A stretch of DNA of 64,000 bases. It comes from a virus. Its lineage: Duplodnaviria > Caudoviricetes. The translations under genes were made by a program, and so were the position numbers. The stretch spans positions 160,001 through 224,000 of IMG/VR virus record IMGVR_UViG_3300027804_002812; one strand, given 5' to 3'. Below the pieces are notes generated by a model. It was given only the letters and a program-made list of their open reading frames with translations. It was not told the DNA's origin and made no database searches. Positions 1-64,000 of this stretch are shown here, in pieces (position 1 is the stretch's first letter; each line of letters starts with the position of its first letter).

Positions 1-1115
1 TTATTACTTTTTGATAATGCCAATGTTTTAAGTTGTTCACTTGTTAGAATTGTTGTCGCTCTACTAATGAAATTCAGAGTTGGATTGAATGTTCCAACAG
101 AATTGTTTTCAAAGACAGATACACCATCTTTTACGAACTGTGCGGTTTCATTACTTTCCAAACTTAAGCCACCTTTCATCCATCCCCAAACTACGCTATT
201 CTTCATTGTGAATTGGGTAGCTCTTCTAAATCTCAATCCTAAGTTGTGGTTAGCCAATGCTGAAGATGTATTTGGTCCAACCAAAATCATATTGAAAAGT
301 TTTGGGTGTGTGTAAGGTTGTGCTGCGGATCCTGTTCCATCATTATCACATTCCACACCATTTCCAGCGTCACCACTATCGACAAATTGAGGGTCTCTTT
401 TTGCCACTCCGTTTGTAATCATCCCTGTATAACCAAAGTCAAAGTCGAAATCATCATCTGCGGTTGCAAATGCGTAAAGATTTTTACCATTTACGGTTCC
501 ACCAAAGAATTCGAATGCGTCATCGTTAGCATATATTGTTTGAATGTTTTCAAGAATTGTTCCGTTTCCTACACCACCTAAAGTAAGTGCGTTGATTTCA
601 GAATTCGGCATCGCTGCGATTCCTGCATATTCAATTCTAACGAATCTCAATACACCACTATTATCAGAATCATTTGTTCCACCATAAGGTCTTCCAATAC
701 CACCTTCGATTGTAGGTTCAGAAGAACGGTTTGTCTTCGCTCTACCTAAAATTACTATACCACCCCAATCACCAGGAGATCGTTGTCCCTCAGGTCTCCC
801 AGACGTAAATACAATAGGTTTGGATTGGGTTCCTTCCGCAATAATTTGGGAACCTCTTTCAATACATAACGCTCCCTTCTCGGCAACATCAGAAACTATG
901 GTAGTTCCAGGTTGGATAATAAGTTTTGCTCCATCGGTTACATAAACATATCCTTTAAGTGTCCAAACTTTGTCAGATGTCAAAGTTGTTGTCGTGTTTA
1001 TGTTTCCTGTAAGTGTTGTGGTAGCTGGGACATTCACTGGTCCTTCTCCTCCACCTAAATCTCTATCACAGCTGAAGAGACCTAATGCAATCATAATTGT
1101 TAATAGTTTTTTCAT
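1..1115 (-). CDS. Lipoprotein partner of the TonB-dependent receptor (beta-helix-like); partial, runs off the left edge
   Basis: Missing from the ORF track because no stop lies in the window. Manual translation from ATG 1115: MKKLLTIMIALGLFSC (lipobox)...GDWGGIVILGRA...DNSGVLRFVRIEYAG...NDDAFEFFGGTV. ATGA overlap with the receptor stop. Confidence 0.85.
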   Translation of the reverse strand, partial: MKKLLTIMIALGLFSCDRDLGGGEGPVNVPATTTLTGNINTTTTLTSDKVWTLKGYVYVTDGAKLIIQPGTTIVSDVAEKGALCIERGSQIIAEGTQSKPIVFTSGRPEGQRSPGDWGGIVILGRAKTNRSSEPTIEGGIGRPYGGTNDSDNSGVLRFVRIEYAGIAAMPNSEINALTLGGVGNGTILENIQTIYANDDAFEFFGGTVNGKNLYAFATADDDFDFDFGYTGMITNGVAKRDPQFVDSGDAGNGVECDNDGTGSAAQPYTHPKLFNMILVGPNTSSALANHNLGLRFRRATQFTMKNSVVWGWMKGGLSLESNETAQFVKDGVSVFENNSVGTFNPTLNFISRATTILTSEQLKTLALSKSN

Positions 1116-3598
1116 AAATTTAGATTTAAGGTTAATGAAACTATTGTTTCGTTATTTGTGTTTATTAAATTACGGTTTGAAATTCTTTGATAGTTTATTG
1201 ATGGTTGTGCAAAAATGTCTGATATTGCCAATTTCAATTCTCCCTTTGGAAGTTTGTGTAAGAAAGTAATATCCAAAACATCTCTACTATTTTCGAATAT
1301 GTCAGGATAACCCTGAAATCCGACAGCGGAAATCCTTTCTCCAATTCTATTGTAGGTTAGATTAAGTGTATTATTTTTCTTGTTGATGTTTACACCTGAA
1401 TTAACAACATAGTTTGATTGTCCTTGTAATTGTCTTTTTACACCATTTACATCAACCTCAGAATTCATAACTGAAGCGTTTGTGTAAAAATCAAACCATC
1501 CATTTATTCTTTTTCTAACTTCCATTTCAACACCATATACAAGAGCGGATTCAGGATTTGAATAAGTTAAAAGTAAGTTGGATGGGACTGACCCATCGGC
1601 AACAACTTGTTCGATTGGGTTTACGAAATTCTTACCAAAAAATGAGAGAGAAATATTTTCTGTGTTTGAAGGATATAATTCGTATTTCAAATCAACATTG
1701 TATATGTCGGTTTTTTTCAAGTTGGAGTTTCCTAATATTTGTGCGTTTCTAACAAAGTCATAATATGCGAAGTTCGCAACTTCTCTGAACTCTGGTCTTG
1801 CCAAGGTCTTACTCAAAGAGAATCTATATTTTGTCTTCTCCAAGTTATAAGAAAGGTTCAATGATGGAAGAATATCCAAATATGTTCTATCCACATTCAC
1901 CTTTTGACCACTGAAATCTGCGGTCTCCACATCAAACAAGTTGTATTCACCTCTTACACCTGTATTGATTTTCCATTTTCCGATTTCGTTCTCATACATC
2001 GTATAAAGATTACCCAAATCAAAGTCAGCGGTATATCTGTCTGTATTGTTGGTTATTTCATCCAATAAATCCGTTGTTTGATATCTGAAAACTCTTGCAT
2101 TAAATCCTCGAATCTTTTTCAGATAACCTCCACCAACTTCAAATTTACCCAAATCTTTTTTCAAGTTTCCGTTGAATGAATTTTCATCCATAACGCTCCA
2201 AAATCTGTAGGTGTCTCTCCATGCCGTTGCAAATGGTTCATTCACACCTAATGATTTGGTGATTGGGTTAATTCTATAATCAGGTTGTTCTCTGAAGATA
2301 TAGTTATATCCGAAATTGAAATCAAAAGTTTCAATATTACCATCAACCTGTGAGTTGATTACCACGTTATTGATATGGTTTGACGCATTACTCAACACAT
2401 CTTGTACGTTGTCAAAGTTTTGTCCTTCTCTTGTTAGGTATGAACTTTCCTTTTGGAAGTTTGCCAATGTTTTCCAACTATATTTGTTTTTACCCAAATA
2501 AGTTAAGTTTAATAATCCATTTGTGGAGAATCTCTGGGTGTATAATCTATCGTTATAGTCATATGCCAATTCAGTGGAAGATTGATAATCCTTTCTCTCA
2601 ATGTTGTTGAGAGTATATGAGTTTCTAATTGTTGAACTGAATAATGAATTGAATTTGTTTTTCACATAACCAAATGAAACTCCTCCATTTAAGTTTGGTA
2701 TGGATTGAAACCCATTTTCAGTTGGGTTTCCTATTTGTTTGGTGAATAGTCGTTTGTCTCCATTACCACTTATTCTGTATTTGTAAGTGGAAGGAAAGGT
2801 TGACGGAAATGGGATCGATTCCACCAGTTTGAAGCCTTGGAAAGTCGAGACAGATCCGATTCCCGTCCCCAAGCTTACGTCCAAAAAATTGTCGGACACC
2901 TCCTTTGTCGATACTTGAACCAATCCTCCACTCCAATCACCAGGTTGGTTTGCCGAAAATGATTTGGAGACCATAATATTATCAATCAAAGAAGTTGGGA
3001 TAATATCAAATGAGAATGCCCGTCTATCAGGCTCTGTGGATGGTAAAGGTGTCTGATTTAATAATGCCGAATTATATCTATCGGCAAGTCCTCGAACCAA
3101 AACAAATTTGTCATTCTGAATTGTGACACCACTTACTCGTTTCAATGCGTCACCCAAATTTCTATCGGGGGTCTTCTTTATGAATTCTATTGATAATCCA
3201 TCGGATACGACAATATTATTTCGTATAGATTTCATAACCGATATATCTGTGACTTTTTGAGCAGTTCCTCTCACAAGTACCTCATTTAACTCTGTATCAG
3301 TTTGTTCGAAAAGGATATCAAAGATTGTAACCGTGGTTACAGTAATAGTGGTTACGAAATCTTTATATCCGATGTATGTTCCTTTTACTTCATAAGTTCC
3401 TTCTTTCAAAGTTATACTGTACTTGGCGTTTTCATCAGAAATTGTTGTGAACTTATTACCATCAGTATCTTGAAATGTTACGTGTGCAAAGTAAATGTCT
3501 TCAGTTTTTGATTTTGTTGTCCCATTGATGGTTATTTCCTTTTGTTGTGAAAACAAGGTCAATGGAAATAGGAGTAAAAAAATTAGTGTCCTAATCAT
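1112..3598 (-). CDS. TonB-dependent outer-membrane receptor, Bacteroidota type
   Basis: Signal peptide, N-terminal carboxypeptidase-regulatory-like domain, plug motifs (DALKRVSGVTI, VRGLADRYN, FSFDIIP), barrel motifs (ILPSLNLSY, ARPEFRE, GNSNLK). Confidence 0.92.
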   Translation of the reverse strand: MIRTLIFLLLFPLTLFSQQKEITINGTTKSKTEDIYFAHVTFQDTDGNKFTTISDENAKYSITLKEGTYEVKGTYIGYKDFVTTITVTTVTIFDILFEQTDTELNEVLVRGTAQKVTDISVMKSIRNNIVVSDGLSIEFIKKTPDRNLGDALKRVSGVTIQNDKFVLVRGLADRYNSALLNQTPLPSTEPDRRAFSFDIIPTSLIDNIMVSKSFSANQPGDWSGGLVQVSTKEVSDNFLDVSLGTGIGSVSTFQGFKLVESIPFPSTFPSTYKYRISGNGDKRLFTKQIGNPTENGFQSIPNLNGGVSFGYVKNKFNSLFSSTIRNSYTLNNIERKDYQSSTELAYDYNDRLYTQRFSTNGLLNLTYLGKNKYSWKTLANFQKESSYLTREGQNFDNVQDVLSNASNHINNVVINSQVDGNIETFDFNFGYNYIFREQPDYRINPITKSLGVNEPFATAWRDTYRFWSVMDENSFNGNLKKDLGKFEVGGGYLKKIRGFNARVFRYQTTDLLDEITNNTDRYTADFDLGNLYTMYENEIGKWKINTGVRGEYNLFDVETADFSGQKVNVDRTYLDILPSLNLSYNLEKTKYRFSLSKTLARPEFREVANFAYYDFVRNAQILGNSNLKKTDIYNVDLKYELYPSNTENISLSFFGKNFVNPIEQVVADGSVPSNLLLTYSNPESALVYGVEMEVRKRINGWFDFYTNASVMNSEVDVNGVKRQLQGQSNYVVNSGVNINKKNNTLNLTYNRIGERISAVGFQGYPDIFENSRDVLDITFLHKLPKGELKLAISDIFAQPSINYQRISNRNLINTNNETIVSLTLNLNL

Positions 3599-3738
3599 AT
3601 ATAATTTTTATCAACAATAATTAGGATGACCATTCCGTTAATACCCAAAATGAATATTATTAAACGGCTAAGTTGTTGTTAACAAAAAATTCTTGGACTT
3701 CATGCTGTTATCAGGGAATTTTTATTTATATTTACAAA

Positions 3739-4086
3739 ATGGATATAGCCAAAATATTACTCGCCACCCTGTTTATGACTTTAGGACAAATTGGGTCTTT
3801 TATGCAACTTCAAGGTTCAATCAAATATGGTTGGTCAGAAAAATACCTTTGGTTACTCTTACTATCAGGAATCCCTATCAGTTACCTCTACATTAAATCT
3901 GTCAATCTTTACGTACAAGGATTTGGGGGTCAAATTTGGCCTAGCAGATTGGTTGGGTTTGCATTGGGAGTTGTAATATTCACAATATTGTCTTCAGTTC
4001 TTTTTCAAGAACACTTAAACCTCAAAACGGTCATAAGTTTAATTCTTGCGTTCACAATTGTTGGAATTCAAATATTTTGGAAATGA
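3739..4086 (+). CDS. Small membrane protein (DMT/EamA-like, about 4 TM)
   Basis: Hydrophobic ORF; start moved to ATG 3739. Confidence 0.6.
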   Translation: MDIAKILLATLFMTLGQIGSFMQLQGSIKYGWSEKYLWLLLLSGIPISYLYIKSVNLYVQGFGGQIWPSRLVGFALGVVIFTILSSVLFQEHLNLKTVISLILAFTIVGIQIFWK

Positions 4087-4685
4087 AAGTTATATTTTTA
4101 GATAACGATGGAGTTATCTGTTTAAGTAATAACTGGGGGTCTCGCCTCAAAAAGCAAAAAAAACTGGGTAACAAACCGGTATTTAATCATGAATTACCAG
4201 TTGAATATCGCTTTGATAACTTTGATATCAAAGCAGTCAAGGTGTTGAATAAAATCTTGGAACAAACAGGCGCCGAAATTGTAGTAAGTTCTGATTGGAG
4301 ATTGTACGCATCATTAGAGGAATTAGGAGAATACTACACATCTAAAGGTATCATCAAAAAACCAATCGGATTCACCGAAGTGTTTCATTACACAGATTGG
4401 TTAAATGAAGGTCGTGTTCCGTCTGATTTTGATTGGAATAGGACCGATGGTCGAGAACAAGAAAGACACTTTGAGATTAAAGATTGGTTGAAATCACACC
4501 CCGAAGTTACACATTGGGTGGCCATTGATGACCTTCACATGGGCATCCACGTTGAAGCGAGTAGTTACGGTTCATACGACAGAGATTGGGGATTGGAAAA
4601 CTTTGTATGGACACCTCAAAGTGATGAAGGTATTAAACAAAGTGGGATAAAAGATAAAATAATAAAATACTTATCAAATGATTGA
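4083..4685 (+). CDS. HAD-family phosphatase, Swiss-Army-knife RNA-repair type
   Basis: VIFLDNDGVI, IVVSSDWR and WVAIDD motifs. Confidence 0.8.
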   Translation: MKVIFLDNDGVICLSNNWGSRLKKQKKLGNKPVFNHELPVEYRFDNFDIKAVKVLNKILEQTGAEIVVSSDWRLYASLEELGEYYTSKGIIKKPIGFTEVFHYTDWLNEGRVPSDFDWNRTDGREQERHFEIKDWLKSHPEVTHWVAIDDLHMGIHVEASSYGSYDRDWGLENFVWTPQSDEGIKQSGIKDKIIKYLSND

Positions 4686-4869
4686 TTTACAAAAAATATT
4701 AGAAGAAGAAGGTGAAGTTCGTAAATTCGGTGGAGTAGCTCCCGAAGGTTTTGTTTTAGTCCATGAAAAAACTCTTGAATCTTTGAAAGATTTCAACACA
4801 TGGAAAATGTGGAAACATAATGAAATTACCATAAAAGAATTAAACAAAAATAACTTTACTAATAGTTAA
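4678..4869 (+). CDS. Hypothetical protein
   Basis: Coupled ORF in operon. Confidence 0.6.
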   Translation: MIDLQKILEEEGEVRKFGGVAPEGFVLVHEKTLESLKDFNTWKMWKHNEITIKELNKNNFTNS

Positions 4870-4875
4870 AAATAT

Positions 4876-5211
4876 ATGATAGATTTTATTAAAATTTCCC
4901 CAAAAAGACATTTGTTAAAAACAATAAGCTATAGAGTCTTAAGTAGTGTTATTGGTTTTTTGGTGATGTGGCTTTTTTTCGGAATAATGGTTGGGATTTC
5001 ATTCAGTTTATTTGAACTACTTTGGAAACCATTACAATATTATTTCCACGAAAGAATATGGTACCGATACATAAAGTACGGTGTCACAAAAGTTGAAGAT
5101 CCAATTAAACCTGATTTACGTATTATGGACTCCATGTCAACTGTAGGAGTTTCAAATACTGTAACAACCACAGGACCGAAAAGATTAGTTTATACAAAGA
5201 AGACCGAATAA
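4876..5211 (+). CDS. DUF2061-like membrane protein
   Basis: RHLLKTISYR...YYFHERIW motif. Confidence 0.7.
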   Translation: MIDFIKISPKRHLLKTISYRVLSSVIGFLVMWLFFGIMVGISFSLFELLWKPLQYYFHERIWYRYIKYGVTKVEDPIKPDLRIMDSMSTVGVSNTVTTTGPKRLVYTKKTE

Positions 5212-5228
5212 CTCGGTCTTTTTTTTTG
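5196..5228 (+). terminator. Intrinsic terminator
   Basis: agaccgaataactcggtct hairpin followed by a T-run. Confidence 0.7.
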
Positions 5229-5246
5229 TCCTGATATTTATTTAGT

Positions 5247-5954
5247 ATGAGTATCGAAAAAAACATATCAAGATTATTTGAAGAAATTGAAAAATCGGAA
5301 AAACTTATATCGGAATCTATCATTCTAAGTGAGTCATCTACATTCTCACCTCCTTTGAATAAACTTCGAGTATCCTCCCCTTTTGGACCAAGATGGGGAA
5401 GTCATCACGATGGGGTTGATTTAGATGCCGTTGATGAGCCTGTTAAATCTCTTGCAGATGGGGTTGTAATTGCGACTCATGCCGACAAATACCCTTGTGG
5501 AGGTACTATAATGATTAAACATTCAGATGGTTATACCACAGGTTTTTGTCATATGCAAAAAATAAACGTGAAAGTAGGACAAGAAGTTAAAAAAGGAGAT
5601 GTAATCGGAATTAGTGGGGGTGGAGAAGGTGATCCAGGTAAAGGTAGAAGTACCGGAAAACACTTACACTTATCGATAAGAAAAGACGGAAAACCATTGG
5701 ATCCGATGGATTATATAGATAAAGAGGGAGTATTAGTTGGTACAGTACCTTTATCACCAACATCAGGTACAGACATTGCAACCATTCCAACTTCAAGTTC
5801 GGATAGTCAAGGTACCGTACCGGAATTCGGAATTGCTGACTTTGATTTCTTAACGGGAAATGTAAAAGGGAATATTGCAGATTTTGATTTTATTAAAGGA
5901 ATCAAAGAACGAAAAATCACAGAAAATATAAAAAGGATAAAAAAATTGTTATAA
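5247..5954 (+). CDS. M23 family peptidase (peptidoglycan endopeptidase)
   Basis: HDGVD, GFCHM and STGKHLHL zinc motifs. Confidence 0.9.
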   Translation: MSIEKNISRLFEEIEKSEKLISESIILSESSTFSPPLNKLRVSSPFGPRWGSHHDGVDLDAVDEPVKSLADGVVIATHADKYPCGGTIMIKHSDGYTTGFCHMQKINVKVGQEVKKGDVIGISGGGEGDPGKGRSTGKHLHLSIRKDGKPLDPMDYIDKEGVLVGTVPLSPTSGTDIATIPTSSSDSQGTVPEFGIADFDFLTGNVKGNIADFDFIKGIKERKITENIKRIKKLL

Positions 5955-5986
5955 AAAAACCCACCATAAGGTGGGTCTTTTTTTTG
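5953..5986. terminator. Bidirectional intrinsic terminator
   Basis: aaaaaaacccaccataaggtgggtctttttttt between convergent genes. Confidence 0.8.
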
Positions 5987-5999
5987 GGTTAGGTTGAGA

Positions 6000-6185
6000 T
6001 TACTTTACCTCTACGGCTTCAACTTCTTCAACTGCTACTGTGTCAGCAACTTCTACCGCTACTGAATCTACCGCTACTGAATCAACTGCAACTGAATCAG
6101 TTGCAACAGTTTCAACTGCTTTACCTCCACAAGATGCAAGAATCATGGTAGAAAGGATTGCGAATACTACTAAACTTTTTTTCAT
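6000..6185 (-). CDS. Small acidic lipoprotein with DSVAV repeats
   Basis: MKK...LASC lipobox; DSVAV x3 and DTVAV. Confidence 0.8.
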   Translation of the reverse strand: MKKSLVVFAILSTMILASCGGKAVETVATDSVAVDSVAVDSVAVEVADTVAVEEVEAVEVK

Positions 6186-6282
6186 TTTTTTTGTGTTTTT
6201 GTTTTTTAATTTAATTTACGAACTATAAATATACGAAAGTTTCTCGAGGTCGTCAAATATTTTAGATTTTTTTGCAGAATAT

Positions 6283-6621
6283 TTAATTCATAATCTGTAA
6301 AAAAATATAAGAAAGTTTGTATCCCGTAAATGCCCCAAGAGCAGACGGTATTGGAAATACAATCAATTTCCCCAAATCTGTCACATATTTAGGTCTATTA
6401 ACAATTTTACCCATAAAGAAATAATAAGTCAAATAACCTATTAAAACCGCCAAATCAGTTTCAGTTGCAATGAAGACAACTAAAGTTGCCGCAATGAATC
6501 CAAAGATAAAATTATCTCGAACACCCTCCCAAATTTCATAAGAACTTGCGTCCTTATATTCTTTTACAATTTTATTGAATTTAGCCTTGTTGCCAATTCT
6601 TTTTTTCACTTGAATTTCCAT
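6283..6621 (-). CDS. Hypothetical membrane protein
   Basis: ORF with hydrophobic segments. Confidence 0.65.
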   Translation of the reverse strand: MEIQVKKRIGNKAKFNKIVKEYKDASSYEIWEGVRDNFIFGFIAATLVVFIATETDLAVLIGYLTYYFFMGKIVNRPKYVTDLGKLIVFPIPSALGAFTGYKLSYIFLQIMN

Positions 6622-6622
6622 G

Positions 6623-6696
6623 TTGGAATAGGTGGACTCGAACCACCAACCTTTCGCGTATCAGACGAATGCTCTAACCAATTGAGCTATATTCCA
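6623..6696 (-). tRNA. tRNA-Ile(GAT)
   Basis: Cloverleaf: TGGAATA/TATTCCA acceptor, loop CT-GAT-AC, TTCGAGT T-loop. Confidence 0.92.
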
Positions 6697-6701
6697 TTAT
6701 G

Positions 6702-6852
6702 CTGTAAGAGATGGATTCGAACCACCACGAGGAGATTCAACAAATAACATATCGCCGGCCGGCTGGTGGTCTACCCCCTCATATTATTTGTCTATTTCTA
6801 ATTCCCCACCCCCGAGACAGGAGGGCTTGTCTGCCAATTTCAACACCTTACA
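6702..6852 (-). ncRNA. Giant tRNA-like RNA (GTC anticodon, about 80-nt variable region)
   Basis: TGTAAGG/TCTTACA acceptor with G73, class II D-arm, CCCTC-CTGTCTC-GGGGG arm, canonical T-arm. Confidence 0.75.
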
Positions 6853-6857
6853 AAAAG

Positions 6858-6942
6858 CAGAGAGTATTGGATTCGAACCAATGCATCCCTTTCGAGATGA
6901 CAGATTAGCAATCTGCTCCTTTAACCACTCAGGCAACTCTCT
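6858..6942 (-). tRNA. tRNA-Ser(GCT)
   Basis: Cloverleaf with long variable arm, loop TT-GCT-AA, G73. Confidence 0.92.
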
Positions 6943-6946
6943 ATTG

Positions 6947-7017
6947 TTATCCTACAAGGATTCGAACCTCGAACGACTGAACCAAAATCAGTAGTGTTAC
7001 CGTTACACCATAGGATA
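6947..7017 (-). tRNA. tRNA-Gln(TTG)
   Basis: TATCCTA/TAGGATA acceptor, loop TT-TTG-GT. Confidence 0.9.
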
Positions 7018-7098
7018 GTTTAGACAGACCTTAGGAGACGTATTATTCTCTTCATTATCCTTGTACTTTAACACCGTGGGAAGCGTGTGTCTGTCTTG

Positions 7099-7180
7099 TG
7101 GGAACGATAGGACTCGAACCTATGAACTCCGAAGAGAGGAGATTTACAGTCTCCGGCAATTGCCGCTATGCGACGTTCCC
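7099..7180 (-). tRNA. tRNA-Tyr(GTA)
   Basis: GGGAACG/CGTTCCC acceptor, loop CT-GTA-AA, long variable arm. Confidence 0.92.
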
Positions 7181-7313
7181 AAAATAAGGAAAGGAGAAGA
7201 TGGTTCCGTGGACATCTCCTTTTACGATTGGCGTTACTACGATGATTCCAAACTCCAAATGTACCACCTCCATCATCAGGTTAACATACATTCCTTCCCC
7301 AATCAACCTTTAG

Positions 7314-7386
7314 CACAGGAGGAGAGAATCGAACTCCCGACAACTGGTTTTGGAGACCAGTGCTCTTCCATCTGAGCTACTCCTGT
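7314..7386 (-). tRNA. tRNA-Trp(CCA)
   Basis: ACAGGAG/CTCCTGT acceptor, loop CT-CCA-AA, G73. Confidence 0.92.
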
Positions 7387-7397
7387 ATTCAACAAAG

Positions 7398-8027
7398 TTA
7401 AATAAATTTGTTCATCAAATTTAACTCTTTTATCAAATCTTTACAATAAAATTTATGACCATTTTCGGACCAATGTCCATCAGATATACGTCCATTTGTT
7501 TCTTCTTTGATGGTTTGATACTTTTGAAATAAACCATTTTGATTCCACCTCCAAATATGTAAAATCATATCTTTCATTACAAATTTTATCATATTCTCCC
7601 AAGCCATACGTTCTTCCTCTATTCCTTTATTCGGATCACGATGTTCTCCCGTAACCCTATTTAGAAGCAAGTTGAGAATAGAATCACTATCAATCCCCCC
7701 CCAATCAATTTGTTCCATCACATTGAATGATCTCCACTCACCATTCTCATCAGTTATTCGAATTCTTGGTTCAGGTGCCCATCCAACAAAAACAATATCA
7801 TTCGGTTTTATTTCTGTAATATTTTCACAAAAAGATTGGAGTATTGAATAGTTATCCCATCCTCCTTGAGCAAAATTTTTGTAATCATATCCCAATTCTT
7901 CAGAAACCAATTTCCCCCATGATTTTGGGAAATATCCTTTCAAATCCTTGTAAAGTTCGAAATTACCAATTCGGTTATTTTCGAAATCCACAGAAAATGA
8001 ATCACCGAATACCCATACTGTTTTCAT
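7398..8027 (-). CDS. SGNH/GDSL-like hydrolase or acyltransferase
   Basis: FGDSF, GGWDN and DGHWSENGH motifs. Confidence 0.65.
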   Translation of the reverse strand: MKTVWVFGDSFSVDFENNRIGNFELYKDLKGYFPKSWGKLVSEELGYDYKNFAQGGWDNYSILQSFCENITEIKPNDIVFVGWAPEPRIRITDENGEWRSFNVMEQIDWGGIDSDSILNLLLNRVTGEHRDPNKGIEEERMAWENMIKFVMKDMILHIWRWNQNGLFQKYQTIKEETNGRISDGHWSENGHKFYCKDLIKELNLMNKFI

Positions 8028-8031
8028 GTGT

Positions 8032-8448
8032 TTATTTTTTCAACAACCAAGACGAAGATTGGATTTTATCGCCAAGTCCATCAATCAACTTAATCCCTAA
8101 CCAATCACATATGTGTCTCTCAGGGATGCTATTGTTAGTTTGGTCTCCACCATTGGCGAATAAGTATTCATCCTCTCTATCCCCCAAAGTATAAATCGTT
8201 TCGAGTGTTTTACAAACAGTTCTATCTGTATCTATGGAGGGGAAAACTCTATCAACCATTTTCAAATTTTGGACGATAAACATTCTCTCATCTTCACTCT
8301 GAAACTCTTTACTACCTTTCAACTCTCTCTGTTTGTCGTTATTGACGATAACATAGAGTTTATCACCATGTTCTTTGGACTTATTGAAATATTCAATATG
8401 TCCCTTATGAACAGGATTAAAATAACCGCTTACAATTACAATTTTCAT
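8032..8448 (-). CDS. Cytidylyltransferase-like nucleotidyltransferase (TagD/RfaE-II type)
   Basis: SGYFNPVHKGH (HxGH), FANGGD, KIQSSS. Confidence 0.85.
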   Translation of the reverse strand: MKIVIVSGYFNPVHKGHIEYFNKSKEHGDKLYVIVNNDKQRELKGSKEFQSEDERMFIVQNLKMVDRVFPSIDTDRTVCKTLETIYTLGDREDEYLFANGGDQTNNSIPERHICDWLGIKLIDGLGDKIQSSSWLLKK

Positions 8449-8464
8449 ATTCTAAAATTAAATG

Positions 8465-8538
8465 AGGTCAGAATCGGATTCGAACCGATGGATACTTGTT
8501 TTGCAGACAAGCCCCTTAAGCCACTTGGGTATCTGACC
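8465..8538 (-). tRNA. tRNA-Cys(GCA)
   Basis: GGTCAGA/TCTGACC acceptor, U73, loop CT-GCA-AA. Confidence 0.92.
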
Positions 8539-8547
8539 ATTTATAAT

Positions 8548-8615
8548 GTGTCAGGACGGGTTTCTAACCCGCTCCTCAGTTAACTACTGTGTGCTGCCAT
8601 TTACACCACCTGACT
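8548..8615 (-). ncRNA. Minimal tRNA-like RNA (AGTCAGG family, no anticodon loop)
   Basis: AGTCAGG/CCTGACA ends, GCGGG-TTAGAAA-CCCGT T-like arm, 4-bp CAGT/ACTG hairpin with 5-nt loop. Confidence 0.6.
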
Positions 8616-8680
8616 AAATTTAGATTTCTAAAACTCATCCTCGAAAGGGTAAAGAAACTCCATCTTATTTGTTTTTTGCG

Positions 8681-8801
8681 TAGTCAGGACAGGATTCGAA
8701 CCTGTACGAAGAGTATGTGTGTCTCTTCTCCTATGGGTTTACCTCAAGGGTTTCCACCTGCCATCGCACGTTGTAGCGTCTACCAATTTCGCCACCTGAC
8801 T
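8681..8801 (-). ncRNA. tRNA-like RNA (AGTCAGG family) with replaced anticodon/variable region
   Basis: AGTCAGGTGGCGAAATTGGTAGACGC...ACAGGTTCGAATCCTGTCCTGACTA. Confidence 0.8.
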
Positions 8802-8885
8802 ATATTAGGTTAGAGGCTGTTAACCATAAGGTCGTACGAAACATCACTTGTACTTCGTGTCAGGGAATTTCCCATACCTCTAAAG

Positions 8886-9028
8886 TAGTCAGGACAGGAT
8901 TCGAACCTGTATGATTGAAAAGACCAATTTTATTCGGTTCTTCGGGATGGTCAACATATTTAATGTGATGTCTCACGGCCCGATTAATCAATCACCCATT
9001 ACACGTCTACCAATTTCGCCACCTGACC
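8886..9028 (-). ncRNA. tRNA-like RNA (AGTCAGG family) with enlarged anticodon and variable arms
   Basis: GGTCAGGTGGCGAAATTGGTAGACGT...ACAGGTTCGAATCCTGTCCTGACTA. Confidence 0.8.
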
Positions 9029-9147
9029 AATGTTTTTAGTTACTTTATCAACACTTCTCCAAGAACCACCTCGGCCAGTTTATATCAATTTCACTTAGGT
9101 TACGTCATGATTCTGCTGGTTAAGCGTCCTCAATCTAAACCCGTTTG

Positions 9148-9221
9148 TACTCCGTACGGGACTCGAACCCGTAAGCTCTCCCGTGAAAGGGGAGTGTCCT
9201 AACCAATTAGACGAACGGAGC
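9148..9221 (-). tRNA. tRNA-Glu(TTC)
   Basis: GCTCCGT/ACGGAGT acceptor, loop CT-TTC-AC. Confidence 0.92.
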
Positions 9222-9233
9222 TTGTTTGTCTTA

Positions 9234-9263
9234 CAAAGATACTACAATATTTCAAAGAACAAA
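9234..9263 (-). promoter_or_regulatory. Bacteroidota-type sigma70 promoter upstream of tRNA-Glu
   Basis: TTTG-N18-TATCTTTG on the minus strand. Confidence 0.55.
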
Positions 9264-9273
9264 AACATGTCAT

Positions 9274-9308
9274 AAAAAAACCCCAAACTTTTTTTAAGAG
9301 TTCGGGGT
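9274..9308 (-). terminator. Attenuator-type intrinsic terminator
   Basis: ACCCCGAACT/AGTTTGGGGT 10-bp stem followed by a U-tract on the minus strand. Confidence 0.85.
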
Positions 9309-9345
9309 CTAAAAATTTAATTTATCTAAATTAAAAAATTACTTT

Positions 9346-9435
9346 CTATGACATCCGAACTACAGGGCAAATACCTTCATACCAACATTTCTCTTGTTGA
9401 CTATTACTGTTAATATGTTGACCTGTAGTTCTCAT
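9346..9435 (-). CDS. Putative 29-aa leader peptide MRTTGQHINSNSQQEKCWYEGICPVVRMS
   Basis: ATG...TAG, 90 nt, between a promoter-like site and the terminator; carries alternative pairing segments. Confidence 0.65.
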   Translation of the reverse strand: MRTTGQHINSNSQQEKCWYEGICPVVRMS

Positions 9436-9452
9436 TGTATTGATAATTACTT

Positions 9453-9483
9453 CTAATGTATGAAATATTTTTATTTTGTCAAA
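9453..9483 (-). promoter_or_regulatory. Promoter of the leader
   Basis: TTTG-N19-TACATTAG, one mismatch to the Bacteroidota TTTG/TAnnTTTG consensus. Confidence 0.55.
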
Positions 9484-9492
9484 TGTTTTTTG

Positions 9493-9566
9493 TATCCCCG
9501 ACACGATTCGAACGTGTGACCCCAAACTTAGAAGGTTTGCGCTCTATCCAGCTGAGCTACGGAGAC
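9493..9566 (-). tRNA. tRNA-Arg(TCT)
   Basis: GTCTCCG/CGGGGAT acceptor, loop CT-TCT-AA. Confidence 0.92.
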
Positions 9567-9571
9567 AAATA

Positions 9572-9733
9572 TTACTGACCGTATATTTTTTTAGCAAGTT
9601 CTTCGGCTTCAGCCAGAAGTTTGTCAGATGCGGTTCTGTTTGTATGAGATAATTTATAAGCATCTGCCATCATTTTCTCATAAGTTTCCTGTAGTTTTTC
9701 TTTTTCTGTTTTCTTCTTAAATAATCCGAACAT
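9572..9733 (-). CDS. Lacal_2735-family-like small protein (53 aa)
   Basis: Manual translation MFGLFKKKTEKEKLQETYEKMMADAYKLSHTNRTASDKLLAEAEELAKKIYGQ. Confidence 0.7.
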   Translation of the reverse strand: MFGLFKKKTEKEKLQETYEKMMADAYKLSHTNRTASDKLLAEAEELAKKIYGQ

Positions 9734-9771
9734 AATATGTGAATAACACTATCGTCTTTGAAAGTTTTTAT

Positions 9772-10023
9772 TTAATCTTTATGCCTTGCGGCGTTCAATC
9801 TACTTTCAAGTTTATCAAGTCGTGAATCTATTGTTCGATAAATATCGTCAATAATTCTATCACGATCTCTCATTTGATTTTCAATTTCTCTTGCGAGAAA
9901 CTGATTTATTTGTTTAATTTCTTCCTTCTGTTTATTCACTCTAACAAAAGCAATAACCGCAACCACTGCCACAGCAATGACCACAACTATAGACATTCCT
10001 AAAATAAATGATACTAAATCCAT
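9772..10023 (-). CDS. Membrane-anchored coiled-coil protein
   Basis: N-terminal TM segment and charged helical tail. Confidence 0.7.
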   Translation of the reverse strand: MDLVSFILGMSIVVVIAVAVVAVIAFVRVNKQKEEIKQINQFLAREIENQMRDRDRIIDDIYRTIDSRLDKLESRLNAARHKD

Positions 10024-10070
10024 ATAATTTTCTCCTTTATTCCAAAGAACGATAGTGTTATACTCTACAT

Positions 10071-10709
10071 TTATGTTACTCTACCTGGTTTCCAACCGTC
10101 GGGAATAATATCTTCTTTTTTTATTTTTCTATTTTCATCACCATTTGTAATCCATTTTGTACCAAATTGTGAGTTAGATTTTCCGATACCCTTTCCTTTT
10201 TGAACTTCTCTCATTTTTCTTTTGGTCTCCTCGGTGTGAAGCCTATTTCTGAATGTTGCGTGATCAAAATTACTTTTTTGGAATCCCAATTTAATTCGAT
10301 TCGAGAACCACTTATTCCATTCGTCATTCATCAGAAGTTTTTGAACTTCTGGTGACCCTTTAATTAGATTCTTTTTTCCTGCTTCTGAAAATTTATATTT
10401 ATGATTATCGTTTACAAATCCACCAGATCCACCAGGTTTCAGATTCATACACATCGGGTCTTTCAATAAATTTTCATTTACTAATTCTTTTTCTCTTAAA
10501 GACAAAGAAAGCCTATTTGGGAAAAATTCTAAAATTTCGAGCTTAAAATTTTCTTTACCATTTTTCCTAATAGACCTTCTTAATCTAATTCCACTCCCTA
10601 AATAACCATCATTCAGATTATCACTTGAGTGCATACCTATATAAAACTTTCCATTTTTAAGGTTTGTGGTTTTATATATGTAATGATACTTTTTTTGTGG
10701 TCTTGCCAT
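10071..10709 (-). CDS. GIY-YIG homing endonuclease with NUMOD3-like motif
   Basis: YIYKTTNLKNGKFYIG, YLGSG, HTEETKRKMR, GKSNSQFGTKWI. Confidence 0.88.
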   Translation of the reverse strand: MARPQKKYHYIYKTTNLKNGKFYIGMHSSDNLNDGYLGSGIRLRRSIRKNGKENFKLEILEFFPNRLSLSLREKELVNENLLKDPMCMNLKPGGSGGFVNDNHKYKFSEAGKKNLIKGSPEVQKLLMNDEWNKWFSNRIKLGFQKSNFDHATFRNRLHTEETKRKMREVQKGKGIGKSNSQFGTKWITNGDENRKIKKEDIIPDGWKPGRVT

Positions 10710-10760
10710 AACTTATACATTATATATATAAATATAGCAAAGTACAAAAAAGTACTCCGG

Positions 10761-10843
10761 TATCAGAGATGGGAGTCGAACCCACACGAGCTTTCGCCCA
10801 GCAGATTTTAAGTCTGCCATGTATACCATTCCATCACTCCGAC
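10761..10843 (-). tRNA. tRNA-Leu(TAA)
   Basis: Class II cloverleaf, loop CT-TAA-AA, A73. Confidence 0.92.
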
Positions 10844-10869
10844 ATTATTCTACAAATATAATGAAAGTT

Positions 10870-11520
10870 TTAGATACTTTCAACCCGATGTTTCATAATT
10901 TCACAATACTTCTCATCGATTTCATAACTAATAGAGTTGAATCCCAACTCTTGAGCAACCTTACTTGTTGTTCCACTTCCACCGAATACATCGATAATTG
11001 TTTGATTTGGTTGTGCGGTTGTCAAAATAATTCTTCGGATTACTTCCTCAGGAATTTGACAAGGGTGCTCGGTCTTTTCCTTGCTAACATTTTTGACTTG
11101 GTTGATTTCCCACCAATCATAAAGTTTTGCACCAGTCTTTCCTTCAGCAATTCTTTTTTGAATACGTTTGTCTTTGAGATTTTTATATTCCTGTCTGACT
11201 TTCCTAAAGTCAGGTTTACAACCCCACCATGATATCAATCGACTTTGTTTTCCTGTGTTGGAATTATACACCCAACAAACAACCTGTTCACATTTGGCGT
11301 TGATTGCCTTTGGTAACAAGTTGATTGTTTCTTCGGGGTAATGAATGATGACACAAGGGGTTGGGATTTTGGATAATAATTCGATATAATCCTCTTCGCT
11401 TAATTTGTCTTTATATTCGTTGTAAGAATATTCTTGATTATAAGGTGGGTCGGTTATTGTTAATCCTGTTGGTATGTCGCAGTTTCTAAAATCTTCGTTA
11501 ATAATTGTTGTTTCCACCAT
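10870..11520 (-). CDS. N4/N6 DNA methyltransferase (beta class)
   Basis: TDPPY, HPCQIP and DVFGGSGTT motifs. Confidence 0.88.
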   Translation of the reverse strand: MVETTIINEDFRNCDIPTGLTITDPPYNQEYSYNEYKDKLSEEDYIELLSKIPTPCVIIHYPEETINLLPKAINAKCEQVVCWVYNSNTGKQSRLISWWGCKPDFRKVRQEYKNLKDKRIQKRIAEGKTGAKLYDWWEINQVKNVSKEKTEHPCQIPEEVIRRIILTTAQPNQTIIDVFGGSGTTSKVAQELGFNSISYEIDEKYCEIMKHRVESI

Positions 11521-11537
11521 AAATTTAATAAATCATT

Positions 11538-12236
11538 CTAAAATTCTTCTTCCCACAGTGTGTTGGATATAGACTCCTCAATGTTGTATGCGTGTGATAA
11601 TATAACATATTTTTTGTCAAAGTAAAATTGGAATTCTCCTTGAGATCCTTCATTTATTTCCCAACCTCCGAAGTTTTCTTCCAATTGTTGATAACACCAT
11701 TCTTCTATTTCGGGTGGTACAGGTTGACCACTCTCAAAATTCGATTCGATGTATCCACTATCACCACCTCCATTATACTTCAAGACCAAATAATTATCTT
11801 CAGGAATTTCGATATCATCGAAAACTCCTTTTTCTTCCCACTCTTCAATCATATCATCGTATTCGACACCTTCTGAACCTCCCTCAGTTTGATAACTATA
11901 CATGTGTGTTAAGGAGATTTCTTTTTTAACACTATCAATCGTTATTTCGAATCCTTGATAAACGATGTTAGCATCATTAGGTAATTCATCGTATAATCCT
12001 TCATCATCAACATAACTGATAATTTTTTTCAATATTGGTACAAGGCCGTCTGGAATTTCTGCGGTATAATTATTCTCAAAATGAGTTGGAAAATAATTTT
12101 CCCCGTATGAAATTTCATCGTCGTCTGGTTCCATTTCAAATGTAATTTCTCCATAGCTTATTCCCAATGAACTGAGATATCTCGAAACTTTACCTAAATA
12201 TTTTTTTTCTTCTGGTGTTAATATATTTTGTGCCAT
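11538..12236 (-). CDS. Acidic protein, DUF6878-like
   Basis: YNGGGDSG and GWEINEGSQGEF motifs. Confidence 0.55.
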   Translation of the reverse strand: MAQNILTPEEKKYLGKVSRYLSSLGISYGEITFEMEPDDDEISYGENYFPTHFENNYTAEIPDGLVPILKKIISYVDDEGLYDELPNDANIVYQGFEITIDSVKKEISLTHMYSYQTEGGSEGVEYDDMIEEWEEKGVFDDIEIPEDNYLVLKYNGGGDSGYIESNFESGQPVPPEIEEWCYQQLEENFGGWEINEGSQGEFQFYFDKKYVILSHAYNIEESISNTLWEEEF

Positions 12237-12247
12237 ACAAATAAATA

Positions 12248-12601
12248 TCAGTCTTCGAATTCTAATTTAATTGTCTTCAACATCCATTGTGGTCTTTGAC
12301 TGGTCGCAACATTATTAACCCATTCTTTTGCGGATGGAATGTAGTTGTTACAATCTTCCTTTACATGTTGTTCACCAACATATCGGGTATAAACTGTCTT
12401 ACCATCCGAGTTTTTGAATTCGGTACCAAACCTTTTTTCCATTTCAAATATTCCTTCACTATGATGTCTAAACATTCTATGTAGGGAATCACCAAACCAT
12501 GACTTGGTTTCGTCTAACCATTCATGCAAATGAATGTAGTCCTCAGGTTTTCCACCAAACTTTTTGGCGGATGATTTTGCATGTAAGTTTGGATGTGCCA
12601 T
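12248..12601 (-). CDS. DUF6915-like His-rich protein
   Basis: MAHP..HAKSS.KKFGG, HEWLD, RHHSEG, EQHVKED. Confidence 0.65.
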   Translation of the reverse strand: MAHPNLHAKSSAKKFGGKPEDYIHLHEWLDETKSWFGDSLHRMFRHHSEGIFEMEKRFGTEFKNSDGKTVYTRYVGEQHVKEDCNNYIPSAKEWVNNVATSQRPQWMLKTIKLEFED

Positions 12602-12722
12602 TATGATTTAATTTGTGAAAAAGATTGTAACGTCTGTACGGTTTGTTTCCAAGGATAATCCTTCAGTTTCCATTTCATTCTTAGCGTCCGTTCCGTCATT
12701 CTTTCGAATCGTTACTATATTG

Positions 12723-12804
12723 CAGAGGAGACAGGATTCGAACCTGCAAAGCTTTTACACCCGACGGTTTTCAAGACCGCTCAACAACCGCTGTCCACTC
12801 CTCT
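12723..12804 (-). tRNA. tRNA-Ser(TGA), atypical D-arm
   Basis: AGAGGAG/CTCCTCT acceptor, G73, loop CT-TGA-AA, long variable arm. Confidence 0.85.
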
Positions 12805-12983
12805 AATTAAACCTAACATAATCAAATCGTCATTTGAATAGAGGTTAGGGGTGTGATTTTAGCTTATACCTTGGGCTATTCACTTATATCACAATACAAC
12901 CTCTGTGTTGTTCTTACGGTTAACATCGAGGTACACGGCTTACCCTGGGACGCTGTTCTTATGGATAGCGTGGTAATTACCGT

Positions 12984-13058
12984 TGGAGCTCCCACTCGGA
13001 ATCGAACCAAGTTATCATGATTACAAGTCATGTGCATCGCCAGCAATGCTTTAGGAGC
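12984..13058 (-). tRNA. tRNA-Thr(TGT), CCA encoded
   Basis: GCTCCTA/TGGGAGC acceptor, loop CT-TGT-AA. Confidence 0.9.
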
Positions 13059-13075
13059 GTATAATTAAATATCTG

Positions 13076-13149
13076 TGGGCCTGGTAGGAATCGAACCTAC
13101 TACCTTCACATTATGAGTGTGCCGCTCTAACCGAGTGAGCTACAGGCCC
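13076..13149 (-). tRNA. tRNA-CAT (Ile2-like; elongator Met possible)
   Basis: GGGCCTG/CAGGCCC acceptor, loop CT-CAT-AA; lacks initiator features. Confidence 0.85.
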
Positions 13150-13273
13150 GAAGTATCGTAAATATTAACTATGTTTTTCTTCAAATCAACATGACAAAGG
13201 TAATAAAATTTTTCATTCACAACAACTTTCGTTTCTAAAAAAAATAAATTACTTTTGTTGAAATATTTGATAA

Positions 13274-13759
13274 ATGAGTACGGTATTAGTTTTGAATTCT
13301 GATTACACTCCTCTGAACGTAACAAGTGTTCAGAGAGGATTTGTATTGGTTACCAAAGGAAAGGCGGAAGTGTTAAGGTCGGATGAAAATCCGATTGTGA
13401 CAGGTTACAAGACGTTTATACGACCCGTTATCATACGACTATTAAAATATATTAGGCATAGAACAAGATTGAACAAACCCAACCGTAGTCGCATTTATAA
13501 AAGGGACGGATATGAGTGTGTTTATTGTGGGTCGAAAAAGAATCTAACCTTAGACCACGTTATACCCAAATCAAGAGGAGGTTCGAATGAATGGACAAAC
13601 TTGGTTACTTGTTGTTCAAAGTGTAATCGAGATAAGGACAACAAAACTCCTGATGAGGCAAAGATGCCAATGAAGAAGCCGGCATACGAACCACCAATAA
13701 TGTATGATGATGTGGCGTTATTAAATGTTTGGACAGATTTCCAAAAATCTTTTGTATAA
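13274..13759 (+). CDS. HNH endonuclease (McrA-like)
   Basis: RDGYECVYCG, LTLDHVIPKSRGG, NLVTCC..CN. Confidence 0.9.
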   Translation: MSTVLVLNSDYTPLNVTSVQRGFVLVTKGKAEVLRSDENPIVTGYKTFIRPVIIRLLKYIRHRTRLNKPNRSRIYKRDGYECVYCGSKKNLTLDHVIPKSRGGSNEWTNLVTCCSKCNRDKDNKTPDEAKMPMKKPAYEPPIMYDDVALLNVWTDFQKSFV

Positions 13760-13798
13760 AATAAAAATTGTATTAACTTTGTGAAAAATAAATCAGAT

Positions 13799-14479
13799 AT
13801 GAACATCGGACAAGAATTTCAAAACTATTACGTGAAACATTTGGGAAAAGGGTCATTAGACCTTCACAATTTCTCAAGTCAAATTCAATCATCAATGACT
13901 CCTTATATTCTTGAAGAAAGAGAAATGAGGGCAACTCAAATCGACATCTTCTCAAGATTGATGAGAGACAGAATTATTTGGGTGGCTGGTCCTGTGGATG
14001 ATAGAATGTCGACTATTGTACAAGCACAATTGATGTTTATGGACAATGTTGATAAGACCGATATTACTATGCACATTGATAGTCCAGGTGGAAGTGTGAA
14101 GTCAGGATTGTCTATGGTTGATGTAATGAACTACATTGCTTGTGATATCAGAACGGTGAATACAGGTATGGCAGCTTCTATGGGTTCTGTGTTGTTAGGA
14201 GCAGGAACCAAAGGAAAAAGAAGTTCTTTGAGATTTTCGAGAACAATGTTACACCAATCTTCTGGTGGTGCCGTAGGTAACATTCAAGACGCTGAAATCA
14301 CAATGAGAGAATGGGCAAAATTGAATGATATTCTATTTGGTCTCCTTGGTGAGTTTTGTGGAAAAGACCCTGAACAAGTTAAGTTGGACGCTAGTAGAGA
14401 TTTGTGGTTGGATAGTGAACAAGCCCTCGAATATGGAATTATTGACGAGATTGTTAAAACGAAAAAGAGGGGTAAATAA
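13799..14479 (+). CDS. clpP: ATP-dependent Clp protease proteolytic subunit
   Basis: DIFSRL, IDSPGG, GMAASMG (Ser), MLHQ (His), RDLWL. Confidence 0.93.
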   Translation: MNIGQEFQNYYVKHLGKGSLDLHNFSSQIQSSMTPYILEEREMRATQIDIFSRLMRDRIIWVAGPVDDRMSTIVQAQLMFMDNVDKTDITMHIDSPGGSVKSGLSMVDVMNYIACDIRTVNTGMAASMGSVLLGAGTKGKRSSLRFSRTMLHQSSGGAVGNIQDAEITMREWAKLNDILFGLLGEFCGKDPEQVKLDASRDLWLDSEQALEYGIIDEIVKTKKRGK

Positions 14480-14495
14480 CCCCTCTTTTTTTTTA
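14463..14495 (+). terminator. Intrinsic terminator
   Basis: aaaaagagggg-taaataa-cccctcttttttt. Confidence 0.75.
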
Positions 14496-14560
14496 GACTT
14501 AGAACACCCCCTTTTCTTTTTGTTCGTCAGTTTATCACAAAATAATTTTACTTATTTTGG

Positions 14561-15229
14561 CTATTGTGTGAATAATCCTCCATCCACATCAGGTTTCAAT
14601 TTGTCATAAACTTTCGAAGCCTTTTCACTCATTGTATTAAATAAATCACATACTACATCTCTAATCTTTCTTTGTACATTTTCAGAGAAACTTTGGTCTT
14701 GTACTGCATCCGCTAAAGCGCTATTCAAGAATTTGGATTCGATTGCGTCAGTGCCACTTTGTTGAAGAATTCTTTTGTGTATCACATCTGATAACGCGTC
14801 TGCAATCAACTTGGATAATTCGTCACAACTTCTTAATGATTGGGCAAGTTTTGTTGGGTCTGCAGATAAAATAGATTTTAATGACTCTTTGAAATAATCC
14901 GCAAGTTGTAATGATTTCATCAATGAATTCACTATCGGGTCAATAATTGTTTGGAAAATCCCTGTAAATCCATCTCCGAAAATTTTACCCAAGAAATCTT
15001 TAAGTTGTTCGTTCAATAAATTTGTTTCTTGTAAATAATTCATTTCAGATACAAGTTTGAACGCAATTTTCTCCTGTTTTAATTTCGATAATGAACCAAA
15101 ATTTTTAATATTTTCTTCAGATTCAAAAATCATAAGAATTCTTTTCTTGACTAAATTTTGTTCAATCAAGAGTTTTTCTTTTCTTTCTTTTGTTTCTAAG
15201 ATTGCTTTTTTTACTTTAATTTCTAACAT
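14561..15229 (-). CDS. Hypothetical phage protein (helical)
   Basis: 222-aa ORF in the late-type operon. Confidence 0.75.
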   Translation of the reverse strand: MLEIKVKKAILETKERKEKLLIEQNLVKKRILMIFESEENIKNFGSLSKLKQEKIAFKLVSEMNYLQETNLLNEQLKDFLGKIFGDGFTGIFQTIIDPIVNSLMKSLQLADYFKESLKSILSADPTKLAQSLRSCDELSKLIADALSDVIHKRILQQSGTDAIESKFLNSALADAVQDQSFSENVQRKIRDVVCDLFNTMSEKASKVYDKLKPDVDGGLFTQ

Positions 15230-15237
15230 AAGTGTAA

Positions 15238-16755
15238 TTACTTAATTCTCCACATTGAATCGGATCCTTGTGTTAATGGTCCTCCCTCTTTACGACCTGA
15301 TAGAATATCTAGCATGTTATCAATTCTTTCACCACCCTTACCTAACACACCGAATTTTCCATAATGTTGGTCTCTACAAGCCTGAACAATTCTTTTTGCC
15401 TTGGCGATTGTTGCTGGGTCAACAACGATACTATTTTTTTGTTTGAATGAATCGTAAAAATCTGTAATATTTTTTCTACAAACTGATTTATTAACCGATT
15501 GGTTGTCTAGAATATCACTCAAAATACTATCTTGTCTCCTAAGTGTGGATTGTTGATTAGCGTCAGTGTAACCTGCGGCTGGTCCAGTTTGTGTTGGTTG
15601 AGCAACAGGTTGAGTTTGTGTTGGCTGAGCGACAGGTTGAGCTTGTGTTGGCTGACCGCCAGATTGAATTTGTTTGAAGAATTCTTCCGCGTTTTTGCTA
15701 TCGAAATTAAAGTTTCCCAAAACACTTCTCATTGTAAAATTTGAATCCCCGTCACAACTCCATACACCGTTGTCAGACAAATCCCCATCTGTATACTGTT
15801 TCCAAGTTTTTTTTCCATCCTTCCAAGTAAGAAATTTCCAAGTGAGGTTTGAAGGTAATGTCACTTCCAACTCACCAGTTCCATATACGGAAGCTTGAGT
15901 GTATTTGGCATTTTTGTAATAATAAAAAGTTTTTGTTCGGAAATAATTTTTGACACATGAAAGTGGGTCAGATGTGTTAGTTTGAGTTTGTTGAATTTTC
16001 GACTCAGGTTCTCCTGTAGGACCAAATTTTAATTTATAAGATGGGTTATCAATTTTTGACTTTCTACTAATTTTTGGACTACCATCACTTCTTTTACTTG
16101 TAAATTTATTTGAACCATTTTCCTTATTCATCCGAAAATGTTGGTCATCCAAACAATTGAATGTCCCTCTTTCAGTGATTTGACCTTCATCCAATTGATT
16201 CCATTCACCAACACCATTTTCAAATTTGAAATCCCATACTGTTACACCTTGATCAGCCATTTCACTTTCAAATGGAATTATGTGTACTCTAAAAGAATTT
16301 CCTAAATCTTGTGTAGGAACAAATGAGTCGTGGACTTGATAGAATTTTTTTACACACGCTAAAGAAGTTTTTGTTCCTGATTGGACCGCTCTACCATCAT
16401 TTAACTTAGACCAAGTATCTCCCCCTACCACACCATCATCTTCCAAACCATTTGCCACTTGAAAAGCCGTAACCATTTTTTTTGTTCTTTCACCGAAGGA
16501 ATTATCTACCTTACCACTTTTACTAATATCTTTATATCCTTTACTTATAAGTAATTCTTGAATTTTACCAACAATATCCCCTTTCATTCCCAACTTAACA
16601 AATTTACCACCTTCACTCAAATCGTCAGGAGTTAATGTTGTTGTTTGTTCTGAAACTAAGATTTTGTTTTCAACAGAAGTTTTTGATAAATCATACTTCA
16701 TCATCAACTTTACTCTCTCTAATGCTTCTTCAGGGCTATATTTTGGTTGGACCAT
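15238..16755 (-). CDS. Peptidoglycan-binding-domain protein with two W/C repeat modules
   Basis: V.KIQELL...FGERTKKMV.AFQ..NGL..DGVVG..TW; two W.F..G.W.Q...G.(F/W).C modules; QPVAQPTQT repeats. Confidence 0.8.
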   Translation of the reverse strand: MVQPKYSPEEALERVKLMMKYDLSKTSVENKILVSEQTTTLTPDDLSEGGKFVKLGMKGDIVGKIQELLISKGYKDISKSGKVDNSFGERTKKMVTAFQVANGLEDDGVVGGDTWSKLNDGRAVQSGTKTSLACVKKFYQVHDSFVPTQDLGNSFRVHIIPFESEMADQGVTVWDFKFENGVGEWNQLDEGQITERGTFNCLDDQHFRMNKENGSNKFTSKRSDGSPKISRKSKIDNPSYKLKFGPTGEPESKIQQTQTNTSDPLSCVKNYFRTKTFYYYKNAKYTQASVYGTGELEVTLPSNLTWKFLTWKDGKKTWKQYTDGDLSDNGVWSCDGDSNFTMRSVLGNFNFDSKNAEEFFKQIQSGGQPTQAQPVAQPTQTQPVAQPTQTGPAAGYTDANQQSTLRRQDSILSDILDNQSVNKSVCRKNITDFYDSFKQKNSIVVDPATIAKAKRIVQACRDQHYGKFGVLGKGGERIDNMLDILSGRKEGGPLTQGSDSMWRIK

Positions 16756-16788
16756 AATTCACTAATTTATATTATAAATACACGTAAT

Positions 16789-17034
16789 TTACCAAATTTG
16801 ATTGGCAGCTCCTCTCGTAAGACCTGTTTCCCATTTTTCTCCCGACGCCCCCAACCGATTTGCTTTACCTCTAGTAATTGTATATGAATCAGACCATTTT
16901 GGAACTTTTCCTCCACCACCTCCTGAAGATGCCGGAGCAGACCCAGCGTCATCTTGTTCACCCATTTCATCTTTAGCTCCGATTTGAGAATACTTTGAAA
17001 AAAAATCTATAAGGAAGTCAACGTCTAATATCAT
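16789..17034 (-). CDS. Hypothetical phage protein
   Basis: ORF preceded by the TATTTAT motif. Confidence 0.7.
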   Translation of the reverse strand: MILDVDFLIDFFSKYSQIGAKDEMGEQDDAGSAPASSGGGGGKVPKWSDSYTITRGKANRLGASGEKWETGLTRGAANQIW

Positions 17035-17082
17035 ACTAATAAATATTTGTTTAATTAGAAAATTTTTTATTACATTTGGAAT

Positions 17083-17607
17083 ATGAAAAAGATTACACTA
17101 ATACTCCTCTTATTTCTAACCTCTTGTCAATTCTACGTCACCGAAATCAAGAACGTTACGTTGAGTGGAAAATACGTTGTTTCGAGATTGGATATTACTA
17201 GTGTCGACCAAAGCAATCCAAGAATTGAAAAATACAATAATGGTACATGTATAAATAACAATTTTGGTAATCCATTTAACGAGATTACTATAAATAATTT
17301 TTATATTCATTTTGATTATTCTACAGTAAGAATGGGGGGGATTCGAGTGGAAAATGGTCGAGATATTTGGGAATATGGGATGTCCCCAAAAGAAATTTTT
17401 TACCGAGTATCTAATACAACCCCTTTTCATTCAGGTAATCTTGAATTTGATTACTTATCAAAAGATGGTTCCCTCAGGTCAATGAAATTTATTATCGAAG
17501 ATGATGGATTAGAAACTCTCCAATTAAAGTCAACAGGGATTTGGCCAAACAATCAGTTTGGAGAAAAACAAGTCATGACACTGTATTTGACTCGGGTCGG
17601 CCCTTAA
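17083..17607 (+). CDS. Lipoprotein of unknown function
   Basis: MKK...LTSC lipobox; TACATTTG promoter box upstream. Confidence 0.75.
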   Translation: MKKITLILLLFLTSCQFYVTEIKNVTLSGKYVVSRLDITSVDQSNPRIEKYNNGTCINNNFGNPFNEITINNFYIHFDYSTVRMGGIRVENGRDIWEYGMSPKEIFYRVSNTTPFHSGNLEFDYLSKDGSLRSMKFIIEDDGLETLQLKSTGIWPNNQFGEKQVMTLYLTRVGP

Positions 17608-17924
17608 TAAAATTCAGGTTGAGGTATTGAATCTGTATTAACGATATAATATTCGTTTAGAAAAGACATTAATTCATCTTCATCTAATTCAATTTTTTCT
17701 TCTTCATATGAATCTTCTTCAAGGTCATCATCGAAAAAATCAAAAGATTCTGTTATCAAATCGAATCCATAACTTTCAACTACATCATAATTGATAGTGT
17801 CGATTCTCACAACATCTTCTTCGTCCTCAATAGTTCTGAACGAAACTTCCAATAGATTTTTCTCACCGTTAAAGTAGTAAGAGACGATTTCCTTTATTTC
17901 CATATGGCAACAATTTAATAACAA
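17604..17924 (-). CDS. Acidic hypothetical protein
   Basis: ORF; true start probably MEIKE. Confidence 0.7.
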   Translation of the reverse strand: MLLNCCHMEIKEIVSYYFNGEKNLLEVSFRTIEDEEDVVRIDTINYDVVESYGFDLITESFDFFDDDLEEDSYEEEKIELDEDELMSFLNEYYIVNTDSIPQPEFY

Positions 17925-18043
17925 ATATTAGAAAACATATGAAAAGTTATATTTTTGTTATAATAAAATAAAAAAACCCCATATTACTATGGGGTTGAAA
18001 CTCATTTGAGTCGGTCCTACGAGACTATCATAGGAGGGGAATT

Positions 18044-19519
18044 TTATTTTATAATCTTCATTCTACTCATCATTTCAGTAATTTTGTTTTTCTGATTGTG
18101 GAAAGATTCTTGTAAATCTTCATCTATTTCGAATTCTTCTTCATCTTCAACTTCCATCTCATCTATTTCTTCTTCATTATAACTTGTTCTCTGATATGGT
18201 CCTGCTTTACCCGGTCCTTCAGAGTCAAAGTCATATGGAGGATCCATTTCACCATAAATTCCTTGAGAACCTGATACATCGACTTCATCAATTTCATCCG
18301 CGAATGCCGACTCCATGAACATGAAATCCTCTTCTTCTTCCTCTTCTTGACTTCCACATTCTTCCATATACTCTACGATTAAATCTTCACCGAACCAGTC
18401 CTTACACAAATCATGAATTTCATAATAGAAATCAGAATGTAATTCTTGTTCAGTTTCAATAAAAAAAGTATCTAATGCGGTAGTAATAACATTGTCGGCA
18501 TATTCAAATTCATCACCGAAGTCTTTGCAAGCATCGAATTGGTCTTTTTCATATTCAATGAAAGTTAACAAATTCGGATAAGTAATTCCTCTTCTTTTAT
18601 ATCTCATCATATCCTCAGGTGACATTTGTTCTTCCATTTCCCCTTCTGTAGGATATACATCTCCACCTGCCATTGGCCCATCGGAAATAAAGTTGTATGC
18701 TGGATCGATATTACTTAAATCCATATCAGGAGCATTTCCTCCACCTGTATAACCTTGTTCATCGATAGTTTCTGTACCCTTCAACAAATCTTTGTCGATA
18801 AGACCTACTCTCACTAAACGATTCAATAATGTTTTTCTTGGTAATTTTCTCAAATATCTGATTACAATTGGTGGTATATCTTCACCATATTGGCCAAATA
18901 AATTACTCAAAATTTCATTTTCTTTTGGAGTTGGGATAAATGATGCTCTTGCTCTTGATGCTTTCATACCTCTTGAACCTTTTTCGTAAGGCATATCATC
19001 TGTAATATCTTCATCCAATTGGTCTCCAACCTCTAAATCTTCGAATCCATCATCTTCATTATCAGGATCTTCGTATTCGTCTTCTTTGTATAGATTTTTG
19101 TGCATTTTCTCAAATGTATCAACACTATTAGACGGTCCTTCGATGTAATCAAATCCCGCAGATGGATTAAGGTCTGATTCATCATAAATGTCGTCTAATT
19201 TACCAGTGGCTTCTTCCATTTTTCCACTACCACATTGTTCACATATACCTTCACTCATTCTCATTGCTCCACACTCGTCACAAACTTCTGTTTTTTCAAC
19301 TTGTTCGTTAATTCCCATATTTGTATATTTCTTCACTTCACCTTTGTTGTTTACAACCATTCCGTCTTTATCTCCGGCAAAATCGTAAACATGTAAGGGT
19401 TGGGTATTGGAAACCTGTGGTTGCATAGTTTGGTATCCATTGTATAAACTTTTGTGTTGGTCTAAAATATTTTGTTTCTCTGTTGCAGATAATTGACCTA
19501 ATCCGAAGTATCCTCTCAT
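18044..19519 (-). CDS. Highly acidic protein with Cys zinc-ribbon-like motif
   Basis: CDECG...CEQCG; D/E-rich; TATTTAT upstream. Confidence 0.75.
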   Translation of the reverse strand: MRGYFGLGQLSATEKQNILDQHKSLYNGYQTMQPQVSNTQPLHVYDFAGDKDGMVVNNKGEVKKYTNMGINEQVEKTEVCDECGAMRMSEGICEQCGSGKMEEATGKLDDIYDESDLNPSAGFDYIEGPSNSVDTFEKMHKNLYKEDEYEDPDNEDDGFEDLEVGDQLDEDITDDMPYEKGSRGMKASRARASFIPTPKENEILSNLFGQYGEDIPPIVIRYLRKLPRKTLLNRLVRVGLIDKDLLKGTETIDEQGYTGGGNAPDMDLSNIDPAYNFISDGPMAGGDVYPTEGEMEEQMSPEDMMRYKRRGITYPNLLTFIEYEKDQFDACKDFGDEFEYADNVITTALDTFFIETEQELHSDFYYEIHDLCKDWFGEDLIVEYMEECGSQEEEEEEDFMFMESAFADEIDEVDVSGSQGIYGEMDPPYDFDSEGPGKAGPYQRTSYNEEEIDEMEVEDEEEFEIDEDLQESFHNQKNKITEMMSRMKIIK

Positions 19520-19690
19520 AACTAATAGTTTTACTTATAAATACTTTTATTTCTTCGTTTTTTCATTTGACATTATCTCACATAAAATTTATTATTGTAT
19601 TACACAAGTGAGTTCTGTATTTTCATCCGATAGTATCTTGGTAATTTATTTATCGCCTCAATTTATGGACTCACTTGTTTTTTAACTACT

Positions 19691-19945
19691 ATGACAATCA
19701 ACGACTACGATATCCACGAATACGCTGAAGGTGCCATCATCCTTGATGGACTTGACGAGGCAATCATTGGGATTGTTGAGGAGTTCGGAAACGGGCCTCG
19801 TATCCTTTATTCCAAAAACAAAATCCTTAACATTTTATGTGAAAGAGATTTAATGACACACTCAGAGGCCGAAGAGTTTTATGATTACAATATCATCGGT
19901 CTTTACGCTGGAGAACAAAATCCAGTATTTTTGGTTTCCGAGTAA
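19691..19945 (+). CDS. Conserved phage hypothetical protein
   Basis: DGLDEAIIG...EAEEFYDYNIIG. Confidence 0.75.
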   Translation: MTINDYDIHEYAEGAIILDGLDEAIIGIVEEFGNGPRILYSKNKILNILCERDLMTHSEAEEFYDYNIIGLYAGEQNPVFLVSE

Positions 19946-19975
19946 TTTTTTCTTATTATTGTAAAAAACAAAAAA

Positions 19976-20164
19976 ATGTACTGGAAAGTAAATCACAGTA
20001 AACTTAGAAAAGTTCCGGGAAAATATTGGATAATTCCCTGTATATCTATTTGGTATGATCAATATTACTTCTTGGAATCAGGAGTAAACACTCCAGCCTT
20101 TGGTCTTAATGTTTCTTTTTATAATTTTGCTTACGGAATAGTTATACAAAAACAATATTACTAA
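19976..20164 (+). CDS. Hypothetical protein
   Basis: ORF in operon. Confidence 0.55.
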   Translation: MYWKVNHSKLRKVPGKYWIIPCISIWYDQYYFLESGVNTPAFGLNVSFYNFAYGIVIQKQYY

Positions 20165-20175
20165 AATAAAAAAAT

Positions 20176-20400
20176 ATGGCACTACAAACACTAATTTTCA
20201 ACACAAAAACCAAATCCGTCGTAGTTTACGAAGGAGAACATCATTCAAAAATTCTTTATACTTTCCAAGACGTTCCAACCGTAAAAGTTTTGGACACCTA
20301 CTACGAAGTTATGGTTAAACAAGCAAGTGAAGAAGGAGAGATAAGAGTACCTGTAGGTAGATTTCCAGTCTCTAACACAAACATGCTAATCCAAAATTAA
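20176..20400 (+). CDS. Hypothetical protein
   Basis: ORF in operon. Confidence 0.65.
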   Translation: MALQTLIFNTKTKSVVVYEGEHHSKILYTFQDVPTVKVLDTYYEVMVKQASEEGEIRVPVGRFPVSNTNMLIQN

Positions 20401-20403
20401 ATT

Positions 20404-20607
20404 ATGACGAAAAAAATTGTAATTTTAATCAAAAGATTTTTGCCACCACTTTTGTTGGGAATCTTTTTAGTTTTTTCTCTCATACCATTGACGGAATCTA
20501 CAAATTTTTTTGTTTCGACAATCTCGACAATTTTGGGGGGAATTTTAATTTCACTTGTGTTTTATCTACTTTTTTTTCGTATCTTTAGGGGTACTGAAAA
20601 AAAATGA
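20404..20607 (+). CDS. Small 2-TM membrane protein
   Basis: Hydrophobic ORF with ATGA coupling. Confidence 0.6.
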   Translation: MTKKIVILIKRFLPPLLLGIFLVFSLIPLTESTNFFVSTISTILGGILISLVFYLLFFRIFRGTEKK

Positions 20608-21653
20608 ACTTCGACTTAAACATATTGAATGATTACATTGAAAAGGGTTTGGTGGTCAAAAATGACCATCCAACCCTTTCTTTATCTATATACAACTACA
20701 CCAGAAAAACCCAATACGAAAAATTGTGGGACAATATTACCAAAAGTTGTAGAGGATTAATTTTAGATAATCAAGGGAATGTAATCGCGAAGTCATTCGA
20801 CAAGTTTTTCAATTTAGAGGAACATTCTCCTACCGAAATACCCAACGAAGATTTTGAAGTATATGAAAAACTTGATGGGTCTTTGGGTATTTTGTTTTGG
20901 TATCAAGGCAAATGGATTATCGCTAGTAAGGGGTCATTTACTTCAGAACAATCAATTAAGGCAAAACAAATATTAGACGAAAAGTATAATGTGGAACCTA
21001 TCCCAAAAGGATACACTACTTTAGTCGAAATAATTTACCCTCAGAATAGAATCGTATGTGATTACGGTAGTGACGAATCTTTGGTGGTACTATCAATGAT
21101 TAGTAATGCCAACGGTAAAGAACTTGAACATGATTCGTTATTATTGATAAATAAAGAAACTAATATCCCCGTAGTCAAAAAATACGATGGAATTCAAGAC
21201 TACAAGAGTCTTAAATCCACTATCTCCAAAGAAAGGGAGGGTTATGTTATTAAATTCAGAAGTGGTCTTAGAATGAAGATAAAGGGTGAAGATTACGTTT
21301 ATCTTCACAGATTATTGACTGAGTTTTCAAATGTAGATATTTGGGAATATTTGAAAGACAATAAGGATTTGAATGTGTTGTTGGATAGAGTACCTGATGA
21401 ATTTGATTCTTGGGTTAAAAACACCGTAAAAGATTTGGTTGCCAGATATGAAAATATCCTCAAAGATTACACTGAGATATTCAATGAACTGAAATCAAAG
21501 AATTTGGAACAAAAAGATTTTGCTGAGAATGCAAAAGGATATGACCATCCATCAATATTATTCAGTATGTTGAATGGAAAAGATGTTTCACCATTTATTT
21601 GGAAATTAATAAAACCGGAGTACAGTAAACCGTTTTGGCAGAAAGAATCATGA
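20604..21653 (+). CDS. RNA ligase, T4 Rnl1-like
   Basis: CRGLILD, KFFN, EKLDGSL (adenylation Lys), SKGSF, EGYVI, KIK. Confidence 0.9.
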   Translation: MNFDLNILNDYIEKGLVVKNDHPTLSLSIYNYTRKTQYEKLWDNITKSCRGLILDNQGNVIAKSFDKFFNLEEHSPTEIPNEDFEVYEKLDGSLGILFWYQGKWIIASKGSFTSEQSIKAKQILDEKYNVEPIPKGYTTLVEIIYPQNRIVCDYGSDESLVVLSMISNANGKELEHDSLLLINKETNIPVVKKYDGIQDYKSLKSTISKEREGYVIKFRSGLRMKIKGEDYVYLHRLLTEFSNVDIWEYLKDNKDLNVLLDRVPDEFDSWVKNTVKDLVARYENILKDYTEIFNELKSKNLEQKDFAENAKGYDHPSILFSMLNGKDVSPFIWKLIKPEYSKPFWQKES

Positions 21654-21850
21654 AACCGAGTTTAGAAAAAATATTGAATAATCACATTGTACACACTGGA
21701 TTTTTTGATAGGAATTCAGTTGAAAAATGTATGGAACAATCTTATGATTTGGGGACTAAAGAATTTATTGAATGGTTATCAAAACAAGATTATCTATCCG
21801 ACAACATAAACTACATCATCGAAGAATGGAAGAACCAAAATAAATTATGA
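21635..21850 (+). CDS. Hypothetical protein
   Basis: Coupled ORF. Confidence 0.6.
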   Translation: MAERIMKPSLEKILNNHIVHTGFFDRNSVEKCMEQSYDLGTKEFIEWLSKQDYLSDNINYIIEEWKNQNKL

Positions 21851-22179
21851 AATATTATCTTTTGGTTTTGGCGTTTCAAATTATGTTCAATATCTTTAAG
21901 GTGTTGGAAATAAAATATACGTACGAGAACAAGTTGACCCTATTGTTATATAATTCTGTTTACATTAACTTAGTCTCCTTAGCAACAGTTTATTGGTCAT
22001 TGGACCTTCTGTTTGAAGGTGATTGGTGGGTAATTCCATTTTACGTTGGTGGTAGTGTTATTGGAAAATGGATTGCGATGAGACATGTAGAAAACATCAG
22101 ATATAAAATATTCAAACTTTTTGGTAAAAAAATAAGTAAATTACAAAATAAACTACCTAAACAAGATGAAGACAACTAG
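21847..22179 (+). CDS. Membrane protein
   Basis: 3 TM segments. Confidence 0.65.
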   Translation: MKYYLLVLAFQIMFNIFKVLEIKYTYENKLTLLLYNSVYINLVSLATVYWSLDLLFEGDWWVIPFYVGGSVIGKWIAMRHVENIRYKIFKLFGKKISKLQNKLPKQDEDN

Positions 22180-22816
22180 TAAATTCGGTCCATTCAAGGA
22201 CAACAGACCTTTTGATGAGAAAGCTTTGGATTTTCTACAAAGCCTTCTATTTTGGAGAGGTAGAAAAAAAGGAATGGTTTATACCAGGGATATTACTTGG
22301 GACGATATTCGTGCGGTTTTTTTTCCAGAAAATTTTTACGAGAAATATAAATATTTGGGTTCTGTACCTTACAGAGAACTCGGAACTGTATTCAAAGCAA
22401 TGTACCCTTTGGTACTAGCAATGGATTACGAAGCGAAACCTAAAGGTTGCCCAAGATGGTTTCTTCGTTTCTTGCACTTGTTTGGGTCAGATAATTCTAT
22501 TATCAGAGTTCGTAACCTAACTTTACATAATTTGAAAGTGAAACTTACCAAAGGGATTATGATGAATGATTATAAAACAAAGTGGGCGGATTATGATTTG
22601 AGAATTTCAATAAGCGCTCCTGAACATCTTCATAATCTGGCAAATGCAATAGAAGGAGAATATTTTTCTCAAGGAAGACAAAAGGAGTTGGCAGAACAAA
22701 TCAAGGAACTTGACCCAAATGCAAGTATTATTTGGGGTGATGTCAACCGACTTGTAAAACAGTATAACGATTTATTATCTAACGAAAACAAAGAAGTATA
22801 TGACTATATCAGTTGA
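22166..22816 (+). CDS. Hypothetical protein
   Basis: 216-aa coupled ORF. Confidence 0.7.
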   Translation: MKTTSKFGPFKDNRPFDEKALDFLQSLLFWRGRKKGMVYTRDITWDDIRAVFFPENFYEKYKYLGSVPYRELGTVFKAMYPLVLAMDYEAKPKGCPRWFLRFLHLFGSDNSIIRVRNLTLHNLKVKLTKGIMMNDYKTKWADYDLRISISAPEHLHNLANAIEGEYFSQGRQKELAEQIKELDPNASIIWGDVNRLVKQYNDLLSNENKEVYDYIS

Positions 22817-22973
22817 AATATTAATATCAATTTTCTTTGTACTTCTAACACCCATTGTTATTTCTATTCTGTGGGTAAGAGGTATAGATTACATGCATAA
22901 AAATCATCCTGATTATAAAGGATATGATTTATTCGATGAAGATGAAGATGAAAAAGATGATTCAAAAGATTAG
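22800..22973 (+). CDS. Small membrane protein with acidic tail
   Basis: Manual translation MTISVEILISIFFVLL...DEDEDEKDDSKD. Confidence 0.55.
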   Translation: MTISVEILISIFFVLLTPIVISILWVRGIDYMHKNHPDYKGYDLFDEDEDEKDDSKD

Positions 22974-23059
22974 TTTTATTCTAAAAGAGATTTGGAAAGG
23001 GTTTTCCATTTCCAGTTATATTCAACAAAATCACCAACAATTTGGTAAACTATAAAATT

Positions 23060-23350
23060 ATGACAAAGCGATTGACTATAAAACAGAAACAAGAACAATT
23101 TGTGGTAGATGTAATCAACAAAATGTTTGAAATCGCAGGACACCAAGTAACCTACGATGATGTAAAGGATAGGAAAGATGATTGGTATACCCAATGGACA
23201 ATGACCATGGAACAAAATGAACAATGGAAAAAGTGGGGTATGGATTATATGAAACGAGTATTTCGTTGGAATAAAACCCTATGTGAAAGAGAAATGGGAA
23301 TGGTTTCTTTAATGTGGGGATTAAAATTTAGTGATTTCAATAATGAATAA
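23060..23350 (+). CDS. Hypothetical protein
   Basis: ORF; start moved to ATG 23060. Confidence 0.7.
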   Translation: MTKRLTIKQKQEQFVVDVINKMFEIAGHQVTYDDVKDRKDDWYTQWTMTMEQNEQWKKWGMDYMKRVFRWNKTLCEREMGMVSLMWGLKFSDFNNE

Positions 23351-24425
23351 CATAGAAAGACAATATCAACAACTACTCGGAGACATTTTAGAGAATGGAG
23401 TAGAAAAAAAGGATAGAACAGGAACTGGAACCCTTTCCGTTTTTGGTAGACAAATCCGCCATAAAATGAGTGAGGGATTTCCTTTACTTACCACAAAGAA
23501 AATGGCGTGGAAAACTATGGTGACGGAACTCTTATGGTTTCTACGTGGGGATACCAATATCAAATTCTTATTGGATTATGATTGTCATATTTGGGATGGT
23601 GATGCATATAAGAACTATATTACAAAGTTTCGTCAAGAGTGTGTAAACTGCCCCGAGATAACAAAAGAAGAATTCATCAAGGGTATCAAGACAGATGAAA
23701 AACTAGCTGAGTGGTGGGGTGAGTTGGGTCCTATCTATGGAAAACAATGGAGAAATTGGACTAACCAAACTAAAAAGAACCATTATGTTACTCCAGGTCA
23801 ACCAACACATCATGGTATCAAAATTGACCAAATCAAAAATTTGATTGAGGATTTGAAAGATGATCCCGATAGTAGAAGATTGATGGTCAGTGCTTGGAAC
23901 GTTGGTGAACTTCACCAAATGGTACTTCCTCCTTGTCATTATGGATTTCAAGTTTATACAAGAGAGTTAAGTATTGAAGAGCAAGTTGAAGCATACGAGA
24001 AGATGGGTTATGCGAAAAACCTCGATCCATTGGATTATGCACCAAAGAGAGCAATCTCCCTAATGTGGAATCAACGTTCAGTAGATACATTCTTAGGATT
24101 ACCATTTAACATTGCCTCTTATGGATTGTTGTTAGAAATCCTTGCAAAGGAAGTGAATATGGTACCTGATGAATTGATTGGTAATTTGGGTGATGTGCAT
24201 TTATACAAAAATCATATTGACCAAGCTAAAGAACAAATCAGTAGAGAACCATACGAATTACCAAAAGTAGAAATTACCGAAAGGAATTGGTATCAACATG
24301 AAAAAGTAAAAGAACACTTAGGTGAAAAAACTTTCATTGAAAAAATCATGTCCTATAGACCAGAATGTTTTGAATTAATAAATTATCAATCTCACCCGAG
24401 CATCAAAGCTCCTTTATCAAATTGA
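23343..24425 (+). CDS. thyA: Thymidylate synthase
   Basis: DRTGTGT, ELLWFL, GELGPIYG, DSRR, LPPCH, QRSVD, GLPFN, HLY. Confidence 0.96.
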   Translation: MNNIERQYQQLLGDILENGVEKKDRTGTGTLSVFGRQIRHKMSEGFPLLTTKKMAWKTMVTELLWFLRGDTNIKFLLDYDCHIWDGDAYKNYITKFRQECVNCPEITKEEFIKGIKTDEKLAEWWGELGPIYGKQWRNWTNQTKKNHYVTPGQPTHHGIKIDQIKNLIEDLKDDPDSRRLMVSAWNVGELHQMVLPPCHYGFQVYTRELSIEEQVEAYEKMGYAKNLDPLDYAPKRAISLMWNQRSVDTFLGLPFNIASYGLLLEILAKEVNMVPDELIGNLGDVHLYKNHIDQAKEQISREPYELPKVEITERNWYQHEKVKEHLGEKTFIEKIMSYRPECFELINYQSHPSIKAPLSN

Positions 24426-24428
24426 GTC

Positions 24429-24665
24429 ATGCAAGTTGTTATCTTACTTAGTACTGATGTCGAACCTGATATCACAGACCTTATCCTCGAACATAAATTG
24501 GAAGGTGGATATTCAATTGATTACGCTCTCAATTCATTAGTGTCTTATTACAAGGGTAAAGAAATAATAATATTTAACTTCAAAAAATACTTTGCACTTG
24601 ATAATAGATGGAGTGGATATAAAATAGATGATTACGGGACTAAAATTGTTATAAACTTCAAATAA
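24429..24665 (+). CDS. Hypothetical protein
   Basis: ORF in operon. Confidence 0.6.
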   Translation: MQVVILLSTDVEPDITDLILEHKLEGGYSIDYALNSLVSYYKGKEIIIFNFKKYFALDNRWSGYKIDDYGTKIVINFK

Positions 24666-24902
24666 ATGTTACAAGTTACAGAAAAAGTGAAAAATAAAAC
24701 TTACGAAATAAGTTTGAAATCAACAGGTATTGTTGTAGGTTCATTTGTAAACATCGACGGATTCTTTTATTATGACCCACCAAAAAACAGAACTTGGGGG
24801 TATTGGTCTGAAGAATTTCTACGTAGTTTATCAAATGAGATAGAAAAATTAAATTGTCCGATGAACAAAAGTATTGAAGAATTTTTCCATTTAGAAAATT
24901 AA
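24666..24902 (+). CDS. Hypothetical protein
   Basis: ORF in operon. Confidence 0.6.
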   Translation: MLQVTEKVKNKTYEISLKSTGIVVGSFVNIDGFFYYDPPKNRTWGYWSEEFLRSLSNEIEKLNCPMNKSIEEFFHLEN

Positions 24903-25043
24903 ATAAGATATGGAAAATTCAAAAGCAAATTACAAATGTGGTTGGCCTTGGGTATTCCATTATAATTCAAAAGGAAAATTGAATGCAATATTCAAAGCCA
25001 AACTCCCACAAAAAACTATTGAAAATTATATTAAAGGAGATTA

Positions 25044-25256
25044 TTGGTTAAAAAAATGAAAAAAGTTAAAGAAGTATTTGTAATTTTTAATCCTTACGAT
25101 AATGGATACTATGATGGGTATGGATATTTTCGAGGGATTTTGTTTAGTAAAAAATATGCTGAAAAAGAAATGGCAGTTTCAGAAATGGAAAAAATTCTCG
25201 ATAATTCAAGTGGACAAACTTTCTTGAAGATTGAATCATTTAACACTTTCTCGTAA
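25044..25256 (+). CDS. Hypothetical protein
   Basis: ORF in operon. Confidence 0.55.
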   Translation: MVKKMKKVKEVFVIFNPYDNGYYDGYGYFRGILFSKKYAEKEMAVSEMEKILDNSSGQTFLKIESFNTFS

Positions 25257-25317
25257 ATATGAAAGAAATTAAAGAGGATGACTACGGGAGAGAAAATTAA
25301 TCTCTCCCACTTTATTC

Positions 25318-25545
25318 TTAAGACATAAGTTTTTTCCACGAATCAGTAGAACTAATTAGTGCTAAATTAGTCCCATTTTCCCATTTAACACTAATTATCT
25401 TTTCATCTCCATTAGGTTCAAAGGGGTCAGTGGTTACGCCGGTAACTTCACCAATCGTTCCAGGAGGCACACCAATTTCTCCATCCATGTGATAGCACAT
25501 AACTTTATCTCCAACTTTTAATTCCGCATTTAATAATCCTTTCAT
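25318..25545 (-). CDS. DUF4314-like SH3-type protein
   Basis: HMDGE..VPPGTIGEV...VKWENGTNLALI. Confidence 0.6.
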   Translation of the reverse strand: MKGLLNAELKVGDKVMCYHMDGEIGVPPGTIGEVTGVTTDPFEPNGDEKIISVKWENGTNLALISSTDSWKKLMS

Positions 25546-25578
25546 AACAATAAATATATACAATATATTTATATTCAT

Positions 25579-26199
25579 ATGGAATTTTTAATTACAGAAT
25601 CTCAACTAAGAGTACTTCTTCAAGAAGAAGAAAAATCCCAACTTGGATTATACATGAAAAACATGTATGCCTTCACAAAACAAATGTTAAATAAAGTCTT
25701 CAAATCTTATGGTATAAACCTAAGAATGTTGCTGACTTGGGGTACATCAGTTGGAGGTTTGGTTCTTCCTCTTGACCAATATTTGAGAACTCAACATTTA
25801 GCTTTGAATGAAGACCAAAGAATGTTGGTATTAGTGGGAATTATTTTTGCATTATTTTTCGAGACCAAAAGACCATTTGTGAAAATTATGTCCTTAATTA
25901 AGGAAAATGGTTTGGAAGATATTTTTCAGGACGGCCTTCGAAAAGGAACACAATTAAGAGACGCATTTACAAACTTTTTATCGTCTGCTAACACAGGAGT
26001 TGGAACATTTTTGGAGGCGATTGCCTACAGTTTCTTAATTCCTATTATTACAGATGTTCAATCTGTATTAAGTCAAACGGAAGACATTGAAACTGCATCA
26101 ATATTAATCGCCGAAAGATTACTTGCAACTGGTTTAGTTTTGGTTGGGAAACAAGCTTTGATAGATGTGGTGAAAAATATTTTGAAAAAAATAGGGTAA
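25579..26199 (+). CDS. Hypothetical phage protein (ITESQL N-terminal motif)
   Basis: MEFLITESQL; TATTTAT upstream. Confidence 0.75.
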   Translation: MEFLITESQLRVLLQEEEKSQLGLYMKNMYAFTKQMLNKVFKSYGINLRMLLTWGTSVGGLVLPLDQYLRTQHLALNEDQRMLVLVGIIFALFFETKRPFVKIMSLIKENGLEDIFQDGLRKGTQLRDAFTNFLSSANTGVGTFLEAIAYSFLIPIITDVQSVLSQTEDIETASILIAERLLATGLVLVGKQALIDVVKNILKKIG

Positions 26200-26206
26200 C
26201 AATACT

Positions 26207-26593
26207 TTAATCTACAAGATTAACAACTTCGGTACAAACTAATGGATTTTCTATCCCGAAGTAAATTAAAACATCAGATAATAAATCATTGGTTTTACGA
26301 ACTACCATATAATAAGATCCACGTTCGGCGGTTAATGTTCTCTCTCCCGCCAAATCTTTAATTGATGAAAAATATATATCTGACCCTCCTCCTGATGGAA
26401 GAATATAAAGTCTATATTCAATATATTCTTTGTCATTGACTTGTCTATAAATTTTTGTCCCTGTTAATTCCATTTTGAAGTTTGTGTGGAATTTGAAAGA
26501 TTCATCGGCACCGGGAGGAGTCCATTCCAAATTGAATGTATGTGTTTCTAAAAATCTATTGATTTTGTTCCATAACGGACTTGATGGTTCCAT
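26207..26593 (-). CDS. Hypothetical protein
   Basis: 128-aa ORF. Confidence 0.65.
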   Translation of the reverse strand: MEPSSPLWNKINRFLETHTFNLEWTPPGADESFKFHTNFKMELTGTKIYRQVNDKEYIEYRLYILPSGGGSDIYFSSIKDLAGERTLTAERGSYYMVVRKTNDLLSDVLIYFGIENPLVCTEVVNLVD

Positions 26594-26596
26594 ACC

Positions 26597-26869
26597 TTAT
26601 AATTCTTCAATTTCGACCACCAATTGGTCCGATCCTTTTATGACTCTGTGCCAAACAAATTTAGGGATGTGAATATGACTGGACTTAGACAATTTGACCG
26701 GCAATTCATTTTCCATTTGAAATGACCATCCACCATCTTCAATAATGGTTACATTACGATCACTTAAGTCTTGGTGCCACTTTAATTCTTCTTCCTCTAC
26801 ATCAGGACTAAACGTCCTAATTTTTTTATTATCTACTTCTATTTGTTCAAAAGGGAAATCCATTACCAA
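26597..26869 (-). CDS. Small cupin-like protein
   Basis: KWHQD...IHIPKFVWHRVIKG. Confidence 0.55.
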   Translation of the reverse strand: MVMDFPFEQIEVDNKKIRTFSPDVEEEELKWHQDLSDRNVTIIEDGGWSFQMENELPVKLSKSSHIHIPKFVWHRVIKGSDQLVVEIEEL

Positions 26870-27486
26870 GAATTTGAAGATGATAATCCGAGCTGTTTTG
26901 CGTAACGACCTACGTTACAACTCCAGTATCCTGCGGTAGTTCTGTCTTTCTTTTGGTCACATTTATGTCGTGCTCTGAATGATTTCGCAGCACCCTTATT
27001 TTTATTTCTAACTCTCAAGTTAGGGTCTCCAAAAGATACTTTTTTAATACCACCACTCGGAGATTTGACATAAACCGCAAATTTCTTTGGTCCTCCTGAA
27101 GTTCTGAATGGTTTGTTCAACTTAACATTTTTACCTCTATGTTTTGCTTCTTCCAAAACGTCTTCCTCATCTTCTTCTTCAGTTACAAATGGCGCATCAA
27201 GATAGATTAATTGACCCTTAATCATTACTTTTTTACCCAAGTCTGATTCAACCATCAAAGTATCCTCCTCATTCAATTTAATCTTACCCGCTTCCCACAA
27301 TCTTCTCACTTCATTTACCAAATCGAAATAACTTTCAGAATAAGCTCTGAAAATGTTATTTGTTAAAGTCAATTCATTATCAACATGGTATTTCAATGCC
27401 TCAGAAAGTTCAACTGATTCTTTAATAATTAAAGATTTGTTCAAATGTTCTTCTAATGTTTCTTTGATTAGTTCTCTTAAATCCAT
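26863..27486 (-). CDS. Conserved phage protein (DUF6321-like)
   Basis: KKFAVYV...KVSFGDP...FRARHKC...AGYWSC. Confidence 0.65.
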   Translation of the reverse strand: MDLRELIKETLEEHLNKSLIIKESVELSEALKYHVDNELTLTNNIFRAYSESYFDLVNEVRRLWEAGKIKLNEEDTLMVESDLGKKVMIKGQLIYLDAPFVTEEEDEEDVLEEAKHRGKNVKLNKPFRTSGGPKKFAVYVKSPSGGIKKVSFGDPNLRVRNKNKGAAKSFRARHKCDQKKDRTTAGYWSCNVGRYAKQLGLSSSNSW

Positions 27487-27512
27487 TGGTTTGATATTTC
27501 CTATAAATACTC

Positions 27513-28130
27513 TTACTCTCTATTAAATTTTAATTTCCAATAAACACCTCCTGTTACATATGGGGTAAATTTACCAGTAACACCATCAAAGGTTCTATTT
27601 GCAACACCACCACCCAATTGGAATATCTTGTCATCTTTTGTTTTCAATAATATACTTGTCCCGAGTGAGTTGACCCAATCTTGATGACTTAAGGCTCCGT
27701 TCAATCCCACATAAACTTGGTTTCTAACTTTTGGTGGTTCAGGTGCTGGTTCCCTAACAATCTTAGGTTTTACATTTGTTGTAAACTTTCTTGAAACAAC
27801 GTTATTTTGTGAAATGGTGTCAAACAAATATATAACCCCCTGATTATTACTCAACATTATTGTATCTTGAACGAAATTTTTTATAAAAAAATTTTTTAAG
27901 ATGAATGCAGTGTCAACAAGTGGTGTTGGGGATGGAACCTCAACGATTTTTTCCACTTCAACTTCGTATGGAACCTCAACTTCGACCTCATAAATAACTT
28001 CCTGAGGGATTGTATCATAAACCAATTTTTCTTCTATTTCAATTTGTGGAGGAACGAAAAATTGTAAGAAGATTATTACACCCACCATTATGAGTATTAC
28101 TATGTGTCTGATGTCAAATATCTTTTTCAT
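27513..28130 (-). CDS. Membrane-anchored envelope protein with beta-rich C-terminus
   Basis: N-terminal TM segment, VEVPY repeats, several DT(I/A) sequons. Confidence 0.65.
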   Translation of the reverse strand: MKKIFDIRHIVILIMVGVIIFLQFFVPPQIEIEEKLVYDTIPQEVIYEVEVEVPYEVEVEKIVEVPSPTPLVDTAFILKNFFIKNFVQDTIMLSNNQGVIYLFDTISQNNVVSRKFTTNVKPKIVREPAPEPPKVRNQVYVGLNGALSHQDWVNSLGTSILLKTKDDKIFQLGGGVANRTFDGVTGKFTPYVTGGVYWKLKFNRE

Positions 28131-28134
28131 ATTG

Positions 28135-29439
28135 TTATAACATTAATCTTGAACCAATCAAGAAATTGCTAAGAATTGGAGAACTTGAGTTACCCAATGC
28201 TCTGTAGTTTAGGCTTAATCCGAATCGTTTACTTATTTTATAATCAAATGAGGAACCGACTAAGAAAGAAAATTGTCTATTCACCGTTGACTCACCTGTT
28301 TTGGGGTTATATGAAATTGGTGAGTTCATTAAGAATACTTGGGGAGATAATGTGAGCTTTGGATTTACAACATAAGGTTTTGTCCAAAATACAACCGCTG
28401 AGGTCGCAAGAGATACGTTAAATGCTCTTTTAATTGTTCTTGTTTCAGTATTAACTTCAGTATCTTTCAACAATAAAGTTATTAAACCAACGTTATATCC
28501 GTATGTACCATATTTTTCACTTGGTTTAATATTCGTGTACCCAAGTAATCCCATATAAGTTCCATCTAAGTAAGCCGCGGTGAATGAGTAAGAGTGGATT
28601 TGACTTAATTTACCTTGTTGGAAATTCATTTTTGTATATCCCCCACCCAAAGCAAATTGGTCTAATGTACTCCAAATCATGGCGTTTGCACCCCAAGTTT
28701 CATTCCCTGCTAATGACGATTGACTAACACCAAAGGAGGCGATGGCGCTGTATTTCAAATCGGGTCCCTGTGCGGTTGTCAAGTCTGAGGAAACCAACAT
28801 TGGATTTACGGGACCAACTTTCTTTTTTTCTTCTTTACCTTTTCCGTCTGAACTTTCTTCATCACTTTCACCCGAGTCTCCACCATCTGAACCACCTTCT
28901 TCAGACCCACCCTCACTCGAACTTGATTCACTCGATCCTGACTCACTTGAACTTGATTCACCGCTACTCGAAGACGATGAGGATTCACTTGAAGAAGATT
29001 GTGATGATGAACTAGACGAACTAGATGATGAGGATGTAGGAGTGGAACTACTTGCGGAAGACGCAGCAGTTGAGGAGGCTGATGAAGATGCCGCGGAAGA
29101 TGCTGCAGATGAGGCTGCTGACGACGCCGCATTTGCCGCCGCTTGTGATACAGTTTGGGTGACAGTTTGGGTTACCACCGCATTTGCGGGACATGGAGTT
29201 GAAAAAATTCCGTTAATCCAAATGGTAACTTCCCCCGAAGTAAATTGTTGATAATTGAATATCTTGGATTTGTTTCTGACGATAACTAATACACCATTGT
29301 TAGATTGTATGGGTATGGATACCACATAAGTTTTTGAATCACAGGGGTCAATGTATGTTTGTGTAACAACTTGCCCCTGTGACTCGTGGTATGCTAATAC
29401 CATGAATAATAACATTAAAAATATTTTCAAACTTTTCAA
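28135..29439 (-). CDS. Exported protein with Ser/Ala/Glu linker and C-terminal beta-barrel-like domain
   Basis: Signal peptide, long S-rich linker, amphipathic strands ending ...FLIGSRLML. Confidence 0.7.
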   Translation of the reverse strand: MKSLKIFLMLLFMVLAYHESQGQVVTQTYIDPCDSKTYVVSIPIQSNNGVLVIVRNKSKIFNYQQFTSGEVTIWINGIFSTPCPANAVVTQTVTQTVSQAAANAASSAASSAASSAASSSASSTAASSASSSTPTSSSSSSSSSSSQSSSSESSSSSSSGESSSSESGSSESSSSEGGSEEGGSDGGDSGESDEESSDGKGKEEKKKVGPVNPMLVSSDLTTAQGPDLKYSAIASFGVSQSSLAGNETWGANAMIWSTLDQFALGGGYTKMNFQQGKLSQIHSYSFTAAYLDGTYMGLLGYTNIKPSEKYGTYGYNVGLITLLLKDTEVNTETRTIKRAFNVSLATSAVVFWTKPYVVNPKLTLSPQVFLMNSPISYNPKTGESTVNRQFSFLVGSSFDYKISKRFGLSLNYRALGNSSSPILSNFLIGSRLML

Positions 29440-29461
29440 TTTTCATCGGTTTCCAAATATT

Positions 29462-30184
29462 TTATTCTGTGAATATACCTTTTTTAATCATTCTATCTAA
29501 GATTCTGGCACAAGCAATGTCAAGTGCCTTTTTTGTTGCGATAGATATTGTAGATTGATTAAATTTTACTGGATCGACAGTTGCGTCTGATAAAAGAGTC
29601 AATTCTCTTGTGGTAACCGCCTCTCCAAGTCCTGATGCTCCAAATACGACACCTGTTTCAGCATTTGTAAATCTAACTTGTAGACCAATACGGGTAACCA
29701 TCATATTTTTCACACCATCTTTCAGGTTTACAGTTTCATCTTCTGAGATGGAGTAATCATAACATTCAATAGTTACAAAATATTCTGCCAAATTGATTTT
29801 ACCAAATCCATCTAATTGATTTTCAGAAATTCCCGCCTGAGATGCTTGAAATTGTTTCACCATTCGGTTTTTAATTTCCGTCTTATCTTCAGTAAATTTG
29901 AATCTGTTTAGATTCTCAAGATATTCCATTGAAATGTTCGCAACACCTAATCCAACTCTTTTTTCTTTGAGTTCAGGATACATCTCATACATTTCATCTG
30001 AAATACCTGCCTTTAGGATTTGAATTGGAATCTGTTTTCCTTCATAATCCATAAATTGACTTATGTCAATTGCGGTTTCGAATGAAGCCTTGTATTGCTC
30101 AGTCTTTGTGCTTCCCACAGTTTGAGAAAACGCCGATATTTGTACTATTAGTGCAAATATCGACGATAATATAAATTTTTTCAT
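29462..30184 (-). CDS. CsgG-like (curli secretion channel family) exported protein
   Basis: Signal peptide; GLGVANI.MEYL..LNRF...ED..EIK; VRFTNAETG.V..ASGLGEA. Confidence 0.65.
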   Translation of the reverse strand: MKKFILSSIFALIVQISAFSQTVGSTKTEQYKASFETAIDISQFMDYEGKQIPIQILKAGISDEMYEMYPELKEKRVGLGVANISMEYLENLNRFKFTEDKTEIKNRMVKQFQASQAGISENQLDGFGKINLAEYFVTIECYDYSISEDETVNLKDGVKNMMVTRIGLQVRFTNAETGVVFGASGLGEAVTTRELTLLSDATVDPVKFNQSTISIATKKALDIACARILDRMIKKGIFTE

Positions 30185-30212
30185 ATTAAACCTCAATTGT
30201 ATTATATGTTTA

Positions 30213-30374
30213 TTAAGGTCTCTTTGGCCAAGCCCAACCCTTCTTCTTACCTCTCAACATCAAGTAAGTCACACCTCCGAAGAAGATTAACATATATAAT
30301 GATGGTGAATAAAATACAAACATGGCAACCATCAACAATGACAGAAATACCATAAAACTTAAAAATTGTTCCAT
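30213..30374 (-). CDS. Small membrane peptide (53 aa)
   Basis: Manual translation MEQFLSFMVFLSLLM...KGWAWPKRP. Confidence 0.55.
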   Translation of the reverse strand: MEQFLSFMVFLSLLMVAMFVFYSPSLYMLIFFGGVTYLMLRGKKKGWAWPKRP

Positions 30375-30375
30375 A

Positions 30376-30702
30376 TTACCATTTTGGAGAGGTTTCTTTG
30401 AACTCGTCTCCTTCTTTTTTCTTAGGTTTATCTGTCGATGCAGGTTGTGATGCTGGTTGACTTGATTTTTCTCTGATAATCACAGTTTCTTTACCACCAG
30501 ATTGTTGCTGTTGGTTGTTATTGTTGATGATAATTGGTGTTTGTTGTTGGACAGGTGTTGCCGCAGCTTCTTCATCTCCACCGATGAATTTACTTGTCAT
30601 AACACCACCAGCTCCTAAGACTGCAGTAGTCAACAATCCGATGATTGTTTTCTTTAACCCTGTCCATGTTCCATCATTGTGGTCTTCTGTTTCTTCACTC
30701 AT
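30376..30702 (-). CDS. Membrane-anchored low-complexity protein
   Basis: TM segment and Q/N-rich tail. Confidence 0.7.
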   Translation of the reverse strand: MSEETEDHNDGTWTGLKKTIIGLLTTAVLGAGGVMTSKFIGGDEEAAATPVQQQTPIIINNNNQQQQSGGKETVIIREKSSQPASQPASTDKPKKKEGDEFKETSPKW

Positions 30703-30724
30703 AATTTATTTTAGTTTAGTTGGT

Positions 30725-31087
30725 TTATTTTATTATTATTGGGTATTTTATTTCTTTTCCTGAAACATCCAAAAAGACCAAGTCATAATATCCTTTGGGA
30801 AATTCAGTCAAATCGTATACTCTTTGTGTGGTTGTGTTAGTAGCCGTGAATCCCTCCTTCTTTGCGGGGATTTCTTGACCAAACGCGACTATTTGAACAG
30901 AGTATTTCGCACCAATGGTGGTTTCAAACTCTATTATCACTACGTTTTCACTCTGAAAAACAGATTTGATGTTTGTAGTTGTTGACTCAACTCCTAAATT
31001 GATTTCAGGCATCTCCTCGTAATAAGGGTTGAAACATCCTTGTAACAAGAGAACTGAGAAACTTAGTATTGCTATTATTTTTTTCAT
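30725..31087 (-). CDS. Lipoprotein, Ig-like
   Basis: MKK...LQGC lipobox; beta-rich C-terminus. Confidence 0.7.
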   Translation of the reverse strand: MKKIIAILSFSVLLLQGCFNPYYEEMPEINLGVESTTTNIKSVFQSENVVIIEFETTIGAKYSVQIVAFGQEIPAKKEGFTATNTTTQRVYDLTEFPKGYYDLVFLDVSGKEIKYPIIIK

Positions 31088-31088
31088 T

Positions 31089-33194
31089 TTAGAAATTATT
31101 ATATCCCGTTAATTTTATTTGGGTTGTGTTTAATTTTATCCCTAACTGAGAACCCTTAACTGTACTTGCGTCCATAGTTGAGGATACTTTGATAGAAGTC
31201 AGAATATCGACTCCATTCCCGATGGTTGAAAATTTCAACTTGAACGGAATCGTATTTCCAATTATTGGGGTTTTTTCACCTTGATCTATACCACCGAATT
31301 TGACTTTACCGTCAACAGAATTGACAAATATGTACCATGTATTTGGTAGATTTGGCGACAACTCCTCAAACTTTATCTTTGTTGGGTCATAATCAAATTC
31401 AAACTGTAATCCTGTGATAGGATTACCATTTGTTGTTACATTTACTGGGATTTCGATGTTGTTAGATGTCACAGTCAAATTAGATAGGTTGACATCTACT
31501 GATGGAACATTATTTGGAGTATTGATAAATGACTCAGTAGACATGGTTCTAAACGCAGTGTTAGACTTCAAACTATTTGATGCTCTACTTACAACAGATG
31601 ATACTCCATTATTACTAACAACAACTTGTGATGAATGTGAACGATTCACATCTCCCCACAAAAGATATTTCAAGTCTACAACTGTGTTAGTTCCTATTGT
31701 CCCTGTTTTCACATAAACTTTTGGATATTCAAAATCTTTCCAATTCGTTGTGGTGATTGCTCCCCATGAATTGGACGGTGAAGTATTAAATGTAAATTCA
31801 GCCCTCAGTCCGAAGTCTGGTCCTCCATTTATATTTCTTATGTATGGGGCATATGCCGATGTTCCTATAGTGCTTATACCTGATGGTATTCTGAAAGTTG
31901 CCCAAGTGGCATCTTTTGATACAAATTCTATAGGACCTACATATAAGTCAAAAATCTGAAGTGATTTTACGTTGTCAGGAATGTTAGTTCCGCTAAATTC
32001 TCTCATATCAATCAATATTCTTGACACGTTCTGAGAATAATGGTTAGGTGTAATGATACCCCATTCTACTTGTCCTGCGATTGTTGTCGCATCAGTTGAA
32101 ATCCATGTTGGGATACTCATGAATTGACCACTACCTACGGTGTATCCGTTTGGAAGAGTAACCAGTTGGTCAATACCCACAACTTGTGATAATAATTTTG
32201 GTAAGTCTCCACCGTCAATGGTTTTGTTTCTGTTAATGTCCGCTGTGTATAGAGATTGTCCTGTATTGATTGTTTGTCCTTTACTTCCATCCAATCCCAT
32301 AGTCGAGAATTCTCCTTGTGATGATGTGAAATCAGAAATTGTGATAGCATTATTATAAATCGTATTTAGTTTATCCATTTCATGCATTACAGAAACTTCA
32401 TAAACTTTATTTTCAGATAACAAGGACTGATTTATATCAACATTACCATTTGACAAAACATCGAAAGTTTGACCAGTATTGGTTACAGTATCTTTGAAAG
32501 AAACTTTCAATTTTGACAAATTAAGTAAATTAGTGTTTGCATCAACTTTCGCAGTAATCAATTTACCCGTGTTTTGATTCATGATTACATCAGTTGATAA
32601 TGGTAAATCCATGATTGTAGGTACTCCTATCCCTTGTCCATTCCATCCAGCAACAAAGTTTAATTTAACAGGGTTAAATGCATTCGATGTAGATGTTGGT
32701 TTCAATCTAAATCTTACAATTATTATTTGAGAAAACTCATTGAAAGGCATTGGAGAGGTTGTTGCCCATGTTAAAGTTGCTCTTATGATTGCATTGGAAC
32801 TTGTTACATTATATGAATAAGCTAAACCTGTTGTATATCTTGTTGTTCCATTAGTATTAGTTGTGTTTCCAGCATAGCCATACCCAGGGTAGTTTTGCCA
32901 AGATAGTTGTATATTAGATCCTGTTGGAAATACTCCTCCGTTTCCACCAGTACCTGTATGATTGATGGAAATTATTTCAAAGTTTGTTTGGTCGTATTGA
33001 AAGTCAAATAGTAATTGTCTTGTTACAGCATCACCATTACCATTCGCATGAACCATAACATCAAATTGGTCTCCTCTATCAATCACTCCCCCACTTATAT
33101 CTGTTAAAACTCTTGTGTCGGGGAACTTAAACCTAATTTGTCCAAATGAAGTGAACGAGATTAGGAAAAAAGATATTAGTAATATATTTTTCAT
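31089..33194 (-). CDS. Exported cohesin-like/dockerin-like domain protein
   Basis: Signal peptide; cohesin-like segments at both ends (FDFQYDQTNFE; GLQFEFDYDPTKIKF); Ca-loop DINRNKTIDGGD. Confidence 0.7.
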   Translation of the reverse strand: MKNILLISFFLISFTSFGQIRFKFPDTRVLTDISGGVIDRGDQFDVMVHANGNGDAVTRQLLFDFQYDQTNFEIISINHTGTGGNGGVFPTGSNIQLSWQNYPGYGYAGNTTNTNGTTRYTTGLAYSYNVTSSNAIIRATLTWATTSPMPFNEFSQIIIVRFRLKPTSTSNAFNPVKLNFVAGWNGQGIGVPTIMDLPLSTDVIMNQNTGKLITAKVDANTNLLNLSKLKVSFKDTVTNTGQTFDVLSNGNVDINQSLLSENKVYEVSVMHEMDKLNTIYNNAITISDFTSSQGEFSTMGLDGSKGQTINTGQSLYTADINRNKTIDGGDLPKLLSQVVGIDQLVTLPNGYTVGSGQFMSIPTWISTDATTIAGQVEWGIITPNHYSQNVSRILIDMREFSGTNIPDNVKSLQIFDLYVGPIEFVSKDATWATFRIPSGISTIGTSAYAPYIRNINGGPDFGLRAEFTFNTSPSNSWGAITTTNWKDFEYPKVYVKTGTIGTNTVVDLKYLLWGDVNRSHSSQVVVSNNGVSSVVSRASNSLKSNTAFRTMSTESFINTPNNVPSVDVNLSNLTVTSNNIEIPVNVTTNGNPITGLQFEFDYDPTKIKFEELSPNLPNTWYIFVNSVDGKVKFGGIDQGEKTPIIGNTIPFKLKFSTIGNGVDILTSIKVSSTMDASTVKGSQLGIKLNTTQIKLTGYNNF

Positions 33195-33689
33195 TTAATT
33201 TGTTTCAAATAGTTTAGTAACCAAGTTATCACTTGCTTTCTTCAAAGCATTACTCAATGATTGCTGATTGAAATTTCCTCCGTTGTCCACAATCAGTGTT
33301 GACATAGAAATTTCAGATGATTCTTCTTCGACAATAACTTCTTTGATTTTTTTCCCATCAACCTTCAAAACTCCTCTAAGACGTATTACAACAGATTCAC
33401 TGTCTTTGTGAAATACAGAGACATTCGTCTTGGTTTTTAATACATCCAAGTAGATAATTTCAATAGATAATTTTTGTTTGGAGTCAGGGTTTAGATCGAA
33501 ATTTTTTTCTTGTAAAAATTCCTCTGTGATGTTTCTCAAACCGAATTCTAAGTTTCGATTTCCTGCGAGATTTCCCACTTGAATCTTGTTTACAACAGAT
33601 TCAACCCATATTTCATCAGTAAGATTTGTGGTGATATGGGGCATTATATATAGTATAATACCCGCCATAAACAGGGTTAATATTTTCAT
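33195..33689 (-). CDS. Exported alpha/beta protein (CsgG/LptE-like fold possible)
   Basis: N-terminal hydrophobic leader; first gene of the operon after TATTTAT. Confidence 0.6.
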   Translation of the reverse strand: MKILTLFMAGIILYIMPHITTNLTDEIWVESVVNKIQVGNLAGNRNLEFGLRNITEEFLQEKNFDLNPDSKQKLSIEIIYLDVLKTKTNVSVFHKDSESVVIRLRGVLKVDGKKIKEVIVEEESSEISMSTLIVDNGGNFNQQSLSNALKKASDNLVTKLFETN

Positions 33690-33812
33690 TCGATAGTATC
33701 TTGGTATTCATAAATACCACGAAATTTAATTTTGTCCTAAAGTTTTAGTTTATGTTAGTGTGAACTCTTTTATCCTAATGAGTCAATATTTATAGACATA
33801 AAATAAATTACT

Positions 33813-34640
33813 ATGATACTAAAGAACGGGTCTAAAGGGGAAGACGTTAAAAAACTCCAAGCAAAATTAGGTTTAGGTGCCGATGGTGTATTCGGTTCTG
33901 GTACAGAAGCTGCGGTTAAAAAATGGCAAGCGGCTAATGGATTAACTGCTGACGGTATTGTTGGTGAAGGTACTTGGGCAAAGATGTTCGGAGAGAAACA
34001 ATTAATTACAGAACCATCTACTCCAATCGTAAACGCAGGCCCTTTGAAGTTAGAAAATCTAAAGGGTCACATTCCTGATGCGGTAATCGCACAGATTCCT
34101 GACGCCGCAAAAAAATTCAACATTTCAAATCCACTAAGATTGGCTCACTTTTTAGCTCAGTGTGGACATGAATCTGCAGGATTCAAAGCAGTTCAAGAAA
34201 ATCTTAACTATTCTGCGGATGGTTTGAAAAAAATATTTCCAAAGTATTTCCCTGGAAACTTAGCGGAAGGTTACGCTAGAAATCCTGAAAAAATTGCATC
34301 CAAAGTTTATGGAAGTAGAATGGGTAACGGAGATGAAACTACAAAAGAAGGTTTCAAGTTTAGAGGTCGTGGTTATATCCAATTGACAGGAAAAGACAAC
34401 TACACTAAATTCGCTAAATTCATTGGCGAAGATACTGTAGGAAATCCTGACTTGGTTGCAACAAAATATCCTTTGGCGTCCGCGGCTTTTTTCTTTGATT
34501 CAAACAAATTGTGGGAAATCTGTGATAAAGGTGCTGATGACGCAACTGTTACTGCAGTAACAAAAAGAGTCAATGGTGGTACCATAGGACTTGCAGATAG
34601 AATCAAACACTTCAAAGAATATTTCGGTTTGTTGAAATAA
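33813..34640 (+). CDS. Endolysin: peptidoglycan-binding domain plus GH19 domain
   Basis: LKNGSKGEDVKKLQ...ADGIVG; AHFLAQCGHES, FRGRGYIQLTG, TKRVNGG. Confidence 0.92.
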   Translation: MILKNGSKGEDVKKLQAKLGLGADGVFGSGTEAAVKKWQAANGLTADGIVGEGTWAKMFGEKQLITEPSTPIVNAGPLKLENLKGHIPDAVIAQIPDAAKKFNISNPLRLAHFLAQCGHESAGFKAVQENLNYSADGLKKIFPKYFPGNLAEGYARNPEKIASKVYGSRMGNGDETTKEGFKFRGRGYIQLTGKDNYTKFAKFIGEDTVGNPDLVATKYPLASAAFFFDSNKLWEICDKGADDATVTAVTKRVNGGTIGLADRIKHFKEYFGLLK

Positions 34641-34735
34641 GGAAGTTGAAGATAAACCTCAACAATTTTAATTATTTATTCTTGTGGGTTTCGCAGAGTA
34701 AATTTTTATTGTATCTTTGTTGTAAATAAATAACC

Positions 34736-34975
34736 ATGATGACAATGAATATGACTTCCGCAATCAAAGATTTCAAGTGGGTACTCAAACTACTCCAATC
34801 TTCGAAGAGTAAAGAACATCTGGATACAACACTTCGGTGTTTTAATCTTTGGGAAAACAAACACACCAAAGAAAAACTCACTGAGACAGATGCTGACGCG
34901 GTAAAACATATGAGATATCAATTTTGGTGTTTTTTCAAAAATAAATATTCGAGGTTCGGACTCTTGGTAAAGTAA
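34736..34975 (+). CDS. Hypothetical protein
   Basis: TATCTTTG promoter box upstream. Confidence 0.65.
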   Translation: MMTMNMTSAIKDFKWVLKLLQSSKSKEHLDTTLRCFNLWENKHTKEKLTETDADAVKHMRYQFWCFFKNKYSRFGLLVK

Positions 34976-35144
34976 AAAAAATTACTCTGTGAATACCGTC
35001 AATCGTATTTTTTTGAAAATTAACATATTTATTTATACAATCGCTCACAAAGTGAGTGTTCTCATATATCCCTTTATTTAAGACCCACATTTTTTTGGTG
35101 GGTCTTATTTTTTTTACTATATTTGTATATTAAATCTAAAAACT

Positions 35145-35645
35145 ATGAACTGGCAACGCATCACTCATCCAATCCGAAGAAAATACCAACAAATCCAAAG
35201 AGTAATCGACTTCTTGCCGATTATTTGGAATGGATTTGATTTTGATTATATCTATTCTATTCAACTTTTCAAAAAACAATTGGAAAGACAGGCGAAATTC
35301 TTTGAATCAGGTAAATCATATTCAGATAGATCGAAACAGGATGCATCAAGAATCAGAACTGCAATTAGTTTGATGGATAAAGTTTATGATGAAGGATATA
35401 GCTCGGAATGGATCGATAAATTCATCGAGAAATACGGAAATGATGTATTAGACCACGACTTTGAAGAGACTGAACCAGGAAAAGAAACGTATTACCTTAG
35501 ATACAAATATGAAACTTGGGATAATGCTGAAGAAATCAGAAAAGTGAAATTTGAATTTATTAAAGAATCAGAAAAGAAACAAAAGAAAGGCGAACAATTA
35601 GTATGGAAATTTATAGGGCACAACATTCGTTATTGGTGGTCGTGA
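35145..35645 (+). CDS. Conserved phage hypothetical protein
   Basis: WNGFDFDY...IRYWWS; TATATTTG upstream. Confidence 0.7.
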   Translation: MNWQRITHPIRRKYQQIQRVIDFLPIIWNGFDFDYIYSIQLFKKQLERQAKFFESGKSYSDRSKQDASRIRTAISLMDKVYDEGYSSEWIDKFIEKYGNDVLDHDFEETEPGKETYYLRYKYETWDNAEEIRKVKFEFIKESEKKQKKGEQLVWKFIGHNIRYWWS

Positions 35646-35774
35646 TATGAAAATATATGAAGTATACGGACAAATTTATATTTTTCCATTTGTAAAAATA
35701 ACCCATACAAGAAAACTTAACGGTGATTTGGAACTAATTATTGGTTGGTTAAAATGGGAATTGACGATATCATT

Positions 35775-36455
35775 ATGAAAAAGAAAATAACATTCATCTC
35801 TGACACTCACAACAAACACAAACACCTTACAAGTAAGGGGATGGGAAACATATTGGGTAGTGGTGATATTCTCGTACACGCAGGTGATTGCACAAGTATG
35901 GGGTACAAACACGAAATTAATGAGTTTTTGGATTGGTTTTCGAATACTGATTTCAAACATAAAATTTTCATTGCCGGAAATCACGATTTTGGATTTGAAC
36001 AACAAACAGATATTGCTCAAGAATATAAAAACATGGGAGTAACCTATTTGTTTGACAACGATGTCACCATTGATGGAATAAAATTTTATGGAAGTCCTTG
36101 GCAACCAGAGTTTCATAATTGGGCATTCAATTTATCAAGAGGAGAAGAGTTGGCAGAAAAATGGGAACAAATTCCAAACGATGTTGATGTGTTAATAACA
36201 CACGGGCCGGCATATGGTATTTTGGATTATGCCCCAATAGGTGGTCATGTTGGTTGTGAAGAACTATATCGCAAAATTGTGGAGGTAAAGCCAAAGATTC
36301 ACGTTTGTGGTCACATCCATGATGGTTATGGACAAAAAACGATGGCTGGGATTGAATTTCTTAATGCATCAGTTCTCAACGATAGATATGAATACGCTCA
36401 CAAACCAATCTTTGTTGAGTACGATACTGAAACAAAAGAAATTAATTATATCTAA
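35775..36455 (+). CDS. Calcineurin-like metallophosphoesterase
   Basis: ISDTH, HAGD, AGNHD, ITHGP, CGHIH. Confidence 0.92.
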   Translation: MKKKITFISDTHNKHKHLTSKGMGNILGSGDILVHAGDCTSMGYKHEINEFLDWFSNTDFKHKIFIAGNHDFGFEQQTDIAQEYKNMGVTYLFDNDVTIDGIKFYGSPWQPEFHNWAFNLSRGEELAEKWEQIPNDVDVLITHGPAYGILDYAPIGGHVGCEELYRKIVEVKPKIHVCGHIHDGYGQKTMAGIEFLNASVLNDRYEYAHKPIFVEYDTETKEINYI

Positions 36456-36458
36456 AAA

Positions 36459-36875
36459 ATGGAAAAAATGTATAAAGTCTATTTGGATGACGTTAGAACT
36501 CCAATAGAAAATGATTGGGAAATTGCTAGAAATTATGACCAATTCGTAGAAATAATCCAAAGGTTAGGATTAGATAATATAGAAGTAATTTCTTTAGATC
36601 ATGATTTGGACGATTCAGCCATTGCAGAATATTATGCAAACGCCAAACCAAACAATATGTTGAATTACGACAACATATTGGAAAAAACTGGAATGGACTG
36701 TTGCAAGTTCTTGGTTGAGGAAAGCATGAACACAAACATTCCCTTACCTCAGGTTTATATTCATTCGTCTAATCCTCCAGGTAGAGAAAATATGATGAGT
36801 TTGATTAACAACTACTTGAAAAGTTGTGGATTACCCGAAACTTGTGAAAGAAAAATTGTGAAATTCACTGTATAA
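36459..36875 (+). CDS. Cyclic-phosphate-processing receiver-domain protein
   Basis: VYLDDVRTP, SLDHDL, TGMD, IHSSNP.G..NM. Confidence 0.75.
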   Translation: MEKMYKVYLDDVRTPIENDWEIARNYDQFVEIIQRLGLDNIEVISLDHDLDDSAIAEYYANAKPNNMLNYDNILEKTGMDCCKFLVEESMNTNIPLPQVYIHSSNPPGRENMMSLINNYLKSCGLPETCERKIVKFTV

Positions 36876-36900
36876 AAAAAAGATGGAGAAATCCATCTTT

Positions 36901-37137
36901 TTATTTTTTAACTCGGGTCTGCTTTCTCGCTTCTTTTGCCAAATCACCCAAAGTTTTCTTTTTCTGTTCTGTCGGATGTTTGAATCCTGGTTTGTGTCTA
37001 AATTCCACGGAAATGGGTCCGTTTTTATTAATATCGGAATTGTACTTGAATACGGATACCGATTCCTCGTCTTCGTAGGTTATTTCCCACTTTGTAGTTC
37101 CTGATGTTCTCATAGGACAAATATACTTAATTTTCAC
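36901..37137 (-). CDS. Hypothetical basic protein
   Basis: 78-aa ORF. Confidence 0.55.
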   Translation of the reverse strand: MKIKYICPMRTSGTTKWEITYEDEESVSVFKYNSDINKNGPISVEFRHKPGFKHPTEQKKKTLGDLAKEARKQTRVKK

Positions 37138-37180
37138 ATAAATAAAAAATCCCCACTATTTTAAGTGGGGATTAGTTAAT

Positions 37181-37432
37181 TTACTCTTCGATTTGGTCTG
37201 ACTTTCCTTTGTTAATCCATTTGTCGACTGACCCGATTCCGAAGGAACCAAGAACTAACCATAAGAAGGCATTAAAGATGAATTCGTTTATCACTAGGTC
37301 TTTACCTAAAGATCCGGTTACAATATCCGCAATAGCGAATCCTGTCATCATTACAAACGCCATAAATCCTACGACGCTTTTTTCATTGATTGTGTTGTTG
37401 TCATCAAACAACTGAGATAAGAATTTTTTCAT
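37181..37432 (-). CDS. 2-TM membrane protein (holin-like)
   Basis: Two TM segments, charged C-terminus, TATTTAT upstream. Confidence 0.55.
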   Translation of the reverse strand: MKKFLSQLFDDNNTINEKSVVGFMAFVMMTGFAIADIVTGSLGKDLVINEFIFNAFLWLVLGSFGIGSVDKWINKGKSDQIEE

Positions 37433-37764
37433 AGTATTTTGGTAATTTACTTACCAATAAATATCATAAAAAAAGGGAGATACCGTCGTACCTCCCAATT
37501 TTCTCCGTCGAGAAAATATAGCGTGTCTTTTTGGATTGGGCTGATCACAAACCCTAAGGATGGATGGTCCTTTGTTTTATTTATCGTCTCAAAACATCCA
37601 ATAGTGACGTGTTTAATTCTATCTTTTTCTAGGTCAAAGATACAGAAAACAACAACTTCTAACCTCCCATACCTGATTCTACGTTTTTCTAATTTATAAA
37701 GCGGAGAAGAAATTGTTAAGGTGAGTATGGGAAAACACCATGATAAAATATTCCGCTATCCATT

Positions 37765-37857
37765 TGGTGGTTGGGAGTGGGATCGAACCACTGGCTCATC
37801 GGGTTTCAACCGATTGCTCTACCATAAACTCTAAGGAGTTCCTGAGCTACCACAACC
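37765..37857 (-). tRNA. tRNA-Phe(GAA) with D-loop hairpin insertion, CCA encoded
   Basis: Loop TT-GAA-AC, canonical T-arm, ACCA end; GAACTC-CTTA-GAGTTT inside the D-loop. Confidence 0.8.
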
Positions 37858-37919
37858 ATATTGTTTCTCGGGGTTTGGAACCGAGTATCTTTCATCGCCT
37901 GTAAGTCCCAAACCCTTTA

Positions 37920-37951
37920 CAAATATAGAAAATTGTTTTCGGACTGTCAAA
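37920..37951 (-). promoter_or_regulatory. Bacteroidota sigma70 promoter for the tRNA-Phe unit
   Basis: TTTG-N20-TATATTTG. Confidence 0.7.
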
Positions 37952-38086
37952 CTATTTATGAAAAAAAGCCTCCCCTTTTTTGGGGCGTTTAGGACCGTTC
38001 CAGTTATGGGACAATTTAAGAGAACGATTCGCTACCGTTCTCTTTTTTATTATTTCTCTATAAGATATTTATAATAAAAAAAAAAT

Positions 38087-38221
38087 ATGGCAAAAGGTTC
38101 AAAAGGGGGTTCATCTCCATCTCGTAAAATTTCTTTTGGTAAAAAAAGAACAGGTGTAGCAAAAAAATCTTATTCCAAATACGAACAAAAACCTAAGAAA
38201 TATCAGGGTCAAGGAAGATAA
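38087..38221 (+). CDS. Small basic peptide (44 aa)
   Basis: Manual translation MAKGSKGGSSPSRKISFGKK...YQGQGR; TATTTAT upstream. Confidence 0.65.
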   Translation: MAKGSKGGSSPSRKISFGKKRTGVAKKSYSKYEQKPKKYQGQGR

Positions 38222-38258
38222 CTTGAGATTTTTTTTATTTTTTTAATATATTTTTATC

Positions 38259-38549
38259 ATGTCAGATAAGAAACGTAGATTCTATCGCCTTTTGGAAACC
38301 TATATGAATGAGTCTCGGAAAGAAGATGTTGAACTTATGTATGGTAAAGACGCAAAAATAAAAGTTCATAATTGGACCCATAATGTCAAAGGAGACCAAT
38401 TTATATTTGAACTAATTGTTGTGTTGGGTAGTACTATTAATGAATCCGTTATGGATAAAAATCTTGCCGAAGTACTTTTAGAAGATGCCTTACAATATTT
38501 TTATCCCGAAGTGACGAAAATATGTTATATGGTAAGATTTGATGTCTAA
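38259..38549 (+). CDS. Hypothetical protein
   Basis: 96-aa ORF. Confidence 0.65.
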   Translation: MSDKKRRFYRLLETYMNESRKEDVELMYGKDAKIKVHNWTHNVKGDQFIFELIVVLGSTINESVMDKNLAEVLLEDALQYFYPEVTKICYMVRFDV

Positions 38550-38551
38550 TA

Positions 38552-38836
38552 TTAAAGACCTGTTGGATTTTTGGATTGTAAAAATTCCACTTTAACTGTT
38601 AGAGCCGCCACTTGTTCAGTAAGTTTTAATATTGTTGCTCTCATCTCATCTTTTTCTTTGGACGAATTTTCAAGAAGAGCTTCTAATTTAGCAATTCTGT
38701 CTTTGCAGTCGTGTCGGATGAAATCTTCATCTCTATCTCTTTTCATTGCTCTTTTCTCATAGAATCTCCAAGCTGAACCCCCACCTAAAACTGTGATCAA
38801 TGTAATTACTGCCGTCCAAATACTTTGTTCCTCCAT
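38552..38836 (-). CDS. TM plus coiled-coil protein
   Basis: N-terminal TM segment, heptad repeat. Confidence 0.7.
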   Translation of the reverse strand: MEEQSIWTAVITLITVLGGGSAWRFYEKRAMKRDRDEDFIRHDCKDRIAKLEALLENSSKEKDEMRATILKLTEQVAALTVKVEFLQSKNPTGL

Positions 38837-38897
38837 TTTGTTTTTTACATAATAAATATGAGGAGTAATCAACTTTTACTCGGAAGGTCAATAAATA

Positions 38898-39281
38898 TTA
38901 TTCTACTTGTGACCATGTCATATCACTGTTTAATACTGTGGAGTAAAGATATTTTTGATTCCATAAAGAAGGTTCAATTATGGAAAGAAACTTCGTACCG
39001 TCCTTTTTCTCATAAAGGTGGTATATCTCCCCTATAATCGGCTCAAACTTATAAGATGAGTCGTAGACCTCTTGAGTAATATTAAACGATTTTTGGAGGG
39101 TTTCAGCCTCTTTTAAGAGTTCTTGATACCTTCGATTGAATATCTTGTTTGCTTTATCAGTACCATTTTGTTTGAATGGTGTCAAATCTACGGGTACAAT
39201 CTTCGGTGCTCCAACATGATGGGGGTATTCCATCAAATTTGGGGTCATATTAACTTTATCAATGTGAGATGGTGTAGACAT
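38898..39281 (-). CDS. DUF2452-like protein
   Basis: FEPIIGEIYHLY...LSIIEP..W. Confidence 0.6.
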   Translation of the reverse strand: MSTPSHIDKVNMTPNLMEYPHHVGAPKIVPVDLTPFKQNGTDKANKIFNRRYQELLKEAETLQKSFNITQEVYDSSYKFEPIIGEIYHLYEKKDGTKFLSIIEPSLWNQKYLYSTVLNSDMTWSQVE

Positions 39282-39337
39282 AAAAAAACCTCGGATATAC
39301 CGAGGTTAAATATAATTAAATTTTTATTGGATTCAAA

Positions 39338-39835
39338 TTATTCTCCTTTAATCATCGCCAATCCATGCTTCAAAAATTCCTTCGCTCTTTGTGAAACATT
39401 TGATAATGCATAAACCTTCTCGATGTCTTTTACAAGTTCTTCACCGTGTTCGTTCTCCTTATAAAGTTCAATAATTTTATCCATTGCCTTATTACATTCT
39501 TTTTTAGTCTCATCAAAGTAGTTGTAAGGTTTGAACTCTTTCAAATGATTCATAATGTTGTACGCTATGTGTTCCCCACCATCAGAAATATTTGGGTGGA
39601 TTCTCAAAGTCTTTAATAATTCGAGTCTATCAGTAAGACCTCCAACTCCATTCTTTCTAAGTTGGACCCCTTCAATGTAATCTTCAAGTTCATCAGACCC
39701 AACAATGTCTTCAAGAGTTTTTACATTTCCACCGTGGCAGAATTTTCTATCCTCTTTTTCTTCTGATTGTTCAATCATATATAATTTCTTGATTGACTCT
39801 TTTTCTTCTTCCGTAAGTACAAATCTTTTGCTCAT
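39338..39835 (-). CDS. Hypothetical phage protein (LTEEEK N-terminal motif)
   Basis: MSKRFVLTEEEKESIKKLY; TATTTAT upstream. Confidence 0.7.
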   Translation of the reverse strand: MSKRFVLTEEEKESIKKLYMIEQSEEKEDRKFCHGGNVKTLEDIVGSDELEDYIEGVQLRKNGVGGLTDRLELLKTLRIHPNISDGGEHIAYNIMNHLKEFKPYNYFDETKKECNKAMDKIIELYKENEHGEELVKDIEKVYALSNVSQRAKEFLKHGLAMIKGE

Positions 39836-39890
39836 ACCGATAAATATATCAATCATTACAAATTGACAATCTATTTATTCTTAAAAACAT

Positions 39891-40538
39891 ATGAAAAGAT
39901 TTTTATATTCAATCACAATTGTTTTACTATCTCTATTATTTGTAAGTTCTGCACAAAATAAGAATGAAGTCGTACTAAAACACACAAACTACACATCAAC
40001 ATTTAGTATTTCCAAAAAATATCCTGTGGTGGTTGAATGGTGGGTAACAAAAGCAATGGTAAGTTGTCCGACACCACTAAAACGAAAAGATAATTTCAAA
40101 CCAGATCCATTATTACCACAACACACAGACATCGCAAAGGATTATGTCGGAAGTGGATACGATAGAGGTCATATGATGCCAGCGGCAGACAATCTATGTC
40201 AAACACAACAAATTCAAGATGAAAGTTTTTATTTTTCTAATATGGCGGCTCAGACACATAGACTAAATGCCGGAGATTGGAAATCATTAGAGACGTTCAC
40301 GAGAGATGAATCCAAATTAAAAGATTCAATTCACGTTTGGGCGGGAAATGTTGGTGAAATTAAGAAAATAGGAAGTGTGTCCGTTCCAAAATATTGTTGG
40401 AAAGTCATCCACATCAAAAAGGAAAATAAGTGGGTAGCGTACTTGTTTGAAAACAATACGTCAGCTCCTGATGGATTCAAAAACAACGAAGTTGCCCTTA
40501 AAGAAATTATGGCTTTAACGGGATTTACGTTTCGTTAG
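39891..40538 (+). CDS. Exported DNA/RNA non-specific endonuclease (NucA type)
   Basis: Signal peptide; DRGH, ESFYFSN, N.GDW..LE, VPKYCWK. Confidence 0.9.
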   Translation: MKRFLYSITIVLLSLLFVSSAQNKNEVVLKHTNYTSTFSISKKYPVVVEWWVTKAMVSCPTPLKRKDNFKPDPLLPQHTDIAKDYVGSGYDRGHMMPAADNLCQTQQIQDESFYFSNMAAQTHRLNAGDWKSLETFTRDESKLKDSIHVWAGNVGEIKKIGSVSVPKYCWKVIHIKKENKWVAYLFENNTSAPDGFKNNEVALKEIMALTGFTFR

Positions 40539-40546
40539 ACAACCAC

Positions 40547-40774
40547 TTACATTTCGTGAAACAAATACTTGTTGATATTATCCAAGGTATAAGTAGATTC
40601 TCGTTTATCGTAGACATGTTCCCATAAGGTTTTATTTTTGAGATATGGGTGAGGTTGAGACTTCGCCCATCTTTTTCCCATTTTATAATCTTTAACATTA
40701 TACGTTAATTTTTTTGTTGGTTGTTTAGCAAACCAACCTCTCACGGTCATTTTTAATTTGTGTAACATAAGCAT
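40547..40774 (-). CDS. Hypothetical protein
   Basis: 75-aa ORF. Confidence 0.6.
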   Translation of the reverse strand: MLMLHKLKMTVRGWFAKQPTKKLTYNVKDYKMGKRWAKSQPHPYLKNKTLWEHVYDKRESTYTLDNINKYLFHEM

Positions 40775-40809
40775 AAAAAAACCCCTAATATAAGGGGTCT
40801 AAATTTTGT

Positions 40810-41004
40810 TTATAGATATAATCTTTGTGTGTCCAAATAAAGTTGTTTCATTCGTGCTTCCAAAATAGTAATTTGTTTTTGGTCGGCTTCTGAAACATCA
40901 AAACTTTTGGCTTTAATCAGTCTAACTTGTTCCGCCATTTTTTCGTATCTGAATAACATGTCGTTGTAAAGTTTTGCTTTTTCGTCGTTTGTTAAGTAAC
41001 CCAT
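40810..41004 (-). CDS. Hypothetical coiled-coil protein
   Basis: TATTTAT upstream. Confidence 0.65.
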   Translation of the reverse strand: MGYLTNDEKAKLYNDMLFRYEKMAEQVRLIKAKSFDVSEADQKQITILEARMKQLYLDTQRLYL

Positions 41005-41070
41005 AGTGTCGTTTTTTATAAATATATTATGGGATTGATAATTGTAAATTAATTTAGTATTTTATAATTA

Positions 41071-42339
41071 ATGGGAAAATTTACATTGAACACGGTTTAT
41101 AATTTTTGGGACGGAGATAATCCAATACCAAATGGTAAATTTCAATATCCTAAAAAACATTTTTGGGATATCGAAGAATTTATAAAATTATACATAAATT
41201 CTTTTTCGGGTGAGGGTGATAAAATTACTGTAAAGAATACTAAAATTTCCGATGTATATGAAAATCCAAATCAAAAATATTTTTATTTTATCGGTCATGC
41301 AACAATGAATATTGATGAGATAATTGAGGATGATTTAATTATTAGTGAAGAAATCAAAAAGTGTTTAAGATTATGTGATAATTTTAATATTGTATTTCTC
41401 ACACATCATGAACCTGATGACGAAAATGGATTTATTAGATTGAATAATTTGGATTTACCAAAAAATCAAATATACATCATAAACAATAATCATAAATTGG
41501 CGGAATATGTGAATAAACATAATTCTAAAATTAAAGTTCATAGTGCCATGTACTTGCCCGTCGTGGTTTCGGAGTCATTAAGAGAATTGGGTGGAACAGA
41601 ATTTAGTACAGAAGAGAAAGAAAAATTTTTTATGAGCTTCAATAGGGTACCAAAAATACATAGGTATTCTTTGTTGGCGTTTATGATGAAAAATAATCTA
41701 TTGTCTGACACCAACTGGTCTTTGATTCCAGTTTATTTTGTTGACTTCAATTGTAACTCTTATGATAAAATATTTGAGATGGGTGAGTGTGAAAACTATT
41801 TAGAAGAGATTGATACTCTGAATAAATTGAAACGGAAAATAAGTGACCATGAATCAACAGAACTATCTTTTGATGACAATAATCGAATCACAGTATTAAA
41901 TCCAAAATATGCAAAGGTTTTGCTCCCACCCGAAATGCCTCTCAATTACGAAAACTCATATGTCAATATTGTAACCGAATCTAATTTTTTAGATAAAGAA
42001 AATGTGATTCAAATAACCGAAAAATCATTCAAACCATTTTTCTATTACCAATTCCCAATGATTTTGGCAACTCATCATCATACAAAATCCTTAAAAGAAA
42101 AATATGGGTTTGATTTTTTTGATGATATAATTGACCATAGTTACGATAATGAAATGGACCAAAAGAAAAGGTTCAGTATGTTTGTTAAGGAAGTGAAAAG
42201 ATTACATGATAATAAAGAAAGTTTGATTGAGTTTTATAACAACAATCAACATCGTTTCGAAGAAAATAAGAAAAAAGTTATTAGTATTGGAAATAATATA
42301 TCTGACTACCTTTTTATAAGGTCATTATCTAATTCATGA
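41071..42339 (+). CDS. Hypothetical protein, possibly glycan-related enzyme
   Basis: 422-aa ORF; FNR..KIHR and IVTES...TEKSFKP motifs; function not recognised. Confidence 0.6.
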   Translation: MGKFTLNTVYNFWDGDNPIPNGKFQYPKKHFWDIEEFIKLYINSFSGEGDKITVKNTKISDVYENPNQKYFYFIGHATMNIDEIIEDDLIISEEIKKCLRLCDNFNIVFLTHHEPDDENGFIRLNNLDLPKNQIYIINNNHKLAEYVNKHNSKIKVHSAMYLPVVVSESLRELGGTEFSTEEKEKFFMSFNRVPKIHRYSLLAFMMKNNLLSDTNWSLIPVYFVDFNCNSYDKIFEMGECENYLEEIDTLNKLKRKISDHESTELSFDDNNRITVLNPKYAKVLLPPEMPLNYENSYVNIVTESNFLDKENVIQITEKSFKPFFYYQFPMILATHHHTKSLKEKYGFDFFDDIIDHSYDNEMDQKKRFSMFVKEVKRLHDNKESLIEFYNNNQHRFEENKKKVISIGNNISDYLFIRSLSNS

Positions 42340-43073
42340 TAACATTTCACAATAAAATCATGAACTAATTCGGAAATCAATTTATATCCTTCAATATTTG
42401 GGTGTTGGGTGGGACGATCTTTATAATTGTCAATGTGCTCCCATATATCTTCCCTATTTGTATTATTCAAAAAATCTCGGATAGTTTTTTTGTTGAACTC
42501 CCAATAATTTTTGTTATCTATCAAATCTATTTTACTGTCATTCTCATTTACGTTGATTATCATGCTTTCAAACGCATCGAACATAACATATTTGATTTTG
42601 TAGAACTCAAACATTTTTTGTAAAAAAATAATATAGTTTTGATTGACGATGTTATAATAATTTTGGTTAAATAAATCTGTTATAAATAATTCTTTGAAGG
42701 AATATAAGAAGTTATTATATTTCTCATTTTCACTTTGGTATGATTCTATGAATTTGTGTGGGAGTTCGACTAAATGTTTTACAGACCAGCTTACCCACTC
42801 ATTCTTGGGTAGAAATGGCACAATGTCTCTTAATGATGATGACCACATAACAACGACAACATCATTTTCTTGAATTTTATTTTCTATCAGGTCGTCAACA
42901 ACTTTATTGAAAATACTTAAATTTGAATTTCCTGAAATACCGCTATTATTAGAGTTGATACCAAGTTTGTCGGATACGATTTTTACCCAAGAGTGGTTTT
43001 TCCACTCCTTTCTATCATTTGTTGTTCCTTGTCCTTCGGTCCAACTATCTCCATAAGCGTGTAAGTTCATCAA
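42306..43073 (-). CDS. SGNH/GDSL-like protein
   Basis: YGDSW, GNSN and QHPNIEGY motifs. Confidence 0.7.
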   Translation of the reverse strand: MMNLHAYGDSWTEGQGTTNDRKEWKNHSWVKIVSDKLGINSNNSGISGNSNLSIFNKVVDDLIENKIQENDVVVVMWSSSLRDIVPFLPKNEWVSWSVKHLVELPHKFIESYQSENEKYNNFLYSFKELFITDLFNQNYYNIVNQNYIIFLQKMFEFYKIKYVMFDAFESMIINVNENDSKIDLIDNKNYWEFNKKTIRDFLNNTNREDIWEHIDNYKDRPTQHPNIEGYKLISELVHDFIVKCYHELDNDLIKR

Positions 43074-43105
43074 TTAAAAAATACCAATAAACATATGGTT
43101 GTAAA

Positions 43106-43387
43106 TTACTTTTCGTATTTGATTTCTTCGTGGGCTTTCTTGATACCATCTAATCCTTTGTAGATTAAATCCTTAACTTCAGGACGAGTTTTCTTTCCTC
43201 CCTTGAACATGGATATCAACTCTTCCAAACTATCAATCACTTCTTCACTCGCATCGATTACATCCAAATTACCATTATCAGTATCTGTTTGCATAGGTTG
43301 TGTGTATATATCCAAATCCATGGCAACACTATTTGACCCTGTTTCAACTAATTTTTTATATTGATTTTCGCTAATAATGACTTTCAT
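43106..43387 (-). CDS. Hypothetical phage protein (ISENQY motif)
   Basis: MKVIISENQYKKLVE. Confidence 0.7.
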   Translation of the reverse strand: MKVIISENQYKKLVETGSNSVAMDLDIYTQPMQTDTDNGNLDVIDASEEVIDSLEELISMFKGGKKTRPEVKDLIYKGLDGIKKAHEEIKYEK

Positions 43388-43422
43388 CGTAATCTGATTT
43401 ATATTTATAAATACATAAAAGT

Positions 43423-44043
43423 ATGCTTATGAGACAAATTATAAAATTAATCTTCGTTTTGTCATTAGTTATTATGACATCTTGTTCAACTCAACAACGA
43501 GTAGTTTATAGAAACTGCGATTGTAATACCACCACATTCGGATTTGGATGGAATAATAATCCGTATTGGGGGTTAAATAACCAATTTTATGGGTGGAATA
43601 ACCCATATTGGGGATGGAACAACTGGAATTGGTATCCATATCGAGTAATCCCAAGATATTACGTGTATCCCAATAGAATTCAACCATCTGAACCTTCAAG
43701 ATATGAGAGAAGACAATCTATTGGAGCTAGACCGAGTAGAAATTTTCAGAATGAACCCAATCGTACAGATAATTTGTATCCAGGAAGAACTGAACCGAAC
43801 AGATATCAGAATGAAACTCCAAATAGATGGGAATCTCCATCAAGAGTTCAACAAAGAACAAATTCTAATGTTACAACTCAACCAAATAGGGTAGAATCTC
43901 CATCAAGAGTTCAACAAAGAACAAATACACCTGTTACAACACAACCAAGTCGAGTAGAGACACCTTCAAGGGTTCAACAACGAACAAATACACCTGTTAC
44001 GACACAACCAACGAGAAGTAGAGTCCAAAATAGGGAAAATTAA
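43423..44043 (+). CDS. Lipoprotein with W/N/G-rich segment and 20-aa tandem repeats
   Basis: MTSC lipobox; GWNNPYW repeats; PSRVQQRTN..VTTQP x3. Confidence 0.75.
   Translation: MLMRQIIKLIFVLSLVIMTSCSTQQRVVYRNCDCNTTTFGFGWNNNPYWGLNNQFYGWNNPYWGWNNWNWYPYRVIPRYYVYPNRIQPSEPSRYERRQSIGARPSRNFQNEPNRTDNLYPGRTEPNRYQNETPNRWESPSRVQQRTNSNVTTQPNRVESPSRVQQRTNTPVTTQPSRVETPSRVQQRTNTPVTTQPTRSRVQNREN
43825..44020 (+). repeat. 60-bp coding tandem repeat, about 3 copies
   Basis: ccatcaagagttcaacaaagaacaaat unit recurring every 60 bp. Confidence 0.8.
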
Positions 44044-44249
44044 GGTTTTTTAGGTTTTTTTGAGGATTTTTCCTTCCATTCTAACCAAAAACCTGTTGCA
44101 ACAATGATATTCATGCCCATTGAGGCTAAAATTTCGTGTAAATCATGGTAAATGTTAGTTGTTAGGTGTACATGACCGACAACCCAAAAGGGAATTGATA
44201 GATTTGTTGCAATCCACTTGATAAAAAACTTAAAAAACTTCAATTTCAT
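44040..44249 (-). CDS. Small 2-TM protein
   Basis: Hydrophobic ORF. Confidence 0.6.
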   Translation of the reverse strand: MKLKFFKFFIKWIATNLSIPFWVVGHVHLTTNIYHDLHEILASMGMNIIVATGFWLEWKEKSSKKPKKP

Positions 44250-44697
44250 GTAAAAAATGTTCTAATTTGATGTTTTTTTCGGGAATATGCTTTTTTAAGT
44301 CCAAAAATCGTCTTACAACACTATGTGGGAACCCATAACGTTCGTTAAGTTTCCAATTTTTAGTGGTTCCTCTTGTAATTCCGTCAATATAGTACGAAAT
44401 ATCCAAATTTCTCCTTGAAATTTGGTTTATTTGGTATCCAAAACCGATTTCAACCCATTTTTTTAACAAAATTTGATATTGTTTCTGTTCCAAAGAGAAA
44501 AAATAGAAAAAATCATCAAAAAACTTTGGATTATAGTTCAATTTTCCTTCACTATTGTACTGAAAATACCAATTTACTTCTTCCAAATCTAAAATCCAGA
44601 TATCTTTACCGTATGGATAGTAAATTTTATCCGACAATTCCTCAGAAAGTCGTTGATAAATGAATTTTCTTAATTTTACGTTGTCAATTATATCCAC
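44230..44697 (-). CDS. Hypothetical protein, paralog of 52534-53190
   Basis: L..FI...LSEEL, IW.ID...W, FF..F..FSLEQ......WVE; GTG start proposed. Confidence 0.65.
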   Translation of the reverse strand: MDIIDNVKLRKFIYQRLSEELSDKIYYPYGKDIWILDLEEVNWYFQYNSEGKLNYNPKFFDDFFYFFSLEQKQYQILLKKWVEIGFGYQINQISRRNLDISYYIDGITRGTTKNWKLNERYGFPHSVVRRFLDLKKHIPEKNIKLEHFLHEIEVF

Positions 44698-44849
44698 CAA
44701 GAAAAAAATATGTAATAAATCACATAAAGGACATAGGTACCGAACAAAATACCCGATACTAAGGCCAAAATGACTAACCATTCAAAAAATTTCTTAATCA
44801 TGATTAAATTATGTATTTTATAAATACGATTGTAAATAAAAACCCTCAA

Positions 44850-45035
44850 TTAATGAGGGTCTTGTTTAAGTTTTCTCTTTGTTAAAAAATAACGGATACC
44901 TTTGATATCAAAGAACTCAGTACCAACCTCAAAAATGTGCTTTTTTAATGGCTCGAAAGTTAAAATTTCATTAGGATATTTTAAGAGAATCTTGTTATCG
45001 TCGATTTTAATTAAATTGATATTTTCCATAATCAA
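44850..45035 (-). CDS. Hypothetical protein
   Basis: 61-aa ORF. Confidence 0.45.
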   Translation of the reverse strand: MIMENINLIKIDDNKILLKYPNEILTFEPLKKHIFEVGTEFFDIKGIRYFLTKRKLKQDPH

Positions 45036-45093
45036 AATATAATAAATAAATGTTAAATAAAAAACCCCACTCTATTAGGTGGGGTCTAATTTT

Positions 45094-45795
45094 TTATTTG
45101 TTTCCATCTGTGGGAAATTTCTTATCGGCGTATTGCTGAAACGCTGCTTGGACTCCTCGTGTATTTGGTGCTGCTGGAGGAGCGAGTAAAGCATTTATTG
45201 TTTCAGGGCCAACAATACCATCTTTCTCTAATGATTCTCCCTTATCGTTTTTATTTTCTGATTGGAATTTTTCAACTTGTGTTTTAGTCATGCGACCGAA
45301 CATACTGTCAGGTTTACCGGACTTACTAACGTCTTTATATCCTTTACCAATCAATAATTCTTGTATTTTACCAACGACATCACCTTTCATTCCTATCGAA
45401 ACACTTTTACCATTTTTCAAATCCTCTATAGTTAAAGTTGTTTCTTTCCATGAAAAACCTGAACCTCCACCAGAAGTTCCTGATGAACCCGTAGATCCTC
45501 CAGAAGAACTTGAACCAGTAGATGATGTGTCATCAGAATATTGATCAATACCATTTTCCTCGAAAAAAGATCTACTAACTTCACCTTCTTTTTCTTCATA
45601 CCCTCGGAAAGTTGTTTCCGGGTCAGGCATATTTGCCCGTCTAAATGCTTGTGGTAAAGTAGGTAATTGTCTAGAACCTAGTCCAGTACTAGCAGTATTG
45701 AAACGGGTATTCCCTAGTTGTTGCTCAGAAATCAATTTTTTATGTAAATTGAGTATTCTATTTTTTTCGTCTTCGTGTACTATAAACTTTTTCAT
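45094..45795 (-). CDS. Peptidoglycan-binding-domain protein
   Basis: GMKGDVVGKIQELL...DGIVGPET; N-terminal EDEKNRILNLH. Confidence 0.8.
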   Translation of the reverse strand: MKKFIVHEDEKNRILNLHKKLISEQQLGNTRFNTASTGLGSRQLPTLPQAFRRANMPDPETTFRGYEEKEGEVSRSFFEENGIDQYSDDTSSTGSSSSGGSTGSSGTSGGGSGFSWKETTLTIEDLKNGKSVSIGMKGDVVGKIQELLIGKGYKDVSKSGKPDSMFGRMTKTQVEKFQSENKNDKGESLEKDGIVGPETINALLAPPAAPNTRGVQAAFQQYADKKFPTDGNK

Positions 45796-46529
45796 TTTAT
45801 CAATCCCTCCTTCCTTTGGTATTCTATTAGTTTATTTTCTGTTTGGGTATCAAATATCCCGTTCACAGTCAAAGGATTATTAGGTAACTTACTATTTAAG
45901 AATTTTTGTAATTTCACAACATTTGGACCTTTGCTACCGTATTTCAATGGAAATGTATCACGGTCTATTGTTGCCCAATTATCACTTCTACTGGAGTAAC
46001 TCTCATCATCAGTAAAAATGAAAAAATGGTGGTCTCCATCACAATTCCATTTTCCAGTAAATTCATTTACACCATCTTTGGACTGAACCCATTTTTTATC
46101 TTTGTAAAATATATGTGAAACTTTATTCGGTTCGTCTACAAAGAAAGATACAGAATTCCCATCTGAACTTACAGTAGCTACAGGACCACGTACATTTTTA
46201 TTTTTTAATATACAAGCAAATACAGAATTATTAACGTCAGACTCATCTTCTACAGATGGTCTTTCCACCCAACCTCCACCATCGGAAGACCAAGTGTGTT
46301 TCTCAGTGGTAATAATAAAATTATTATTACCTTTACATTCCCATGTTCCTGTTGACTTTTGTTCATATTTTCCATCAACGTTTGGTAGTAAATAAAACCA
46401 ATCACCATTGAAAGTAAATACGTACATTGAATTGTCCTGAGGATATTTTGTATATAAACGGTCAGTCATTTCCCTGACCTCTTGAGGTATTTTTTTATAA
46501 AATTCTATAATACATTTTTTATCTGGCAT
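45792..46529 (-). CDS. Peptidoglycan-binding-domain protein with two W/C modules
   Basis: GTWECKG and GKWNCDG modules; LKYGSKGPNVVKLQ...VNGIFD. Confidence 0.8.
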   Translation of the reverse strand: MPDKKCIIEFYKKIPQEVREMTDRLYTKYPQDNSMYVFTFNGDWFYLLPNVDGKYEQKSTGTWECKGNNNFIITTEKHTWSSDGGGWVERPSVEDESDVNNSVFACILKNKNVRGPVATVSSDGNSVSFFVDEPNKVSHIFYKDKKWVQSKDGVNEFTGKWNCDGDHHFFIFTDDESYSSRSDNWATIDRDTFPLKYGSKGPNVVKLQKFLNSKLPNNPLTVNGIFDTQTENKLIEYQRKEGLIK

Positions 46530-46573
46530 AATCGTTTTATTTATAAATATATTTAATAACCCAATGAGTCGAG

Positions 46574-48238
46574 TTAAATACTAGGAGGACCACCAGGAGG
46601 GCCTCCTGGTGCTGGTTGAGGATTTGGGGTTGTTATGTTTGGTTGTTGTGGGTTGATTCTAACGGAAGGTATTTGAGGTCGTTGTATATTAGGAATATTA
46701 TTTATCCTACGCATTTCACGATCGATTATTTCTTGATTTCTACGTTCGGTTTCATCTGCCCATCGTTTGAAACCTCCAGATTCAAACCAATCTAAACCGG
46801 TACCAATTTCATCCCAAAAAGTTGTAAATGGATTCAAAGCTTTCCAAATATTATATTGCTCCTCATCCAAACTATTTTTAGCTTGTTGGTCTATGTCTCT
46901 TTCCAATCCTAACGCAAATTCTTTGAACCTTTCAATAACAAATAGTTTGTATCTTTCCCAAAAACCTATACCTTGTTCATCAGTAGTTATCCCATGATAA
47001 AGTGAATCATATAACGCATACAATATTGGAACAATAGTACTTTTAATTACCTTCGATGTTGCAGCAAAATACAAAGATCCCAAAGCAACACCGTGTTTTC
47101 TAACATAACTGTTGAATATTTCGTTAATTTTGTAAATTGTACTTGTAGAAATAAACATTAATGTCCTTTGAATAAAATTACCCCACCAAATCATCCATGG
47201 AGACGGGTTAAATATTGTCTCATTTTTTCCTGGAAACCTTAACATTTTTCCGAGAGCCGACTCATCTGTCAAATATTTATAGTAACTCGGATAATCTTCA
47301 CTTAATTTATCATTTTTTTTCAATTTTTCTACGAAATCATAACCTCTTCCTCGTCCGAGCTTAGTTTCAACCGCATCTTGAATAACATTATAAATCTCAC
47401 TTTTGGTAAAATATTCGGTTTGCCTCAATGCTTCAATTTCAGCGTCTATTGCAGCAAATATTTGAGGTTTCGTTTCAAAAAATTTTTTATCACTGTCAAT
47501 TTGTTTAATTAGACCTATGATTTTTTCTAAAGACTTACTTTGCCCACCATCTATTCCGAGCCTCTTAATTTGAGTATTGTAGGCATTATTAAGTATGTAA
47601 TTTATTTTAGCTCTTAACCCACGAAACCATAGTTTATCTGTCAATAGGATTTTATCCTTGGCAGACAAACCTCTCGAAGTTATAATATCCCAATCTTCTA
47701 TTAGTTTACTAAGTTTACCCTCTGGTGTTGTATCATCAATTACTTTTACAGGTTTTGTAATTGCGTCTATTACGTCCTTTTTTATTATATCCTTAACTCC
47801 CTGAAATTCTGTATTTATACGGTTATCGACCAGTGATTCGATTGTTTTTTTCACTGAATCTAAGGTATGTTTTGGGTTTCCCTTCTCATCTTTTTCTTGT
47901 AAAAGTTTTTTTCCATGTGCAATTAAATCGTCAACAAATTGTAATACTTCAGCCTTTCTAGTTGACATGACTTTCGAGATAATAACATTTCTAAATGAAG
48001 GATTAACATCTGCCAACTTAGCAAGTGCTGCAATCGCCTCTTCATCATTTTTAGCATTTGCGAGGTCTCCGAATATCTTGGAGTATTTCATTTTAATATC
48101 AGGTAGATTATCTGCGGCTCTAAGAATTAAATCCGATAGCTCCTTAAAAACTAAAACACTTTCATTTATGAGGTAAACTTCCATCAAAACTTTAAGTCTA
48201 TCTAACTCCTCCTGAAGATTTTTTTTATTTTTTCTCAT
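46574..48238 (-). CDS. Large helical protein, possibly virion-associated
   Basis: LQEELDRLKVLMEV N-terminal motif; Pro-rich C-terminus. Confidence 0.7.
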   Translation of the reverse strand: MRKNKKNLQEELDRLKVLMEVYLINESVLVFKELSDLILRAADNLPDIKMKYSKIFGDLANAKNDEEAIAALAKLADVNPSFRNVIISKVMSTRKAEVLQFVDDLIAHGKKLLQEKDEKGNPKHTLDSVKKTIESLVDNRINTEFQGVKDIIKKDVIDAITKPVKVIDDTTPEGKLSKLIEDWDIITSRGLSAKDKILLTDKLWFRGLRAKINYILNNAYNTQIKRLGIDGGQSKSLEKIIGLIKQIDSDKKFFETKPQIFAAIDAEIEALRQTEYFTKSEIYNVIQDAVETKLGRGRGYDFVEKLKKNDKLSEDYPSYYKYLTDESALGKMLRFPGKNETIFNPSPWMIWWGNFIQRTLMFISTSTIYKINEIFNSYVRKHGVALGSLYFAATSKVIKSTIVPILYALYDSLYHGITTDEQGIGFWERYKLFVIERFKEFALGLERDIDQQAKNSLDEEQYNIWKALNPFTTFWDEIGTGLDWFESGGFKRWADETERRNQEIIDREMRRINNIPNIQRPQIPSVRINPQQPNITTPNPQPAPGGPPGGPPSI

Positions 48239-49481
48239 TTGATTTACTAATTATTTTCTTTAATGATTCTGAATCAACAACTCCAGTTTCTTTGAGTTTG
48301 TTTTGACTTTGAAATAGTAATACCGCATCGAATGTGTTATCTCCAAAATCTCCATCAATACTTTTTTTATTATCATCATATCCTTTCAAAGTATCTCCTA
48401 AATCTAAATTTTCTAACATCTCTTGGATTTTTCTGACTGATTCTCCCTTTTGCCCTTTTCTTATGACATAAGGTTCACCAGTGATGGGGTCTATTTGTTT
48501 TGATAAAACAATTTCAAATGAAGGAGATGTAGTTTTATTTTCATTTTGATTTATTAATTCTTCTTCTGACTTTGTGATATCTGATTTATATTCAGGATCA
48601 ATTTCTATTAACCTTTTTGGATCCTTTGATATTTGCTCGAAATTATAATTAAGGTACTCTTCAGCTTGTTTTTCTACGCTCTCCTGATTAGTAAGAACTT
48701 TAAGTAACCTAACTAATGTCTGAAATCCAGAATTAAAACGTAATTTCATTTTTTCTTTATCTGTTCCGTAAAGAGCTAAATATATTTCATCCCATGTATA
48801 ATATATTCCTGAAAGTAATGCGAAAGGCTTTCCGATTGCCCAACTTGTTTTAGATAATAATAACACTGTACCAAACAATTTTTTTCCTCCAGTTTTTATT
48901 ATATTTGATAATATTCTTGTAGTGTAATACTTTTGTGTAAGTTTTGCGATTTCATCAGCCTTTTCAGTAAGTGATTTTATCAAAGTATCGGCTTCTTTTA
49001 TAATGGCCTTTTCAGTGGTATCTAATACCTTTTTACCTGAAAGAGACTTTGCTTTTTTGAGCAAATCAATTGCATATTGTTTTCCTTTTTTAAGTACGCC
49101 TGTAGCCCCTGGTGCAATACGAATCCATTCTCCCAAAGGAATCAAACAAAAAGACAAAATTAATCCACCCATATACGGGTCATTTTCTTTGAAATATAGC
49201 GCAGCATCGGCGTGACACGCCACTAATGACGCTCCCAAAAGAAATGGCGCCGCAGGTGTCGGAAACATACCCAAAAGACCTGTGGTAATATCAACAAAAG
49301 TTAACCAATCATGTTCATTGAAACTTTTGAACCAATTAAAAGTTTTGAGGAGTCCACCCATACCCCCTATTGGTGTGAGTAAATTCCCAACACTTATTTG
49401 TTCATTGACCGCATAAACTCCCATCAAACTTTGAATTCGTTCGATTTCAATTTCATAAAGATATTTACCCTCTTGTACCAC
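48225..49481 (-). CDS. Protein with TM helices and C-terminal peptidoglycan-binding domain
   Basis: IRKGQKGESVRKIQ...IDGDFGDNT..AV..FQ...TGVVD. Confidence 0.8.
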   Translation of the reverse strand: MVQEGKYLYEIEIERIQSLMGVYAVNEQISVGNLLTPIGGMGGLLKTFNWFKSFNEHDWLTFVDITTGLLGMFPTPAAPFLLGASLVACHADAALYFKENDPYMGGLILSFCLIPLGEWIRIAPGATGVLKKGKQYAIDLLKKAKSLSGKKVLDTTEKAIIKEADTLIKSLTEKADEIAKLTQKYYTTRILSNIIKTGGKKLFGTVLLLSKTSWAIGKPFALLSGIYYTWDEIYLALYGTDKEKMKLRFNSGFQTLVRLLKVLTNQESVEKQAEEYLNYNFEQISKDPKRLIEIDPEYKSDITKSEEELINQNENKTTSPSFEIVLSKQIDPITGEPYVIRKGQKGESVRKIQEMLENLDLGDTLKGYDDNKKSIDGDFGDNTFDAVLLFQSQNKLKETGVVDSESLKKIISKSNEKK

Positions 49482-49542
49482 AAACTAATCTTTTTTATAT
49501 AAATATAATGGTAACATCAATTATTTTGTTTATCTTTGTTTC

Positions 49543-49812
49543 ATGATAAACTTCAACATTGGACAAAAAATAAAGTCCCTAACAAAAAAATCAACACACG
49601 TTATCGAGTCTATCGAAACTGTAGAAGGTAAAACTGTGATTTTCACAGAAGATGTAAAATGTTTTCCAATCGAAGACGTGGAACGGCATTATGATTCGTT
49701 TGTTTCTGAGTACTTCATAAAAATTTTCTCAGGAGGCACTCCAACAAAAGAGGAAGATGAAAAATTAAACAAAATATTTCAAGGAATGAATTTGGTAACG
49801 TTGAAAAAGTAA
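49543..49812 (+). CDS. Hypothetical protein
   Basis: TATCTTTG promoter box upstream. Confidence 0.65.
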   Translation: MINFNIGQKIKSLTKKSTHVIESIETVEGKTVIFTEDVKCFPIEDVERHYDSFVSEYFIKIFSGGTPTKEEDEKLNKIFQGMNLVTLKK

Positions 49813-49814
49813 TT

Positions 49815-52073
49815 TTACTTCTTCAAATGATTGAACCTGAAGACAATATTCTCCTCTTCAGGTTTATCTGAGAATTTCGGTCCCAAATAATTTTGAAAAT
49901 TGTTTCTCAACTTTGTCTCGATTTGTTTTTCAACCTTTTCAGGAGTTACGTTTGGTATTTCACCTTTCAAATAATTTTCAGGTGTTGGAACTTGTTTTCC
50001 GTCTACCACTTTCAAAACGTCTTGAATGTCCACGTTCACGACGTTTTTGTCGTCAATATCTTCAACGGAAGAAATTTTGAATTTGATGCTAATTTTTGGT
50101 TCCATACCATAGGACGAAGATTTTGCGGTCGAAACTTTTTGGGAAATCAATGAAGGAGCAAGTTCTCTGAATGCCTTTCGTTTAAGTTCCATCACTTTCT
50201 CGTGAGTAGCCCCTCTCTCAATCATTTCCATTTCTTGACGAGACAATAGATAAACTTGAGAGTCCAAAGTATCATTCCATCTATATGGTTGAGAAGCATA
50301 CATTTGTTTTCCTGTGGACGATGAATATCTATCTGAGGTTTCATACCACTTTCCATCTTTGAAGATATAAACTGGATACCATCCATAAGACTCGACAATA
50401 TATATCTTTCCGTCCATTGTTGTTCTCCAATATCCCCTCAAGTTTGAACCTTCAAATGGAAGTTGAGCTTTGGTATAAACTTTGGCGTTATAATTCGGAG
50501 TACGTTTACCTTTCATCTTTCTTGGATCGATAAAGTTATCCTTTGTCAATGATGAATAATCACCATCTTCTCGATAATTCAAAAGATATAATTCCAAAAT
50601 ATATGAAGCATAATCTGCGTCAATCCCAAAATAAGGTAAATAATCCTTGATTGCGGTTTGTAAGTCTCTTTTGTTGTTATAATTACTTTTTTGGGTATTA
50701 AGAATTTTGAATAGTTTGACAATCACCTTATTTGGTTCAATATCGACCGCCTCATTCATCATGTTATCATCAACGCAAGCGGTTAGATAATATTCCATCA
50801 AATCATCACCATACCAACTCTGACACAGTGCAAAAATTCTGTCAATAAATTCTTCATAACTATTCTCAGTAAAATAATCTTCGTTAACCGCAAAAAAATG
50901 TTCAATCGCCATCGCAATAATGTTACCGGAATATTCGTATTCATCATCATAGTCTCCACAAAGATCCGGAAATTCCTCCTGTGTCTCAAGAATATATTTC
51001 ATGAAGGATTCCTTAGTAACCCTCCGTTTCAATCTATCCATTAAGGATGACTCAGATAATAATTCGTGCTGTGATTCAATTACTCTTTCAAGTTGTGATT
51101 CAGTAATAATATATTCTTTTTTTAATTTTTGTTCTGTTAAATTAGATGGGTCATTCCATCCTAACTTTGGATAATTCGAACTTAAATAAAGTTGATTCGG
51201 ACTTTCCAATCCAGCAAGTAATTCTTTTTCAATGTTATTAAAATCGGTATAAGCGATTCTTATTAATTTAATATTATTTTGACTTGTGTATTGATTTTTG
51301 ATTGTATCATAATTTACTCTTTCTTTGAATCTCGTTTCTCCTCCATGTTTCGCATTTGGCTTGAAATGTGGCTCTCCATCGTATTCAACTAAAATTTCTC
51401 TGTTTTCCTTATCCTTCAAATAAAAATCAAATTTCAATCGGGTACATCTATTCGATTCTTTTCCACTTTTACAATCTGAGAATTTTTTTTCTTTTTCGAA
51501 ATCTTTATAACCCTTTTCTATTAAAATATCGTTTAATTTTTTCGCGCCAATAGACCCTTCAGCTTTTCTACATATGGGGCATCCAGTTTTGCCTTGGCGA
51601 AGATTATCTATATTGACCCCATCTTTAGCAAAAACTCCATGGGTATTACCATTTTCGTCTTTTTTTGTACAAAATACATCTTTAACATATCTTCTTATAG
51701 TGTTTCCTCTTGTTTCACGATAAAATGTACTTTGGTCAAAGTTATAACCCCTATCTTTTGGAAAATTTTTTACGTACTCATCGAAGTCCACTCTTTTAGG
51801 TCCCATGCTTAGACGACGACATTCCCTACAACCACCCTCTCCTCTATATAAATAAGAGACTTTCAAATTATTACTGACACCATGTGGATTTCCATTTTCA
51901 TCTTTGATAGGACAATATAAGTTATTCAAATATCTCTGTCCTTTCATATTCGGGCTTAATTCCCCTTTATCAAAGTAATATTCAACATTAGAAAAATCCC
52001 ATTGAGGATATAACGCTTGGAGTTCGGCGGTTACTTGTTCATCGGGTTTCTTGGCTTCAAAAATTAATTTCAT
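49815..52073 (-). CDS. Fusion: Zn-ribbon repeats plus PD-(D/E)xK/Vsr-like nuclease plus acidic phage domains
   Basis: GCRECR and GCPICR; LKFDFYL...VEYDGEPHF...D..KN.Y...IKLIRI; internal IITESQL. Confidence 0.7.
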   Translation of the reverse strand: MKLIFEAKKPDEQVTAELQALYPQWDFSNVEYYFDKGELSPNMKGQRYLNNLYCPIKDENGNPHGVSNNLKVSYLYRGEGGCRECRRLSMGPKRVDFDEYVKNFPKDRGYNFDQSTFYRETRGNTIRRYVKDVFCTKKDENGNTHGVFAKDGVNIDNLRQGKTGCPICRKAEGSIGAKKLNDILIEKGYKDFEKEKKFSDCKSGKESNRCTRLKFDFYLKDKENREILVEYDGEPHFKPNAKHGGETRFKERVNYDTIKNQYTSQNNIKLIRIAYTDFNNIEKELLAGLESPNQLYLSSNYPKLGWNDPSNLTEQKLKKEYIITESQLERVIESQHELLSESSLMDRLKRRVTKESFMKYILETQEEFPDLCGDYDDEYEYSGNIIAMAIEHFFAVNEDYFTENSYEEFIDRIFALCQSWYGDDLMEYYLTACVDDNMMNEAVDIEPNKVIVKLFKILNTQKSNYNNKRDLQTAIKDYLPYFGIDADYASYILELYLLNYREDGDYSSLTKDNFIDPRKMKGKRTPNYNAKVYTKAQLPFEGSNLRGYWRTTMDGKIYIVESYGWYPVYIFKDGKWYETSDRYSSSTGKQMYASQPYRWNDTLDSQVYLLSRQEMEMIERGATHEKVMELKRKAFRELAPSLISQKVSTAKSSSYGMEPKISIKFKISSVEDIDDKNVVNVDIQDVLKVVDGKQVPTPENYLKGEIPNVTPEKVEKQIETKLRNNFQNYLGPKFSDKPEEENIVFRFNHLKK

Positions 52074-52126
52074 ATTCATAAATACCCCAAAAAAACAAAA
52101 TCCCTTCAAAATTGTGGGATTATATA

Positions 52127-52483
52127 TTAGTTGTTAGGAAATTCGGTTGAAATTTTACCATTTTCATAGAAAGTGTAATTTTTAAGTAAATTGTGTTCTT
52201 TATACCACCATTTCAACTTTCCAACAAAAGTACCATTATATTTTTCGGAAATGTCTATTACTTTATTCATCACCTCTTCATCGCATTGATAATTCCAGTC
52301 TTGAAGGTTTCTCCCTGAAAATATAACTTGGCCATTTTCCAATTCAGGGGTCAATAAAGCTTTCCGAAGAACAATACATTCATATGTTTGTTCATCTAAC
52401 TCTCGATAAATGTTTTCCAACAATTTTGACTTGTCCCCTGATACAAATTCCAAATTGATGGCATAGTTAAAAATTCCTGTCAT
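52127..52483 (-). CDS. Hypothetical protein
   Basis: 118-aa ORF. Confidence 0.6.
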   Translation of the reverse strand: MTGIFNYAINLEFVSGDKSKLLENIYRELDEQTYECIVLRKALLTPELENGQVIFSGRNLQDWNYQCDEEVMNKVIDISEKYNGTFVGKLKWWYKEHNLLKNYTFYENGKISTEFPNN

Positions 52484-52533
52484 ATTTTTTTTTATTGAAT
52501 ATAAATAGTATCTTTACCTTAAGAAGCATAATT

Positions 52534-53190
52534 ATGAACCCTCGTCTCAAAAATATCATCAAGAATAAACTTTCCGAAGATTTGTCTTCGGTGAGCATTA
52601 TCAATTATAATGGTTCTATTTGGTTTATTGATCCCAAATCCAAATATTGGTACCTTGAACTTTACAAAAAAACTAAAACACTATGGTGGAGATTAGATTT
52701 TTTTGAAGAGTTCTTTATATTGTTCAGCATGGAACAACGTGAGTTTGTGCCAATAATTATTGAGTGGGTGGAAGAGGTATTGAATTCAAGGGTTTATATA
52801 ACAAAAGTGTGGAGGGGTATTGACAGCAACGGGGTGGAAGAGGTATTGAATGGTGAGGTTGTTTCAACTGATGGTCCAGGTGCTGCGAGTACCCGTAGGG
52901 TGGAAGAGGTATTGGATGGTAAGATTCTTTCAACATTAGGTGACCTTCCTCCATCCCAAGTGATGGTGGAAAAGGTATTGAATGGTGAGGTTGTTTCAAC
53001 ACGCCGTCAAAAATTGAGACAAGAAACCCAAGTGGAAGAAATATTGAATGCTGAAGGAGTTTCTGCCGACAGCCAAATTTTTGTTCAAGAAGCAATCGTT
53101 CAGGCGTTAATGAAAAATGTGATTGAGACCACAACTCCTGACTCCAATTCCGATTATTCCCGTGTAGAAGATGCTTTGAATTCAATATAA
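52534..53190 (+). CDS. Hypothetical protein with 22-aa constant/variable repeat array
   Basis: N-terminal domain shared with 44230-44697, followed by VEEVLN repeats. Confidence 0.8.
   Translation: MNPRLKNIIKNKLSEDLSSVSIINYNGSIWFIDPKSKYWYLELYKKTKTLWWRLDFFEEFFILFSMEQREFVPIIIEWVEEVLNSRVYITKVWRGIDSNGVEEVLNGEVVSTDGPGAASTRRVEEVLDGKILSTLGDLPPSQVMVEKVLNGEVVSTRRQKLRQETQVEEILNAEGVSADSQIFVQEAIVQALMKNVIETTTPDSNSDYSRVEDALNSI
52768..53187 (+). repeat. 66-bp period array (36-bp repeat plus 30-bp unique spacer), in frame
   Basis: Repeat starts at 52768, 52834, 52900, 52966, 53032, 53098 and 53164. Confidence 0.88.
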
Positions 53191-53251
53191 TTCATTTACA
53201 TCTCCATACGTTTATTATGGAGGTTTGATTTTTTTTTGTTATATTTTTTAT

Positions 53252-53635
53252 ATGGAAAAACCTAAAGTTCATAATGTAACGGAATGCCCCTCATGCAAAA
53301 TACCGAAAGGATGGGGTGAAGAAATCATTATCACAAATAATGAATTATATTGTGGTAAATTATTGTGTTTCAAGGAAGGTGCGAAATTCTCAATGCACTA
53401 CCACATGATTAAAGATGAAACTTGGTATGTTGATGAAGGTCAATTCATTTATAGATGGATTGATACAGAAACTGCACAAGTTAATGAACAAATCCTCAAT
53501 GTCGGAGATGTCGTAAGACAACGACCAGGACAACCACATCAACTCGAAGCTCTAACCAAAGGTGTGGTCTTTGAAGTATCAACAGAACATTTTGATTCTG
53601 ATTCATATAGAATATGGAAGGGGGATACGCTATGA
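53252..53635 (+). CDS. Cupin sugar isomerase-like protein
   Basis: PKGWGEE, SMHYH..KDETWYV, GQPHQL. Confidence 0.8.
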   Translation: MEKPKVHNVTECPSCKIPKGWGEEIIITNNELYCGKLLCFKEGAKFSMHYHMIKDETWYVDEGQFIYRWIDTETAQVNEQILNVGDVVRQRPGQPHQLEALTKGVVFEVSTEHFDSDSYRIWKGDTL

Positions 53636-54033
53636 AGATTTGGTTAAATGGTTGTTTTGATATCCTACATCACGGACACTTCAAATTAATACAACACGCC
53701 GCATCATTCGGTGGTCAAGTCATAATCGGAATTGATTCTGATGAACGAGTAAAAAAACTGAAAGGAGAAGGAAGACCATTCCATTCTGAAAGTGAAAGAT
53801 CATTTAATCTTAAACAAATCAAAGGTGTTGATACCGTAGTGGTGTTCGATTCTGATGAAAAATTAAGAGAACTTCTTGAACGATATAAACCTGATAAATT
53901 TTTTATTGGATCAGATTATCTTGGTAAAGAAATAATCGGGCAAGAATTTGCAAAGCAAGTTGTAATCTTCAATAGATTAGATAAATTTTCTACCACCGAC
54001 ATATTAAATTATGCAAATAACAATAATAGGTGA
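53632..54033 (+). CDS. Heptose-1-phosphate nucleotidyltransferase-like (RfaE domain II/HldC)
   Basis: NGCFDILHHGH, SDERVKKLKGEGRP, IGSDY, FSTT. Confidence 0.85.
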   Translation: MKIWLNGCFDILHHGHFKLIQHAASFGGQVIIGIDSDERVKKLKGEGRPFHSESERSFNLKQIKGVDTVVVFDSDEKLRELLERYKPDKFFIGSDYLGKEIIGQEFAKQVVIFNRLDKFSTTDILNYANNNNR

Positions 54034-54754
54034 ATTATGTCATGATGTGTTCATCTATGGTGATGTAAAACGTTTATGTCCCGAAGCTCCTGTTCCAGTT
54101 CTCACAGACATTGTAACAGAGTCGAATTTGGGAATGGCAGGAAACGTAAGAGAAAACCTATGGGCACACAATCCCTCATTAAAAATATCGATAATCAATC
54201 AAACCAATTCAATTAAGAAAACAAGATACATCGATGAGAAAACAAACCATATGTTTCTCCGAGTCGACGAAGGTGAAGATAATATCGATTCATTAGTACT
54301 TACTCCAGAAAAAATTGAAGATATTTCAGAATCCGATTTGGTAATTGTTAGTGATTATAACAAAGGATTCTTAAGTGAAGAAACCCTGATTCAAATTGGT
54401 AAATTATCAAAACTATCCGTAATCGATACCAAAAAAATAATCACGGAAGACCTTATCAACTCATTCACATTCATAAAACTAAATGAACATGAATATCAAA
54501 GAAATAAAAATATTTCTGATAAGAATAAAGATAAGTTTATAATTACATTAGGAATGAACGGAGCAAAACATAACGACATTGTATTTCCATCACCGTCTCC
54601 AAAACAAACCATAGACGTGAGTGGAGCTGGAGATACATTCACAGCATTTTTTAGTTTGAAATATTCTGAAACAAAAAATATTTCAGAATCAATAACATTT
54701 GCAAATCAGATGGCATCAATTGTAGTATCCAAAAGGGGAGTTGCAACACCTTAA
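54011..54754 (+). CDS. Heptose-7-phosphate kinase-like PfkB enzyme (RfaE domain I/HldA)
   Basis: RLCPEAPVPV, GMAGNV, SDYNKG, DVSGAGDT. Confidence 0.88.
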   Translation: MQITIIGELCHDVFIYGDVKRLCPEAPVPVLTDIVTESNLGMAGNVRENLWAHNPSLKISIINQTNSIKKTRYIDEKTNHMFLRVDEGEDNIDSLVLTPEKIEDISESDLVIVSDYNKGFLSEETLIQIGKLSKLSVIDTKKIITEDLINSFTFIKLNEHEYQRNKNISDKNKDKFIITLGMNGAKHNDIVFPSPSPKQTIDVSGAGDTFTAFFSLKYSETKNISESITFANQMASIVVSKRGVATP

Positions 54755-54766
54755 ATAAAAACACTT

Positions 54767-55720
54767 ATGAGAAAATATTTTTATTATCCACATACACAAG
54801 AAAATAGAATTACAGAGGATTCCAAACTTTTAATTGGGATTGGTGATAGTTTTTGTGCAGGACGAGGAGCATGTTCCATAGAGATATGGGAAAAATATGG
54901 CTGGGACATGGAAAGAATGTATGGTGAAGGTGGAGCGGAAGTGGAGGAATCAAACTACGCAAACTCTTGGGTAAATCAACTGTGTAAAAATCATATGCCA
55001 GATTGGACACCATTGAATTTAGGAATGTCAGGTAAAGGGAATCGATACGCAATAAAAGAATTGATGGTTAATCCACTTTTAGGTATTGAAAAGGCAAAAG
55101 AGAAAATTGTAGTTTTTGCGGTTTCAGGATTCGAAAGATTTGACTTGGCAAAAGATTTAGTTGGCGAAGAACATTTTACAACACAATGGCCTGTCTATGG
55201 TGGTTACAAAGAAAAAAAGTTAGGGTATTCAGAATTAACTTTAGAAAATGGTGATTCTCTTTATTCTGAAAAATTTGTAATAAGTGAATTTATTTTGAAC
55301 ATTATTGAATTGATGAATTGGTGTAAACTACACAATGCAAAACTATTGTTAATGAGTGCGTTTACACCAGAATTTAATAAAAATCATTTTATCGATGTAT
55401 TATCTCCAAATGTAACATCAGTTTTAGGTCAAATGAAATTAGATGAATTAATATGGTCTGTTCCATGGGAAAGAATAATTCGACCACTTGGTTTTAGTTG
55501 TATCACTGACATGTTGATGCATTTAGAAGGGTGGGATAAGGATTTACCTGGATACGGTTTTAGAAATGTGAAAATTGACACTATCGGGCCAAATGGTTAC
55601 ATGACCAAATGTCAACATCCAAGTGAAAAAGGTCACAAACTTTTAGCAGAAATTATTTACGAACACATTTTGAAGTATGACGAAATATCTCCGAATGTTA
55701 AAAAAACAAGAATGATTTAA
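54767..55720 (+). CDS. SGNH/GDSL-like protein
   Basis: IGDSF, GKGN and QHPSEKGH motifs. Confidence 0.7.
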   Translation: MRKYFYYPHTQENRITEDSKLLIGIGDSFCAGRGACSIEIWEKYGWDMERMYGEGGAEVEESNYANSWVNQLCKNHMPDWTPLNLGMSGKGNRYAIKELMVNPLLGIEKAKEKIVVFAVSGFERFDLAKDLVGEEHFTTQWPVYGGYKEKKLGYSELTLENGDSLYSEKFVISEFILNIIELMNWCKLHNAKLLLMSAFTPEFNKNHFIDVLSPNVTSVLGQMKLDELIWSVPWERIIRPLGFSCITDMLMHLEGWDKDLPGYGFRNVKIDTIGPNGYMTKCQHPSEKGHKLLAEIIYEHILKYDEISPNVKKTRMI

Positions 55721-55723
55721 TTA

Positions 55724-56053
55724 TTAAAGACTAAAACTTTCACCACAACCACAGGTTCTTGTTGCGTTTGGGTTCTTCCATTCAAACCCTTTACCATTCA
55801 GACCATCTCCATAATCCAACTCGGTTCCTGCCAAGTATAAGAGAGATAATTTATTAATACAGACCTTAATAGAATCGAGGTCAACGATTGTATCACTTGG
55901 TTCCTCCTTATCATCAAATTTCATTTGATAAGATAATCCACTACATCCTCCTCCAATTACTCCGACTCTTAACTTATGAGTTTCAGGGGATATACCCTCA
56001 TTCTCCATTAAAATTAAAAGTTGATTTTTTGCTCGTTCAGAAACAGTTACCAT
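55724..56053 (-). CDS. iscA: A-type Fe-S cluster carrier (HesB/IscA)
   Basis: GGGCSGLSY, LAGTELDY, NPNATRTCGCGESF. Confidence 0.93.
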   Translation of the reverse strand: MVTVSERAKNQLLILMENEGISPETHKLRVGVIGGGCSGLSYQMKFDDKEEPSDTIVDLDSIKVCINKLSLLYLAGTELDYGDGLNGKGFEWKNPNATRTCGCGESFSL

Positions 56054-56078
56054 TTTAATAGTTTTTACGATGAATATA

Positions 56079-56381
56079 TTAAAGAATACTTAATTCGGCA
56101 ACTTCTACGCCAGTTAAATCATATAAAAGTTTTCTTATTATTTTTTGGACTTCTTTGTCACTGAGTAAAAATAAGTTCATAATTGAACCGAAAATATTTC
56201 CATCAATACTGAAATAATACGCGTTCATTTCAGGTGAATAGGATAACAGTGCAGTTTCATATCCATTTTTAACAAAAATCTCCAATGTTGGAATTTCGGA
56301 CTTTTTCAACTCCCCTAATTCGTCGAGTAAGTATTTCGTTGCAATTGTCTGTAATCTTGATTGGTTAATTTGATATTTCAT
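56079..56381 (-). CDS. Hypothetical protein
   Basis: Resembles 56365-56709. Confidence 0.65.
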   Translation of the reverse strand: MKYQINQSRLQTIATKYLLDELGELKKSEIPTLEIFVKNGYETALLSYSPEMNAYYFSIDGNIFGSIMNLFLLSDKEVQKIIRKLLYDLTGVEVAELSIL

Positions 56382-56709
56382 CTAAATCGATATGATTAAA
56401 GCTTCCAAAATAAATTTTTGTCGGTGGTTCGATACCAAGGTAGTTAGAGAACCATTTTCTAATTGACTCTTTTTTTTGTTCATAGTCAAGTGAAAACATA
56501 TTTTCTAATGGATCCGAAATTTTTGCTCTGTCAAAGACTATTTTATCTTCAGGTTTTGACCACATAAAAACTATTTCCCCATCTTTCAAATAAAAATCCC
56601 AGTTTTTATATAATTTTCCACCTGAAAACGAATCCAAATTGTTATAGGTATCATTCAAAAAATATGCTCCCAAGTCAATCAGTCTCGATTCTGTAATTAT
56701 TACCTTCAT
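56365..56709 (-). CDS. Hypothetical phage protein (ITESRL motif)
   Basis: MKVIITESRL...FSLDYEQ..ESIRKWF. Confidence 0.7.
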   Translation of the reverse strand: MKVIITESRLIDLGAYFLNDTYNNLDSFSGGKLYKNWDFYLKDGEIVFMWSKPEDKIVFDRAKISDPLENMFSLDYEQKKESIRKWFSNYLGIEPPTKIYFGSFNHIDLDEISN

Positions 56710-56721
56710 GAATAATAAATA

Positions 56722-57507
56722 TCAAAACAAATCCGATTCCAATTTTTTAATGATTGAATTGGCAACTATACGATGACATTTCAAAGATGGATGAAAATCT
56801 TTGGGAGGTTCTTCAAAATTATCAGTGTCATTAATTATCATTAGTTTTTTATCAAATGCAAAAAGGTCACCAAAGTTTTTGAAGGTAGTTCCATTATATT
56901 CAATATCAATAAATCTACTTTTGATAAACTCATCATTTTTTATTAAATCAAAATAATCATCGGTAATTGCCAGCATATAACATTTGATACCTTTGTCTTC
57001 GAGAAAAAGGAACAAATCCCTTATTTTATTATAGTATGTTATTTTCAATTCTTTCCAAAACTCTTTAACATTTGGAGAAATGTTGGGATAATTTTTCCAT
57101 ACTTTCGCCAAATCTCCAATCCATATTTCTTTACCGTCCTTAATCAAAGAACATCTATCCAAATAACTTGTCTGAAAAACAAGATGAGAAATTTCACTAA
57201 AATCTAAATCTACTTTCGCCCATTTTGGTTCCCACGTATTGAATCTTAGTAATTCAGGAACAAATTCTAAATTCAATTTATCAGATCCAGAAGTAAAATC
57301 TCTAATAACCTCGGGAGTCCCAAAATATTTACTCACTAATCTTGGGAATCGGTTTTTTCTCATAAAATCCAAACTCACAGGAAACTCTTTTGGGGACACC
57401 CATACATCATCTTTTGACATCCCTTCTTCTTTGGTATATTGCCATAATCCATGTCCGTACGTAAATGAACATCCTGCAAAAATTATACGTTTCATTTTAT
57501 AGTCCAT
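56722..57507 (-). CDS. SGNH/GDSL-like protein
   Basis: AGCSF and DFHPSLKCH motifs. Confidence 0.68.
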   Translation of the reverse strand: MDYKMKRIIFAGCSFTYGHGLWQYTKEEGMSKDDVWVSPKEFPVSLDFMRKNRFPRLVSKYFGTPEVIRDFTSGSDKLNLEFVPELLRFNTWEPKWAKVDLDFSEISHLVFQTSYLDRCSLIKDGKEIWIGDLAKVWKNYPNISPNVKEFWKELKITYYNKIRDLFLFLEDKGIKCYMLAITDDYFDLIKNDEFIKSRFIDIEYNGTTFKNFGDLFAFDKKLMIINDTDNFEEPPKDFHPSLKCHRIVANSIIKKLESDLF

Positions 57508-58255
57508 GTTTTTTATTCATGTAAGTTATTAAATTATCCGCCCACCATTCACAAATTGGATACGTTGGATGTCCGTTATTTTCATTACCATCAAAATCTT
57601 TATGATTGTTCATTGCGACAAACATATTACCTAAATCAGAGAAAAAAGTATCATCATTCAAAATACTTTTCCTCACATTTGAATCGAATAATTGTAAAGA
57701 TGCTTTAATACAATTCACATCCTTTTCATAATCGGGAAGATAATCCATAATTGACCCTATACCCTCAAACATTACGAAATCAATATTTTTCGATATTAAA
57801 TAGTTTTTTACCAATATCATGTAATGGATTGTTCGGAGTATATTTTCTTGATAATCCCACCAAATTGAGTTAAAAAACTTTTCGTTTTTTTCAAAAACAT
57901 CTTTATCTTCAAATTTTATCCAAGGGATTGAATAGGTTTGTCCCTTGAAAATATCCGAATTAACTACATTATATAATTTATCATCACTGTTCCAAACCTC
58001 TCTTCTGACTGATTGACTCCATTGAATTCCAACACAAATATCCGTCATATCATTATTTTCACAATAAGAAATACATTGAGACATTATTGTATAATTTGTT
58101 GAGCCCGGCATCCCGACAGGAATTTTTTCACAACCAAGTCGTTTAGCCAATGAATCTCCCCAAGAATAATCTTTAGTAAAATTATCTCCTTGAGTAAATG
58201 AACATCCACAAACTAAAAGTGATTTATATTTTTTTGAAGGATTGATTAATCCCAT
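57497..58255 (-). CDS. SGNH/GDSL-like protein
   Basis: CGCSF, GSTN and GHPT motifs. Confidence 0.68.
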   Translation of the reverse strand: MGLINPSKKYKSLLVCGCSFTQGDNFTKDYSWGDSLAKRLGCEKIPVGMPGSTNYTIMSQCISYCENNDMTDICVGIQWSQSVRREVWNSDDKLYNVVNSDIFKGQTYSIPWIKFEDKDVFEKNEKFFNSIWWDYQENILRTIHYMILVKNYLISKNIDFVMFEGIGSIMDYLPDYEKDVNCIKASLQLFDSNVRKSILNDDTFFSDLGNMFVAMNNHKDFDGNENNGHPTYPICEWWADNLITYMNKKHGL

Positions 58256-58269
58256 ATTATGTGATTGAT

Positions 58270-58971
58270 TTAATTGAAAAATTTATTTAACAAGTATCTA
58301 CCAAAATGTAAATTCATTTTGTAACTCCAATGAAAATCCCCTTCTAATCCATAACAACCATCTGTGGATAAAAAAACATCTTGATGAGTTTCCCAAAATC
58401 CAATGTTATCCTCCAAGGTATTTCTATCTTCTATTTTTTGAGATTTGATGTCCATGTTATCCCAAGAAAATACGTAAGTTCTACATTTTGTCAATTCGAT
58501 CAAGGATTCAATAACTTCGATTGTTGTTTTTTGATTTGAGATTGACGTATTAATAATTTCTTGGTGAGATAGTTCGTTTTCAAAGTATTTCCAAGAGTAT
58601 TCCTGACCCCAAAATTCTAAAGATGTGTAATCATTATTGTATGATGGAGTCCCCACAAATCGAGTATAAAGTATATCCTCGTCAATTTTTGATTGAGTGT
58701 AGTGGTTTTCCAAAAGTGGTAATCTAGTTCGTCTGAAGTATGGGAGACAAATGATTAAAAAATCATCTTCCTTCAAATTTTTAATAACTCGAATCCAATT
58801 TTCGATTATTGTTTGCACGTCTCGGCTAGGGAAAGAATCAACTATTACCCGATAATCAACAAGTTTATCTTTTAATACATCGGGCCAAAAATTCTTGGAT
58901 TCATTTGGTTGGGGTTCAACCCAATCCATTCTTCCGCAAAAACTATCACCAATTATTATTATTTTATTCAT
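58270..58971 (-). CDS. SGNH/GDSL-like protein
   Basis: IGDSF and DFHWS motifs. Confidence 0.65.
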   Translation of the reverse strand: MNKIIIIGDSFCGRMDWVEPQPNESKNFWPDVLKDKLVDYRVIVDSFPSRDVQTIIENWIRVIKNLKEDDFLIICLPYFRRTRLPLLENHYTQSKIDEDILYTRFVGTPSYNNDYTSLEFWGQEYSWKYFENELSHQEIINTSISNQKTTIEVIESLIELTKCRTYVFSWDNMDIKSQKIEDRNTLEDNIGFWETHQDVFLSTDGCYGLEGDFHWSYKMNLHFGRYLLNKFFN

Positions 58972-59675
58972 CAGATTAATTTGTCTTTGATATGAGAATA
59001 AAAAATTTCACCTAAAATTCGATGCCCACTTTCTCCGAAGTGTAAATCTTTTATCAGTCCATTAGTTTCTTCCAATAATCTTTGTCCTTTTCTTCTAAAA
59101 ACTTCGTCAAATATTGTTTCTCCATTCTTAATATATCCGTTCCCAATATATTTCGATTGTTTATTTATCTTTTCATTTGGATAGATTATTTGATAGTCGG
59201 CAGACCAAAAATATAATTTGAAACCAACTGATTTTGATAACGCTTCAATGATTTTTTCAAAATCATAAATTTGTTCGATATATAATTCGTGAGTACGATT
59301 GATAATAATATTATTGTGTGTGTTTTCCTCAATAATATCAGGTGTCACATTATCAGGACCTAAACTTTGCCAATGATTACCAAGAAAATGGGCCCACCTG
59401 AATCTGATAATATAAGACCATTCGATAATTACAGTATCACTTGAAGTAAATTCGGAACAATGTTTACATACATCCTGAAAGATTTGGTCATTTCCGTTCC
59501 CTCCTCTACCATAGTTAACCAAATCTAAATTTAGTTTATTGGCAAGAACTTGTCCCCAAGTCGGAGGAAAATTATATCCCCTAAACTTATAGTAATCCAA
59601 ATAAAACTGATTCAACCCAGGCCCATGACTAAATTCGGCAGTATAACTACATCCAAACAAAAATAATTTCCCCAT
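58971..59675 (-). CDS. SGNH/GDSL-like protein
   Basis: FGCSY, GNGN and DLHFGESGH motifs. Confidence 0.68.
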   Translation of the reverse strand: MGKLFLFGCSYTAEFSHGPGLNQFYLDYYKFRGYNFPPTWGQVLANKLNLDLVNYGRGGNGNDQIFQDVCKHCSEFTSSDTVIIEWSYIIRFRWAHFLGNHWQSLGPDNVTPDIIEENTHNNIIINRTHELYIEQIYDFEKIIEALSKSVGFKLYFWSADYQIIYPNEKINKQSKYIGNGYIKNGETIFDEVFRRKGQRLLEETNGLIKDLHFGESGHRILGEIFYSHIKDKLI

Positions 59676-59684
59676 ACTTAAAAA

Positions 59685-59888
59685 TTAATACAGCTCTAAT
59701 ATATCTCCCTCCACATCATCGATGTTTCCAGGTGTATCATCATCCCAAGATATTTCAATCCATTTTTGTTCACCCTTCATTTCACTAACTTCTACTGAAA
59801 AAGGATAGATAGCACCTTTATTATCAGTATAATAACCGTAAGAAGTTTTCACGACCATAAAATTTTTTTTATCAATTGTAATCCCCAT
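59685..59888 (-). CDS. Hypothetical protein
   Basis: Short acidic ORF. Confidence 0.5.
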   Translation of the reverse strand: MGITIDKKNFMVVKTSYGYYTDNKGAIYPFSVEVSEMKGEQKWIEISWDDDTPGNIDDVEGDILELY

Positions 59889-59981
59889 ATCTTTTTTTTT
59901 CAAAAATAATAAATTTCAGTTAAAATTCAAAAAAAAACCCAACTATTAATAGTTGGGGGTTTTGATAATATTTTGAGAATC

Positions 59982-60257
59982 TTAAAGTCCTTTTGTTACT
60001 TGGTCTATTTTGTGATTCAACCAAAATAATCCAATGAAATTTCTTCCTGTATTATCTGTGAATCCTTCCCATTGTTCTGGTCCATTTATGCCTTCGATTG
60101 TGATGACATTATCAGGGACTGACATTGCTGGATTGAGGTAGACTATACGAAATTCTCCATCGATACCAGTATTCTTAATTGTCACTTGGTCATTCTCATC
60201 GTTGTACCGAAGAGTTATAAAATTTCCCAATCCGTCAGTTATAGTTTCTTCCACCAT
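59982..60257 (-). CDS. Hypothetical protein
   Basis: TATTTAT upstream. Confidence 0.65.
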   Translation of the reverse strand: MVEETITDGLGNFITLRYNDENDQVTIKNTGIDGEFRIVYLNPAMSVPDNVITIEGINGPEQWEGFTDNTGRNFIGLFWLNHKIDQVTKGL

Positions 60258-60314
60258 TTTATTTTTTAACTATAAATATTCGGGTTATAAGGTTATTTAT
60301 TGAAAAAAGAAAAA

Positions 60315-60959
60315 ATGATATATGTTTTCGGTGATAGTTTTTCAGAAGATACAAAAAACCCCAAAAAATCAACGTACATAGACAAATATTTTGAATATAA
60401 AGGAAGAAGAACCAAATTTTATACGGAACTTTTGTCCGAAAAATTTATCCAACCAATAAAAAATTTTTCAAGGGGAGGAATGGGTAATGATTACATTTTT
60501 TTAGAGTTCATGAAAAACTATAAAAACATTACTAATGGGGATATTGTAATTTTTGGATGGGCGGATATACAAAGAATTTTAATCCCAAATAAGGATATGT
60601 GGTATAGTAATTTACACGGATTCAATATTCTATCCAAAAGTACTCAAGATGAAATTAGGGTAATGAGAATGGATCCGTTATTTACCAAAAGACAATTAGA
60701 AATTATTGAATTCATCGATAATTGTTTATCTGACGATATCACTGTAATTCATTGGACTTGGGCAACCGTACCTCACAAACATTCGTTATCAATTTACACT
60801 GAAACCAAAGGACTTATCGATGATAGTCACTATAGTGAGGAGGGTCACTATGATTTGTATAAAAAAATTTTAGAACAACTTGAATACACGAACAGAGTCA
60901 AAATAAATCTATGGGACCGAATCGATCCTCATGTTGTTGCGGGAATTAATCTTAAATAA
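60315..60959 (+). CDS. SGNH/GDSL-like protein
   Basis: FGDSF, GMGN and DSHYSEEGH motifs. Confidence 0.7.
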   Translation: MIYVFGDSFSEDTKNPKKSTYIDKYFEYKGRRTKFYTELLSEKFIQPIKNFSRGGMGNDYIFLEFMKNYKNITNGDIVIFGWADIQRILIPNKDMWYSNLHGFNILSKSTQDEIRVMRMDPLFTKRQLEIIEFIDNCLSDDITVIHWTWATVPHKHSLSIYTETKGLIDDSHYSEEGHYDLYKKILEQLEYTNRVKINLWDRIDPHVVAGINLK

Positions 60960-61575
60960 GATTACGATTCTTGATATGATTTTCGATTAAATCATTCAAA
61001 TATCTATCCATTTCTTTATTTTCAATTCTAAGTTTGTGCCTTGAATCATAAATGTCTGTTTGAGATTTTAATCCGAGATATTCTTCAATTCTTTTCTGTC
61101 CAGTATTCTCAACGAATATCTCTTCGTATGAAATAAGGAGTCCAACTCCAAGGTCTTTCATCTCTTGATTATCCTTTTCAGAAGATTTCATTGTTCTGAA
61201 AATTTCGGCATAATGAGTATCACAAAATTCTTTTGTTATTTCATAGTACGCATCGAACTTACCATCACTATGTTGAAAACGTTTGCTGACTATTGTATGT
61301 AAATTACTTATTGATTGTTCAAATGTATTTTTTCGATAAAGACAAATGATTTTATCAAAACATTCAAACTTTATTGGTTGTCTATCAGACATCCATTGGT
61401 CACTAACTTCAGTATTATATTTTGGTCTGAAATAAATTTTACGGATAAAATTATCATTGTTTTCATAATCAAATTCTACACTCTCGGCAATAAAAGGAAG
61501 TTTCAATTCTCGAGATAACCACCTACCTAAAGAATGAGAACCAACTCTACCACTAGAATAAATTAAAATTTTCAT
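60952..61575 (-). CDS. Sulfotransferase-like protein (Stf0 type)
   Basis: SSGRVGSHSL (PSB loop), LYRKN.FEQSIS, ISYEEI. Confidence 0.55.
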   Translation of the reverse strand: MKILIYSSGRVGSHSLGRWLSRELKLPFIAESVEFDYENNDNFIRKIYFRPKYNTEVSDQWMSDRQPIKFECFDKIICLYRKNTFEQSISNLHTIVSKRFQHSDGKFDAYYEITKEFCDTHYAEIFRTMKSSEKDNQEMKDLGVGLLISYEEIFVENTGQKRIEEYLGLKSQTDIYDSRHKLRIENKEMDRYLNDLIENHIKNRNLI

Positions 61576-61580
61576 ACAAT

Positions 61581-62390
61581 CTAACCTTTTATAACTCCCA
61601 TTAAATCAACATTTCTTTGATATGGATCCCAACCTAAACTCAACATATCAATTGGTTCATTACTCAAATCTATTTTTTCAGTCCATTCATTGATGAATTC
61701 AATTGTTTTTGGATGTAAATCAATTTTGAATTTCGGTAAAATGAATTCGGTCAAATATGAGAAATGTTCCTTTGGAGTTGGATGTTCTTCCTTGAAGATT
61801 TGTTTGTTTTCCCCATAATAAACTTCAGGTCCAATTCTTTTCAAATCTCTTTTCATAAAATCCATCACGGGAATAGAATGCATTTTCATATCATCACCGT
61901 AATATTCAATAACTTTATTTGTATAGTCGGTAATTTTGTTCGCGTCATTTTCATCTTCCTCCAATTTATTCATTGAAAAAAAATGATAATTACATCCAAT
62001 ACTTTCCAAAATAGTTTTTACCGCAGAAATCATTGCACAGTCCCTGAAATAATAATGAATTGGGTCAACCCACTTTTCATTGAATTCTTTTGGATACACA
62101 TTTTGAGTCAACACATTTCCAGTTGTTTCCCATCCTCTACCCGATATGTACCTATCCTCCCTACATATAGAAGTCCAGCAAAATATAATCAAATCATCTT
62201 TATTGAATTTGAACTTTGCATTCATTTCCATAAATTTTATAAAACTATATTGATTGCTTGAAGCATGCTTTCCCCAATTAACTCCTTTTAACCCATTACT
62301 TTCGAAATGATGAATTAAAAAATCGGCCCAAGTCGGCCACCTGAACGCTGTGAAACTACAACCAAAAGTAAAAACTCTGTTCATAATCAA
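61581..62390 (-). CDS. SGNH/GDSL-like protein
   Basis: FGCSFT..RWPTWAD, ASSN and EHPTPKEH motifs. Confidence 0.65.
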   Translation of the reverse strand: MIMNRVFTFGCSFTAFRWPTWADFLIHHFESNGLKGVNWGKHASSNQYSFIKFMEMNAKFKFNKDDLIIFCWTSICREDRYISGRGWETTGNVLTQNVYPKEFNEKWVDPIHYYFRDCAMISAVKTILESIGCNYHFFSMNKLEEDENDANKITDYTNKVIEYYGDDMKMHSIPVMDFMKRDLKRIGPEVYYGENKQIFKEEHPTPKEHFSYLTEFILPKFKIDLHPKTIEFINEWTEKIDLSNEPIDMLSLGWDPYQRNVDLMGVIKG

Positions 62391-62391
62391 A

Positions 62392-63291
62392 TTATCCCAT
62401 AGATGGAGTCCAATTTAACCCATTTTTTAATGCGACAATTTTTATGTCAACGGATTTCCATTTAGCAAGATTCAAAAAGTTTGAATGGACATCTCCAAAG
62501 AAATTGAATGAAAACACTTCATTTGAATCTGATATGGTTAAGGATTCAACTGCAGCATCTATTGTTCTTTCCTCATATTCACTTTTTCCAAATTCTCCTG
62601 TAAACGGTAATGCTGATAAGTGATTTCCGAATTCTTGTTCGAATGGCAAATCATACATGAAAACATTCGGAGAATTGAACGATTTGATATACTCCTTGAA
62701 TTTATATGAATTGGAACAAATAAATACTTTCCCTTTATTGAATATTATATCCTTGAACTCATCTTCGTGGTCAATATATAAATCAACATTATCCTGATGG
62801 TCTTTCGCTCTGAAATGAAGTGACTTATATTCTTCATTTTTATGAACGTTAGTTTGTTCATACCTCTCTATCACATAGTCAGAGAAAAAATTAACAAATT
62901 TGGGTACTATTACGTCATAGAAGTATAGTCCCAAGCTATTTTTGAAATAATAAAATATTGGTGCATCTTGATTTATAAAAATATCGAACTGGTTAAACCC
63001 AATTTTGTTTTCCCCATTCACATAAAAAAAAGACAAACCATTATAATCAGGATTGGTTATTGCAACATCAGAAACTACAATCTCATCAAATAACGTTTCG
63101 AATAAGGATTTTTTATATAATCTGAAGAAAAAATCTTTATCAAACATTGTACTTTCTTTCATATTCACATGAAGACCAATTTTTGTAAATCCATTTTCTC
63201 TCATTTTATCTACCAAATGAAAATACCTAAACATTCCATTAGTATAGTCACCCAAGCCGGCTCTTACATTATGTTGAATTAAAACTTCCAT
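62392..63291 (-). CDS. GT-B glycosyltransferase, NodZ/fucosyltransferase-like
   Basis: AGLGD, SLHFR..D, VFICSNS, S..SNF. Confidence 0.55.
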   Translation of the reverse strand: MEVLIQHNVRAGLGDYTNGMFRYFHLVDKMRENGFTKIGLHVNMKESTMFDKDFFFRLYKKSLFETLFDEIVVSDVAITNPDYNGLSFFYVNGENKIGFNQFDIFINQDAPIFYYFKNSLGLYFYDVIVPKFVNFFSDYVIERYEQTNVHKNEEYKSLHFRAKDHQDNVDLYIDHEDEFKDIIFNKGKVFICSNSYKFKEYIKSFNSPNVFMYDLPFEQEFGNHLSALPFTGEFGKSEYEERTIDAAVESLTISDSNEVFSFNFFGDVHSNFLNLAKWKSVDIKIVALKNGLNWTPSMG

Positions 63292-63317
63292 GAGAAAATT
63301 ATAAGAAAAATTTTTAA

Positions 63318-63351
63318 TAAAAAAACCCCACCTATATAAGATGGGGTTTAT
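63318..63351 (-). terminator. Intrinsic terminator
   Basis: aaaaaaacccacctatataagatggggttt. Confidence 0.65.
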
Positions 63352-63370
63352 CAAAAAATTTTTTTTTTAA

Positions 63371-63910
63371 TTATGGTTGAAAATCTGGTGTTGCATCGAT
63401 ATCTGCAGCACAACCGAAAGCTTTGAATAATATATCTGAAAGTGCAGGGTTACTTGCACCCATATATCCGTTCGACAATTGATAAGTGCTTGCTTCGGTG
63501 TGTCCTACCCGCTGCATTCCCTTTGCATAAAAAGTTTTGGGGTTTTTACATCCTTTCCATGTTAGTGTATTAATTTTAACCTGTCCAAATTCTAAAGGAC
63601 TTTTATCAACTCCTCTATTATCTACAGCTTTCAAATCTTTTCCTCTCATAATTAGTTGTTCACCAGTGTTATTAGTAGTTGCGTCCTCGATTAAGAAAGT
63701 AGTAAAGACATCTCCAGCTTGGAAGTTTGTTTTCGTGTCAATCCCTTCAGGGTGGAACTTTCCAGTATTAGATGTCAAACCCACCTTTTTTCCGACGATT
63801 TGTTTTTTAATTGCCTCTAAATCAGGAGTTTTTGCTGCAGCTTGTTCTCTGATAACTCTTTTAACCAATCTTGTCAAATCAGATTCGGTCATTCTTATAA
63901 TTTTTTTCAT
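63371..63910 (-). CDS. Hypothetical phage protein (MTESDL...VKRVIREQ motif)
   Basis: N-terminal motif; TATTTAT upstream. Confidence 0.75.
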   Translation of the reverse strand: MKKIIRMTESDLTRLVKRVIREQAAAKTPDLEAIKKQIVGKKVGLTSNTGKFHPEGIDTKTNFQAGDVFTTFLIEDATTNNTGEQLIMRGKDLKAVDNRGVDKSPLEFGQVKINTLTWKGCKNPKTFYAKGMQRVGHTEASTYQLSNGYMGASNPALSDILFKAFGCAADIDATPDFQP

Positions 63911-64000
63911 ATTGTTGTTTCAGTTTATAATAAATATTACAATATTGAAAAAAAATATATCATCACAAAAAAAAAGGGGTTGGGGTTATTAAACCTCAAC

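Follow-up and report, generated by a model that had tools for sequence, protein, structure and literature searches.

Aspartate tRNAs normally belong to class I and almost always carry a purine at position 37, and to our knowledge a pyrimidine at this position is almost unheard of in decoding tRNAs. In bacteria, the Asp identity set comprises G73, G10, G34, U35, C36 and C38 (PMC9976931). The nearest published relatives of the RNA described here are the allo-tRNAs of bacteria and phages, which combine a long variable arm and G73 with an anticodon that mismatches the type of the tRNA body (Mukai et al. 2017, PMC5389517; PMC7609411), and some of which are thought to be non-decoding or regulatory (PMC5389517, PMC7609411). 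Full-text literature searches returned no description of a family of long-armed tRNA-like RNAs with GUC in the anticodon position, and the family reported below is widespread yet uncatalogued.

The window analyzed in this study, a 64,000-nucleotide stretch of a Caudoviricetes genome (positions 160,001 to 224,000 of the IMG/VR record IMGVR_UViG_3300027804_002812), carried on its minus strand at 6702-6852 a gene for a 151-nt tRNA-like RNA, which was read from the sequence as a 7/5 cloverleaf. The 326-kb phage genome contained no second copy of the gene. It was located 4 nt after tRNA-Ser(GCU) (6857-6942) and 5 nt before tRNA-Ile(GAU) (6622-6696), both of which were called by ARAGORN and Rfam, and no terminator was found between the gene and these flanking tRNAs. 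The gene and the parts of its cloverleaf are as follows.

6702..6852, minus strand: whole tRNA-like RNA gene (covariance model R1, 132.2 bits, E = 6.5e-36, with the window sequence itself in the training alignment)
6846..6852, minus strand: acceptor stem, 5' strand UGUAAGG, pairing with 6703-6709
6702..6709, minus strand: acceptor stem, 3' strand UCUUACA, with the discriminator G73 (6702)
6827..6843, minus strand: D arm of the tRNA-Leu type, with the 3-bp stem UUG/CAA and the loop AAAUUGGCAGA, G18 and G19 being present
6809..6825, minus strand: anticodon-type arm CCCUC-CUGUCUC-GGGGG
6727..6808, minus strand: variable-arm domain, 82 nt (RNA positions 45-126)
6710..6726, minus strand: T arm GGUGG-UUCGAAU-CCAUC

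The acceptor UGUAAGG/UCUUACA formed 7 bp followed by G73, U8 and G9 were present, and the loop of the anticodon-type arm (6814-6820) placed GUC at positions 34-36, with U37 and C38 behind it. The original prediction of a 7-bp acceptor, G73, a CU-GUC-UC loop, a normal T arm and a variable region of about 82 nt was confirmed from the minus strand. The D arm, which had been described as of the Leu/Ser type, was indeed a class II D arm and could be assigned to the Leu type; when used as a search query, its pattern also picked up ordinary phage tRNA-Leu genes. The energy of the single-sequence fold of the 151-nt RNA was unremarkable (z = -0.49), and the support for the structure is thus comparative, not thermodynamic.

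The gene is real and structurally constrained, and it belongs to a large family common to bacteria of the Cytophagales and Saprospiraceae type and to many uncultured phages of these bacteria. We gathered 217 distinct relatives, of which 81 belonged to uncultured phages and 136 lay on chromosomes of Bacteroidota, namely those of Cytophagales, Saprospiraceae and some Chitinophagales. A search with the 17-mer of the anticodon-type arm gave at least 118 loci in viruses and at least 120 in bacteria, the latter almost all from Bacteroidota; the architecture was the same at nearly all of these loci. A family member was carried by about a tenth (14-16 of 151) of evenly sampled Bacteroidota genomes, and contigs of uncultured phages that contained a member numbered well over a hundred. 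Carriers in culture belong to genera such as Dyadobacter, Algoriphagus, Cyclobacterium, Spirosoma and Persicobacter. The architecture was common to the near-identical relatives L020 and L028 and to 216 other members. The reading of the phage gene as a copy of a cellular Bacteroidota gene is a point that was absent from the original prediction.

In an alignment of 120 relatives all the helices covaried, with 98.7% of the cells paired and compensatory changes at 22 of the 27 pairs. None of 500 shuffles equaled the real alignment, slid controls gave approximately 50% paired cells, and RNAalifold run unaided produced the same fold as the covariation model. In the acceptor of these relatives, U1-A72 was found in 119, G2-C71 in 120 and U3-A70 in 117, and pairs 4-7 covaried. 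Pairs 10-25 and 11-24 of the D arm covaried and G12-C23 was fixed, and four of the five pairs of the T arm covaried with 99.3% of the cells paired. When the relatives were picked by the D arm alone, the anticodon-type stem also covaried (CCCAC/GUGGG, CCCUC/GAGGG, CCUCC/GGAGG, UCCUC/GGGGA) and the loop YUGUCUC was constant with one outlier. U37 was found in all family members except one outlier, G73 in 215 of the 217 relatives, and the base after G73 was C in every relative; in a Dyadobacter carrier, C likewise follows the discriminator of the canonical tRNA genes. The window copy possessed U1-A72, G2-C71, U3-A70, G73, U8 G9 and the YUGUCUC loop, whose frequencies in the family were 97-100%. 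Model R1, trained on an alignment that included the window sequence, covered the window copy over positions 1-139 (full length) at 132.2 bits. A chance resemblance or a pseudogene was ruled out by the covariation together with the family size.

The variable arm consisted of the following elements.

6804..6807, minus strand: helix at the base of the arm, 5' strand GGGG, pairing with CCUC (6729-6732)
6797..6799, minus strand: 3-bp helix AGA, pairing with UCU (6733-6735), beyond a 4-nt bulge
6781..6791, minus strand: long stem ACAAAUAAUAU/AUGUUAUUUGU, 5' strand, pairing with 6740-6750
6765..6777, minus strand: apical hairpin GGGGUAGACCACC with the conserved motif GG-N-N-GACCA
6754..6763, minus strand: apical GC hairpin GCCGGCCGGC

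The pairing GGGGA/UCUCC previously proposed for the base of the arm had to be revised, as the covariation in the 120 relatives gave GGGG/CCUC, a 4-nt bulge and AGA/UCU. The helix GGGG/CCUC showed compensatory changes at four of four pairs with 100% of the cells paired, and all three pairs of the AGA/UCU helix covaried (AGA/UCU, ACU/AGU, CGG/CCG, CAA/UUG). The window copy matched the arm base module of the family, that is, GGGG/CCUC, the AAUU bulge, AGA/UCU, and the A-rich internal loop AAUAG opposite UGAA. The proposed long stem and the two apical hairpins proved to be real. The long stem covaried in the phage subfamily, where compensatory changes were found at seven of the nine counted pairs in 60 phage relatives, and RNAalifold without guidance recovered a part of it. 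The pairs of the apical GC hairpin also covary, as GCUUGCAAGC or GCAUGCAUGC occupies the same site in relatives. The stems of the insert were thus conserved in homologs with compensatory changes. The motif GG-N-N-GACCA was detected in 137 of the 217 relatives (72 of 81 viral and 65 of 136 host members), mostly 33-37 nt into the arm. The idea that the apical GACCAC motif pairs with the T stem was rejected by eye, no covariation with T-stem changes being observed. The arm length across the relatives ranged from about 21 to 186 nt with a median of approximately 79 nt; the short members had a plain arm of approximately 18-23 nt (total 90-96 nt) lacking the apical motif, and extra hairpins were variably present in the D loop and the arm.

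Existing detectors did not recover the window copy. ARAGORN made no call on it with or without the intron mode; elsewhere, this mode gave artefacts such as two AGTCAGG units joined as a 'tRNA-Leu with a 252-nt intron'. The short family members were called tRNA-Asp by ARAGORN. A search of the window copy with Rfam 15 found nothing, RF00005 included, whether the gathering score or a cutoff of E up to 10 was applied, and at least 15 other copies in eight loci also had no match. The sole match to Y RNA-like YrlA (RF02553), at 19 bits (gathering score 69, E = 0.16), spanned the tRNA-like T arm together with the D arm of the tRNA that follows and was thus an artefact. The blastn search of the 151 nt against cultured phage genomes gave no match at E up to 1e-3. 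Standard detectors overlook the longer family members, though tRNAs are among the best-catalogued genes, and genome annotation pipelines should gain a model for the long-armed GUC tRNA-like family.

At 71 of about 118 host loci, a divergent Lrp/AsnC-type regulator and then sufB and sufC adjoined the gene, an AMP-binding ligase being a further host neighbour. Tandem multi-copy arrays were also seen in hosts, with, for example, five copies in Persicobacter. Class I canonical tRNA-Asp was present in all five hosts tested, and a role as the sole tRNA-Asp of the host was rejected on this ground. Canonical tRNA-Asp was also found in 17 of 31 tRNA-rich phage loci, including every locus with at least 16 tRNAs; a replacement for tRNA-Asp in phages was likewise rejected, both RNAs being present in tRNA-rich phage loci. 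At 53 of the 145 family-bearing phage loci, no other tRNA was detected within approximately 9 kb. No conserved protein partner was found next to the gene in phage or host neighbourhoods, and the phage neighbourhoods tracked phage lineage only, with terminase-like, PhoH-like and portal-like ORFs. The aminoacyl-lipid synthase (PF09924), considered as a partner, occurred in 24 of the 151 genomes, but just 2 of the 14 carriers had it, and it is thus not linked to the RNA. An inspection for RtcB or RNA-repair operons had been proposed as a check; genes for RtcB, a class IIb synthetase and a CCA-adding enzyme were all absent from the phage, and no RNA-repair operon was found near the tRNA-like gene. 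Contigs from four freshwater metatranscriptome runs matched only 6803-6852, the conserved 5' 50 nt, and then diverged, indicating that they come from relatives; DNA carry-over is possible in these contigs, which show neither a transcript nor the ends of the window phage copy.

We tentatively interpret the RNA as a phage copy of a cellular, non-canonical class II tRNA of Bacteroidota, which would be processed as a tRNA, read by AspRS and used for a specialized role other than bulk decoding, a reading that we regard as quite possible. The gene would be transcribed together with the neighbouring tRNAs and the product excised by RNase P and 3' trimming; CCA would be added by host enzymes, as the phage encodes none. 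The 4-5 nt spacers, the C after the discriminator and the tandem arrays in hosts suggest that the RNA may be handled as a tRNA. It would adopt the tRNA L-shape with a projecting 82-nt arm, composed of two short helices, the long stem and a two-hairpin junction. The fixed parts would then lie at the two far ends of the L, one end holding the loop with GUC and C38 and the opposite end G73, G2-C71 and U1-A72, and this pattern fits a synthetase reading both ends, most likely AspRS. As such a pattern is expected for AspRS-type recognition, the RNA is probably aspartylated.

The loop was the same as that of host tRNA-Asp except for the replacement of A37 by U, and five of the six Asp identity elements were present in the window copy, in which G10 was replaced by U10 (A10 in most relatives). 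The Asp determinants named in the original prediction match the bacterial Asp identity set (PMC9976931), apart from the missing G10. Its wording of an Asp tRNA carrying an extra domain serves well as anatomy, with GUC, C38, G73 and G2-C71 fixed in the 217 relatives. Since normal tRNA-Asp is retained alongside and U37 is constant, the RNA is probably not a bulk decoder of Asp codons. A specialized purpose seems more likely, for which the conserved arm may be the handle for a partner, and carriage by the phage would increase or safeguard the amount of this host RNA available while the phage infects the cell. Against this interpretation, the hinge of tRNA-Leu was kept, G73 with a long arm is also a signature of SerRS, and the arm may be a tolerated expansion, not a handle.

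A somewhat unlikely alternative is a spare Asp decoder, charged by AspRS and reading GAY codons, whose body and U37 would evade an anticodon nuclease or toxin attacking tRNA-Asp, so that phages carrying it could go on with translation after depletion of tRNA-Asp by the host. Colicin E5 cuts tRNAs with GUN anticodons, tRNA-Asp included. Evasion of anticodon nucleases by phage tRNAs via loop changes is a published idea, and colicin E5 is named among such nucleases (PMC10264068). U33, the 7-nt loop, the 5-bp stem and the L-shape elements are all compatible with decoding, and in suiting a working decoder they count against our main interpretation. The loop departs from tRNA-Asp at position 37 only, the short members are called tRNA-Asp by ARAGORN, and the gene is the sole tRNA-like gene at the locus in many phages. 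However, the loops of the phage and host copies are identical, and the phage copy is therefore not an escape variant of the host copy. In addition, the position of the host gene is conserved and of the housekeeping kind, no gene for a nuclease or toxin adjoins it, and pyrimidine 37 is almost unknown in decoders.

Constancy of the whole 7-nt loop, including positions 32, 37 and 38, would also be compatible with an uncharged look-alike that acts as a regulator, sensor or decoy. Such an RNA would titrate or report a factor that binds tRNA-Asp, for example AspRS, a nuclease or TGT, the enzyme that inserts queuosine, with the arm adding binding or masking the loop; we consider this unlikely. Regulatory pseudo-tRNAs exist, tRNA-Other of B. 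cereus being one, and provide a precedent. The presence of U37, the coexistence of normal tRNA-Asp, and the conservation of the apical motif, which contains GAC and lies at a nearly fixed distance from the arm base, agree with this idea. It is hard to explain, however, why U1-A72, G2-C71, U3-A70, G73 and C74 should be fixed if the 3' end is not used. Moreover, no partner gene was found in the phage and host neighbourhoods, and the members with plain arms of 18-23 nt lacked the apical motif.

Charging by SerRS via the long arm and G73 in the manner of an allo-tRNA, by which Ser would be put at Asp codons as regulated mistranslation, is quite unlikely. SerRS does not read the anticodon, so that the invariant loop with GUC, U37 and C38 is unexplained by a Ser identity. 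The RNA nevertheless has G73, the long arm, G2-C71, R4-Y69 and Y11-R24 (compare the bacterial Ser identity set, PMC9976931), and it is known that Leu identity can be switched to Ser by replacing A73 with G73 (PMC9976931) and that GUC is among the commonest anticodons of allo-tRNAs (PMC7609411, PMC5389517). On the other hand, G1-C72 of the Ser set is replaced by U1-A72, and the arm flanks, with one unpaired base on the 5' side and two on the 3' side, and the Leu-type D loop equal those of the tRNA-Leu of a carrier, whose tRNA-Ser has flanks of 1 + 1 according to our parsing.

It is very unlikely that the RNA is a dedicated AspRS-charged carrier or sensor, never used in routine decoding, whose arm folds back along the anticodon arm. 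The conserved loop of the arm (NGAC in relatives, AGAC here) would then pair with the GUC(U) loop of the same molecule and mask the anticodon. The arm loop would then act like a built-in codon, gating the anticodon until a partner opens the arm. If this were true, the family would represent a self-capped tRNA-like switch common to Bacteroidota and phages, without known precedent.

We regard as highly improbable an asparagine platform off the ribosome, in which AspRS would load Asp, GatCAB would read U1-A72 and make Asn, and an AsnC-type regulator would exert control. In E. coli, asnC controls asnA. A divergent Lrp/AsnC-family gene was located upstream at 71 host loci, but this regulator matched at the family level only and heads the suf genes. 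U1-A72 is fixed, as in tRNA-Asn and tRNA-Gln of a carrier, and amidotransferases depend on this pair (PMC9976931). GatB was present in five of five carriers tested, though AsnRS (5/5) and GlnRS (4/5) were found as well; it was likewise present in five of five non-carriers and is therefore uninformative. Full-length asnB was detected in three of five carriers, in one of them in three copies. The proposal is weak since the carriers have AsnRS, GlnRS (4/5) and mostly asnB, and it offers no clear reason for phage carriage.

Very little credence can be given to the 82-nt insert as a removed intron, a small mobile element or a passenger on a functional short class II tRNA: plain members with arms of approximately 18-23 nt (total 90-96 nt) exist and extra hairpins vary in the D loop and arm, but no intron or ribozyme family of Rfam gave a match even with E up to 10, the insert in the variable region is outside known bacterial intron sites, its helices covary, hosts and phages share its conserved apical motif, and the removal envisaged earlier is countered by a continuous variation of arm length among relatives and, weakly, by the RNA-library contigs, none of which joins across the insert.

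The family breaks three textbook rules, in that a class II body bears an Asp anticodon, position 37 is occupied by a pyrimidine and the variable arm measures up to 186 nt. Should our main interpretation of a charged but non-decoding RNA be correct, the family would be a new case of a tRNA-like carrier for off-ribosome chemistry; if it decodes, ribosomes would tolerate very large tRNA appendages. Its carriage by many phages, some without another tRNA within approximately 9 kb, suggests importance during infection, and the family may mark an unrecognized host-phage conflict.

Allo-tRNAs resemble this family in the long arm, G73, the mismatch between anticodon and body, and the frequent use of GUC. 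Their defining feature is a 12-bp branch in which acceptor and T stem are arranged 8/4 or 9/3, whereas the present family is 7/5 by covariation and has no spare nucleotide for an eighth acceptor pair, which places it outside the allo-tRNA architecture. Allo-tRNAs occur in Clostridia, Proteobacteria and Acidobacteria and their anticodons are diverse, in contrast to a family in Bacteroidota with the whole loop fixed, and arms of 80-190 nt were not described in the allo-tRNA literature searched. Canonical tRNA-Asp(GUC) shares with the family G73, G2-C71, the loop outside position 37 and, in Dyadobacter, U3-A70. It is a class I tRNA with a variable loop of 4-5 nt and has G1-C72, A37 and G10, whereas this RNA is of class II with a Leu-type D arm and a variable arm of 82 nt (about 21-186 in the family) and has U1-A72, U37 and no G10.

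Unexplained stable RNAs within a phage tRNA cluster are also represented by rnaC (species 1) and rnaD (species 2) of T4 (119-139 nt), and rnaC ends in a tRNA-like T arm and an acceptor-like 3' end. These RNAs, for which we know of no cellular counterpart, differ from the present RNA in lacking an anticodon-type GUC arm. Homology was rejected, as R1 with filters off gave 12.2 bits for the T-arm part of rnaC only and nothing for rnaD; the same model gave up to 41.6 bits on real T4 tRNAs.

The D arm and hinge are shared with bacterial class II tRNA-Leu (U8 G9, the 3-bp D stem, AAAUUGG-AGA and U48), as are the arm flanks of 1 + 2 unpaired bases, and R1 cross-matched tRNA-Leu at 32-60 bits. The two differ in that tRNA-Leu has A73, which LeuRS requires (PMC9976931), whereas this RNA has G73 and the GUC loop and falls below the RF00005 threshold. 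A similar scaffold is found close by in the AGTCAGG units (window 8465-9028), which share the Leu-type acceptor, D and T scaffold, the location in the tRNA cluster and the possession of a large insert. The claim that the present RNA is distinct from that family was upheld by R1 scores of 132 bits for this RNA, whose sequence is in the training alignment, versus 23-48 bits for the units, the tRNA-Leu-type upper body being common to both. The AGTCAGG units replace the anticodon arm, whereas this RNA retains an anticodon-type arm and enlarges the variable arm.

At 6702-6852 on the minus strand the phage carries its own copy of a gene for a class II tRNA-like RNA of Bacteroidota, a so far uncatalogued RNA with Asp-type marks. 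This copy lies among twelve successive minus-strand tRNA genes (6622-13149) in a 326-kb phage genome, a single contig rated complete by CheckV. The gene is separated by 4 nt from the preceding tRNA-Ser(GCU) and by 5 nt from the following tRNA-Ile(GAU), and no terminator-like site was found between it and either neighbor. The parts read from the sequence of this gene were as follows.

6702-6852, minus strand, acceptor: 7 bp UGUAAGG/UCUUACA, then G73
6702-6852, minus strand, positions 8-9: U8 G9
6702-6852, minus strand, D arm: stem of 3 bp, loop AAAUUGGCAGA
6702-6852, minus strand, anticodon-type hairpin: CCCUC-CUGUCUC-GGGGG
6702-6852, minus strand, variable region: 82 nt
6702-6852, minus strand, T arm: GGUGG-UUCGAAU-CCAUC

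ARAGORN made no call on this gene with intron mode on or off, and Rfam 15 gave no genuine match at the gathering score or at E-values up to 10; a 19-bit match to YrlA was spurious, straddling two genes. When the single sequence was folded, the acceptor, the hairpin, the long stem and the T arm were recovered, but the energy did not improve on shuffled sequences (z = -0.49), and the case for the 151-nt RNA thus rests on comparison. The neighboring ORFs, encoding a cytidylyltransferase-like protein, an M23 peptidase and a GIY-YIG endonuclease, were not informative. Neither RtcB, a class IIb synthetase nor a CCA-adding enzyme was found in the phage, which therefore relies on host enzymes; the RtcB/RNA-repair neighborhood suggested in the original prediction was not borne out. 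Within the tRNA cluster, the cytidylyltransferase-like gene (PF01467; 8032-8448, minus strand) lies between tRNA genes, and the ORF at 10071-10709 (minus strand) carries GIY-YIG and NUMOD3 motifs of a Seg-type homing endonuclease, a placement paralleling that of segB in the T4 tRNA cluster. Remote from this cluster, 37765-37857 (minus strand) matched the Rfam tRNA model in part (32 bits, over model positions 9-63); there ARAGORN in intron mode reported an unusual tRNA-Ile(UAU) containing a 3-nt 'intron'.

The search for homologs proposed in the original prediction was carried out with an exact 17-mer of the anticodon-type arm on viral and prokaryote genome collections. At least 118 viral loci were detected, with the same architecture of about 150 nt in all but one or two of the matches listed, along with at least 120 prokaryote loci, almost all Bacteroidota chromosomes or MAGs among the matches listed. 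The bacterial matches included Dyadobacter, Spirosoma, Arcicella, Flectobacillus, Algoriphagus, Cyclobacterium, Belliella, Echinicola, Indibacter, Marinoscillum and Persicobacter, as well as Saprospiraceae, Lewinellaceae and some Chitinophagales. A search with the D arm only was added so that relatives were not chosen by the hairpin. It recovered both ordinary tRNA-Leu genes and family members, confirming that the D arm is Leu-type. In the members selected in this way the hairpin stem covaried (CCCAC/GUGGG, CCCUC/GAGGG, CCUCC/GGAGG, UCCUC/GGGGA, CCUUC/GAAGG) around the loop YUGUCUC, with one outlier. Extraction yielded 217 distinct members (81 viral, 136 bacterial) of 90-291 nt, starting with UGU in 207 and carrying U8 G9 in 213, G73 in 215 and C after the discriminator in all 217. 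The shortest, at 90-96 nt, amount to plain class II tRNAs, which ARAGORN labels tRNA-Asp. R1, a covariance model built from the alignment, scored the window copy at 132 bits and found no second copy in the 326-kb genome. No family copy was found in cultured phage genomes, and no description of the family in Rfam 15 or in full-text literature searches.

The structure was evaluated on 120 diverse members (42 viral, 78 bacterial) aligned without reference to structure, counting pairs over the cloverleaf and the two basal arm helices. Paired cells amounted to 98.7%, with compensatory changes in 22 of 27 pairs; none of 500 shuffles reached these values, and sliding the partners by 1-3 columns lowered pairing to about 50%. 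RNAalifold, unaided, gave the same helices (33 pairs, 27 with compensatory change). Judged by this conservation, the locus is a real, conserved gene. The insert stems, whose lack of conservation would have counted against the original prediction, are conserved in homologs: in 60 phage relatives, seven of the nine pairs of the long stem covary, as does the apical GC hairpin. The predicted arm-base pairing GGGGA/UCUCC needed correction, as covariation gives GGGG/CCUC (4 bp), a 4-nt bulge and AGA/UCU (3 bp). The arm varies from 21 to 186 nt, and an apical motif, GG-N-N-GACCA, occurs in 137 of 217 members, mostly 33-37 nt into the arm and later where an extra hairpin precedes it. Some members have an extra hairpin in the D loop, such as GAAA-UGCGUACGC-CGGCAGAC, or a greatly enlarged D region (loci L001, L038, L072, L076, L085, L108; also L015, L030, L053, L083); expansion is therefore tolerated at two sites in the family, of which the variable arm is only one.

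When R1 was run on 151 genomes sampled evenly from Bacteroidota, clear members (79-138 bits, 109-212 nt) were detected in 14 genomes and borderline ones in two, while the remaining genomes gave only cross-hits to class II tRNAs of 82-87 nt at about 50-60 bits. The bacterial position is conserved: at 71 of about 118 loci among the matches listed, a divergent 155-aa Lrp/AsnC-family regulator, followed by SufB and SufC, lies about 200 nt upstream. An AMP-binding ligase is often downstream, and several genomes have the gene in tandem, with two to five copies. Phage neighborhoods track phage lineage only, and among 145 phage loci (mean 9.3 kb), 53 contained no other tRNA and 34 just one. Directly 3' of the gene, a trailer of about 35 nt is conserved in Cyclobacteriaceae-type genomes (GGTTATTTTGGGTTTATTGTTAATTGAC...; e.g. 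L196, L200, L206, L217, L226, L237, L239, L242) and is followed by a terminator hairpin; the related TTTTGGGTTAATGTTGTTTA is present in other hosts. This trailer, without a match in Rfam, could be another conserved RNA element. Another sequence, TTTTTAGTTTGTTGATGAAGTGTAA, recurs downstream at about 29 bacterial loci (e.g. L202, L207). One phage lineage (e.g. L017, L034, L036, L106, L132, L144) conserves TTAGGTTRACTGGAATG... directly 3' of the gene, with potential long-range pairing GACTGG ... CCAGTC and likewise no Rfam match.

Contigs from four freshwater metatranscriptome runs matched 6803-6852 (conserved acceptor, D arm and hairpin) exactly or nearly and then diverged; they thus derive from relatives and are uninformative on the window copy. 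On this evidence family members seem to occur in RNA libraries, with DNA carry-over possible. No contig skipping the insert was found among them.

The invariant parts are the two far ends of the tRNA L-shape, namely the loop C/U32 U33 G34 U35 C36 U37 C38 and the acceptor end U1-A72, G2-C71, U3-A70 and G73. The body retains the tRNA-Leu hinge (A15, U48, G18 G19 and A20a in our own numbering). The loop equals that of host tRNA-Asp apart from A37 to U. All five hosts tested have a canonical class I tRNA-Asp (loop CUGUCAC, G1-C72). A canonical tRNA-Asp is also carried by 17 of 31 phage loci with at least eight tRNAs, every one with at least 16 included, indicating that the family is kept in addition to tRNA-Asp and is not itself the tRNA-Asp. 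U37 is, to our knowledge, almost unknown in decoding tRNAs; this base and the coexisting normal tRNA-Asp argue against a bulk Asp decoder, and the RNA is probably not a routine one.

The 151-nt RNA has five of the six bacterial Asp identity elements G73, G10, G34, U35, C36 and C38 (PMC9976931). From these marks we infer that AspRS recognises the family RNA, since no better explanation of the fixed loop together with G73 is at hand; the RNA probably undergoes tRNA-like processing and charging. Charging by SerRS would agree with the combination of G73 and a long arm, the SerRS signature, but would leave the fixed anticodon loop unexplained, and in our parsing the arm is flanked by 1 + 2 unpaired nucleotides as in carrier tRNA-Leu, in contrast to 1 + 1 in carrier tRNA-Ser. 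It is very improbable that the Asp-charged RNA serves as an asparagine platform amidated by GatCAB. U1-A72, the mark read by GatCAB (PMC9976931), is common to the family RNA and Dyadobacter tRNA-Asn and tRNA-Gln, and carriers have GatB, but so do non-carriers, and carriers possess AsnRS, mostly GlnRS and, in three of five, full-length asnB. LeuRS needs A73 (PMC9976931), against which stands G73. An aminoacyl-lipid synthase domain, considered as a partner of the RNA, was without association with carriers.

Three AGTCAGG units on the same strand resemble the gene in their Leu-type scaffold.

8465-8615, minus strand: tRNA-Leu-type acceptor, D and T scaffold with an unrelated insert at the anticodon-arm site
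8681-8801, minus strand: the same organization
8886-9028, minus strand: the same organization

As originally proposed, the 151-nt RNA is distinct from them, keeping the anticodon arm that they replace; R1 cross-hits them at 23-48 bits. The 'tRNA-Leu with a 252-nt intron' called by ARAGORN in intron mode was a wrong fusion of two such units. T4 rnaC and rnaD are similar to the 151-nt RNA in setting only. Among published classes the allo-tRNAs come closest; although the family RNA lacks their defining 8/4 or 9/3 architecture, they share with it long arms, G73 and mismatched anticodons, among which GUC is one of the commonest (PMC7609411, PMC5389517).

Follow-up and report, generated by a model that had tools for sequence, protein, structure and literature searches.

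Genes for tRNAs are common in phages, and the usual view of tRNA genes is that their control lies at the promoter and not in attenuation; to our knowledge, the regulation of phage tRNA genes has not been described to date. Attenuation by a leader peptide is a property of amino-acid biosynthetic operons, with trpL, hisL, leuL, thrL and pheL as examples next to the multivalent ilvGMEDA leader, and control of an aminoacyl-tRNA synthetase is found in the pheST operon, which is attenuated via the pheM leader. The attenuation of amino-acid operons by leader peptides has been treated in a modelling paper (PMC1183508), and drug-inducible attenuators with a leader ORF are described for mef/msrD, vmlR and bmrCD (PMC4335068, PMC10314930, PMC9226507, PMC4191407).

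Here we analysed a cassette on the minus strand of a 64,000-nucleotide stretch of phage DNA (the window), which is most likely a ribosome-mediated (leader-peptide) transcription attenuator controlling a block of phage tRNA genes, a function that is inferred and not shown. On this strand a promoter is followed by an ORF of 29 codons, which is closed by a 10-bp helix, and then by a terminator, a second promoter and tRNA-Glu; a 7-bp pairing with the 5' arm of the terminator competes against this helix. The features are as follows.

9492 to 9566, minus strand: tRNA-Arg(TCT), the last gene of the upstream block (ARAGORN and Rfam).
9453 to 9483, minus strand: promoter P1, with a -33 element TTTG(ACA) at 9483-9477, a 16-nt spacer after TTGACA and a -7 box TACATTAG at 9460-9453.
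9346 to 9435, minus strand: leader ORF MRTTGQHINSNSQQEKCWYEGICPVVRMS, ATG at 9435-9433, 29 codons, stop TAG at 9348-9346.
9422 to 9431, minus strand: segment 1 GAACTACAGG, ORF nt 5-14 and most of codons 2-5.
9367 to 9423, minus strand: checklist zone, codons 5-23, with codons for Gln, Ile, Ser, Glu, Cys, Trp and Tyr plus the orphans Gly, His, Asn and Lys.
9355 to 9366, minus strand: segment 2 CCTGTAGTTCGG, with its 5' part complementary to segment 1 and AGTTCGG complementary to segment 3.
9310 to 9345, minus strand: A+U-rich spacer from the stop codon to the terminator, with a small hairpin (from the fold).
9274 to 9309, minus strand: intrinsic terminator, consisting of segment 3 GACCCCGAACT at 9309-9299, a 9-nt loop, segment 4 AGTTTGGGGT at 9289-9280 and seven T to 9274.
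9249 to 9260, minus strand: boxA-like word GTTCTTTGAAAT, its function inferred from resemblance only.
9234 to 9266, minus strand: promoter P2, with TTTG at 9263-9260, an 18-nt spacer and a -7 box TATCTTTG at 9241-9234.
6622 to 9221, minus strand: putatively regulated block, comprising tRNA-Glu (9221-9147), three tRNA-like scaffolds, tRNA-Cys (8538-8464), two ORFs and tRNA-Trp, Tyr, Gln, Ser(GCT) and Ile.

The ATG of the leader lies 18 nt downstream of the -7 box of P1, and the pairing of leader nt 5-14 with segment 2, put forward in an earlier note on this DNA, was confirmed in position (9431-9422 with 9366-9357). The stem of the terminator counts 11 bp in the window; this terminator is overlooked by a simple terminator scan solely because of its 9-nt loop. 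All seven downstream tRNAs (Glu, Cys, Trp, Tyr, Gln, Ser-GCT and Ile) were confirmed by ARAGORN and Rfam. Transcripts of the upstream tRNA-Arg(TCT) would run on into the cassette. The 326-kb genome carries the cassette in a single copy, and its first tRNA block (Met at 13149 onward) has a promoter only, without a leader.

With the trpL/hisL-type attenuators the cassette shares a promoter, a short, putatively translated ORF with regulatory codons, mutually exclusive 1:2, 2:3 and 3:4 helices, an intrinsic terminator ahead of the genes under putative control and a position of the stop codon at which a finishing ribosome would mask segment 2. Unlike the attenuators of amino-acid operons, it would regulate tRNA genes instead of enzymes, is borne by a phage, has Bacteroidota-type promoters, often with a second promoter after it, and presents a checklist in which up to 15 species are mixed, each with one to three codons, whereas an amino-acid leader presents a run for one amino acid; a leader of the family before a Leu-Arg-Leu unit, described below, is an exception and looks classical. 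Like pheM/pheST, it would regulate a component of the decoding machinery by the reading speed of cognate leader codons, but pheM responds to one amino acid, regulates a synthetase and not a tRNA, and is chromosomal. T-box riboswitches also let tRNA status choose between terminator and antiterminator upstream of translation-related genes, but they bind uncharged tRNA directly, without ORF or ribosome, by means of a single specifier codon and a T-box sequence that is conserved. Rfam returned no T-box at gathering thresholds in the 64-kb window, nor up to E = 10 in 9200-9500. As in the drug-inducible attenuators, a ribosome stalled on the leader ORF would remodel the RNA and relieve the terminator, but in those systems the trigger is a ribosome-bound antibiotic, and leader and cargo show no codon match.

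Loci were retrieved from IMG/VR contigs with two terminator patterns, and a sequence-independent finder delivered 153 candidate cassettes. After dropping gene-end false positives, homologous or analogous cassettes remained at 102 viral-contig loci, with 74 distinct leaders in about 22 classes and several unrelated terminator sequences. The dropped candidates, which start with MIEK, MTIEL, MVTLN and a few others, are C-terminal ends of real genes situated before tRNAs; they were excluded by name, and their codons show no match to the tRNAs behind them. ARAGORN together with simple rules defined the tRNA calls and the limits of the units. The sequences are related, so that the counts overstate the number of independent events. 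In the 74 distinct cassettes the leader is kept as an ORF of 19-45 codons, the leader classes share a composition logic and not a sequence, and the spacer between stop and stem varies from 16 to 55 nt among relatives. A host origin was rejected, the terminator pattern giving only 2 matches in 185,579 prokaryote genomes, both in MAG contigs smaller than 6 kb. When the cassette region and a relative with two cassettes were compared by BLAST with 50,697 phage records, only tRNA matches in unrelated phages were returned, and no cultured relative or annotated record was found among those records. Rfam yielded no family for the leader RNA at gathering thresholds and nothing relevant up to E = 10, the best candidate, trpB-motif at 21 bits against a cut-off of 59, being noise from the terminator. 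A search of Pfam with the 29-aa leader peptide gave no family, and the peptide does not qualify as a conserved small protein, given that the nucleotides of its tail, GTAGTTCGG, are conserved but read in different frames. Our search of the literature found no description of such a cassette.

The codon content of the leader links it to the genes behind the terminator. In the window, all seven downstream anticodons have a cognate leader codon, as the earlier note had claimed, and 13 of the 28 leader codons are read by those seven tRNAs. That note had cautioned that part of this match is expected by chance. Of random 28-codon stretches from the genome's own long ORFs, 0.75% cover all seven anticodons and only 0.17% do so with at least 13 codons. 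The match thus exceeds chance already in the window alone; the decisive evidence is comparative. The agreement of the run E-K-C-W-Y with the gene order is true for the window, but the order is not generally kept in relatives, where only the Cys-Trp-Tyr run recurs. Six checklist codons of the window are orphans without a phage tRNA (GGT twice, CAT, AAC, AAT and AAA, for Gly, His, Asn and Lys). In one close relative, L002, the leader is identical to that of the window and the tRNAs for the orphan codons are still present: its block reads Asn, Gly, Glu, Lys, His, Cys, Trp, Tyr, Gln, Ser, Gly, Ile, and leader residues 5-23 comprise these amino acids and no others. With its promoter after the terminator and its six orphan codons, the cassette is less clean in the window.

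Among 22 class representatives, a mean of 0.93 of the anticodons of a unit have a cognate in-frame leader codon (coverage) and 0.51 of the leader codons are read by the own unit (precision). Deranged pairings of leaders and units reached a coverage of 0.65 +/- 0.04 and a precision of 0.31 +/- 0.03, with 0 of 50,000 attaining the observed values, and the match is specific for the reading frame, the +1 frame giving 0.66 and 0.29 and the +2 frame 0.53 and 0.23 (Wilcoxon p < 4e-4). Every anticodon of the unit is listed in 46 of the 55 complete leaders, when U34 is allowed to read all four family-box codons. Within the leaders of the class representatives, codons read by the own tRNAs make up 65% of the checklist zone, compared to 42% of codons 2-4 and 33% from segment 2 onward. 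From two leader types a third leader was predicted to stand before a Pro-Asn-Gly-Gly-Asp-Thr-Ala-Leu-Arg-Leu sub-array; it was found afterwards, with a different terminator and a matching segment 2, and its residues 3-21 use exactly P, N, G, D, T, A, L and R. The leader before a unit that consists of Leu(TAA)-Arg(TCT)-Leu(TAG) alone contains five TTA, three CTN and four AGA codons, and where tRNA-Pro stands behind another cassette, Pro is absent from the first leader and occurs three times in the other. The co-evolution of leader codons with tRNA content that the earlier note had wanted checked in relatives is therefore borne out, the codons tracking the downstream tRNA set, although several relatives retain codons for lost tRNAs (e.g. 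Ala codons without tRNA-Ala).

The codon families chosen for Arg indicate that the match operates at the level of the anticodon. Beyond codon 4, AGR and CGN codons occur 24 to 4 in units with only Arg(TCT) and 1 to 21 in units with only Arg(ACG) (Fisher p = 7e-9; 0.001 on class representatives). The codon families of Ser follow the anticodon weakly (19:12 versus 10:18), a comparison confounded by Ser codons within segment 2.

The RNA structure is conserved as well. The 191-nt stretch folds at -52.2 kcal/mol (z = -6.4 versus shuffles), and in the fold of every cassette the ORF is closed by the 1:2 helix and followed by the terminator. The 1:2 / 2:3 / 3:4 layout, seen before in the window, holds across relatives, in which the ORF is kept and the helices are kept with compensatory change; the refuting outcome named in the earlier note, a lack of conservation of ORF or pairings in relatives, thus did not occur. 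In alignment A1, helix 1:2 is 82.9% paired, with changes on both sides in 4 of 10 pairs, helix 3:4 is 96.2% paired and both together are 89.6% paired, compared to 11-53% for slid controls; helix 2:3 reaches 92.6% versus 11-53% when slid, with one pair occurring as GC 19, AU 5 and GU 2 times. The nucleotide motif of segment 2 is conserved although it is read in different frames, and unrelated terminators bring their own matching segment 2 (GGATTTAG with CTAAATCC, GTGTTCAG with CTGAACAC). When arms were swapped, segment 2 paired with its own arm at -9.3 kcal/mol, versus -7.1 for the arms of other classes (p = 8e-4). Helix 2:3 is nonetheless the weakest leg of the layout: it is short in the window (7 bp, or -12.9 kcal/mol with a 3-bp extension), amounts to only -5 to -7 kcal/mol in several classes, and is slightly surpassed in four type-C cassettes by the pairing of another G-rich site.

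From these elements we propose the following mechanism. Transcripts would originate at P1 or enter from the tRNA block upstream and would carry the 29-codon ORF as a test, with codons 5-23 as a checklist of one to three codons per tRNA species behind the terminator. If all codons are decoded fast, the ribosome would reach the end of the ORF and cover segment 2 or, in some classes, run past it so that 1:2 re-forms instead; in both cases segments 3 and 4 would fold as the terminator and transcription would stop. If a listed codon is slow because its charged tRNA is scarce, the ribosome, with any queued behind it, would keep segment 1 covered, so that 2:3 pairs, the terminator is blocked and RNA polymerase enters the tRNA genes. 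The new phage tRNAs would restore decoding, closing a negative feedback loop, and in the window P2 would provide a basal input to the block, to which the attenuator adds an inducible share. A thermodynamic footprint model of the window agrees with this in part. A ribosome at codons 2-10 or 20-22 gives P(2:3) of 0.65-0.98 and one from codon 24 to the stop gives P(2:3) = 0, but with a single ribosome stalled at codons 11-19 helix 1:2 re-forms (P = 0.8), so that antitermination there needs a queued second ribosome or slow refolding.

The layout, the conservation of the ORF and the tracking of codons in relatives thus support the attenuator reading of the earlier note, and the direction of the switch is inferred only. 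The same cassette might work by the opposite logic, in which successful translation of the checklist opens 1:2 and promotes read-through (feed-forward) and a stall, or absence of translation, leads to termination; the sign of the switch cannot be fixed from sequence alone. We consider this reversal unlikely. It would have to explain why the layout is that of classical attenuators, where a stall leads to read-through, and why the stop is located inside segment 2 or directly behind it in the window and in most classes, which lets a ribosome that completes the ORF mask this segment, with the model leaving no 2:3 pairing from codon 24 to the stop; moreover, a positive feedback on tRNA supply has no obvious benefit. 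What keeps it alive is that the predicted ground state without a ribosome consists of the 1:2 helix plus the terminator and that MKPINK-type leaders have their stop 24-30 nt past segment 2, where a terminating ribosome would not mask segment 2.

An attenuator of this type has a leader close behind a promoter, and its regulated genes depend on read-through of the terminator. P1 occurs in relatives as an exact TAnnTTTG (e.g. TACCTTTG, TACATTTG, TATCTTTG), and TAnn followed by at least 3 of 4 of TTTG is present at -45 to -8 from the ATG in 51 of 74 cassettes. The caveat of the earlier note on a separate promoter before tRNA-Glu is correct for the window, where a canonical Bacteroidota-type TAnnTTTG follows the terminator (9241-9234), and P2 could supply the tRNAs without any read-through. 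An exact TAnnTTTG after the terminator is found in 49 of 74 distinct cassettes (background 0.1 per 100 nt). The remaining 25 have none, many of them with the first tRNA at 11-47 nt past the stem, and the tRNAs of those phages would therefore have to come from read-through. In 43 of 74 cassettes, a boxA-like word (TTCTTTGA / TYTTTGAMA) stands after the terminator and ahead of the first tRNA. The leader is represented in RNA-library contigs of relatives: one starts at 9445, the expected position of the start site, and extends past the terminator as far as the next tRNA, tRNA-Arg(TCT) and the leader are linked in a metatranscriptome contig from a relative, and a short adapter-flanked RNA-library insert spans 9438-9305 only. 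As these are assembled contigs, in which single transcripts are not shown and carry-over of DNA is not excluded, they constitute weak evidence.

Another reading is a free-standing micro-gene or small RNA that has its own promoter and terminator and merely separates two tRNA units, with the tRNAs made from P2 only. P1, the ORF and the terminator are indeed self-contained, a good promoter follows in the window and in the 49 cassettes mentioned, and the adapter-flanked insert is confined to this very part. Such an element, which would belong to no Pfam family as a peptide and to no Rfam family as an RNA, leaves unexplained the in-frame codons that correspond to the tRNAs of the own block rather than to those of any other, the Arg codon families that follow the anticodon, the peptide tail in different frames with conserved nucleotides, a segment 2 that tracks the terminator arm across unrelated terminators, and the expression of the tRNAs in the 25 cassettes without a downstream promoter, so that we regard it as quite improbable. 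That the codon match would be a mere by-product of general codon adaptation, any phage ORF being rich in codons for phage tRNAs, was tested and is scarcely credible: random gene stretches of these contigs do cover 0.42-0.64 of the unit anticodons by chance, but the fit of a leader to the block behind it exceeds its fit to further blocks from the same phage or related ones (z about 7), for most classes the observed coverage and precision are both attained by less than 1% of such stretches, and the other two frames do not match.

For the leader-peptide attenuator, we could show at the sequence level its anatomy, its conservation, the covariation of its helices, the frame-specific match of codons and anticodons and the co-variation with tRNA content, and we infer the direction of the switch, which rests on a model and on no experiment, as well as the coupling of translation to transcription and the physiological trigger. 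A more far-reaching possibility, which we advance only tentatively and consider more doubtful than the attenuator itself, is that the cassette is a many-in-one sensor of decoding capacity, in which the shortage of any single listed tRNA, caused by a host anticodon nuclease or by phage-induced decay of host tRNA, would induce all replacement tRNAs together. For the attenuator itself, a limitation is that the leader holds only one to three codons per tRNA, far fewer than the his and leu leaders, and the sensitivity to a mild shortage may therefore be low.

Taken together, slow decoding probably leads this freshwater phage to increase its tRNA production. With a leader that names the codons read by its own cargo, the oldest paradigm of RNA switches would reach the decoding machinery itself, under the rule that the leader should predict the tRNA block and that recoding the leader should rewire the response. 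By this rule, tRNA transcription units could be annotated in uncultured phages, and the cassette represents a natural blueprint for sensors of the limiting tRNA and bears on the arms race around tRNA-cleaving defence systems. If the many-in-one sensor proves true, phage tRNA arrays would be inducible modules for counter-defence and homeostasis, and the leaders would form a readable code, of which the content predicts the tRNA cargo in uncultured phages.

The window, which corresponds to bases 160,001-224,000 of a 326-kb IMG/VR virus record, contains 12 tRNA genes, all on the minus strand and within 13149 to 6622. The elements of the putative leader-peptide attenuator described in the earlier note were all found on the minus strand between tRNA-Arg(TCT) and tRNA-Glu(TTC). 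In transcript order, the cassette and its flanks read as follows.

Cassette and flanking features (window positions, all minus strand)
9566-9492, tRNA-Arg(TCT), upstream flank
9483-9477, -33 element TTTGACA of the first promoter, P1
9460-9453, -7 box of P1, TACATTAG
9435-9346, leader ORF of 29 codons, ATG to TAG
9431-9422, segment 1, GAACTACAGG
9366-9355, segment 2, CCTGTAGTTCGG
9345-9310, A+U-rich spacer
9309-9299, segment 3, GACCCCGAACT
9289-9280, segment 4, AGTTTGGGGT, followed by seven T to 9274
9260-9249, boxA-like word, GTTCTTTGAAAT
9241-9234, -7 box of the second promoter, P2, TATCTTTG
9221-9147, tRNA-Glu(TTC), downstream flank

This stretch folds at -52.2 kcal/mol (z = -6.4 compared to shuffles), and the predicted structure is a long hairpin enclosing the entire ORF, followed by the terminator. 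The 10-mer of segment 4 is repeated exactly within the upstream tRNA-Arg (9519-9528, anticodon stem and variable region), so segment 3 could pair there too; the repeat is probably due to chance, since this tRNA-Arg stem differs in the related locus L004.

The central result is that the leader constitutes a checklist of the tRNAs encoded behind the cassette. In one common array, the cassette is followed by tRNAs for Val, Glu, Phe, His, Ser, Ile, Lys, Cys, Trp, Tyr, Gln, Arg, Met, Ile and Ser, and leader residues 5-21 (MVHISSFKQQEICSWYR) comprise exactly the 13 amino acids of that block and none of the seven kinds found only upstream (P, N, G, D, T, A, L). Before looking, we predicted that the sub-array Pro, Asn, Gly, Gly, Asp, Thr, Ala, Leu, Arg, Leu would be preceded by a separate leader composed of these residues. 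This leader was found directly upstream of tRNA-Pro, residues 3-21 (NLNTLLATLAPTNGGGRDL) being exactly the eight amino acids of the sub-array; its cassette has a different terminator (CCCTGAACAC... TGTTCGGGG) and a segment 2 (GTGTTCAG) that fits that terminator. A unit (the tRNAs behind one cassette) with only Leu(TAA), Arg(TCT) and Leu(TAG) has a leader with TTA five times, CTN three times and AGA four times, and leaders fit just as well in units comprising 5-17 tRNAs whose terminators are unrelated. The related locus L002 carries a leader identical to that of the window before a block of Asn, Gly, Glu, Lys, His, Cys, Trp, Tyr, Gln, Ser, Gly and Ile tRNAs, the exact amino acid set of leader residues 5-23.

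The match was quantified on class representatives and compared to deranged pairings and to the other reading frames.

Match between leader codons and unit anticodons (strict wobble rules, 22 class representatives, leaders <60% similar)
Comparison; fraction of unit anticodons having a cognate codon in the leader; fraction of leader codons that the unit reads
Observed, in frame; 0.93; 0.51
Deranged leader/unit pairings; 0.65 +/- 0.04; 0.31 +/- 0.03
Frame +1; 0.66; 0.29
Frame +2; 0.53; 0.23

The observed values were not attained in any of 50,000 derangements (z = 6.8 and 7.4), and stretches drawn at random from real genes on the same contigs attained both in <1% of trials for most classes. As the other frames differ from the ORF frame (Wilcoxon p < 4e-4), the signal is present only when the ORF is read as codons. 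Matched codons are concentrated between segments 1 and 2 (65%); their share is lower in codons 2-4 (42%) and from segment 2 to the end (33%). When U34 was allowed all four family-box codons, 46 of 55 complete leaders listed every anticodon of their unit. Judged from codon usage, the match is at the level of the anticodon: AGR and CGN codons number 24 and 4 where Arg(TCT) is the only arginine tRNA of the unit, versus 1 and 21 where it is Arg(ACG) (Fisher p = 7e-9; 0.001 on class representatives), against a background of 72% AGR in these contigs.

Leaders and arrays also change together. When tRNA-Pro is located behind a second cassette, Pro is absent from the first leader and occurs three times in the second; when the Trp, Tyr and Lys tRNAs are found behind this same second cassette, W, Y and K are lost from the first leader. 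Gly(GCC) together with Gly(TCC) is accompanied by GGC plus GGA/GGG codons. In relatives of the window clade that lack tRNA-Lys, codon 16 encodes Asn rather than Lys; L004, without tRNA-His, has Tyr in place of His, and L032, without a tRNA-Trp call, has Cys in place of Trp. Exceptions exist, as Ala codons persist in some leaders in the absence of tRNA-Ala, and in L017 Cys replaces Trp despite a tRNA-Trp; we read these as a lag following tRNA gain or loss. The window cassette itself is a partly eroded example. Compared to L002, whose flanks are ~94% identical, tRNA-Asn and tRNA-Gly are missing owing to a clean deletion that lies between P2 and tRNA-Glu (window 9222-9233 versus 1908-2076 of oriented L002), and tRNA-Lys and tRNA-His are absent, without remnants anywhere in the genome. 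With the leader unchanged despite these missing tRNAs, the checklist codons GGT (twice), CAT, AAC, AAT and AAA are orphans.

An exact search with both 10-nt arms yielded three viral contigs with cassettes near-identical to that of the window in different flanks. Searching with the terminator alone gave 29 loci, with a homologous promoter-ORF-terminator unit upstream in all untruncated loci, and some 80 additional loci were listed with a second terminator pattern. A finder free of sequence motifs (hairpin and T-run before a tRNA, small ORF before the hairpin) returned 153 candidate cassettes. Leaving out gene-end false positives, we count 74 distinct leaders in 102 loci. The family is phage-specific: among 185,579 prokaryotic species, one genome each, only two matches occurred, each on a MAG contig <6 kb. 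No cultured phage record has the cassette, and the runs containing the sequence are freshwater metagenomes. The promoter consensus of Bacteroidota is known, and the TAnnTTTG boxes, which fit it, point by inference to hosts in this phylum. In some relatives, an array contains two or three cassettes whose leaders differ (e.g. two each in L020 and L059); the second of L059 has a wholly different terminator (CCCCCTAAATCC...) and a 45-codon leader.

Other genes share the region. The regulated block contains three tRNA-like units (8548-9028, minus strand), with a common acceptor stem, a class-II-like D-arm, a T-arm and 70-90-nt inserts in the anticodon-arm position; neither ARAGORN nor Rfam calls them, and their shared 24-30-nt blocks recur many times in L002 between tRNA-Glu and tRNA-Cys. 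Between tRNA-Cys and tRNA-Trp (7398-8448, minus strand), two protein genes, which would be co-transcribed with the tRNAs, encode a 138-aa cytidylyltransferase-like protein (PF01467, E = 2.7e-13) and a 209-aa product without a family assignment. Mobile-element-type genes (GIY-YIG/NUMOD3 endonuclease, N6/N4 DNA methylase, and an ORF divergent from tRNA-Met that is HNH-like from sequence motifs only) are scattered through the tRNA region at 10071-11520 and 13274-13759.

In the predicted folds of all cassettes, segment 1 (codons 2-5) pairs with segment 2 at the ORF end, followed by the terminator. In an alignment of 29 distinct window-class cassettes, 82.9% of cells were paired in helix 1:2 (four pairs changed on both sides) and 96.2% in helix 3:4, the terminator (one such pair), versus 27-49% in slid controls for both together. 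The competing helix 2:3 reached 92.6% (controls 11-53%), with one pair occurring as GC 19, AU 5 and GU 2 times. Segment 2 is conserved in nucleotides while its reading frame varies. Across the whole transcript, the best complement of the terminator 5' arm lies at the ORF end in 24 of 29 cassettes and likewise in classes with unrelated terminators, and pairing with the own arm (-9.3 kcal/mol) is stronger than with arms of other classes (-7.1 kcal/mol, p = 8e-4). Helix 2:3 is short and remains the weakest leg of the switch argument. Its dependence on ribosome position was modelled with footprints on the window transcript ending just before segment 4.

Predicted pairing by ribosome position
Stalled at codons 2-10: P(2:3) 0.93-0.98, P(1:2) about 0
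Single ribosome stalled at codons 11-19: P(2:3) about 0.5, P(1:2) about 0.8 (helix re-forms)
Codons 11-19 with a queued second ribosome: P(2:3) 0.98, P(1:2) 0
Stalled at codons 20-22: P(2:3) 0.65-0.95, P(1:2) 0.5 falling to 0
Codon 24 to stop: P(2:3) 0, P(1:2) 0 (segment 2 covered)

The earlier note's caveat of a separate promoter before tRNA-Glu holds for the window, where the -7 box of P2 is canonical for Bacteroidota and TTTG lies 18 nt upstream of it. An exact TAnnTTTG follows the terminator in 49 of 74 cassettes (about 4 expected by chance) and is lacking in 25; in many of the latter the first tRNA starts 11-47 nt past the stem, with at most a boxA-like word in between. Lacking this promoter, the tRNAs of those phages would be made only via terminator read-through, which argues for a terminator that is conditional by design. 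In 43 of 74 cassettes (window 9249-9260, also L005-L121), the boxA-like word (GTTCTTTGA[C/A]AT...TTGG) precedes the first tRNA, downstream of the terminator or of P2, and may be an antitermination signal as in rRNA operons or a processing signal. Six metatranscriptomic runs contain part of the stretch, and relatives' contigs from four were placed on the window. One starts at 9445, the expected P1 start site, and extends past the terminator into the following tRNA. Another links tRNA-Arg with the leader, its end falling at 9304 within segment 3. A contig beginning at 9260, ahead of the P2 -7 box, covers tRNA-Glu, and one adapter-flanked insert spans 9438-9305. This support is weak, as contigs are not single transcripts and DNA carry-over is uncontrolled.

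Full-text literature searches (subscription journals outside coverage) returned no description of leader peptides or attenuators before tRNA genes. The mechanism class, ribosome-mediated attenuation, is already known; what is new is the cargo of tRNA genes, the mixture of codons in the checklist and the occurrence in phages. The most likely model, which is inferred, shares the logic of classical leader-peptide attenuators, in that complete translation of the leader would lead to termination and a stall within the checklist to read-through. Read-through would then supply the tRNAs whose shortage had stalled the ribosome, closing a negative feedback loop, and in the window this would add an inducible share to basal input from P2. 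Based on attenuation modelling principles (PMC1183508), one to three codons per tRNA would be better suited to severe depletion than to mild starvation.

Follow-up and report, generated by a model that had tools for sequence, protein, structure and literature searches.

Eight genes form a cassette in the 326-kb genome of a lake phage of Bacteroidota; their products appear bound for the host envelope, and the cassette may re-dress the surface of the infected cell, a reading to which we give about an even chance. Judged by comparison of related loci, the cassette has a conserved core and a variable periphery. The core would consist of a CsgG-family protein, an inner-membrane-anchored, distant CsgG/LptE-like protein and a putative barrel borne by a stalk rich in serine and acidic residues. 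The periphery would be an adhesin-like protein with a β-sandwich or C-type lectin head, a dockerin-type calcium module and a cohesin end.

Organization and Conservation of the Cassette

The window analyzed here is a stretch of 64,000 nucleotides, bases 160001–224000 of the 326,291-bp IMG/VR virus record IMGVR_UViG_3300027804_002812, and is thus phage DNA. The host phylum is assigned to Bacteroidota because relatives of the cassette carry T9SS sorting domains and the host of phage immuto, which also has the cassette, is Flavobacterium. Eight co-oriented minus-strand ORFs were read at 27513–33689; from the 5′ end, they encode proteins of 164, 701, 120, 108, 53, 244, 434, and 205 aa and are separated by gaps of 0, 1, 22, 1, 16, 22, and 4 nt. 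The promoter-like motif GTATTTAT lies at 33710–33717 (minus strand), 20 nt 5′ of the first start codon (164-aa gene), which bears out a preliminary description of eight tightly packed genes behind a TATTTAT motif. The window contains 35 RTATTTAT sites compared with 17 ± 4 in shuffled sequence (a two-fold enrichment; 0 of 100 shuffles reach 35), and 23 of the 35 precede an ORF start on the same strand by 0–60 nt, most sites being 13–20 nt 5′ of ORF starts. A motif scan of the window found no RTATTTAT within the cassette; the next copy (27503–27510) begins the following gene, so the cassette is bounded by two such motifs. In relatives with otherwise unalignable flanks, the GTATTTAT motif is kept 5′ of the orthologous first gene.

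A gene for a GH19-type endolysin with a peptidoglycan-binding domain (33813–34640, plus strand; PHROG endolysin, 6.3e-67) diverges from the cassette 123 nt away and has its own motif copy at 33786–33793 (plus strand). The other neighbors in the window include genes for thymidylate synthase, RNA ligase, and a phosphoesterase, with no structural genes. Error-free contigs in a metatranscriptome library from fresh water, where DNA carry-over is possible, cover parts of the genes for the CsgG-like protein, the 108-aa protein, and the endolysin, as well as of the 164/701 junction. The cassette would form a single transcription unit, probably co-expressed with the endolysin.

An export signal, lipobox, or membrane anchor was read in all eight products, where the preliminary description had claimed most. 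Cleavable signal peptides are found on the 701-, 244-, and 434-aa proteins, and the lipobox LLQGC on the 120-aa protein; the 164-, 108-, and 205-aa proteins each have a membrane anchor at the N-terminus, and the 53-aa protein has two TM segments. The products would exit the cytoplasm through the Sec and lipoprotein pathways of the infected Bacteroidota cell and be assembled in its periplasm and outer membrane.

The gene order is conserved in 80 fetched IMG/VR loci (497 were detected), and it extends to a phage contig of 103 kb and to the cultured Flavobacterium phage immuto; the synteny proposed earlier as a check thus holds. Among loci whose CsgG-like proteins are 90–96% identical, the neighboring proteins have median identities of 55–75%, and the adhesin gene is exchanged for lectin-bearing versions among relatives. 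A literature search found no publication describing the cassette, the nearest precedent being the csgG/csgF clusters of other phages.

The Conserved Core

Structure and profile searches support the assignment of the 244-aa protein (29462–30196, minus strand; the true start is probably the ATG at 30184) to the CsgG fold and family. The best 17 Foldseek matches of its AF2 model (pLDDT 84.8) are all CsgG (E 5.7e-8 to 2.4e-6; TM 0.40–0.57, and 0.46–0.57 for 16 of the 17), with PelC, FlgT, and LptE ranking next. A profile built from its homologs (A1) retrieves E. coli CsgG at 9e-4, Pfam CsgG (PF03783) is matched by 17 of 36 homologs, and the best viral match is a phage CsgG. With the curli channel and the CsgG–HfaB family (PF03783; 4uv2, 4uv3, 6l7a), the protein shares an α/β fold and a protruding β-hairpin, the long hairpin of the model spanning residues 139–178. 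Unlike that family, however, the phage copies have no lipobox cysteine, whereas bacterial homologs have a lipid-anchor cysteine; compared with E. coli CsgG, the first hairpin is shortened by ~6 residues, and the model does not include the second. The phage copies also lack curli partners, as family searches of the window proteins detected no relatives of CsgA, CsgB, CsgE, or CsgF; instead, the CsgG-like gene is always followed by a putative barrel gene and is accompanied by a second, distant paralog. Because the lipid-anchor cysteine is absent and the hairpins are shorter, the 244-aa protein may be a periplasmic ring, similar to PelC or LptE, rather than a pore. Of the CsgG-like channel proposed earlier, the fold is therefore supported, whereas the channel is at most putative: the protein has no lipid-anchor cysteine, a shortened first hairpin, and no curli partner or substrate.

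The 164-aa protein (33195–33689, minus strand), which has an N-terminal membrane anchor, is a probable second and more distant CsgG/LptE-like paralog. It shares 30% identity with immuto gp19 (E 4.6e-8), which is itself matched by profile A1 at 9e-6, and its Atlas features resemble Lipoprotein_16/LptE/CsgG at 0.85–0.91. Profile A1 searched against the 164-aa protein gave no direct match, and the hhalign probability between the two is 8.6%.

The 434-aa protein (28135–29439, minus strand) consists of a signal peptide, a small Cys-containing domain, a Ser-rich acidic linker of ~110 aa, and a C-terminal domain of ~225 aa. Its gene lies directly 3′ of the CsgG-like gene in the window, in the relatives, and in immuto. 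The C-terminal domain is a putative outer-membrane β-barrel, for which the leads are weak: Atlas features at 0.92–0.95 to OMP families, DUF5777 in 3 of 27 relatives, and Porin_4 in 1 of 27. The barrel-like character first attributed to this protein is thus kept as a weak lead. In PelC–PelB and LptE–LptD, a lipoprotein with a CsgG-like fold works with a barrel, and the 244-aa protein is likewise encoded beside a putative barrel protein; no sequence relationship was found between the 434-aa protein and PelB or LptD.

The Cohesin Protein and Its Likely Lipoprotein Partner

The 701-aa protein (31089–33194, minus strand, as are all features below) is a secreted multidomain protein composed of a signal peptide, a head, a dockerin-like module, a central β domain, and a cohesin. 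Its AF2 model has four confident domains (mean pLDDT 66.7). The predicted structure supports a C-terminal cohesin (residues 563–698; 31101–31508), which superposes on type I cohesins. VIA-align matches it to CaCohA2 (6kgc) with Z 16.6 and an rmsd of 2.3 Å over 135 residues, and in its list ranks 1–14 are all cohesins, as are 18 of the first 20. Pfam Cohesin scores 22.7 bits on the 701-aa protein, under the cutoff of 24.1, and is matched by 24 of 35 relatives. Cohesin-like segments had been claimed at both ends, and only the C-terminal one is supported. The N-terminal β-sandwich head (residues 20–205; 32580–33137; pLDDT 80–90) best matches Ig-like domains of pilins and adhesins (Z ~9), and its profile–profile comparison with the C-terminal cohesin was not significant. 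In 18 of 35 relatives, the head is replaced by a C-type lectin domain (Lectin_C). The central β domain (residues 367–480; 31755–32096; pLDDT ~85) is common to lectin variants of ~760 aa, with 31–43% identity over residues 369–469, and belongs to no assigned family.

Similarity of dockerin type is supported for residues 270–345 (32160–32387), a dockerin-like module by sequence. A profile of this module (A4) finds solved dockerins (8x3a, 1.2e-8; 8ajy, 4.9e-6; 6kg9, 3.7e-5). Of 21 family members, 14 match Pfam Dockerin_1 (best 5e-4); searched alone, the copy in the window gives no match. The module has the calcium-loop-plus-helix repeat of dockerins, with one of two repeats canonical: the calcium-loop motif DINRNKTIDGGD at residues 319–330 (32205–32240). 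The calcium loop noted earlier is present, and profiles support dockerin-type similarity; the AF2 model gives no confident dockerin fold, its pLDDT here being <40. Structure searches did recover the CsgG and C-terminal cohesin folds. Unlike in cellulosome-type assemblies and non-cellulosomal cohesin/dockerin modules, the cohesin and the dockerin-like module are in one phage-encoded polypeptide with no attached enzymes, and the cohesin probably pairs with a CTD-like lipoprotein instead of a dockerin.

This candidate membrane anchor is the 120-aa lipoprotein (30725–31087), which has a CTD-like β-sandwich. Its lipobox cysteine is invariant in 30 aligned relatives, many of which begin with the surface-export-like motif C-x-K-(D/E)-(D/E), as in surface lipoproteins with an export signal. 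The relatives weakly match Por_Secre_tail (8 of 30, best 0.0038) and DUF3244 (9 of 30, best 4.7e-5). In nearly all of 51 related loci, cohesin-ended proteins and lipoproteins of ~113–130 aa occur in equal numbers (1:1 or 2:2), counting lipoboxes missed by a regular expression and recovered by reading. Relatives with a T9SS sorting domain fused to the cohesin lack the lipoprotein. The L085 protein of 629 aa has Cohesin and Por_Secre_tail (PF18962) in a single chain, a fused sorting domain as in Bacteroidota T9SS cargo. The separate lipoprotein is missing beside the 636-aa form in L064 and L073, to which the one Por_Secre_tail match among 35 relatives of the 701-aa protein probably belongs. Immuto gp15, by reading only, has a CTD-like tail beyond its cohesin. 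Gene counts and fusions thus point to pairing of the cohesin with the adjacent lipoprotein rather than to self-polymerization.

Complex prediction lends weak support to such a contact. The modeled pair scored 0.34 (runs 0.54, 0.34, and 0.00), and the best of three controls scored 0.01, with contact agreement among runs of at least 0% and partner pLDDT of at least 70. Among 80 solved complexes, 58 reach the mark for this score, as do 2 of 110 mismatched pairs; scores at the mark but ≤0.60 come from just 7 of the 80 solved complexes and from both mismatches. The lipoprotein would hold the cohesin end at the membrane, its CTD-like domain replacing the sorting domain fused to the cohesin in other relatives. 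Unlike T9SS cargo, the window thus has its sorting-domain-like fold on a separate lipidated protein. Because the 701-aa protein has no T9SS sorting domain, it could remain in the periplasm rather than cross the outer membrane.

Three membrane proteins complete the cassette. The 108-aa protein (30376–30702) is bitopic with a Q/N-rich periplasmic tail; it has 73 ORFs in the fetched loci, shares 56% identity with immuto gp16 over the N-terminal 43 residues, and found no match in family searches. The 53-aa protein (30213–30374), with two TM segments and a basic tail, is holin-like by shape only and is limited to the closest relatives, other small TM proteins replacing it elsewhere. The last gene encodes a membrane-anchored 205-aa protein (27513–28130) with EVEV repeats and a β-rich C-terminus, confined to relatives of the 701 type and also without a match in family searches.

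Possible Functions of the Cassette

In pelagimyophages and the OM43 phage Melnitz, csgG/csgF "partial curli" clusters are of unknown function, with surface change, aggregation, and lysis timing proposed (PMC7029224; PMC9004378). The CsgG-family gene here likewise occupies a variable region, close to thymidylate synthase and lysis genes. Those clusters, however, belong to phages of Proteobacteria, have recognizable CsgG and CsgF, and lack cohesin, dockerin, lectin, lipoprotein, or barrel partners, whereas the present host is a member of Bacteroidota and CsgF was not detected.

Because the cassette is linked to an endolysin, a lysis-related role is possible, if rather unlikely. The cassette or its small membrane proteins would time lysis or breach the outer membrane together with the endolysin, the 53-aa protein acting as a holin-like protein, the inner-membrane 108-aa protein and the outer-membrane lipoprotein as a spanin-like pair, and the CsgG-like protein as a depolarizing or outer-membrane-weakening channel. 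Besides the nearby divergent endolysin with the same upstream motif, 24 fetched loci have a cassette-linked endolysin homolog, which may be divergent, co-directional (L025, L027, and L038), or inside the cassette (L059 and L068); the shape of the 53-aa protein and the lysis timing proposed for Melnitz CsgGF (PMC9004378) point the same way. Yet lectins, cohesins, and dockerin modules are superfluous for lysis, most relatives have no 53-aa gene, and the immuto cassette has no adjoining endolysin. Moreover, the number of lipoproteins follows that of the cohesin proteins, and the lipoprotein domain resembles a CTD, not a spanin (O_Spanin_T7 matched by 1 of 30 relatives, E 0.081).

Curli CsgG exports CsgA, and the CsgG-like protein could similarly form a genuine pore in the outer membrane for export of an unfolded substrate, for instance the Q/N-rich 108-aa or the serine-rich 434-aa protein, to build a fiber or matrix. 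The fold and family of the 244-aa protein, its long hairpin, the Q/N-rich and low-complexity stretches in neighboring proteins, and the pelagimyophage clusters (PMC7029224) favor such type VIII-like secretion. We nevertheless consider it improbable: curli partners were not detected, the lipid anchor is missing and the hairpins are shortened, the 108-aa protein is anchored in the membrane, not secreted, and the structural neighbors PelC, LptE, and FlgT have the same fold and no pore. Most improbable is a virion role for the cohesin/dockerin protein and its partners, as decorations of capsid or tail that serve host recognition. Their adhesin-like and lectin domains and fast divergence do resemble receptor-binding proteins, but every product carries a Sec signal, lipobox, or TM anchor, the neighbors are the endolysin and the enzyme genes listed above rather than structural genes, and PHROG structural families gave no match at a meaningful E-value.

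If the cassette instead re-dresses the infected Bacteroidota cell, the likely result late in infection would be an altered surface, which may mask receptors, exclude other phages, or promote adhesion.

Organization of the cassette

Eight minus-strand ORFs lie within 27513–33689 of the window, whose source is bases 160001–224000 of a 326,291-bp IMG/VR virus record. They encode proteins of 164, 701, 120, 108, 53, 244, 434 and 205 aa and are separated, in that order, by 0, 1, 22, 1, 16, 22 and 4 nt. From their N-termini, the 701-, 244- and 434-aa proteins read as having cleavable signal peptides, the 120-aa protein as having a lipobox (LLQGC), and the 164-, 108- and 205-aa proteins as having membrane anchors; the 53-aa protein reads as a basic tail with two TM segments. 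The tight minus-strand packing claimed in the preliminary description is thus borne out, each product having a signal, lipobox or TM anchor. Observation there was largely right, and interpretation partly supported. None of the eight proteins has a meaningful match in PHROGs or NCBIfam. Elsewhere in the window are genes typical of phages, for endolysin-type PG-binding proteins, thymidylate synthase, RNA ligase and a homing endonuclease. Divergent from the cassette runs a GH19 endolysin gene (33813–34640, plus strand), whose product also has a PG-binding domain.

The CsgG-like gene has 497 detected relatives in IMG/VR, and the best 80 of these 497 loci have the order 164 – adhesin(s) – lipoprotein(s) – 108 – small TM – CsgG-like – barrel (– 205). 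Synteny in relatives had been named beforehand as a test, and the genes are syntenic in these 80 loci and in the cultured Flavobacterium phage vB_FspM_immuto (immuto); in immuto the set is that of genes 13–19, and the lectin, the second paralogue and the cohesin with its CTD-like tail (by reading only) are placed differently. At 90–96% identity of the CsgG-like protein, its neighbours have median identities of 55–75%, and the comparison shows a core that is conserved and a periphery that is modular and changes fast. In relatives of the lectin type, the slot of the 53-aa gene is taken by a membrane protein of ~200 aa whose acidic, calcium-loop-like repeats stand in tandem (DEDGDG-x-MDG-x-D-x-DGDG-x-IDEYF; related loci L029:8826–9431, L045:194–724, L052:8870–9478 and ~20 others), which has no counterpart in the window.

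The CsgG-like protein and its second paralogue

Searched alone, the 244-aa protein (29462–30196) has no match in Pfam (E ≤ 1), NCBIfam or PDB sequences; single-sequence PDB searches with it and with the 701-aa protein gave noise only, and a first homologue search gave near-identical proteins only among the matches listed. An exhaustive search yielded 207 relatives (50%-identity representatives), and, at 90% identity, the gene falls into 6178 clusters in public metagenomes. Among 36 diverse relatives in the family alignment (A1), 17 match Pfam CsgG (PF03783; best 1.9e-17) and seven match LpoB, and E. coli CsgG is the top PDB match of the A1 profile (9e-4). With the AF2 model (pLDDT 84.8), each of the top 17 Foldseek matches in PDB is a CsgG structure (prob 1.00, E 5.7e-8 to 2.4e-6, TM 0.40–0.57, and 0.46–0.57 for 16 of them), followed by PelC, FlgT, LptE and GNA1162; the best viral match is a phage protein named CsgG (1.3e-7). 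On the predicted structure and the family profile, a CsgG fold and, transitively by way of its homologues, membership in the CsgG/HfaB family hold for this protein.

The preliminary description spoke of a CsgG-like channel, of which fold and family stand. The word channel is not yet adopted, for several reasons. The lipobox cysteine, conserved in most of the more distant (21–35% identical) homologues in A1, is absent from the 244-aa protein and the immuto copy, whose signal peptide has no Cys. The CsgG pore is a 36-strand barrel to which each subunit of the nonamer gives two TM hairpins. In the phage protein, the segment aligned to the first TM hairpin of CsgG (TM1) is ~6 residues shorter than in E. 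coli, the model having one long hairpin (strands 139–157 and 161–178), and the region of the second hairpin (TM2) is short with low pLDDT. In PelC and LptE, moreover, the same fold serves as the non-pore partner of a barrel. The start of the gene, listed as TTG, is uncertain by a few codons, as public protein collections begin it at an ATG four codons downstream (240 aa).

The 164-aa protein is probably a distant CsgG-like paralogue. It is 30% identical to the immuto gene product gp19 (E 4.6e-8), which the A1 profile matches at 9e-6; A1 also matches genes adjoining or two genes from the CsgG-like gene in four bacterial/metagenomic contexts. Atlas features of the 164-aa protein point to Lipoprotein_16, LptE and CsgG, and hhalign aligns its family with A1 weakly, on a shared motif (probability 8.6%). 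The A1 profile has no direct HMM match to the window's 164-aa family, and the profile of that family (A9) has no match in PDB.

The bacterial context of CsgG-like genes comes from a few metagenome contigs. On four metagenome/MAG contigs (L083, L084, L087 and L088) the CsgG-like homologues are lipoproteins, and beside each is the gene of a further, more divergent CsgG-like paralogue. In L083, L084 and L088 a 330–420-aa protein, in one case DUF3187, is encoded downstream of the CsgG-like gene, directly or one gene away; L087 has no gene of this size after it. These contexts suggest an uncharacterised cellular ancestor system.

The putative barrel protein

The 434-aa protein (28135–29439), encoded directly after the CsgG-like gene in all relatives, consists of a signal peptide, a ~90-aa Cys-containing domain, a ~110-aa serine-rich acidic linker and a conserved C-terminal domain of ~225 aa. 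This last domain is a putative outer-membrane beta-barrel: its Atlas features, at low shared counts, reach 0.92–0.95 to the clusters of Porin_O_P, OMP_b-brl, KdgM and Phage_OMP, and relatives weakly match DUF5777 (3 of 27) and Porin_4 (1 of 27). An amphipathic-strand scan of the domain was indecisive, and the barrel-domain profile (A3) matches neither PDB nor the proteins downstream in the bacterial and immuto contexts. The gene is also listed from a TTG, and public collections begin it at residue 9, so that its true start is likewise known only to within a few codons. On the strand opposite the serine-rich linker, an open frame of 169 aa (28742–29251, plus strand) almost certainly results from the low-complexity repeat and is no gene. 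Some cassettes encode, in their variable part, a separate 254-aa protein that is paralogous to the barrel domain and has a signal peptide of its own and neither stalk nor head (L079:2486–3250 and L054:6779–7543); a search with it found close phage relatives only, without Pfam domains.

A modular adhesin-like protein ending in a predicted cohesin

The AF2 model of the 701-aa protein (pLDDT 66.7) has four confident domains, 20–205, 212–272, 367–480 and 563–698, separated by low-confidence stretches. The C-terminal domain (residues 564–700) superimposes on 6kgc_A with Z 16.6 and rmsd 2.3 Å over 135 aligned residues, and in its structure search cohesins fill all of the first 14 rows and 18 of the first 20. 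Pfam Cohesin (PF00963) falls just under threshold for the window copy (22.7 bits vs. a cutoff of 24.1, E 1.2e-4) and is matched by 24 of 35 relatives (best 1.4e-7). As modelled, the domain is a cohesin, a nine-strand jelly-roll. The cohesin-like segment claimed for the other end fared differently. The N-terminal domain (20–205) is a beta-sandwich whose best matches are Gram-positive pilin/adhesin domains (Z ~9); a single cohesin-dyad row occurs among its structural matches, spanning both ends of the protein. Its profile finds no cohesin and nothing relevant in PDB, and hhalign of the two domain profiles (A5 vs. A6) gives a probability of 0.6%, which is not significant. A C-type lectin domain occupies this position in the ~760-aa variants (18 of 35 relatives).

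A dockerin-like module at residues 270–345 is alignable across both adhesin types. Its profile (A4) finds solved dockerins at 1.2e-8 to 1.8e-3 (8x3a, 1.2e-8; ScaH dockerin, 4.9e-6; CelL dockerin, 3.7e-5), and Dockerin_1 (PF00404) is matched by 14 of 21 family members (best 5e-4), although the window's copy alone has no match to this Pfam family. The dockerin-like calcium loop of the preliminary description therefore survives at the level of the family profile, with one canonical repeat. The second repeat (D319–D330 plus helix) fits loop positions 1, 3, 5, 9 and 12, with K where G is usual; the first keeps its helix and is missing the acidic loop. The sequence thus reads as a single canonical repeat rather than as two tandem calcium-binding F-hand repeats. 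In AF2, residues 273–366 have pLDDT <50 and the dockerin-like region <40.

Proposed pairing of the cohesin with a lipoprotein

In nearly all of the 51 fetched loci containing both flanking genes, cohesin-ended proteins and ~113–130-aa lipoproteins occur 1:1 or 2:2. A regex-based count gave 39 exact matches, and in the 701-type cases that it scored as 1:0 the alignment shows the lipoprotein, with an LLQGC lipobox. Exceptions are L064 and L073, which lack the lipoprotein and encode a cohesin protein of 636 aa; this form is the probable source of the one Por_Secre_tail match among the 35 relatives. A 629-aa protein of a 103-kb phage contig has Cohesin and Por_Secre_tail in one chain, and immuto gp15 has, by reading only, a CTD-like tail after its cohesin. 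The lipoprotein relatives have an invariant Cys, and many start C-x-K-(D/E)-(D/E), like Bacteroidota surface-export signals; 8 of 30 weakly match Por_Secre_tail (PF18962; best E 0.0038) and 9 of 30 weakly match DUF3244 (best 4.7e-5). The window's 120-aa lipoprotein alone does not match Por_Secre_tail. Proteins fused in some genomes and encoded as separate neighbours in others are a classical sign of interacting partners, and the cohesin/sorting-domain fusions set against the separate lipoproteins point to such partners here.

Complex prediction for the cohesin and the mature lipoprotein gives weak support, with a score of 0.34 (runs of 0.54, 0.34 and 0.00) against 0.01 for the best of three controls; run-to-run contact agreement is at least 0% and partner pLDDT at least 70. 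Of the solved complexes, 58 of 80 reach the mark for this score, as do 2 of 110 mismatched pairs; at ≤0.60 it is reached by only 7 of the 80 and by both mismatches. The modelled complex is best read as a modest increment on a guess that was reasonably likely beforehand.

Promoter-like motif and expression

Matching the TATTTAT motif of the preliminary description, GTATTTAT stands 20 nt ahead of the first start codon of the cassette. RTATTTAT has 35 sites in the window vs. 17 ± 4 in shuffles, twice the frequency, and 23 of the 35 lie 0–60 nt upstream of a same-strand ORF start, mostly 13–20 nt; examples are 16774–16781(−), 19537–19544(−), 27503–27510(−), 33786–33793(+) and 63930–63937(−). This position is reminiscent of T4-type late promoters. 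Relatives that are otherwise unalignable around the first gene of the cassette keep the motif ahead of its orthologue, and the GH19 endolysin has its own copy. These sequence features make RTATTTAT a candidate phage-specific promoter element. Since the cassette interior has no copy and the next site (27503–27510) precedes the following gene, the arrangement fits one transcription unit under a phage-specific promoter-like element shared with the endolysin; its timing is inferred. A sigma-70 promoter/terminator scan, whose model is ill-suited to Bacteroidota, did no better than shuffles.

The endolysin, the 164/701 junction, the 108-aa gene and the CsgG-like gene are each partly covered by error-free contigs of one freshwater metatranscriptome library, an RNA library in which DNA carry-over is possible. 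Across RNA runs, contigs cover shares of 0.05–0.12 of the window and are silent on starts, strand and level, and no meaning is attached to parts of the window without them.

Possible roles of the cassette

The cassette is a real, conserved and unpublished phage envelope module. Clusters of csgG/csgF have been described in pelagimyophages (PMC7029224) and in the OM43 phage Melnitz, for which a role in lysis timing was proposed (PMC9004378). The literature search found no description of a phage cassette joining a CsgG-family gene with cohesin/dockerin/lectin, lipoproteins and a barrel. Display at the surface or envelope, with a cohesin adhesin anchored by the lipoprotein, is given about an even chance of being its role.

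A lysis-related role is considerably less probable, and is kept alive by the endolysin. A GH19 endolysin homologue lies beside the cassette in 24 fetched loci, which supports co-expression: it is divergent in the 701 type, co-directional and 75–89 nt upstream in L025, L027 and L038, and in L059:5040–5636 and L068:9119–9943 it is part of the cassette itself, with the 108-aa gene on one side and the CsgG-like gene on the other. By reading only, the 53-aa protein has a holin-like topology, one lipoprotein relative matches O_Spanin_T7 at E 0.081, and the 53-, 108- and 120-aa proteins match no holin or spanin family in PHROG or Pfam. True type VIII-like secretion is less probable still: the CsgG family would suit it, but neither the curli substrates CsgA/B nor the partners CsgE/F are among the eight products by Pfam, NCBIfam or PHROG. 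That the products are virion components is the most improbable of these readings, with very little credence given to it.

Surface display could be specified further, in a joint reading that is tentative and, taken whole, rather doubtful: a modular display system of Bacteroidota phages' own, built on the infected cell. A lipid-anchored, split-off protein resembling a T9SS sorting domain would hold the cohesin-ended adhesin, whose head would be swappable between lectin and Ig-like forms; the CsgG-family ring and the stalked barrel would form an outer-membrane platform; and the system, switched on with the lysis genes, might hide receptors, keep out rival phages or stick cells to one another. If true, this would put a cellulosome-like assembly principle to viral use, widespread in Bacteroidota phages.

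Phages are known to change the host surface through single proteins, such as lipoproteins and O-antigen modifiers. A conserved envelope assembly of several proteins, whose sugar-binding or adhesin heads could be exchanged, would take over that surface in a far more elaborate way, and the 6178 clusters of the CsgG-like gene mark the cassette as ecologically common in both lakes and seas. Among the natural examples that it may offer are a cohesin-type domain pairing with a non-dockerin partner, a T9SS-sorting-like fold made as a lipoprotein of its own, and a short CsgG-family protein always accompanying a putative barrel protein. Immuto, growing on Flavobacterium sp. LMO8, is a cultured representative in which the cassette is directly testable.
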